Positions 1 through 24,937 of a stretch of DNA of 24,937 bases are shown here, in pieces. Numbering within the stretch: the first letter of the stretch is position 1; each line of letters starts with the position of its first letter. The notes under the pieces were generated by a model, which ran no database searches, was not told where the DNA came from, and saw only the letters and a program-made list of their open reading frames with translations. Origin of the DNA: a virus (Duplodnaviria > Caudoviricetes); the IMG/VR virus record IMGVR_UViG_3300025652_000505, positions 1 through 24,937 of that record; one strand, given 5' to 3'. Made by a program: the position numbers and the translations under genes.

Positions 1-508
1 TATCTCCTGCCGCTGCACTAGCTGCAATTAGTTTTTCGAAACCGTCGAAAGAGTTGTTAGTTGCCGCTGCAGTATCTCCTTGCCATATACAGAACTCTGT
101 ATTTTGTGCAACTTCTGCTGCTACATGAGCAATCATAAAGTCAGAGAATTTAGGTGGTAAAGTTTGACCTAGACCGTAACCCATTTGTTGTGCTTCCCAA
201 TCGTTCACAAAGTCATACTTACATAACTGTAAATTTACTTGCAATTCAACTGGTTGGATAATTCTCTCTGTAAGTGTTACAGAAGAGTTAGGTACAAAGT
301 CACATCCTGCAGCAGTTACTAATGCCCCTGTTGCTAGTTTCTTGATTACCTCTTTGTAAGCGATATTCGCTTTTACTGTTAAACCTCCATCGTCAATAGT
401 TGATGCAGATAATAATGCCGCTGCTATATACTCTCCTGCGAATTCCCCCGCATAAGTTGTAGTGATATTAACCGCAGTTGCTAATTGTACGTTTTTTAGA
501 TTGCTCAT
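1..508 (-). CDS. Major capsid protein, N-terminal part (runs off the left edge)
   Basis: Manually translated from ATG at 508: MSNLKNVQLATAVNITTTYAGEFAGEYIAAALLSASTIDDGG...ERIIQPVELQVNLQLCK..., open to position 1. It follows the protease and scaffold genes and resembles capsids of Bacteroidota-type phages as I recall them. Not in the ORF track. Confidence 0.85.
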   Translation of the reverse strand, partial: MSNLKNVQLATAVNITTTYAGEFAGEYIAAALLSASTIDDGGLTVKANIAYKEVIKKLATGALVTAAGCDFVPNSSVTLTERIIQPVELQVNLQLCKYDFVNDWEAQQMGYGLGQTLPPKFSDFMIAHVAAEVAQNTEFCIWQGDTAAATNNSFDGFEKLIAASAAAGD

Positions 509-511
509 ATT

Positions 512-1138
512 TTATTTATTTAATTTATTTAATACTCTGTCTAGTGTTGTTGAAAATTTACCTTTTCCAAATTCTACTCTTGTTTTTTGAGCTGTTTCAG
601 ATTCTGGATTATGTTTGATTGGCTTAGCTGCAGCTTCAGAAAACTCTTCTTTAACTGTTCTGCTTTTAAGAGTGTTAGACTCTTCTGACAAATCCTCTTC
701 TTTAGGCTGCATCATTTCTTTGATTTCGTCAATAGTAGCTTTAATCTCTCCTATTGCAGAAGAAAGCTCTTCTTTTGTAACATAGCCCATGTCTTCTTTT
801 TTGTCTTTCTTGTCATCTCCTAAATCGTCCTCTTCCTTTTCAAGATCTTCTGTAATCTCTTCGCCGTCTTTAGATTCTTTTTGTGGAACTTCGTCAGAGA
901 CTTCTCTAACGTCTCCGATCATACCCTCTTCGGATACAACGACTAACCTTCCATCTTCAAGTAAATACTCGCCGACAGGCATTGCTACTTTCTCATCGTC
1001 TGTAACGATAAAGATTTCTTTTCCCTTTTCAAAGGATTCAGCACTTACTATAGTGCCATTTTCTAGCTTCGTCTCTTCAAGTTTTACCTCGATGTTTAAA
1101 AGCGTCTTAATTTGATTGATCATTTCAGTTGATTTCAT
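512..1138 (-). CDS. Putative capsid scaffolding protein
   Basis: 208 aa, very acidic, with a coiled-coil-like C-terminal half. Lies between the prohead protease and the capsid gene. Confidence 0.65.
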   Translation of the reverse strand: MKSTEMINQIKTLLNIEVKLEETKLENGTIVSAESFEKGKEIFIVTDDEKVAMPVGEYLLEDGRLVVVSEEGMIGDVREVSDEVPQKESKDGEEITEDLEKEEDDLGDDKKDKKEDMGYVTKEELSSAIGEIKATIDEIKEMMQPKEEDLSEESNTLKSRTVKEEFSEAAAKPIKHNPESETAQKTRVEFGKGKFSTTLDRVLNKLNK

Positions 1139-1172
1139 ATTATATATATAACGGTTAAAAAATTAAAATTTG
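1139..1172 (-). promoter_or_regulatory. Putative phage late promoter CAAA-N15-CGTTATATATATA (copy 1)
   Basis: Same motif and spacing as at 1942-1972 and 9411-9441, directly before the scaffold ATG. Confidence 0.7.
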
Positions 1173-1181
1173 TATTTTTAC

Positions 1182-1346
1182 TCAGGTTCTTGTTATAACT
1201 CCGATGCCTTGAGCCCTTACAGAGCCATCACAACAAGATCTAGAATAAGTATTCTCATCCCAACATAAACAAGCCCTGCCACTATTAGTAGGCGATGTTC
1301 TGCTAGGTATAAAAATAGCTTGATTCCCTTTCTTATTTCTTTGCAT
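1182..1346 (-). CDS. Small Cys-rich protein (54 aa) in the head module
   Basis: Manual translation MQRNKKGNQAIFIPSRTSPTNSGRACLCWDENTYSRSCCDGSVRAQGIGVITRT*. Fills the protease-scaffold gap and overlaps the protease stop. Confidence 0.75.
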   Translation of the reverse strand: MQRNKKGNQAIFIPSRTSPTNSGRACLCWDENTYSRSCCDGSVRAQGIGVITRT

Positions 1347-1941
1347 CCTCAGTAGTTAAAATGTTTATTATTTTGTTTAGGATTATTTCGTCTTTTGACA
1401 TATCCTCTTTGATCTTTTCTTTAGGGCGTTCCATTTTGTCAGCAAAATAGCCTTCAATAGAGAAACCTTTGACTTTATCAGTTTTAACATATTCATTCCA
1501 TATTTCATCATTGTTTACTTTTACAGCACCCATCCAAGTACCTACAGGGACATCTAATCCATACTTTCTAGATTTGTCCTGTACCTTGTCTTCAACAATC
1601 CAACTCTCGACTAACGTCAAGCCCTTCAATGCCTGATCGTGTTCAAGAGTCGTACTGTTTTGATACCCGTTTCGCAGGTACATTTGTGATGCTTTTACTA
1701 TTGTGTCTTTAGAAAAGAAAATGTAGTACTCGCCTTCATCCCCTTTTCTGTATATTGGTTTATTAGGTATCAATAAAGCACCTAATAAAATTCTTTTATC
1801 CTTGTCAATTTCCGCTAGTTTAATCTCTTGATTATTTAAAGCCACGAAATCAGACTCTATTGCAGGGCTTTCTACGATCGAGATCGCTTCGATTCCACCT
1901 TCTTCTTGCTCTTCGTCAAGTATTAGTTCTACTATTCTCAT
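1333..1941 (-). CDS. XkdF-like putative prohead serine protease
   Basis: Motifs ISIVESPAIE, GALLIPNKPIYR, TLEH, LVESW, PVGTW and VKGFSIEG. Upstream of scaffold and capsid. Confidence 0.8.
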   Translation of the reverse strand: MRIVELILDEEQEEGGIEAISIVESPAIESDFVALNNQEIKLAEIDKDKRILLGALLIPNKPIYRKGDEGEYYIFFSKDTIVKASQMYLRNGYQNSTTLEHDQALKGLTLVESWIVEDKVQDKSRKYGLDVPVGTWMGAVKVNNDEIWNEYVKTDKVKGFSIEGYFADKMERPKEKIKEDMSKDEIILNKIINILTTEDAKK

Positions 1942-1972
1942 ATATATATAACGTGTTTAAAGTTAAAATTTG
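1942..1972 (-). promoter_or_regulatory. Putative phage late promoter (copy 2)
   Basis: CAAATTTTAACTTTAAACACGTTATATATAT immediately followed by the protease ATG. Confidence 0.7.
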
Positions 1973-4135
1973 TTAATCTATTGTAGCACCCGACACTATA
2001 TTGCGCTCTAAACTCTGTGCAGTAGTTACGTCATTTGCTACTACATAAGTTTGTATTGGTTGCTGACTCTGTCCTCCGATAGCGTCTGCTAACTGACTCG
2101 TATCTCCTGCACCTACTGTATTAAAAGCGGGTGGAACAGAAGCCATAGGCGGTACAGGCTCTAATCCTGATCTTGCCGAATATGATGGCGATGACGGTGT
2201 GCCTCCACCTCCAGAAGCTTTTGGCTTTGTCTTCATGATGTCCTTTACAGACTTAAAACCGATAGATGCGACCGTTGCTATGTTCGCTATTTTTAAAGCA
2301 ATACCCCAAGGAGTCGCTGTTTTAGTTGCTAGTTCTGCCGTTATACCTTGATATGTATTTATTAACGCTGAGGCTATTGCGGCTGCTTTTCCTGCCTTTG
2401 AATTTTCGCCTAATAAATTAGCGATACTTGCAAAGGTTTGTTGAGCCATACTAATTTCAGCATTTCTTTTGATTTCGTCTTGCTCTGTTTCTAATGCATC
2501 GTATTTAGCATTTATAGCAGCCATCTCTTCTTGTGTCGCACCGAACCTTGTAAGCTCGTCTAAAGCCATTTGTCTTTGCTTCTCTAGTGCTAACTCCTCT
2601 TCGCCTAGTTGAGCCTCTAAAAACGCCTCCTTTTCAACAGCTAATGCCTCTGCCTCCTCCTCTTCTATTATTTTCTTTTTTTCTTTAAATGCCTGTTCGA
2701 CATCTAAGATCATTTGCTGTTTTTCAGTCTCTGATAATTTAAGATCTTCTAATGCTAAAATCCTTGCTTCTTTTTCTGCCTCTATTTCTGCAAACTTATT
2801 TTCTTTGTCTTTTATTCTTAAAGAGTCTTTAAAGTCTTGCACCGCTTTTGCGTTCGCTATCTCTTCGTCTGATTTTGCTTTGTCGGCTGCAATAGCTTCG
2901 GCATTAAAGGCTATAATCTGCCCTGTAACTTCTCTTTGTTTCATTAACCTAGCTGTTTCTAGATTAATTAAATTAGCTTTTAAATTAGCCTCCTCTTCTA
3001 GATCCTCTTTTGTAGAGTCTCCTAATGCGTTTTCTGCTTGTTTTGCGTTTAATCTTAGTTGAGCAGCTTTAATTTCTTGCTGTGTTATTTGATCTTCTAA
3101 TTCGCTTGCTTCTTTTAGAAATGCGATTCTTTCTTGCGTCGTAAACTTCTCTTTGTTTACAGACTTTTCTAATAACTCTGCTCGTTTTCTATTTGCCTCT
3201 GCTCTGTCTGTTATTAGCTTTCTGTCTAGCTTATCTGCCGCTGCTCTTTGATCTGCTATTTTTCCTGCAGCCTTACCTTCTTTTATTATCTCTGTTGTTA
3301 ATTCTTTAACAGAGCTTGATACTTTTCCGATAGTATCTTTTACGCCTGTCATGGTGTCTATGTAAGAAGTACCTGCTGACTTTGCATCTTCCATAGCTCC
3401 AGAAAAATCGCCACTAAACACCTTTTTAATAGCACTACCTAAAAAGCCTAATGTATCAATAGCACTAGAAATTCTATTGGTTATATTTTCGACGAATGCA
3501 TCTTTAAAGTCGATGAGTGCTTGTTTAGGATTTTCAAAAACACTAATTAAAAAGTTTCCTAATGACGCTAGTCTGTCTGTAAACACAGAAACAGTAGCAC
3601 CTAATATGCCCATTATTTTATTCCACTTATTCTGCCCTTCTTCTGACGATGTAAAGGCTGCACTTAATGACGTTAAAGCAATTAGTAAAGCACCAATACC
3701 TGTTCCGATAATGGCAATCTTCATAAGATTAAAACCTTTCGTAGCACCGCCTATTGACTTCGTCATGCCTTGTATGCCTGATATAAGACCGCCAGTCTTT
3801 TGATCTACCATACCGATAACACCACCGTAATCTGCAGCGTTTTCTTCTGCTTCTTTTAACTCCTCATTAGCTTTTTTACGCTCTTTGTTTAGCTCTTTTA
3901 AACCCTGTCTTTCGTCTCCTAGCTGTTCTTTAGTTTTAGCTATTTGATCATTTAACGCTTTCCTTGCAGCTAAGTCTGTTTTAGATGTTTTCTTTAGCTC
4001 CTTTTCATATCCTCTTAATTCCTTTTCTAAGTCAAAAAGCAAGTCCTCTTGGATCTTTAAATTTTCGTTAAGATCTTCAACGTTCTTTTGCGCCTGTTCA
4101 GTAGATACCTTTAAACTATATTCTTTTACTTCCAT
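1973..4135 (-). CDS. Tape-measure-like tail protein
   Basis: 720 aa, Ala/Glu/Lys-rich helical coiled coil with Gly-rich hydrophobic segments (IAIIGTGIGALLIAL). Located in the tail module. Confidence 0.7.
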   Translation of the reverse strand: MEVKEYSLKVSTEQAQKNVEDLNENLKIQEDLLFDLEKELRGYEKELKKTSKTDLAARKALNDQIAKTKEQLGDERQGLKELNKERKKANEELKEAEENAADYGGVIGMVDQKTGGLISGIQGMTKSIGGATKGFNLMKIAIIGTGIGALLIALTSLSAAFTSSEEGQNKWNKIMGILGATVSVFTDRLASLGNFLISVFENPKQALIDFKDAFVENITNRISSAIDTLGFLGSAIKKVFSGDFSGAMEDAKSAGTSYIDTMTGVKDTIGKVSSSVKELTTEIIKEGKAAGKIADQRAAADKLDRKLITDRAEANRKRAELLEKSVNKEKFTTQERIAFLKEASELEDQITQQEIKAAQLRLNAKQAENALGDSTKEDLEEEANLKANLINLETARLMKQREVTGQIIAFNAEAIAADKAKSDEEIANAKAVQDFKDSLRIKDKENKFAEIEAEKEARILALEDLKLSETEKQQMILDVEQAFKEKKKIIEEEEAEALAVEKEAFLEAQLGEEELALEKQRQMALDELTRFGATQEEMAAINAKYDALETEQDEIKRNAEISMAQQTFASIANLLGENSKAGKAAAIASALINTYQGITAELATKTATPWGIALKIANIATVASIGFKSVKDIMKTKPKASGGGGTPSSPSYSARSGLEPVPPMASVPPAFNTVGAGDTSQLADAIGGQSQQPIQTYVVANDVTTAQSLERNIVSGATID

Positions 4136-4266
4136 AGTATTGTTTTTTTAATAAGTTTAAATCCTGACTTAAAGTCTTTAGGTAAGGCGTATTTTCCTTG
4201 TGCAATTCGTATGTTCTCTGTCTCTCCTTTTGAGAATTGTAGTAATTCGATTATATTTTTTATCAT
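4126..4266 (-). CDS. Small hypothetical protein (46 aa)
   Basis: MIKNIIELLQ...IAQGKYALPK...LWK*. The ATG at 4266 makes an ATGA overlap with the upstream stop, so it is preferred over the track's start at 4341. Confidence 0.6.
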   Translation of the reverse strand: MIKNIIELLQFSKGETENIRIAQGKYALPKDFKSGFKLIKKTILWK

Positions 4267-6659
4267 GGTTGTCCGCAAATTTTGCTTGTTATTTTTCCGT
4301 TTGAGTCTACAACTATTAATCCTTGATAACCTGCAGAACAAAATGTGCTGTTTTCTGCAGATCCTGCTTGTGTATAGCTTCCAGAACTAGGTGTTGTTGT
4401 AAGCTCTTTGTTTGTATATACATAGTCTCCAACGCTTAAATTAGGAGCAATACCAATAGAGGATCTATACCATAGTATGCCTCCTCCTGTACCTTGATAC
4501 GTTATGTTCTGTATTGATAGCGAATAATTACTGACTTTATTTAACAGCTCCATTTCGCTTTTACCGTTTTGCAGGTTTGTCGTTATAGAATTAATTATAT
4601 AATTTCTGCTGTTTATTGTAAACGTGTCATTAAGTTTAAAATTAAATAAAATCTTTAATGGCAAAATAGCTGACACTTTAGTAATCCTTCGGCTTCTATT
4701 AAATACATCTATTATATACTGACTATGATAATCGGCAAATAAGGTGTCGTTAAAGTTCTGAGATTGTTGATACTCGTTTTGTTCAAATGCAAAGTTTATG
4801 TTTTGAGTACCTTGAGTAGCATCTAAATAAAGACTGTTACTAGGAATCCAGTAAGCGTTGACAGAAACCTTGCCAGTTCCCGTTGTCGATGTTTGATAGC
4901 TAATAGGCGTGCCGTTCGTTTTTAAAGTCGCATAAAAAATCAAAGGCTTACCTATATAAGATTGAGCGTTTTCGTTTACAGACCATCCCCACATTGGATC
5001 TATTAAAGCTCCGTTGCTTCCGTTTAAAAGTCTCTCATATTGCATGTGCTCAAAAGGAACTTTAACTTCATATAATTTAGTCGATGCGTTATAATTAATC
5101 CCGCCTGTTCCGTCACTATTCGTGCCTCCTATATAGGGCAAAGATCCCCAAGCTCGACCGTCTAGCTGTTGAAACTGTTTAGCTAAAAACGTTCCAGTCC
5201 CTTCATATCTATATATAATTTCCTTGTAAGGCAGGGCTACGTTTACTTGACTTTTGGTTACATCAACATATTCTGATATATTATAATTTACTGGCGCATC
5301 GTTTCCGTTAATGTCGGCAGAAGTATAGTAACTGTAATCAACCCCCGCTGCCCCGTCTAAAGGTCTAACTACTATTGTCCCCTCATCGTCTACATAAGCG
5401 ACTAAATTAAACATCTTGAAAAGACCAGTAAGAAACGACATTATACTAACGTCAGGGATCTGCTCAGCAACGATAAAATCAAATTCCGTAACAGCATTAA
5501 AAGCACCTATAGTTACTGTCTTTGTCCAACCTACAGGAGCTTGTCCCGTATTTCTAGTAAAGCCTTCAAAAAACCAAGAGATACCTGAGAAATTAACCTG
5601 TGTAGTGTGTAAGATAGTTACTGTATAAACTCCGTTTGGAACAAAATACTGTAGGCTTATGTTCGTCGTTCCTGTCTGAGCAGTAGATGTAAATATAACG
5701 TTTCCTGATTCTCTTACTTGTACTTGATATTCTTGCGAATTTCCTGATACTGGCGTTACGAGTAGTTGATTGTCAATTATAGCGTTTGGGTTTGTAATTG
5801 CAGATGCAGGAACTACAATAGTATTAAAGCTAGTAATAATATTATCTATTCCTTGAGGCGACCAACCCGATGTCGAAGTAGTATAGTTTACAATCTGCTG
5901 AGGTGCTTGAACATAACCGCTCTTACGATGCAACCACATATAGAGGTTATAGAATTCTGGATTACTAGTGCTAAAGAAATCTCTTGAGAAAACTATATTA
6001 TTTGCATAACCGTTTGCAGTAGTATATTTCGTTTCAATTTCTAGTATTATCTCATATAGTCTTAAAGCGAATTTTAACTGATCATAATAAACCCCTTGCT
6101 GAGAGCTTGAATTATAATGTAGATTATCAACGTTTGTAGTAGAAGAGTTATAAAACAGCCTTTGAGTATGCGTTATAAAAGGAACAATTAATTTACCGTT
6201 TCCTTGTTGAGATGCAAAGAACGCTTTAATAGTTTGTTGATTATAAGTCTGCGTATAATCGCTACTGGCAAAGAATAATGATCCTAGTTTGTCATCCCCT
6301 AAAATATCAGGCAATTCTACTGTATTTCCAAAGAACGTAATTCTATATGTATGCGCTAAGTTGTTTTTAAGATCAACCCCTTCTAGCTTTATTCGACCTG
6401 TTTTGTATGGTAAAAAATTAAGCTCAATAATACCGTTTTTTTTAATCCTTGCATCAAAACCGTCTACAATGTTATAGTTGTAATAATGCTTAAAAATCTT
6501 ATTATTGGTTTTAGTAGCAGGTACAGAAAAGGTCTTTGTAAATGAAGTAAATATCTTTGCAATATCTTTTACATTCTGAATAGTCTGAGTAATAGAAACT
6601 GATTCGTCTTTGAAAAGCTCTATCCTTTGACCTTCTATGTATAGCTGTAATTCTTGCAT
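4263..6659 (-). CDS. Large tail/baseplate structural protein
   Basis: 798 aa, beta-rich and Thr/Asn/Ser-rich. The N-terminus (LFKDESVSITQTIQNVKDIAKIFTSFTKTFSVPA) resembles phage minor tail/hub proteins. Tail-module context. Confidence 0.65.
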   Translation of the reverse strand: MQELQLYIEGQRIELFKDESVSITQTIQNVKDIAKIFTSFTKTFSVPATKTNNKIFKHYYNYNIVDGFDARIKKNGIIELNFLPYKTGRIKLEGVDLKNNLAHTYRITFFGNTVELPDILGDDKLGSLFFASSDYTQTYNQQTIKAFFASQQGNGKLIVPFITHTQRLFYNSSTTNVDNLHYNSSSQQGVYYDQLKFALRLYEIILEIETKYTTANGYANNIVFSRDFFSTSNPEFYNLYMWLHRKSGYVQAPQQIVNYTTSTSGWSPQGIDNIITSFNTIVVPASAITNPNAIIDNQLLVTPVSGNSQEYQVQVRESGNVIFTSTAQTGTTNISLQYFVPNGVYTVTILHTTQVNFSGISWFFEGFTRNTGQAPVGWTKTVTIGAFNAVTEFDFIVAEQIPDVSIMSFLTGLFKMFNLVAYVDDEGTIVVRPLDGAAGVDYSYYTSADINGNDAPVNYNISEYVDVTKSQVNVALPYKEIIYRYEGTGTFLAKQFQQLDGRAWGSLPYIGGTNSDGTGGINYNASTKLYEVKVPFEHMQYERLLNGSNGALIDPMWGWSVNENAQSYIGKPLIFYATLKTNGTPISYQTSTTGTGKVSVNAYWIPSNSLYLDATQGTQNINFAFEQNEYQQSQNFNDTLFADYHSQYIIDVFNRSRRITKVSAILPLKILFNFKLNDTFTINSRNYIINSITTNLQNGKSEMELLNKVSNYSLSIQNITYQGTGGGILWYRSSIGIAPNLSVGDYVYTNKELTTTPSSGSYTQAGSAENSTFCSAGYQGLIVVDSNGKITSKICGQP

Positions 6660-7667
6660 TTATCTTACGTTGTTTATGTAATCAAAAGCGTCCTCAAATT
6701 CCATGGTATATTCTATTAACCGATCGTTTACTGACGTTTTAAATGATATGTTTGATGTTTTAACTATTACAGGAATCGACTCGGTTTGACCGCTCCATGG
6801 CACATCTCTTGTAAGCCATACATACTCGCTTAATAGTAGTTGCTCAAAGTATTCGTTTGCCCATTCGGGATAGTAACCGCTTGACAATGTTCTAGTTTGT
6901 TTTGCCTGAGTATTAAACAGCTTTTTAGGTGCGTTAGTATCGGAATAAGTTGCAGTAGCTGTAAGGGTGTTTGACTGATAGTTTTCGTTTGATCTAGATA
7001 TTGAGTCTGATTTTTTTAAGAAAAACCAAAGATCCTGCATAACACCGTATCTATTTATAAAAGTAATCTTGTTTCCAACACCATACTTTGTGCAGTCTAC
7101 TCTAACTATATTTAGCTGTATTCCGCCTGTAGGTGTAAGGGTTGTTTGTGTACTATTATAAAGGGCATTAGCAACCGTCCCTGTATAAGATACCCAACTC
7201 ACAGATCCTGTTTTTCCTATTGGTACATATATATAATAATCGTCATTTAGAGTCGCTGAGGTATTTGGATATGACTTTGCTAATAGCCATGTCGGTCTGG
7301 TTCTGTTACTAAAAGGAATAACGCTGTTTGTCCCGTCAGTAAAAACAGAATAAGCCTCCCATCCGTCTCCTGATATTGTTTGTATAGGCGAACCTTGAGC
7401 TGTTCCTTCTGCATTAGGTTGATTAAAAAATTGTATGTTAGTTACAAAGCTTATTTTTTGAGGAGGGGTTGTCAATATAATATCTAGATAATCCCGTAAT
7501 AATTCGCCAACTTCAAATATAACATCTACGTTTTGTGTTGCCTCTTTGACTACCGTGTAAACAGTAACAGAGTTTACTATAACTAATAATTTAGCTGAGG
7601 CTGTTGCTGATCCTGAGCTTTGTGCTTTGGCATATAACGGAGTTCTTAGTGCGTAATTTGTTGGCAT
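6660..7667 (-). CDS. Putative tail structural protein (distal-tail-like)
   Basis: 335 aa, beta-rich, with C-terminal FINRYG and QLLLSEYVW segments. Abuts the 798 aa tail gene. Confidence 0.55.
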   Translation of the reverse strand: MPTNYALRTPLYAKAQSSGSATASAKLLVIVNSVTVYTVVKEATQNVDVIFEVGELLRDYLDIILTTPPQKISFVTNIQFFNQPNAEGTAQGSPIQTISGDGWEAYSVFTDGTNSVIPFSNRTRPTWLLAKSYPNTSATLNDDYYIYVPIGKTGSVSWVSYTGTVANALYNSTQTTLTPTGGIQLNIVRVDCTKYGVGNKITFINRYGVMQDLWFFLKKSDSISRSNENYQSNTLTATATYSDTNAPKKLFNTQAKQTRTLSSGYYPEWANEYFEQLLLSEYVWLTRDVPWSGQTESIPVIVKTSNISFKTSVNDRLIEYTMEFEDAFDYINNVR

Positions 7668-7670
7668 AGT

Positions 7671-8204
7671 TTATCTTTTTTGTCCTAGTATTATTGCGTC
7701 TTCAATATCTAAAATGAATGATTCAGCAAGTTCTGGGCTTAGTGTTTTTATTCCTTTATTAAAAGGCTTTGTAAAAAAGTAATTCGGTTTTAATCCTTGA
7801 GCGAATATGCTCTTCTGTAATACAAACCCCATACTTCTATTGCTACCTTTTGCGTATTGCCCTTTAGCGTTTCGAAACCTTATGTTTTTACTCTTTGCCC
7901 AATTAGCTAATATTTGCATTGGAGGCATTTTGTTCGTGTATTTAAACTTGCTTATAGGAGCTTTCTGAATACCACCCTTAATTAGAGACGGGTTTGCGCC
8001 CTTAACTCCTTCATCGACATATATTCCGTAGTCCTCCATTAGAAAGTCTAGTAGAAACAGGTCTGCTTCTTTTTCTAAGGTATATTTAACTGACTCGTAT
8101 AATACGCCTGAGCCTTTGCCGTCTTTTGCTAGATTAGACTTGGCTTGTTGTACAACGTACTTTGCGTATTTATTTAAGACCTCTTCTAAGTTTGTAAAAT
8201 CCAT
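7671..8204 (-). CDS. Putative neck/tail-completion protein (HK97 gp10-like)
   Basis: 177 aa, basic, with SGVLYESV, YGIYVDEG and GLKPNYFFTKP motifs typical of virion morphogenesis proteins. Confidence 0.55.
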   Translation of the reverse strand: MDFTNLEEVLNKYAKYVVQQAKSNLAKDGKGSGVLYESVKYTLEKEADLFLLDFLMEDYGIYVDEGVKGANPSLIKGGIQKAPISKFKYTNKMPPMQILANWAKSKNIRFRNAKGQYAKGSNRSMGFVLQKSIFAQGLKPNYFFTKPFNKGIKTLSPELAESFILDIEDAIILGQKR

Positions 8205-8674
8205 TAGCAGATATATATGTCGTTATAGATTAATACTGTAATACTAGCTGACCATCCCGCTAACTGATTCTCGAAACGATCATAGAAAGGTGTTAAGGTA
8301 GGCGTACCATCTAGCTGATACATATCAGTATATAAAGTGCCCATCCTTAATCTCTGCGTCAGCCTGTTTAGGACTGCTAGTTGCGTATTTAGAATATCTT
8401 GAACATCGTTATTTCCTGTAAACCTGTCGACCGTTAGATCTTTAGATTGATTAACTATGTCACATGCTAGGATCGTCATATTAAACCTCAGCACTTGCTC
8501 CTCGTCTGTTACGCTATCTATAATGATATGTCCTAATGGAAAGATGTCTTGCTTGTTTAAATTTACGTCTGTAATATCGCCAGTAGTTACTGTGTTAATA
8601 TTTACGTCTTTTAGTAACTCTGCTTTTATGGTTTCCGTTAATTGGAAAAAACCTCTAACACCTTGATTTGCCAT
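8204..8674 (-). CDS. Putative tail terminator/completion protein
   Basis: 156 aa, acidic, with an FPLGHI motif and a C-terminal AGW beta strand. Tail-module position. Confidence 0.5.
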   Translation of the reverse strand: MANQGVRGFFQLTETIKAELLKDVNINTVTTGDITDVNLNKQDIFPLGHIIIDSVTDEEQVLRFNMTILACDIVNQSKDLTVDRFTGNNDVQDILNTQLAVLNRLTQRLRMGTLYTDMYQLDGTPTLTPFYDRFENQLAGWSASITVLIYNDIYIC

Positions 8675-8928
8675 TATTTAAACTTCTTTTTAATTTGTTT
8701 TGCTTCGAGTTCGTTTTTGTCTTTCATAAACGATAGCATCATAAAGCATTCATGCATCTTTAATTTAGTGATATTTTCAATTCTTGTAATGTCCCCTGTA
8801 GCGAGTCCATAAAGTGATTGATACCAACCCCACTTTTTTGAGAATTGAGATACTGCGTCAAGATCTCTGCCTCCTTGCTGTCCAAAGAGTTCGTCATAGT
8901 TTTCGATAATTCGAGTCCTAAATTCCAG
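8674..8928 (-). CDS. -1 frameshift extension of the tail assembly chaperone (84 aa; fusion about 245 aa)
   Basis: The -1 frame after the T10 run is open: LEFRTRIIENYDELFGQQGGRDLDAVSQFSKKWGWYQSLYGLATGDITRIENITKLKMHECFMMLSFMKDKNELEAKQIKKKFK*. Its TAA overlaps the next ATG (TAATG, 8676-8672). Confidence 0.75.
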   Translation of the reverse strand: MEFRTRIIENYDELFGQQGGRDLDAVSQFSKKWGWYQSLYGLATGDITRIENITKLKMHECFMMLSFMKDKNELEAKQIKKKFK

Positions 8929-9410
8929 AAAAAAAAAATTGATGACATAACTGCGTCCATCGGCATATCTAATAAAACACCTTCTGTCCCTAGTCTGTAC
9001 TCTTCTATATTGTAACGGTCTTTTAACTTGACAACGACAGGTCTATATAAAACATTCATAGCCTTTTCCATATTGTCCCAATCTCCAATAAAGGTATCTA
9101 GGTCTATGTATTCGCCAAGCGTCATTTCGTCTAGTTCGGGATGAAAGCCATAATCTACCTTGTTAAGATTAAAGCGAGTCACTAGAGCGGGTTTTTTGTC
9201 AAATAGGTTAGACAGTATCGAAACTATCTCCTGCGAGTCTGAGAGCTTTAAAAGCATTACATCCTCTAGTCTGACATTACACAGGATCTCAATCATTTTA
9301 GCATTTAAAAATCTAGGATCTTTTACTGTGTCTTGAATTTTCAAGTATTTTTTATACTGTCTTAAAGTAATTTCTTTAAGCGATGTCGGTATTTTAATAT
9401 TGATCTTCAT
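8760..9410 (-). CDS. Putative tail assembly chaperone (frame-0 product)
   Basis: 216 aa first gene of the tail operon. Contains the slippery run ATT TTT TTT TTC. Confidence 0.65.
   Translation of the reverse strand: MKINIKIPTSLKEITLRQYKKYLKIQDTVKDPRFLNAKMIEILCNVRLEDVMLLKLSDSQEIVSILSNLFDKKPALVTRFNLNKVDYGFHPELDEMTLGEYIDLDTFIGDWDNMEKAMNVLYRPVVVKLKDRYNIEEYRLGTEGVLLDMPMDAVMSSIFFFWNLGLELSKTMTNSLDSKEAEILTQYLNSQKSGVGINHFMDSLQGTLQELKISLN
8928..8939 (-). other. Slippery sequence A-TTTTTTTTTT-C (putative programmed -1 frameshift site)
   Basis: Ten A residues at 8929-8938 on the + strand, giving an X XXY YYZ heptamer (T TTT TTC) in frame 0. Confidence 0.7.
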
Positions 9411-9441
9411 ATATATATAACGTTTTTTTTGATAAACTTTG
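9411..9441 (-). promoter_or_regulatory. Putative phage late promoter (copy 3)
   Basis: CAAAGTTTATCAAAAAAAACGTTATATATAT followed by the ATG of the first tail gene. Lies just downstream of a terminator. Confidence 0.7.
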
Positions 9442-9457
9442 TGTTAATGTTTCAATT

Positions 9458-9487
9458 AAAAAAGAGGGGCTATGGTATGCCCCCCTT
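9458..9487 (-). terminator. Rho-independent terminator
   Basis: Minus strand AAGGGGGGC-ATACCATA-GCCCCTCTT-TTTT: a 9 bp stem with one G-U pair and a U tract. Confidence 0.75.
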
Positions 9488-9541
9488 GTGATGTAATTAA
9501 TATTATGATCTACGTCTAGACCTTTTGCCTCTACTGGTACT

Positions 9542-9670
9542 TTACATCATGTCTGCTTCGAAGCAACTATTACTGCAATAGTGCTTGTTTTCGTATAACG
9601 GCTTTTCGCAGTGCGAACAACTGTATTCGGGTTCTTCTGGCGGTGTATCGTAATCAAAGAATCTGCTCAT
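9542..9670 (-). CDS. Small zinc-finger protein (42 aa)
   Basis: MSRFFDYDTPPEEPEYSCSHCEKPLYENKHYCSNSCFEADMM*, with a CxxC...YCSxxC treble-clef-like pattern. Confidence 0.7.
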   Translation of the reverse strand: MSRFFDYDTPPEEPEYSCSHCEKPLYENKHYCSNSCFEADMM

Positions 9671-9673
9671 GGT

Positions 9674-9796
9674 TTATATGTTAAAAATTATACTGATTAA
9701 TATTCTGCCAATAAAATAGCCTGGTATTATTACTAGCATTATGTTCTGTAGTTTCTTAAACTGTCTGCCTAATTTGGCTGCTCTACTGTTTTTCAT
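9674..9796 (-). CDS. Small membrane protein (40 aa)
   Basis: MKNSRAAKLGRQFKKLQNIMLVIIPGYFIGRILISIIFNI*: basic N-terminus plus one hydrophobic helix. Tiles exactly between its neighbours. Confidence 0.6.
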   Translation of the reverse strand: MKNSRAAKLGRQFKKLQNIMLVIIPGYFIGRILISIIFNI

Positions 9797-9797
9797 G

Positions 9798-9983
9798 TTA
9801 TCTATGTAAAATTAAATCTAATTGATCTGCCACATAGTTAATGTGTTTCTGTGTAGTCTGCGACCAATATCCTAGTTGGTAAAGATCGTTGCCGTCTATG
9901 GTTGCTACGTGCGTTGTATAGCTCCATACTTGGTTTCCTCTAATCGATAAATTTTGCTTGTACTTGTCTAATGATGTTCTCAT
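9798..9983 (-). CDS. Hypothetical protein (61 aa)
   Basis: ORF track. Contains SYTTHVA and WSQTTQKHINY segments and has an A-rich leader. Confidence 0.7.
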   Translation of the reverse strand: MRTSLDKYKQNLSIRGNQVWSYTTHVATIDGNDLYQLGYWSQTTQKHINYVADQLDLILHR

Positions 9984-9986
9984 GTT

Positions 9987-10133
9987 CTATTTATTTATTA
10001 ATTGTTTTACTACTCTTATTGCTTCTCTAGTCTTTTCTAATTTGGCTGTGTAAATACCTGTTTCGTCTCCTTGAGATATTGCTCTAGATAATCTGTCGTA
10101 ATCGTCTTTTAATAATTGTAATGCTAATTCCAT
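9987..10133 (-). CDS. Small helical protein (48 aa)
   Basis: MELALQLLKDDYDRLSRAISQGDETGIYTAKLEKTREAIRVVKQLINK*. First ORF after the promoter at 10173-10204. Confidence 0.6.
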   Translation of the reverse strand: MELALQLLKDDYDRLSRAISQGDETGIYTAKLEKTREAIRVVKQLINK

Positions 10134-10172
10134 TTGTTCTGTTTTTATACTACCTTAATTAGTAATATACTG

Positions 10173-10216
10173 CTAATATATAACCAATAAAGTTATAATA
10201 CAAATAATTTCATAAC
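10173..10216 (-). promoter_or_regulatory. Bacteroidota-type housekeeping promoter overlapped by an inverted repeat
   Basis: TTTG (10204-10201)-N20-TATATTAG (10180-10173), close to the -33 TTTG / -7 TAnnTTTG consensus. GTTAT-N15-ATAAC at 10192-10216. Confidence 0.65.
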
Positions 10217-10221
10217 TATTT

Positions 10222-11385
10222 TTAATTAATAGCATAAGTCCCGAATCTAGGCTTGGACAGTATCGAATATGTAGCATAGCGACAGGGATCGATTATATGA
10301 TTGTTGTCATCTACAGGCGTATTTAGTAAAGCACCAGTCTTGTCTTCTTTCCACTTATAGTTTCTAAACTCTGATATAGCATTACTAGACGTTGACAGTA
10401 TATTTATCTTGTATCGTTTTAATAGATCTATTCCTGCATTAACAGAGTCTTTACCTTTTAGGCTTGGAAAAATGTTATGTCCCATGCGTCTTAGCTCCTC
10501 AATAAGTCTAGGCTCTGCACTATCGGCGTATATAGGTTTGTTCTCTAGCTTCTCGCTTAACAGGAATTTATGTATGTCAGTAGTCGTCATAGCGGTTCTA
10601 TATAAATGCTCTTTTACATATAGGTTTATGTCTTTAGTATAAACTGAAACAAGCGTACTAGGATCATTAGAAAAGCCAAAGTCCATTCCGTATGCTACTA
10701 GGTCTGCGTCTTCTGGAATATGTGAAACCTCAGCGTATCTAAATACGGTGCTTCGACTTGCAGCCCTTTCGCCTAATCCGTATATCTGCCAGTACTGTTC
10801 GTCAGTATCTTTAAGAAGCTCGATCTCTTTTTTTATTGACTCCTCGACAAAAGGATTATCTAAGTATGTAGTCTTAAAGAAAGCGCAGTCGTCTCTAGGC
10901 AGTACCTTGTCGTATATCCAATGATACTCGTCTGACGGATTAAAGTCAATAACAATACGCTCTTGTGTTCTAAAAACTAGCTGTTGCCAATCCTCCCAAA
11001 ATAACTCGTTGCCTTCATTAATAAAAAGCAGATCTCTTTTACGTCCTCTAATCTTTTGCGGTTGATCAAGCGATATAAACTCGATTAAGTTTCCGAACAG
11101 ATAATATTCAGAATTAGATTTATTATGATACTTTTCACTGTAAAGGTTATGACCTTCTAATATGCTCATAAAGTCTCTTAAAACAGTAGCACGTAAGCTA
11201 GGAAACGATTTACGGCATACAGTAATAACCTTATTTTTATTATTAGTGCAATACTCGAAAATAATCCAAAGTATTATGTTATATGTTTTACCTGACCTAG
11301 TACCGCCTTGCTCAACTATAATCTTTTTGTCAGAGATTAATAAGTGATCATATACGATATTAGTCTTTATCTTTATTTGATCCAA
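10222..11385 (-). CDS. terL: Terminase large subunit (PBSX/SPP1-like)
   Basis: Walker A GGTRSGKT, Walker B LLFINEG, FNP coupling motif and TTYLDNPF. Nuclease motifs GMDFG, ADSAEP and NHIIDPCRY. Confidence 0.95.
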   Translation of the reverse strand: MDQIKIKTNIVYDHLLISDKKIIVEQGGTRSGKTYNIILWIIFEYCTNNKNKVITVCRKSFPSLRATVLRDFMSILEGHNLYSEKYHNKSNSEYYLFGNLIEFISLDQPQKIRGRKRDLLFINEGNELFWEDWQQLVFRTQERIVIDFNPSDEYHWIYDKVLPRDDCAFFKTTYLDNPFVEESIKKEIELLKDTDEQYWQIYGLGERAASRSTVFRYAEVSHIPEDADLVAYGMDFGFSNDPSTLVSVYTKDINLYVKEHLYRTAMTTTDIHKFLLSEKLENKPIYADSAEPRLIEELRRMGHNIFPSLKGKDSVNAGIDLLKRYKINILSTSSNAISEFRNYKWKEDKTGALLNTPVDDNNHIIDPCRYATYSILSKPRFGTYAIN

Positions 11386-11719
11386 TTATCTCGATTTGAA
11401 AGTTAGTAGGCATTCCTTCTGCTCCTGTAATTTCTTGACGTTCTACATACCCTCTGTTCTTGCCTTTCGTCTTTAGGTAAAATATAGTCGCTGAGGTATT
11501 GTTAGCTGATATTTGATTGTGGAGCTTACTCTCTGCAAAGTCTAAAGCTACATTCTCAATATCCCGCACCTCTTCGGCAAAGACAGAATCTTCTTTTAGC
11601 CATTTATAGTATGTGCTTCTAGGAATACCTGCCTCCCTACAGGCTACCGTTACAACGCCTAAGCTCTGCTCTAGTGATTTTAATAGTGTTTCCTTTTTTA
11701 TGTGTCTACTTTTGTCCAT
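11360..11719 (-). CDS. terS: Terminase small subunit
   Basis: N-terminal HTH (ACREAGIPRSTYYKW) and ATIFYLKTKGK.RGY. Overlaps the terL start. Confidence 0.8.
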   Translation of the reverse strand: MDKSRHIKKETLLKSLEQSLGVVTVACREAGIPRSTYYKWLKEDSVFAEEVRDIENVALDFAESKLHNQISANNTSATIFYLKTKGKNRGYVERQEITGAEGMPTNFQIEIIGSNKDKD

Positions 11720-11841
11720 TATATTTGTGTTAAAATTATTATTATTAGTGCTATAAAGGCAACGAGTATAGCTTTAACGCTACTTGAATATTGTTTGTCT
11801 GACCTTCCTTGCCTCGATCTAAATTGTCTTTGTTTTTTCAT
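11719..11841 (-). CDS. Small membrane protein (40 aa)
   Basis: MKKQRQFRSRQGRSDKQYSSSVKAILVAFIALIIIILTQI*. The stop overlaps the terS ATG (TAATG). Confidence 0.65.
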   Translation of the reverse strand: MKKQRQFRSRQGRSDKQYSSSVKAILVAFIALIIIILTQI

Positions 11842-12484
11842 CTTGTTTATGTTTTAATTTTAGGCGTATTTGATTAGCGGACTCCCAAGCCTTATTGTAT
11901 TCCGCATCAGCGAATAACTTAGAGAATCCTGTTATGTGTTTTAACTTAACTAACTCCTCAACTCCCATGCCTAACTCGTTGCAGATCTCTTTATCGCTCC
12001 ACCCGTTCTCTAACATAGTAAACACCATGCTTGACATTCCTGCTATTGAGTGCATACCTCTTGCTCTATTGTGGCGTACCGTACTTGCCATACGGTCGTT
12101 TATATCCTTTTCCAATACTACGATCGGCAGACGTCCTTTATTACGTTCTAGGATGTCCGCATTAGTCTTAGCAGTATAGTATCTGTGAAACCCGTCTATA
12201 ATAACATACATTTTCTTTTCGTTGTCATATATCGTTACGATTGGTTGCGTATAGCCATCATGCTTAATAGACGTATATAAAAGCCCCATTTCTTTTTTAG
12301 CTACTGAGTTAGGGTTGTAGTCGTTTGGGCAGACCTCCTCGATCCGTACCCATCTAATCCTGTTTACAGGCTGATCTTTTAATGGCGATAGGTTGTGCAG
12401 TAATTCTTTGATCTCTTCTATTATAGAAATTTGATCTCCTGCCTTTATCTCTTTAGTCAATAGGTTTTTTAAAGTTGCTTTCAT
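11819..12484 (-). CDS. ibrB: IbrB-like ParB/Sulfiredoxin-domain protein
   Basis: PNDYNPNSVA, SIKHDGYTQPIV, IIDGFHR and RMASTVRHNRARG, with a C-terminal HTH-like EICNELGM. ATGA overlap with the ibrA-like gene. Confidence 0.85.
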   Translation of the reverse strand: MKATLKNLLTKEIKAGDQISIIEEIKELLHNLSPLKDQPVNRIRWVRIEEVCPNDYNPNSVAKKEMGLLYTSIKHDGYTQPIVTIYDNEKKMYVIIDGFHRYYTAKTNADILERNKGRLPIVVLEKDINDRMASTVRHNRARGMHSIAGMSSMVFTMLENGWSDKEICNELGMGVEELVKLKHITGFSKLFADAEYNKAWESANQIRLKLKHKQDEKTKTI

Positions 12485-13647
12485 ATAAGTCCTTTTACGT
12501 ATTTGTCATATTTTCGATTAATCTCGATGTTTTTGCTTGTCAGTTTTCCGTCAGCATATTTCTTTACTGTATTAAAGTACGGCGATGTAAGAAAGTTGCC
12601 GAGCTTAGTAAAGTCAAAGTCTTGTGACAGGACTGTTTTAACTAACGTTTTATAGAAATCCACATATACCTTGTTCGATACCATGTACTTTTTATTCTTT
12701 TCTATTTTCTTATGCATCTTTTTTAGAAACTCCTCGTCGTTTGCGAGATTTTCTGCTAAGTATAATGCGTACTCTTTCCACGACTTAAACATATACGGCA
12801 GATCCGCAGGGCATTTAAAGGCATCACTTTTAAGATGTTTGATTGCATTAGTTCCGTCTATACGTTCAGCGATCCTATTCCATGTATTAGGCTCTATCTC
12901 CTGTATTAATAATAAGTTTTGAATGGCAGTTTCATGATGCAGGTTAGAGATCCGCATATCGCTTACACTTACGCCGTGTGTAAATAAGGCATCATAAATC
13001 TTGTTGTATTTTATATTGTTATCAAAGATGTATTTCCAGACGTCGCTATAACTCCAATCATAAATAGGATAAAATGTATAATGCCCTTTGCTTTCGTTTA
13101 GCTTCTTGCCCCATGTAATATCTTTATATGTTAAAGAGCTTGTAAGGCTCATCATTCTCTTAGGGCTTTCTTCTGTTCTAACACCCGAAATGTAGCACGA
13201 CTTTTGATTAGGAAAATGCACAGCAAAAATCTTTTCGAATAGCTCATGAAATCCAAAGTCTAAATACTTGTTTTCTTTTATAGAGATCTCTGAGCGTTCT
13301 CGCATGTGCTTAACTCCGTCTTGCCATATATAAATGTATTTACTATGTGAGCTTACGTTATTAAACCACTTCATTGGCATTTGAAACCACATAGGCTCGA
13401 TCCTTTTGTCTTCAAATACTGATTCGCAATAGTCAGCCGTACCTTGCCACTCAGCTTCTTGATCAACCCATAATACTTTTAACGGTAGTCTGTTTCGCTC
13501 CTCTGCTATTTTTAATGTAAGGTTAAGGCATACAGTACTGTCCTTGCCTCCCGAAAATCCGACTACTACATTCTCGAAATCGTCAAAGAGCCTGTGTATT
13601 CTTTTTTCTGCTTCAACGAGTACATTGTTTTTACTGTATACCTTCAT
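12481..13647 (-). CDS. ibrA: IbrA-like PAPS-reductase-family PP-loop protein (DUF3440 type)
   Basis: PP-loop FSGGKDS, DQEAE, GVRTEESPKR, YPIYDWSYSDVW and MRIS. Confidence 0.85.
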   Translation of the reverse strand: MKVYSKNNVLVEAEKRIHRLFDDFENVVVGFSGGKDSTVCLNLTLKIAEERNRLPLKVLWVDQEAEWQGTADYCESVFEDKRIEPMWFQMPMKWFNNVSSHSKYIYIWQDGVKHMRERSEISIKENKYLDFGFHELFEKIFAVHFPNQKSCYISGVRTEESPKRMMSLTSSLTYKDITWGKKLNESKGHYTFYPIYDWSYSDVWKYIFDNNIKYNKIYDALFTHGVSVSDMRISNLHHETAIQNLLLIQEIEPNTWNRIAERIDGTNAIKHLKSDAFKCPADLPYMFKSWKEYALYLAENLANDEEFLKKMHKKIEKNKKYMVSNKVYVDFYKTLVKTVLSQDFDFTKLGNFLTSPYFNTVKKYADGKLTSKNIEINRKYDKYVKGLI

Positions 13648-13669
13648 GTTATTTTTATGTTATTCTATG

Positions 13670-14293
13670 TTAGTTTTTATCTCTTTTTAAAGAGTTGATA
13701 GTTTTTTCCAATCGTTTAGAATTAAACTCGTTTCCTACAAACCTCATCTTGTTTTGTATTGCACTACGAGCAGAGTTTCCCATACCGCATGTAGGATCTA
13801 ACAGAATAGCCCCCTCCTTAGCTAATAAAGGAATTGCGACCTTTAAACTATCCTCATCTATTGCCCCCTCTAAGGCATCTAAATTAGGCAATACTAGATT
13901 AGGGTTCGTTGTTCCTACAATTACGGGATTTGTAAGCAGCTTACTGCCTGACTTATATCTAAGGTTATAAACTCTCTCATTATATATAACATCTTTAACG
14001 TCGTTTAATGTTTCGTCTAGCCATTTATTTCCTGTCTCTAAAAAGACATAACCGTCAACATGATTTTTAATCATATTCTTTATTATCTTAATAAGACTTT
14101 TATATGACATAGCCTCGTTTTCCTGTCCCGTATGACGTTTGTTTAGTGTACACCAATATTTCATGTTGCCATCGCCCCAAGGTGGATCTGTGTAAAGTAT
14201 ATGCGCCTTAGATCCTTTTAATAATTTGTTAAAGTCTACGTTTTGCACATCTTCATTTGATACTGTGTGTTTTCCGATTTCTATTGTTTTCAT
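13670..14293 (-). CDS. Compact N6-adenine/N4-cytosine methyltransferase-fold protein (beta-class motif order)
   Basis: Motif IV YTDPPW near the N-terminus. Motif I LLDPTCGMGNS and motif II FVGNEFN near the C-terminus. Only 207 aa. Confidence 0.8.
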   Translation of the reverse strand: MKTIEIGKHTVSNEDVQNVDFNKLLKGSKAHILYTDPPWGDGNMKYWCTLNKRHTGQENEAMSYKSLIKIIKNMIKNHVDGYVFLETGNKWLDETLNDVKDVIYNERVYNLRYKSGSKLLTNPVIVGTTNPNLVLPNLDALEGAIDEDSLKVAIPLLAKEGAILLDPTCGMGNSARSAIQNKMRFVGNEFNSKRLEKTINSLKRDKN

Positions 14294-14296
14294 AAT

Positions 14297-14575
14297 TTAT
14301 ATTTTTGCTCGATTAATTATTGCAGTCGGATCGTCAAATCCTTTTTCGTCTGTCATTACCCAATATTTATAGTCTCCTATATTATAGTATGTATATTCTT
14401 TATTGTAAAATTTCTCTTTATATCCGTTATCGTTTATATACTGCATCGCTTTTAAAAACACAGAATCCGAATAGTATTTTCTGCATATCCAACTATGCGG
14501 AATGTTAGCCATAGACTTAGCGAATGTGAATGTTGTTTCTAATTCTAAAAATAAATGTATCTCTTCTTTTGTCAT
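14297..14575 (-). CDS. Hypothetical aromatic-rich protein (92 aa)
   Basis: FTFAKSMANIPHSW...YTYYNIGDYKYWVM. ATGA overlap with speD, and 3 nt from the MTase-fold gene. Confidence 0.75.
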   Translation of the reverse strand: MTKEEIHLFLELETTFTFAKSMANIPHSWICRKYYSDSVFLKAMQYINDNGYKEKFYNKEYTYYNIGDYKYWVMTDEKGFDDPTAIINRAKI

Positions 14576-14940
14576 AGCGTTGATCCTCTTAGTATTACTG
14601 TTTCTTTTAAATGTTCGGGCGTAAATAGATTGTCGATGTATTTAATAACAGACCCATGCTCGAAATCCTTACAAGAGTATATGTCGGCAGAGAAATAATC
14701 TAACTCTGGAAACGCATGAAAAGTAAAATGCGACTCCATAAATATAATACCTCCTGTAATCCCTATGCTTTTAATGTCAATCATGGTTTCGTCTACTACA
14801 TAGATTAAAGGATCAGAGAGCGGTTTTAAGCCTATTAGTTTTGTAATATCTAGTAACATACTCCTGATAAGATCTTCGTCGTTTAAAGGATCTCTATTGC
14901 ATCCGTAGGCATCTATAAGTAAATGTTTTCCGTTTCTCAT
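14572..14940 (-). CDS. speD: Pyruvoyl-dependent S-adenosylmethionine decarboxylase family proenzyme
   Basis: GKHLLIDAYGC, GITG and the autocleavage motif E|SH in ESHFTFHAFPE. Catalytic Cys in DIYSCK, C-terminal RG. Confidence 0.88.
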   Translation of the reverse strand: MRNGKHLLIDAYGCNRDPLNDEDLIRSMLLDITKLIGLKPLSDPLIYVVDETMIDIKSIGITGGIIFMESHFTFHAFPELDYFSADIYSCKDFEHGSVIKYIDNLFTPEHLKETVILRGSTL

Positions 14941-15485
14941 TCCTGCGCTACATTAAATTCGTGTCCGCACTCTGGGCACATAGTTTCAATAAATTTTTTT
15001 TCTGTTCCTTTTTGGAATGTGCTTCCTATGTTATCCGCTCCCTTTTGAATATCAGCGTCAGTAACTTCTTGATCCGATTGACCAGGAAACATCTCGGGTT
15101 TAAAGTCTGTAGTCTCAATTTTGTTTTCCCAAACTCCCAGTCCCCAATCGTTTAGTTCGCTAGAAGTCCAATCGTTAGCAAGGATGTCCCAATCCCAATC
15201 GCCAAAACTGACGTTGTCTTTAATAATAAATTGCTCTATCTGTGCTTCTGTTAGGTTCTCTGCTCGTATTACTGGGATCTCTTTAAGTCCAATCTCTTTA
15301 CAGGCTTGATAACGCATATTGCCACCTATAATGCCACCCTCTGCATTTACAACGATAGGTCTTAGGTTTAACATTTCTGGAAAATCCTTAATGCTTTTAA
15401 CTAGCTTTTTAAATTCTGCCTCTTTAATGCTCCTCGGGTTTGTAGGATTAGAAAAGACTTCTGTTATTTTTACTTTCTCAATCAT
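14937..15485 (-). CDS. ParB-like N-terminal domain protein with C-terminal Zn-ribbon half-site
   Basis: NPTNPR, LVKSIKDF, RPIVV, IIGGNMRY, IIKDN and GDWDW. Ends in CPECGHEF. Confidence 0.85.
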   Translation of the reverse strand: MIEKVKITEVFSNPTNPRSIKEAEFKKLVKSIKDFPEMLNLRPIVVNAEGGIIGGNMRYQACKEIGLKEIPVIRAENLTEAQIEQFIIKDNVSFGDWDWDILANDWTSSELNDWGLGVWENKIETTDFKPEMFPGQSDQEVTDADIQKGADNIGSTFQKGTEKKFIETMCPECGHEFNVAQE

Positions 15486-15489
15486 ATCT

Positions 15490-15873
15490 TTATTTGTTTA
15501 GTTGTTCCTCTAGTTTCTTTTCTAGTCTTTTGCATTTCTTTTCTAGATAGTCTATTTGATTAATTTCGTCATGTGATATATCGGGATCAAAAACAAACTG
15601 ACTCTGTAGGTTTATTAGCTCTGAGTTTTGTTGTTGATAGTAAGGGTATTTTTTATAGCTGTGCATTACATTTGCCATATTAATTTTCTTACCGTTTTGG
15701 TCATAAAACAGAACTATATTTTTCCATCTCATTTTTAGCTTGTCTCTTAGCAAGTAAGTTAGTAAGGCTCTAACCTCAACAACTTTGCGCTCTCGGTTAT
15801 TAGCAAAGACGTCGATCCCTGAAAGCTCAGAGATCTTGTCTGCTATGTTTATAGGTTTTGAATTATTTAGCAT
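15490..15873 (-). CDS. Putative DNA-binding protein resembling the DnaA C-terminal HTH domain
   Basis: RERKVVEVRALLTYLLR...NMANVMHS resembles DnaA domain IV (R...V.AR....YL.R...DHTTV.H). Confidence 0.5.
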   Translation of the reverse strand: MLNNSKPINIADKISELSGIDVFANNRERKVVEVRALLTYLLRDKLKMRWKNIVLFYDQNGKKINMANVMHSYKKYPYYQQQNSELINLQSQFVFDPDISHDEINQIDYLEKKCKRLEKKLEEQLNK

Positions 15874-16570
15874 ATTTTTTATATAAATCTGTTAAGTATC
15901 TTGTTTGATCTTTAGCATTTGAGTAATGTTCTAAGTAATGCTTTTTGTTTATTTTTTCTATTATTTTATAGTCTAGTCCTTTAAACTGATAATCTAATGT
16001 TTTTAATATCCTGCTTATGTTTGCTGAGTAAGAATTAAATTTCTCGTTTTTATTAGTTGATAATATTTTAATGCAATTATATATTCTACAAGCCCTAGAT
16101 GTATCTGACACAAAATCGTTTTCTTTTAGTTTTGTTAAAATATTGTTTTGTAATCCTGTTAGTAATAGCGTTAAAATGTTTGTTTTACTAAATTTCTTTT
16201 TAGAGTCAATATGCCAATCATTACATATTTCTAATGCTTGTATGCATTCTTTGTTTCCTGTCGCAGCGTTACGTTGTGCAAAATCAAATGCCGTCCACTT
16301 TTTACTAATTTGTAAATCATGTATATTCTCTTCTTTAAAATTCTTGACTACAAAATACTCAATAGCTATGCCTAATTCTTTAGCGACTTGTAACCTGTGC
16401 TGACCGTCTATAATTCCATGCTTATAGTTTACCATTATAGGTGTTTGTAATCCGATTGATTCTACAGACTCTTTGATTCTTTTAACGTTTTTAGGATCTA
16501 GTTGTCTGTTGCCAATAATTTTTGTAAATAGATTGTAGTTTAAAGTTCTTTTAATTTCTTGTTGTTTCAT
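15863..16570 (-). CDS. ParB/Srx-like domain protein
   Basis: GNR, PIMVN and IIDGQHRL motifs. Confidence 0.75.
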   Translation of the reverse strand: MKQQEIKRTLNYNLFTKIIGNRQLDPKNVKRIKESVESIGLQTPIMVNYKHGIIDGQHRLQVAKELGIAIEYFVVKNFKEENIHDLQISKKWTAFDFAQRNAATGNKECIQALEICNDWHIDSKKKFSKTNILTLLLTGLQNNILTKLKENDFVSDTSRACRIYNCIKILSTNKNEKFNSYSANISRILKTLDYQFKGLDYKIIEKINKKHYLEHYSNAKDQTRYLTDLYKKYAK

Positions 16571-16576
16571 GTTTAT

Positions 16577-17290
16577 TTAGTTTGTCCTAAGTTTTAGGAG
16601 GTTATAGCATTCGGAGTACTTCTCTTTTGCCTTACTTTTGTATTTCTCTTTAAATAGTTTGTATAGCTGTTTTCTGTATTGATACTCTGTTTCGCAGTCT
16701 GCGTAATACTTTTCGCAAAACCTCTTGCCTTTACCTTTAAAGTAATTGACGTTATCTGAGGCGTCCCCTGCTATCATCTGCTCGTAGAAATTGTACATCG
16801 CCTGTTCTTCTGATATGTCGTAGATCTCTCTATGTTTGTAATGGTAGTTATATAAGAGGCAAGGAAACTGTCTGTAATCTTTATCTATACTTACTATCAT
16901 TACGTTGTTTCGACCGATCTCTTCGCTTAATTTTTTCCAAAACCTAGCTACCATATCGTCTGTTTCTACGCCGTACCCAACGATACTGTCGTATTGACTC
17001 TTAACGTAGTCGTGCATTTCAAATAATAAAGGTGGCTTTTCGTACTGAGTTCTGTTTTCTTTGTATTGATCGCCTATGTACTTTCTAAAGTTGCCTCTAG
17101 ATCCGTTAAATGTTATAACCTTTTCAATCTCGTACATCTCTTCTAGCGAATTAACGATTGCCATAAACTGTTCGTCGAATTTATTACGAGCTTCGGATAT
17201 ATCTGTTTGATGGTAAGTGTCGTCTGGCGTCTCTCTTTTTTTACAACAACTAGCATAAACTAAACTGTCGGCATCTACTAATAATATCAT
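16577..17290 (-). CDS. 5'-3' exonuclease / flap nuclease (T7 gp6 / T5 D15-like)
   Basis: LLVDADS, NFRK...YKENR, ETDD, SIDKD and the H3TH motif GDASDNV..FKGKG. Confidence 0.88.
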   Translation of the reverse strand: MILLVDADSLVYASCCKKRETPDDTYHQTDISEARNKFDEQFMAIVNSLEEMYEIEKVITFNGSRGNFRKYIGDQYKENRTQYEKPPLLFEMHDYVKSQYDSIVGYGVETDDMVARFWKKLSEEIGRNNVMIVSIDKDYRQFPCLLYNYHYKHREIYDISEEQAMYNFYEQMIAGDASDNVNYFKGKGKRFCEKYYADCETEYQYRKQLYKLFKEKYKSKAKEKYSECYNLLKLRTN

Positions 17291-17568
17291 AGCTCCTCTA
17301 GTTCTGTTTTGATTAGATCTAAATACATCTTTTGCATTTTAGCGTTTTCTTTTACTACTTGATTAATAATAAAAGGCAGATCCTTAAATAATTGATCTGT
17401 GTTATATACTAGCCATTCGTCATCTCCGTAGCCTATATGCATCTCGCCGTCGCTACATTGTAGGTGGTGCGTCTCGTGAATGTAGGTGTGTTTTTTGTCT
17501 GCTCGAGCTTCTAGCAGATCGCCTTGTAACTCTGTGATTTTTTGCTGTAGTCGTTCTGTTGATGTCAT
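17287..17568 (-). CDS. Hypothetical protein (93 aa)
   Basis: ORF track. ATGA overlaps at both ends. Confidence 0.7.
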   Translation of the reverse strand: MTSTERLQQKITELQGDLLEARADKKHTYIHETHHLQCSDGEMHIGYGDDEWLVYNTDQLFKDLPFIINQVVKENAKMQKMYLDLIKTELEEL

Positions 17569-17708
17569 CTGTTTATTTTAATGTTTGCAATATTTTTCTG
17601 CTTTGCTTCTATTATCTGATAGTTAATAATGATGTCCGTTATCTGCGGATCTTCTGCTCTTAACTCTTCGATCGTGGTTTTTAGATGTAGTAATTCTTTT
17701 GCCGTCAT
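17565..17708 (-). CDS. Small hypothetical protein (47 aa)
   Basis: MTAKELLHLKTTIEELRAEDPQITDIIINYQIIEAKQKNIANIKINR*. Fills the gap, with an ATGA overlap to the next gene. Confidence 0.65.
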   Translation of the reverse strand: MTAKELLHLKTTIEELRAEDPQITDIIINYQIIEAKQKNIANIKINR

Positions 17709-17710
17709 TA

Positions 17711-17908
17711 TTAATATTCTTTTCCTACATAAGACTTAACGCTTTCATGATCTAGCTTTTTTTCTAACGTCACTACGTTATGCTCGACCATAAATTTAAA
17801 AGTATCGGTATCTCTGTAATAATTAGTTAAGGATCTAGCTGTAATAGCTATGCCTAATAAAGTTCCGTACTCTTTCATTGAAATTGTAACTTGTGTTGGT
17901 TCTGTCAT
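17711..17908 (-). CDS. Hypothetical protein (65 aa)
   Basis: ORF track. First gene after the promoter at 17935-17966. Confidence 0.65.
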   Translation of the reverse strand: MTEPTQVTISMKEYGTLLGIAITARSLTNYYRDTDTFKFMVEHNVVTLEKKLDHESVKSYVGKEY

Positions 17909-17934
17909 TTGTTCTATTTTTTTAGATTAAGTAG

Positions 17935-17978
17935 CTAATATAATATAAAAAATGTTATAATACAAAAAATTCAATAAC
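17935..17978 (-). promoter_or_regulatory. Bacteroidota-type promoter overlapped by an inverted repeat
   Basis: TTTG (17966-17963)-N20-TATATTAG (17942-17935), with GTTAT-N15-ATAAC at 17954-17978. Near copy of 10173-10216. Confidence 0.65.
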
Positions 17979-18187
17979 TATTTGCCATTATTCCATATTA
18001 CGTTTAGATCCGCTATCCATCTATTGATAATTTTTGGGTTGCAGGTACAGGGTTTGTAAAAACTATGCTTGTGATATTTTGCGTGTAAGTCGCATACCAA
18101 ATCAAATTCGGTTGAGCTGATAACGTCCTTTGTTCCTTGTCGAAATATTGTCCAATCTTCATAATCTACTTTTTTAAATTTTACCAT
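17978..18187 (-). CDS. Hypothetical protein with CxC motif (69 aa)
   Basis: ORF track. Contains KPCTCNP. Confidence 0.7.
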   Translation of the reverse strand: MVKFKKVDYEDWTIFRQGTKDVISSTEFDLVCDLHAKYHKHSFYKPCTCNPKIINRWIADLNVIWNNGK

Positions 18188-18327
18188 CTTTTTATTTTTA
18201 AATTGTTTAGTTTTTTTCTACGCTTGTCGCAGTTACATTTCGTGCCTTTAAATGCATGATACGTTTCTACTAAGTATTTAATGCCTGTGTATTTTGTTAT
18301 GTAATGTATTATGTCTCCTAGTTTCAT
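18181..18327 (-). CDS. Small basic CxC protein (48 aa)
   Basis: MKLGDIIHYITKYTGIKYLVETYHAFKGTKCNCDKRRKKLNNLKIKRW*. ATGA overlap with the upstream nuclease gene. Confidence 0.7.
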   Translation of the reverse strand: MKLGDIIHYITKYTGIKYLVETYHAFKGTKCNCDKRRKKLNNLKIKRW

Positions 18328-18749
18328 AGTGTTTTATATTTATATAATAATTCCTTTTTAATTAGATATGCCTTTTTAGATTTTGTGTCTCCTTTACCAG
18401 TAAATGTTGCATATTTTAATTTATTATGTAGTATGCATTTCTTAATGTTATTTACTAGAAACCAATTATATATGTTGCCGTCATATATAACCCACCACTT
18501 AGCTTTAGATGTAGTTAATGCGGATGGTTTATTGTTAAATTCTACTTCGATAACTATATTATTAGTGTATAAGCTCTTCTGATCAGACTTAACCTCAATG
18601 CCACAATTTAATTCGGGAACGAATATGTCCCATTCTTTGCAGTAACCGTCGATCATGTAAGCCTTTGGATATTTTCTTTTAATTTTATCTAATACATAAG
18701 ACTCGTAAACCTTACCTGCCTCTAGATCTCTTTTAAATGAATTAATCAT
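18324..18749 (-). CDS. PD-(D/E)XK nuclease-family protein
   Basis: G..YE, WDIF, IEVKSD and NIVIE catalytic pattern. Confidence 0.7.
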   Translation of the reverse strand: MINSFKRDLEAGKVYESYVLDKIKRKYPKAYMIDGYCKEWDIFVPELNCGIEVKSDQKSLYTNNIVIEVEFNNKPSALTTSKAKWWVIYDGNIYNWFLVNNIKKCILHNKLKYATFTGKGDTKSKKAYLIKKELLYKYKTL

Positions 18750-19243
18750 AGCTCTTTTTTTAGTTTGTCCTTTACTTTTTTATATGTAAAATACAGAGCG
18801 TAGTAACTAATCTTTGATTGCCTTGAAAATTCTGCTATTTTTTCGCCTCCGTTTATTATCTCAAATACTCTGCGTTCGTACCAGTGCATTTTTTTAAGCT
18901 CGTCTGTAACCCTTTCGTATGCCTCAGCATAGTCTACGTCGTTGTAAATGTAATTAGCGTCTCCGTCCTCCTCTAAATGATCATCTAGCGATATTATGTG
19001 AACGTTCTTGCCCTTACGTTTTAAGTCTATAAATAATGTTTTGAGCGTTTTAAAGATGTAATAGTAATTTATTTCGTCTTTAAACATGATGTCTAGAATG
19101 CCCTTTTCTAGTTGTAATTGGATTTTAATATACATCTCTTGAGTAATGTCTTCGGCTATTCTTTTTGTGCAACCGAAAGTCTGCACTATCTCAACCCATG
19201 TGTCGTGTTTTTTTGCTATTAAAATCAATTTTTCTCTAATCAT
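18746..19243 (-). CDS. Phage-encoded ECF-like sigma factor
   Basis: Region 2-like AEDITQEMYIK...FIDLKRK and region 4 HTH (LKKMHWYERRVFE...IAEFSRQSKISYYAL). 165 aa. Confidence 0.75.
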   Translation of the reverse strand: MIREKLILIAKKHDTWVEIVQTFGCTKRIAEDITQEMYIKIQLQLEKGILDIMFKDEINYYYIFKTLKTLFIDLKRKGKNVHIISLDDHLEEDGDANYIYNDVDYAEAYERVTDELKKMHWYERRVFEIINGGEKIAEFSRQSKISYYALYFTYKKVKDKLKKEL

Positions 19244-20081
19244 GTCTCTTTAAAGGATCGTAAATGTCGCCAACTATAACTGGCAATCCTATGTCGTTTA
19301 CTTGAAAACTAAATGTCTCGAAAGCGTAGCCTCTGCTTCTGCCACATAAAACCGTAACCCAGTTTTTATTGACCGTATTAGCCTCTAGCTGTATTACTGT
19401 CTCTGCCTTCTTTTCTAAGAAGCTCCCTAGATGTCCTGTGCCTAATTTAGTAGATCCGAAGTTTTGATGGATGACGTTTATTATATGGCAATTAAAGTTT
19501 GCCGACCATTCCATTAACTTTTGCACTACTGCGTTAGACTCTTCGAGATTATTGACGTCGCTAACTAGATCCGCTATGCCGTCTATAATAACCAGAGACG
19601 GCTTATCTATATTTCGAGATAAAAAGTACTCTATAAACTCGATGCGTCGCTTATATCCGATCGCTCGTAAACCAAAGGTATGATATTTTTTATTATCTAA
19701 CTTTCTGTCCATGTCGTGTAATCGTTTAAATACTTTTTGACAATGCCACAATCCCTGTTCTGTGTCGAAGTGTATTAAATGACCTTCGCCTCTATGTCCT
19801 TTTATGTCTCCTCCATATATATTAGATCCGCTTAAATAAACTGACGCTAATAATGATATAAAAAACGTTTTCTTTGTTTTAGGTGGAGCTGTAACGACTG
19901 ATAAATTGCCGTAAGTGCCTAGTGGTATCGGTAACTCTTTGACTCCGTCCTTTGTATTTATTAATTTTATCCCGTATGATAATGCGACGGGTGGGTATTC
20001 TATTCTTTTTGTTGTATCAACGTGGCAATCTTCTTGTATTACCTGCATTAATAACTCGTGTTCTGTTTCTCTCTCGGTCAT
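19236..20081 (-). CDS. RecA/DnaB-like AAA ATPase (AAA_25-type putative helicase)
   Basis: Variant Walker A APPKTKKT, FDTEQ, Walker B LVIIDG, VIHQN and GHLGS. Confidence 0.75.
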   Translation of the reverse strand: MTERETEHELLMQVIQEDCHVDTTKRIEYPPVALSYGIKLINTKDGVKELPIPLGTYGNLSVVTAPPKTKKTFFISLLASVYLSGSNIYGGDIKGHRGEGHLIHFDTEQGLWHCQKVFKRLHDMDRKLDNKKYHTFGLRAIGYKRRIEFIEYFLSRNIDKPSLVIIDGIADLVSDVNNLEESNAVVQKLMEWSANFNCHIINVIHQNFGSTKLGTGHLGSFLEKKAETVIQLEANTVNKNWVTVLCGRSRGYAFETFSFQVNDIGLPVIVGDIYDPLKRHD

Positions 20082-20097
20082 TATAAATTGTAGATAT

Positions 20098-20131
20098 AAA
20101 AAAGGGTATGAATATTAAACCCATACCCTTT
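20098..20131 (-). terminator. Hairpin / intrinsic terminator after the SSB-like gene
   Basis: Perfect 10 bp inverted repeat AAAGGGTATG (20101-20110) / CATACCCTTT (20122-20131), with a short U tract on the minus strand. Confidence 0.65.
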
Positions 20132-20152
20132 GATTAATTAAAAGGTGGTTTT

Positions 20153-20494
20153 TTAAAACGGCAATCCGTCTTCTTGCAATTTAACAGTACTAGAGCTGAC
20201 CGTTTGCGGTGCAGCCTCCTTTACTACTAATTGAATAGTACCCTCTTTATCTACGTTCTTACCGTTGCCGTTGTCGATCCATACTACTGATCCGTTTCCT
20301 AGTGTTTTTCTAGGCATTTTGGCTTCTCTCTCTTCCTGTGTTTGATTGTCTGTAATCCAGACGTTGTTTTTAAATCTAGTCTCATCGTTTAAAATGATTG
20401 TGAAATTATAGTATACCTTGCCGTCTTTTTCTGCTTGAAATTTGTGATTAGGTAATGCTTTAATGTCGATACTTGCGTTAATAATTGCTCCCAT
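20153..20494 (-). CDS. Putative single-stranded DNA-binding protein
   Basis: Beta-rich 113 aa with the acidic-aromatic tail EDGLPF typical of SSBs. Adjacent to the SSAP. Confidence 0.6.
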   Translation of the reverse strand: MGAIINASIDIKALPNHKFQAEKDGKVYYNFTIILNDETRFKNNVWITDNQTQEEREAKMPRKTLGNGSVVWIDNGNGKNVDKEGTIQLVVKEAAPQTVSSSTVKLQEDGLPF

Positions 20495-20497
20495 GTT

Positions 20498-20938
20498 TTA
20501 TTGTTTTTTGATTGTTATTGGTTTCTTAAAATTGTCTGCTTCGTCCTCGCCGAATACTCCTAGTTCGTAAAAGCCTGTAAGTTTTAAAACGGCTCTGCTC
20601 ATGGCTCTTTTCTCTGCCATTTCTACAACGTACCAACTATTACAGTTTCCGTCTTTGTAATTCTCGCCTTTTAATGCTGATCCGAACGTTTCGATTTTTA
20701 TTTCTGCGTCGTTTCCTTTATCAAAATATAGCTTTTTAGCTTTTGCTTTTATTACTGCAAAATTTGATTCGCATTTAATAGCGTCGTATTGAATATCAAT
20801 TTGTTCTACGCCTTGAATTTTGTCAATACCCTGTCGAGTAATAATTGTAAAGCTACTGTTTCCGATGTCTTTTGTAAATATATCTTCTGCCGTTAATTCG
20901 TACTTTAGATATAAAGCTTTGAGTTTGTCTCTGTTCAT
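20498..20938 (-). CDS. Putative single-strand annealing protein (Rad52/Sak/Red-beta superfamily)
   Basis: Helix EMAEKRAMSRAVLKLTG followed by EDE, the pattern of Rad52-like SSAPs. Confidence 0.55.
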   Translation of the reverse strand: MNRDKLKALYLKYELTAEDIFTKDIGNSSFTIITRQGIDKIQGVEQIDIQYDAIKCESNFAVIKAKAKKLYFDKGNDAEIKIETFGSALKGENYKDGNCNSWYVVEMAEKRAMSRAVLKLTGFYELGVFGEDEADNFKKPITIKKQ

Positions 20939-21081
20939 TGTATATTATTTAATTGTTTATTAAAATTCTCTATTTGTGCCTCTAAAAACGATATATGTTT
21001 TTGTAGGGCTTCGACTCTGTATCTATATTCTAGCAATAAAGAGTCTTTGCTTTGATGCGATAGGTTCATTCTTACATCCAT
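20935..21081 (-). CDS. Small coiled-coil protein (48 aa)
   Basis: MDVRMNLSHQSKDSLLLEYRYRVEALQKHISFLEAQIENFNKQLNNIQ*. ATGA overlap with the SSAP gene. Confidence 0.6.
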   Translation of the reverse strand: MDVRMNLSHQSKDSLLLEYRYRVEALQKHISFLEAQIENFNKQLNNIQ

Positions 21082-21227
21082 TCTAGCGTGTCTTTGTAAG
21101 ATTTCTTAGCTTCTAGTTCTTTGTATATTTGCATTTGCGAGAATGCGTCTTTATACCATACTGCGTGAGCTAATTGGACTTCTAACGTAACGATCTCTGA
21201 CTTAACTTGATCTAATTCTGTTTTCAT
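21072..21227 (-). CDS. Small hypothetical protein (51 aa)
   Basis: MKTELDQVKSEIVTLEVQLAHAVWYKDAFSQMQIYKELEAKKSYKDTLEWM*, with leader AAAAAAACAGAACAC. Confidence 0.65.
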   Translation of the reverse strand: MKTELDQVKSEIVTLEVQLAHAVWYKDAFSQMQIYKELEAKKSYKDTLEWM

Positions 21228-21244
21228 GTGTTCTGTTTTTTTAA

Positions 21245-21472
21245 TTAATATTCTTGATTATAATTTGATATTCTTACTAAGTCGTCAAACTCTTTGTTGC
21301 CTATTTGATCATCTATTTGAATGTTCTCTAAAGCCTTAATACAATGCTCTAGTTTTTCTATATCGTCCCAAAATACTTGACCTTTTTGAAATTTAATATT
21401 GCCTAAAGTTGTCTCTAATCGTCTTTTTACTGACTCGACGTTGTCTTCTACTAATAAATTTTGATTTTTCAT
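21245..21472 (-). CDS. Hypothetical protein (75 aa)
   Basis: ORF track. First gene after the terminator and promoter at 21496-21566. Confidence 0.65.
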   Translation of the reverse strand: MKNQNLLVEDNVESVKRRLETTLGNIKFQKGQVFWDDIEKLEHCIKALENIQIDDQIGNKEFDDLVRISNYNQEY

Positions 21473-21495
21473 GTGTTCTATTTATGATTGATATG

Positions 21496-21534
21496 TAAAT
21501 ATAATATAAAAAGTTTAATAAAACCAAATTAAAC
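21496..21534 (-). promoter_or_regulatory. Putative Bacteroidota-type early promoter
   Basis: TTTG (21528-21525)-N21-TATATTTA (21503-21496), with inverted repeat GTTTAAT/ATTAAAC at 21513-21534. Confidence 0.5.
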
Positions 21535-21536
21535 AC

Positions 21537-21566
21537 AAAAAAAAAGAGTAGAAACCACTTCCACTC
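21537..21566 (-). terminator. Rho-independent terminator after ninG
   Basis: Minus strand GAGTGGAA-GTGGT-TTCTACTC followed by nine T. Confidence 0.75.
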
Positions 21567-21603
21567 CTCTTTTATAATAAACAGAACCCTCAAATATAAT
21601 GTA

Positions 21604-21993
21604 TTACATTGTAACAACAAAACTTTTATAATGTTTTATCATCTCCTGTAATTCGACTGTAGATATTTTAACTGTTTTTTTAGCTTTTATATATAGATCG
21701 TTAGACGTTCCTAAGCCATACTTAATGTCAAGGTTCTGACCAAAGATAAACTGCTCTCCGTATTTAAATACATTACATCCTGCGCATTGTACTTGGCAGT
21801 TAGTCTCATCCCATCTAGTTGAATAGTGTTTACGGCTTTGAAAGTGTCCGTTTTGTAGTCTTTTCCAGTGATCTCGTTTACCGCAAGTAAAACATGTGGC
21901 TATCTCATTAACTGCATCTCTTTGCCTTATATATTGACTAAAAACTGCGTCTAATTGTTTTATAACTTTGCTTCTGGAAGGTTTTTTTGCCAT
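21604..21993 (-). CDS. ninG: NinG/Rap-like HNH recombination endonuclease
   Basis: LDAVFSQYIRQRD, CFTCG, GHFQSR and TRWDETNCQVQCAGCN. Confidence 0.85.
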   Translation of the reverse strand: MAKKPSRSKVIKQLDAVFSQYIRQRDAVNEIATCFTCGKRDHWKRLQNGHFQSRKHYSTRWDETNCQVQCAGCNVFKYGEQFIFGQNLDIKYGLGTSNDLYIKAKKTVKISTVELQEMIKHYKSFVVTM

Positions 21994-22119
21994 GCATATT
22001 TATAGGTAAACAGATAAATGTACAATAATAAATTAGGATATTCTAAAAAAAAGTAATAAATTTAAATTTTTTCTAAAATTCTTAGTAAAATTCTTTTAAA
22101 AATATATAGATAAAAGTAA

Positions 22120-22142
22120 TATAAACGGCAGTCTTATGCCGC
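22120..22142 (-). terminator. Possible terminator after the holin gene
   Basis: Minus strand GCGGCA-TAAGAC-TGCCGT-TTAT right after the stop codon. The U tract is weak. Confidence 0.45.
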
Positions 22143-22143
22143 A

Positions 22144-22581
22144 CTACTTGCCGATCGCTTTGAACTTCTCAACTCCTCTAGATCCGAAATAAGCTACATA
22201 AACCGTAATAAGAAGAGATTTAAGTAAATCGATCCATTCCTCAGAAACTCCAAAATCAATATTTAAAGAGTCTAAGACTATTAAAAAAACCATAGATATT
22301 GTAAGAAACAATAAAGCTAAAGGTCTTGTATTTTTAGAAAGCCAACTATCTGATTTCATGTCAGAATCCCAACGCTTAGAGATTTCCTGCATTTCAGCAA
22401 TATCTATATCTAAGAGTTTTAAAGCCGTTTCTTTGTCTTTAGGAGTTAGTTTACTATCGTCAGTAATTAAGCCTCTTAGAACGCCTAAATAACCGCTCTT
22501 GGGCAAAGCTTCGCCTATCGCAGATCCCGCTTTAATTAAGAACTTGCCAACTTTAGTTTCTGAGAACTTCTTTTTAGACAT
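22144..22581 (-). CDS. Putative holin (GTA 3TM-holin-like)
   Basis: SDSWLSKNTRP followed by two hydrophobic helices and YFGSRG. Lysis-module context. Confidence 0.7.
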   Translation of the reverse strand: MSKKKFSETKVGKFLIKAGSAIGEALPKSGYLGVLRGLITDDSKLTPKDKETALKLLDIDIAEMQEISKRWDSDMKSDSWLSKNTRPLALLFLTISMVFLIVLDSLNIDFGVSEEWIDLLKSLLITVYVAYFGSRGVEKFKAIGK

Positions 22582-22736
22582 TATTTTTTATTGTTTTTAT
22601 TTAATAGAATCCATTTGTGGATTGTATAGCCGATGGTTACGCCAACCAGTATGATTTTTAATACGACGTCTATGTTAGTCAATGATATTGTAAAGGTGCT
22701 TGCGTTAATAAATAAAGTTTGGTAATCTGTTTTCAT
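22581..22736 (-). CDS. Small membrane protein, possible holin/antiholin (51 aa)
   Basis: MKTDYQTLFINASTFTISLTNIDVVLKIILVGVTIGYTIHKWILLNKNNKK*. ATGA and TAATG overlaps with its neighbours. Confidence 0.7.
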   Translation of the reverse strand: MKTDYQTLFINASTFTISLTNIDVVLKIILVGVTIGYTIHKWILLNKNNKK

Positions 22737-23197
22737 TTTTTGTCGATTTGTTGGAGCTTTTTAGCTGCCCAATTTATGCCTGACGTACCACCCCATCCTA
22801 ACCAAGCTACATAACCTGCGTCTTTCCATGGAGTGTCTTTGTTCTCAGCACCTACTTCTGCGTTTTTTTGATGTCTTTTAAACGCCGACATCCTAGCGAT
22901 CGTCTCACGACTTATGTTCTCTTTTTTAGCTAATTGATTAGCTCTAGTCCATCCAATTTGTGTCATACCCTTAACTTCGCCTTTGTGTTTATCTCTCCAA
23001 CGTAAAACCTTCTTAGCGTTATTAGAGGCACTTTGAGGATAGTCATTATAAGTTTCTAGGTTGATCATTTTTCCTTGAAAAGTTCTGTAACAAATAGCTA
23101 TTGCTTGAGACTTATCATGGTATCTCATGACTTGAGGTACGCACCTTATCATAAAATCACTTTGTTTCTCTCCTATTTTCTTATTGGGTATTGGCAT
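22733..23197 (-). CDS. Phage protein of unknown function (154 aa)
   Basis: ORF track. Short MPIP...FMIRC...AIAIC module plus a YNDYP...RANQLA...AWLGWGG domain. Confidence 0.75.
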   Translation of the reverse strand: MPIPNKKIGEKQSDFMIRCVPQVMRYHDKSQAIAICYRTFQGKMINLETYNDYPQSASNNAKKVLRWRDKHKGEVKGMTQIGWTRANQLAKKENISRETIARMSAFKRHQKNAEVGAENKDTPWKDAGYVAWLGWGGTSGINWAAKKLQQIDKK

Positions 23198-23207
23198 TAT
23201 GTTTTAT

Positions 23208-23669
23208 TTAGCAGTTATCGCAATCAGCATAAGTGTAATAAATGCCTTTTCTTATAATTTTTAAAACTTGTTTTCTGTTAGCCTTTTCGCTTATGTAAGA
23301 AACATGAAGCCATCGAGGCTCTGATCCGTATTCCCATATTAACTGGTCAAAATCTAAGTTGTCTTTTATATAATGAAACATCTCAAGATTTGTTTTACCG
23401 CCCATAGACGTAATGTCTATTGCGTTTCCTGTCATGTGGCTAGACGTTTTAGAGCCTCCTATGCCCGTATTTAATTTTAGAGATCTAAACATACTATTTA
23501 TTTTAATCGGAGCACCTACCCATTCCCTAAGAGGTTCAAAGACCTTCTCAGCTACCAGTTCCATGTTTTTAATATGTTCGGCTTTTGGTTTATTAGATAT
23601 ACCATACGACTTTGCGTAATGAGATCCTGTTGCTTCCTTGTAAGAAATATGTTTACTTATTCTCTTCAT
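23208..23669 (-). CDS. Endolysin, peptidase M15A family
   Basis: INSMFRS, the SSHMTGNAID Zn-binding motif and WLHVS. Confidence 0.88.
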   Translation of the reverse strand: MKRISKHISYKEATGSHYAKSYGISNKPKAEHIKNMELVAEKVFEPLREWVGAPIKINSMFRSLKLNTGIGGSKTSSHMTGNAIDITSMGGKTNLEMFHYIKDNLDFDQLIWEYGSEPRWLHVSYISEKANRKQVLKIIRKGIYYTYADCDNC

Positions 23670-23898
23670 CTTTTTCTGGGATTAATTCATAAGAACCGTC
23701 TTTTAGATCTATGTTGATTTTACCATAAGACTCCTCTAGTTCTTTTTTAGATTTGTCTTGCTCAACCATTAGCTCTGCGTACATGTGATTTAAGCTGTGG
23801 ATTTGAGTTTGTAGTAATCCAAGATCATGAAGGATCGCTCCTTTTTTTTGCTCTTGCTCTTGTAATTGCTTTAATTCTGATTCTTTAATTTTTGACAT
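23653..23898 (-). CDS. Small coiled-coil protein (81 aa)
   Basis: ORF track. Heptad-rich, ending in YGKINIDLKDG. Follows the tail-fibre gene. Confidence 0.7.
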   Translation of the reverse strand: MSKIKESELKQLQEQEQKKGAILHDLGLLQTQIHSLNHMYAELMVEQDKSKKELEESYGKINIDLKDGSYELIPEKDEENK

Positions 23899-23932
23899 TT
23901 TATTATATTTTTTAAGTTATAAGACAAATATA

Positions 23933-24937
23933 CTAATTTTTACATTGACAGTTATTTTCTAGCATCTCAACTTTAGCAGTTAGTTCTTGTATTGCTTTAA
24001 CCATTACAGGAATTAACCTACCATAAGTAGCCTCAAGTTTTTCTGGGTTTTCTGAATATACTAATCTTAAAGACTCATCATCAATTTCTTGTAGTTCTTG
24101 AGCAATAAAACCAACATCTTTTTTTCCTTTGTTTTCGCTTTCATCTCTATTGTTCCAGTCAAAAGTAACAGGTCTTAAAGAATTAATTATATTTAAACCA
24201 TAATCAGAATCTTTAATATTTGTTTTATCTCGTTTATCAGATAATGAAGTAATACTTGTAACTTGACATCTTAAAGCTCCAATACTTGAATTTCCTAATG
24301 TAATTTCATTAGAAGCTGAAGTAGATGAACTTTGAGCAGTACTACCTATTATTACTGTATTACTGCCTGTTACATGACTTGTTCCAGAATTATAACCTAA
24401 AAATACATTGTTAGAGCCACTTGTATTGCTTTCTCCTGCTGACATACCTAAAGCAGTATTAAAATCTCCTGTAGTATTACTAATTAAAGTGCTTCTACCA
24501 ATAGCAGTACATCTGTCTGCAGAAGTAGCTTCCCTTAAAGAATAAACTCCTAAAGCAGTATTATAATTTCCGCCTGTTGCATTATATCCTGAATGATACC
24601 CTACATAAGTATTTTCAAAAGAACTTTGTAATAATCTACCTGCATTACCACCTATTAAAGTATTGCTATATCCTGATGTTATATTTTGACCTGCTGCAAA
24701 TCCTAATACAGAATTATCATCTCCTGTAACATTTTGATTGTCGACAGCTTGAGAACCTAAAATAGTATTTCTGTTTCCTGTTTGCATATACCTTCCTGCA
24801 ACAGCACCTATACAAGTGTTATTTTCTCCTTTGTTTCCATAACCTGCATAATAACCTACTCCTGTATTATAACTTCCAGAACTTGCATTAGCAACTCCAA
24901 ACATTGATTGCCTTCCTAAAGAAGTATTGTAGTTTCC
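23933..24937 (-). CDS. Tail fibre/spike, C-terminal part with peptidase S74 intramolecular chaperone (5' truncated by the window)
   Basis: About 14 aa N-T-x-x-G-x-x-A/S beta-solenoid repeats, then SDKRDK, LRPVTFDW, GFIAQE and a coiled coil. The frame stays open from 24904 to the edge (GNYNTSLGRQS). Confidence 0.85.
   Translation of the reverse strand, partial: GNYNTSLGRQSMFGVANASSGSYNTGVGYYAGYGNKGENNTCIGAVAGRYMQTGNRNTILGSQAVDNQNVTGDDNSVLGFAAGQNITSGYSNTLIGGNAGRLLQSSFENTYVGYHSGYNATGGNYNTALGVYSLREATSADRCTAIGRSTLISNTTGDFNTALGMSAGESNTSGSNNVFLGYNSGTSHVTGSNTVIIGSTAQSSSTSASNEITLGNSSIGALRCQVTSITSLSDKRDKTNIKDSDYGLNIINSLRPVTFDWNNRDESENKGKKDVGFIAQELQEIDDESLRLVYSENPEKLEATYGRLIPVMVKAIQELTAKVEMLENNCQCKN

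Follow-up and report, generated by a model that had tools for sequence, protein, structure and literature searches.

A modular terminase-linked phage cassette built around IbrA and IbrB, with a candidate role in marking phage DNA

The six genes that lie ahead of the terminase genes in the phage sequence analyzed here (the window, positions 1 to 24,937 of IMG/VR record IMGVR_UViG_3300025652_000505, Caudoviricetes) represent one version of a modular cassette, composed of a ParB-domain protein with a CxxC motif (ParB-CxxC), a 92-residue domain designated U92, IbrA and IbrB, followed by the terminase, together with a swappable slot. The linkage of the cassette genes is far beyond chance, and the IbrAB pair is widespread among phages, with matches to IbrA-type genes in 223 of 50,697 phage records. 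The cassette likely marks phage DNA sparsely, possibly with an amine-bearing group, and not with the aminopropyl group first proposed.

The six ORFs, all on the minus strand, span positions 11819..15485 in the order ParB, SpeD-fold, U92, methyltransferase, IbrA, IbrB. The contiguity described in the initial annotation is present in the sequence, with three 4-nt ATGA overlaps (14937-40, 14572-75 and 12481-84) and gaps of 3 and 22 nt. The small terminase subunit gene, terS (11360..11719, minus strand; PHROG terS matches), starts 99 nt downstream of the set and is followed by that of a PBSX-type large subunit, terL (10222..11385, minus strand; TIGR01547 above its cut-off, and Pfam). The first gene (14937..15485) encodes a 182-residue ParB/Srx-domain protein (PF02195, E 2.7e-8), whose best PHROG match is phrog_498, the ParB part of ParB-methyltransferase fusions. 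Its former description as a ParB-zinc ribbon protein is correct for the ParB domain, while the ribbon amounts to a single C-terminal CxxC, which is kept in relatives. The second gene (14572..14940; 122 residues) specifies a SpeD-fold pyruvoyl decarboxylase proenzyme (PF02675, E 3e-22), for which the earlier name of SAM decarboxylase holds as a fold and not as a demonstrated substrate. These are followed by U92 (14297..14575; no family match), a small beta-class amino-methyltransferase fold (13670..14293; 207 residues; weak PF01555, below cut-off), IbrA (12481..13647; 388 residues), which combines a PP-loop (SGGKDS) with DUF3440 (PF01507 and PF11922; phrog_2302, E 9e-81), and IbrB (11819..12484; 221 residues), another ParB/Srx protein (PF02195; phrog_2159, E 3e-70). 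The family assignments stand as first made. A Pfam search of the window found no spermidine synthase, as had been claimed, and the gene was likewise absent from five of five related phage records, including a twin of the window (98% complete, differing at 4 of 13,164 compared bases); the host could supply one.

ParB-CxxC, IbrA and IbrB were present in all 58 evaluable loci and U92 in 53 of them; following dereplication (n=44), the corresponding figures were 44/44 and 40/44, distributed among 26 distinct gene sets. The proposal of a conserved terminase-linked enzyme cassette is borne out by this recurrence, and no experimental work on any of its members was found. The system is not, however, the fixed set of six genes originally envisaged, since only four (ParB-CxxC, U92, IbrA and IbrB) are constant. 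The ParB-CxxC gene occurs either in first position or after IbrB. A ParB gene and a modifying enzyme directly ahead of the terminase form the arrangement by which a ParB-terminase modification locus is recognized, and the window has this arrangement. The IbrA genes of Gaia and Mwe-JY13 do not adjoin the terminase.

U92 carries the motifs FAK(T/S)M..PH ... YW ... INR and has a confidently predicted structure (pLDDT 96); it returned zero matches in Pfam, PHROG, NCBIfam and PADLOC, and its homologues form 3,450 clusters at E<=0.001. This near-constant member of the cassette is often fused to tailoring enzymes. Among 59 long matches scanned, 25 were fused to methyltransferases and 4 to GNATs, and SET fusions were also seen. 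SpeD-U92 fusions occur in two lineages, which is weak evidence, because U92 fuses with many of its neighbours. Across relatives, the slot is occupied by methyltransferases, an O-methyltransferase, GT-A-like enzymes (phrog_854; weak GT2 matches), GNATs and SET domains. In the window, the occupant is a methyltransferase with a DPPW motif, while glycosyltransferase-like genes appear instead in loci L001, L004 and L005. The latter two, with IbrA proteins 94% (L004) and 98% (L005, truncated downstream) identical to that of the window, keep SpeD and have the glycosyltransferase in the methyltransferase's place.

The SGGKDS PP-motif is invariant across the IbrA alignment. Two adenylyltransferases have the folds nearest to the IbrA model, namely FAD synthase (Z 16.4, rmsd 3.6 over 171 aligned positions) and CysD (Z 15.6, rmsd 4.4 over 173); PAPS/APS reductases follow at Z 14.2-15.0, i.e., 1.4-2.2 below FAD synthase, and TilS at Z 10-12. 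IbrB displays the motifs NxYNPN and DGFHR and a conserved C-terminal tail, which is predicted to dock on IbrA. The modelled IbrA-IbrB complex scored 0.74, versus 0.23 for the best of three controls. Of 157 solved complexes, 116 attain such a mark, as do 2 of 215 mismatched pairs. The runs agreed in at least 82% of contacts, the partner pLDDT was at least 65, and the predicted interface contains invariant residues of both proteins. The two proteins are predicted to form an ATP-activating complex.

The SpeD-fold enzyme retains residues S70, H75 and C90, which are invariant in 30 of 30 clade members and correspond to S63, H68 and C83 of PMC10407285. Its score against TIGR03330 (72.2 bits) falls below the cut-off of 75.65. 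Of two prolines that could correspond to the one described as separating AdoMetDC from ADC, the window SpeD has that of HxFP and lacks that of FxPxG. Cassette copies of SpeD occupy at least four places in a 57-row tree whose bootstrap is not settled, and this repeated recruitment, twice with fusion to U92, upholds the suggested linkage of SpeD to the cassette. The copy in L062 is 53-55% identical to AXH71538 of phage HTVC201P, a demonstrated arginine decarboxylase according to PMC9992855. Those of L051 and L053 carry three of the four ornithine-decarboxylase marks (Gln, Thr, Phe and Tyr, at positions read from Fig S5 of PMC10407285), whereas the window SpeD carries none of these SpeDC marks. 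Among its best 80 cellular relatives (28-39% identity), in a sample biased by the search pattern, 57 have an agmatinase or DHS/SpeY gene no more than 3 kb away, 38 of these being from Chloroflexota, and two have a weak SpeE-like neighbour. Agmatine appears a likelier product than dcSAM, because the L062 copy resembles a proven arginine decarboxylase and the nearest cellular relatives of the window enzyme lie mostly beside agmatinase. Judging from gene context and the tree, the window SpeD likely acts on arginine rather than SAM, and there is a good chance that it is not a SAM decarboxylase at all; the optional decarboxylases of the cassette likely make agmatine or putrescine. The repeated arrival of arginine- and ornithine-type decarboxylases points to an amine as candidate co-substrate.

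Two routes to a modified DNA had been envisaged in the initial annotation, of which the second, activation by IbrA and then ligation of an amine, is our best guess. The predicted IbrA-IbrB complex would draw on ATP to adenylate phage DNA at a restricted number of sites around the time of packaging, the optional SpeD-fold enzyme would supply the amine, likely agmatine if arginine is its substrate, and the amine would then displace AMP on the DNA. Where SpeD is missing, the amine pool of the host may be used, and the slot enzymes would add optional extra decoration. Taken as a whole chain, from adenylation at packaging to displacement of AMP by an amine such as agmatine, the scheme is tentative and less likely than not to hold. 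Several observations weigh against it: most cassettes lack SpeD, and 6 of the 12 SpeD-bearing ones come from the clade of the window SpeD; the minimal cultured versions (Phaedrus and FCL-2) show no annotated tailoring gene; some IbrA genes lie away from the terminase; and PAPS/APS reductases score close behind FAD synthase. A more specific form of the scheme is decidedly unlikely: that IbrA-IbrB would represent a new class of DNA writer, acting by adenylation of a base carbonyl or a backbone phosphate followed by ligation of agmatine or putrescine, to yield an agmatidine-like base or a phosphoramidate, with U92 directing exchangeable sugar-, methyl- and acetyl-adding enzymes to this handle.

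The other route, in which SpeD would provide dcSAM and the DPPW enzyme (or IbrA) would attach an aminopropyl group to DNA as a general anti-restriction measure, is very improbable. The processing residues of SpeD and its HxFP proline are intact, and genuine AdoMetDC activity is compatible with the long loop, as in the proven enzyme of phiN3, which also falls in the long-loop group of the tree. The methyltransferase occurs in 6 of the 12 SpeD-bearing cassettes, and other SAM-dependent folds in 8 of the 12. Nevertheless, the FxPxG loop of the T. maritima and S-PM2 AdoMetDC is missing from the window SpeD, the SpeDs of other cassettes resemble ADC or ODC, and restriction sites are avoided. Moreover, recurrent speD-methyltransferase linkage had been offered initially as a check, with independent assortment counting against the proposal, and no dependence was found among the 44 dereplicated loci (both genes in 6, SpeD only in 6, methyltransferase only in 8, neither in 24; Fisher p=0.15, odds ratio 3, not significant). 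This independence, together with the close relatives that swap the methyltransferase for a glycosyltransferase and keep SpeD, undercuts transfer from dcSAM by the methyltransferase. In that enzyme's alignment, DPPW precedes DPxxGxG, the DPP(Y/W)-before-SAM-motif order of beta-class N6/N4 DNA methyltransferases; its PF01555 score is 20.5 bits versus a cut-off of 26.7, and its best solved relatives are the DNA adenine methyltransferases DpnA and CcrM (E 7e-6 to 8e-5). It is likely a plain m6A/m4C methyltransferase, which would add an optional extra decoration; GATC enrichment within the clade does not track the presence of its gene. The database names would instead make IbrA a sulfur enzyme, either an auxiliary PAPS reductase or a DndC-like phosphorothioate writer, which deserves hardly any credence. 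The PF01507 and phrog_2302 labels, weak DndC and BrxP matches and a fold common to PAPS/APS reductases speak for it. PAPS/APS reductases and DndC possess conserved catalytic or Fe-S cysteines, whereas no column of the 41-sequence IbrA alignment holds an invariant Cys (26 of 41 rows in the best). IbrA, which also matches TilS weakly, falls well short of every curated cut-off for CysH and DndC, and no sulfur-supply gene was found among annotated recurrent neighbour clusters. To judge from the absent cysteines and a fold resembling that of adenylyltransferases, the label of "PAPS reductase" auxiliary sulfur gene, routinely given to IbrA-type genes, would seem to be wrong.

As for the target, we lean slightly towards DNA, to which the two ParB-domain proteins, the DNA-type beta-class methyltransferase and the ParB-terminase position all point. 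ParB-terminase loci are predicted to modify DNA during packaging (account in PMC4738411), and a ParB was found experimentally to activate a phage DNA dioxygenase (PMC13229309). Anti-restriction had been suggested at first; in a blanket form, it finds no support in the sequence: GGCC, CCGG and CGCG occur 0 times in the window versus about 28, 17 and 19 expected sites, and this strong avoidance argues against blanket protection of the DNA. Restriction palindromes are still avoided in cassette-bearing phages, which is also compatible with decoration of a non-DNA target, either proteins of the virion or the glycans that they bear, or a small molecule resembling a nucleotide and directed against host defence. 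Virion glycosylation by phage glycosyltransferases exists, the glycosyl-, O-methyl- and acetyltransferases and SET-type enzymes of the slot suit protein or glycan targets just as well as DNA, and the nearest IbrA folds act on small molecules. This alternative is nonetheless unlikely in view of the constancy of the ParB-domain proteins, the DNA methyltransferases closest to the DPPW enzyme, and the analogous ParB that activates a DNA enzyme. Unlikely to a similar degree is that the IbrAB core marks DNA while SpeD is merely co-expressed and raises the pool of free polyamines, which would help to condense DNA at packaging with no covalent amine. In its favour, 32 of the 44 dereplicated cassettes lack SpeD. 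Within the clade of the window SpeD, L104 and L105 lie beside replication genes, with no IbrA in their 59-61% complete records, and PMC9992855 describes SpeD homologues as metabolic genes that are prevalent in marine phages. Conversely, 20 of the 22 IMG/VR loci of this clade are inside the cassette (two being outside any), and SpeD genes of at least four lineages have come into this 3-4 kb cassette, at differing positions and twice fused to U92.

The chemistry proposed for IbrA would be analogous to that of TilS, TiaS and DndC/TdpC, in which ATP activates a nucleic-acid group that is then attacked by a nucleophile (lysine, agmatine or sulfur), although IbrA matches TilS and DndC weakly and lacks DndC-type cysteines. 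Polyamine-thymine routes start from hydroxymethyluracil. A thymidylate-synthase-family gene (dUMP hydroxymethylase) was found in none of three records at least 90% complete (the 98%-complete twin and two complete relatives; the control search detected it in 10 of 14 genomes), and none of the 31 window ORFs bore a Pfam or PHROG label of hmU-DNA kinase or amino acid/diamine:DNA transferase. The product would nevertheless be similar, i.e., a diamine on phage DNA, as in the putrescinylthymine of phiW-14 or the diaminopropane-thymine reported in PMC13458397. Known IbrA/IbrB pairs (E. coli IbrAB; phrog_2302 and phrog_2159; Flavobacterium phages 6H and FCL-2), whose function is given as unknown in PMC4541368, comprise the same PAPS_reduct+DUF3440 enzyme adjoining the same ParB-like partner; here, in contrast, the pair belongs to a modular cassette that also holds U92, another ParB, a slot for tailoring enzymes and, optionally, a SpeD fold. 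ParB-terminase large subunit loci (PMC4738411, citing Iyer et al. 2013) likewise carry ParB domains and an amino-methyltransferase directly ahead of the terminase. In the present cassette, however, the methyltransferase is dispensable and the constant enzyme is the PP-loop protein; IbrA, U92 and SpeD are unmentioned in the PMC4738411 account. The ParB-dependent phage T-dioxygenases (PMC13229309) are alike in outline, with a ParB-activated priming enzyme and variable downstream tailoring genes, but the priming enzyme here would be adenylyltransferase-like rather than a 2OG dioxygenase, and IbrA and IbrB are predicted to make a stable contact, whereas that work trapped no stable complex. The SpeDA/SpeDC arginine and ornithine decarboxylases share the SpeD fold and, as here, include orphan speD genes without speE; in the sections of PMC9992855 and PMC10407285 examined, they are treated as metabolic genes with no link to a modification cassette.

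If true, ligation of an amine to DNA via adenylation would be a chemistry not found described for DNA in the literature searched. The contact predicted between IbrA and IbrB indicates which unit should be purified. Two cultured phages, Hendrix and Phaedrus, make the long-open function of IbrAB directly testable. Phaedrus carries a minimal cassette and, like FCL-2, is annotated without U92, the second ParB, a tailoring gene in the slot or SpeD. The Microbacterium phage Hendrix carries the full cassette without SpeD, its set comprising two glycosyltransferase-like genes, a U92-methyltransferase fusion, a GNAT, IbrA, three ParB-like genes and terL.

The six cassette genes (minus strand, 11819..15485), encoding a ParB protein with a C-terminal CxxC, a SpeD-fold protein, a 92-aa unnamed domain that we call U92, a DPPW methyltransferase (MTase) fold, IbrA and IbrB, follow one another with three ATGA overlaps and gaps of 3 and 22 nt, as described in the initial annotation, and terS starts 99 nt downstream of IbrB. 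Scanning IMG/VR with the window IbrA yielded 79 loci (from the best 80 of 86 confirmed stretches), a sample in which close kin of the window are over-represented owing to this seed; L107, from the SpeD scan, brought the total to 80. Twenty-two loci in which the cassette was missing one end were left out, leaving 58 evaluable loci, or 44 after dereplication. ParB, IbrA and IbrB were present in 58 of 58, and U92 in 53 of 58. Beyond this core, the 44 dereplicated loci hold variable genes, among them the occupants of a swappable tailoring position termed here the slot: the GT-like family C5 (21 loci), DPPW MTase (14), GNAT (14), SpeD (12), class I MTase (9), a second GT-like family whose label rests on a weak match (7; E 0.046), EPP-type MTase (6), an HxD..H protein that is 2OG-like by eye (6) and O-MTase (2), which together form 26 distinct gene sets. 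The IbrA tree used was a quick tree.

Among cultured phages, the cassette of Microbacterium phage Hendrix comprises two GTs of family C5, a fusion of U92 with an MTase, one GNAT, IbrA and three ParB-like genes, along with terL, and minimal versions of the cassette adjoin the terminase in Phaedrus and FCL-2. In Gaia and Mwe-JY13, IbrA sits among replication or recombination genes. The listings of openly available literature that were searched showed no characterisation of IbrAB chemistry and no link between SpeD and IbrAB. In L012, a GT-like gene and IbrA are joined in one 644-aa ORF (containing the IbrA match 3625-4785), either a fusion or an assembly artefact; in its close relative L010 these are two genes. 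The HxD...H slot protein (2OG-Fe-like by eye) recurs at 167-190 aa in L037:2362-2934, L039:5501-6004 and five more loci, has a C5 GT neighbour in every case and gave no Pfam or PHROG match.

The window SpeD clade occurs within the cassette in 20 of its 22 IMG/VR loci (three only partly visible) and outside it in two; the first genome scan for this clade gave no match. Cassette SpeDs occupy at least four places in a 57-row tree, in which bootstrap is unsettled and long branches are flagged. The gene lies ahead of U92, behind U92 or ahead of IbrA, and is fused to U92 in L062 and P0074. SET-domain genes adjoin SpeD-fold genes outside the cassette (L104:4620-5354 and L105:5001-5735), and SET-U92 fusions adjoin them inside it (L051 and L053).

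PMC9992855 shows arginine or ornithine decarboxylase activity for several SpeD homologues from phages. The L062 SpeD shares 53-55% identity with the arginine decarboxylase of HTVC201P, and the SpeDs of L051 and L053 bear three of the four ornithine-decarboxylase marks, in our reading of PMC10407285 and its Fig S5. The window SpeD has an intact processing triad and retains the HxFP proline; it has neither the marks taken from that source nor the FxPxG loop found in T. maritima and S-PM2. Within 3 kb of its cellular relatives (the best 80 of 585 confirmed, 28-39% identity), agmatinase was found in 54 cases, DHS/SpeY in 10 and either in 57, and a weak SpeE-like gene in two; weighing against an arginine substrate, the search pattern shuts out many canonical enzymes, and 38 of the 57 context-positive relatives are Chloroflexota. 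Such agmatinase/SpeY context serves to find arginine decarboxylases in PMC10407285. The tree places the true SAM decarboxylase of phiN3 on the side of the window SpeD, a further point against arginine as substrate. On balance, the substrate of the window SpeD is probably not SAM. L118, L119, L120, L123 and L146 hold archaeal SpeD-fold domains in fusion with deoxyhypusine synthase/SpeY, with agmatinase adjoining.

U92 belongs to an unnamed family of 3,450 clusters (E<=0.001) with invariant H27, Y71, W72, I87 and N88. Among the best 150 matches, 59 long ones were scanned, of which 25 carried a class I MTase, four a GNAT and one a T5orf172-like domain; some matches are tandem repeats. A targeting or reader role is suggested for U92. 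Its model had no PDB match at E<=0.001 (Foldseek) and no match in Atlas, with a best VIA Z of 5.2 at rmsd 5.1 and one unnamed viral homologue, which is insufficient to call the fold new. The window U92 detected no cultured phage by tblastn, whereas the profile search did detect the domain in Hendrix.

The PP-motif, R157, E160, R164, R232, S234, H238, E239 and D343 are invariant in an alignment of 41 IbrA sequences. The cysteines of PAPS reductase and DndC have a role in their chemistry, and since no Cys is invariant in these 41 sequences, the alignment argues against either chemistry; sulfur chemistry by IbrA is highly improbable. The IbrA model (pLDDT 87) has FAD synthase and CysD as its nearest folds, with reductases close behind, in a comparison that effectively covers residues up to about 250. 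Prediction of IbrA with IbrB 20-215 scored 0.74 (best control 0.23). Of 157 solved complexes, 116 attained this mark, as did 2 of 215 mismatched pairs; at least 82% of contacts agreed between runs, and partner pLDDT was at least 65. The predicted contact places IbrB 185-213 against IbrA 1-13 and 197-228, regions with invariant residues, and supports, though it does not establish, binding of IbrA to IbrB.

We tentatively propose that IbrAB would adenylate a limited set of DNA sites around packaging, an amine being the incoming group at the adenylated site. TilS, TiaS and TdpC are analogues for such activation chemistry. Indirect backing comes by analogy from two papers, one predicting that ParB-terminase loci modify DNA during packaging (PMC4738411) and one in which a ParB acts as the activator of a DNA dioxygenase from phage (PMC13229309). 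The route favoured initially, in which SpeD makes dcSAM and an aminopropyl group reaches phage DNA through the MTase fold or IbrA, appears very unlikely. Of the 44 loci, 6 have both SpeD and the MTase, 6 have SpeD without the MTase, 8 the MTase without SpeD and 24 neither, which is no significant association (Fisher p=0.15, on rows that are not independent), and L004 (IbrA 94% identical) and L005 (98%, downstream end missing) keep SpeD with a GT at the MTase position of the window. Of the speD, MTase and ibrAB linkage put up for checking, SpeD showed ties to the cassette and no dependence on the methyltransferase. The window MTase itself follows the beta-class motif arrangement, and among solved structures it is closest to DNA adenine MTases.

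That SpeD is a mere polyamine booster is possible but doubtful, and a cassette target other than DNA is likewise a rather unlikely reading. If DNA is marked through IbrAB, site avoidance bears on the extent of the mark. GGCC, CCGG and CGCG each occur 0 times in the window, versus about 28, 17 and 19 expected; its 6-bp palindromes stand at 0.74 of expectation, and pooled GGCC at 0.35-0.44 across the 57 cassette-bearing loci of at least 7 kb. No palindrome avoidance was detected in the Hendrix segments. Dense hypermodification shielding a genome would lessen the need for such avoidance, so any cassette mark is likely sparse or serves a purpose other than blanket protection; the avoidance in the window runs contrary to the general anti-restriction role first suggested.

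Two further patterns were set aside. SpeD and GNAT appeared mutually exclusive (0 of 12 versus 14 of 32; p=0.008, uncorrected and one of four tests), but exclusion is not claimed because the incomplete locus L031/L101, dropped from the counts, holds both. GATC was rejected as the MTase target, as its enrichment also occurs in GT-only L001, L004 and L005 and is missing in MTase-bearing L011, L038 and L042. Over the whole window GATC occurs 119 times versus ~77 expected and GGATCC is absent; the clade shares the GATC enrichment whatever the slot gene.

In the window record (24.9 kb, 74% complete), the minus strand encodes functions for replication, lysis, packaging and the tail. The reported absence of spermidine synthase holds in its 98%-complete twin record, G004 (4 mismatches over 13,164 compared bases), which also has no thymidylate-synthase-family gene; its remaining ORFs are structural in appearance on inspection. 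Capsid-like and portal-like genes absent from the window are present in the twin (L203:2863-4986 and 718-1698; labels by inspection). Promoter and terminator scans found no more matches than chance would give (28 vs 32.6 and 4 vs 4.3). Upstream of the cassette, a third ParB-domain gene (15863-16570, minus strand, 235 aa, phrog_12305) is present in only five close relatives and missing from phages close in IbrA, L004 and L006 among them. Immediately ahead of the cassette, a 127-aa protein with a weak match to the DnaA C-terminal HTH (15490-15873, minus strand), found in 18 loci, is a possible regulator.
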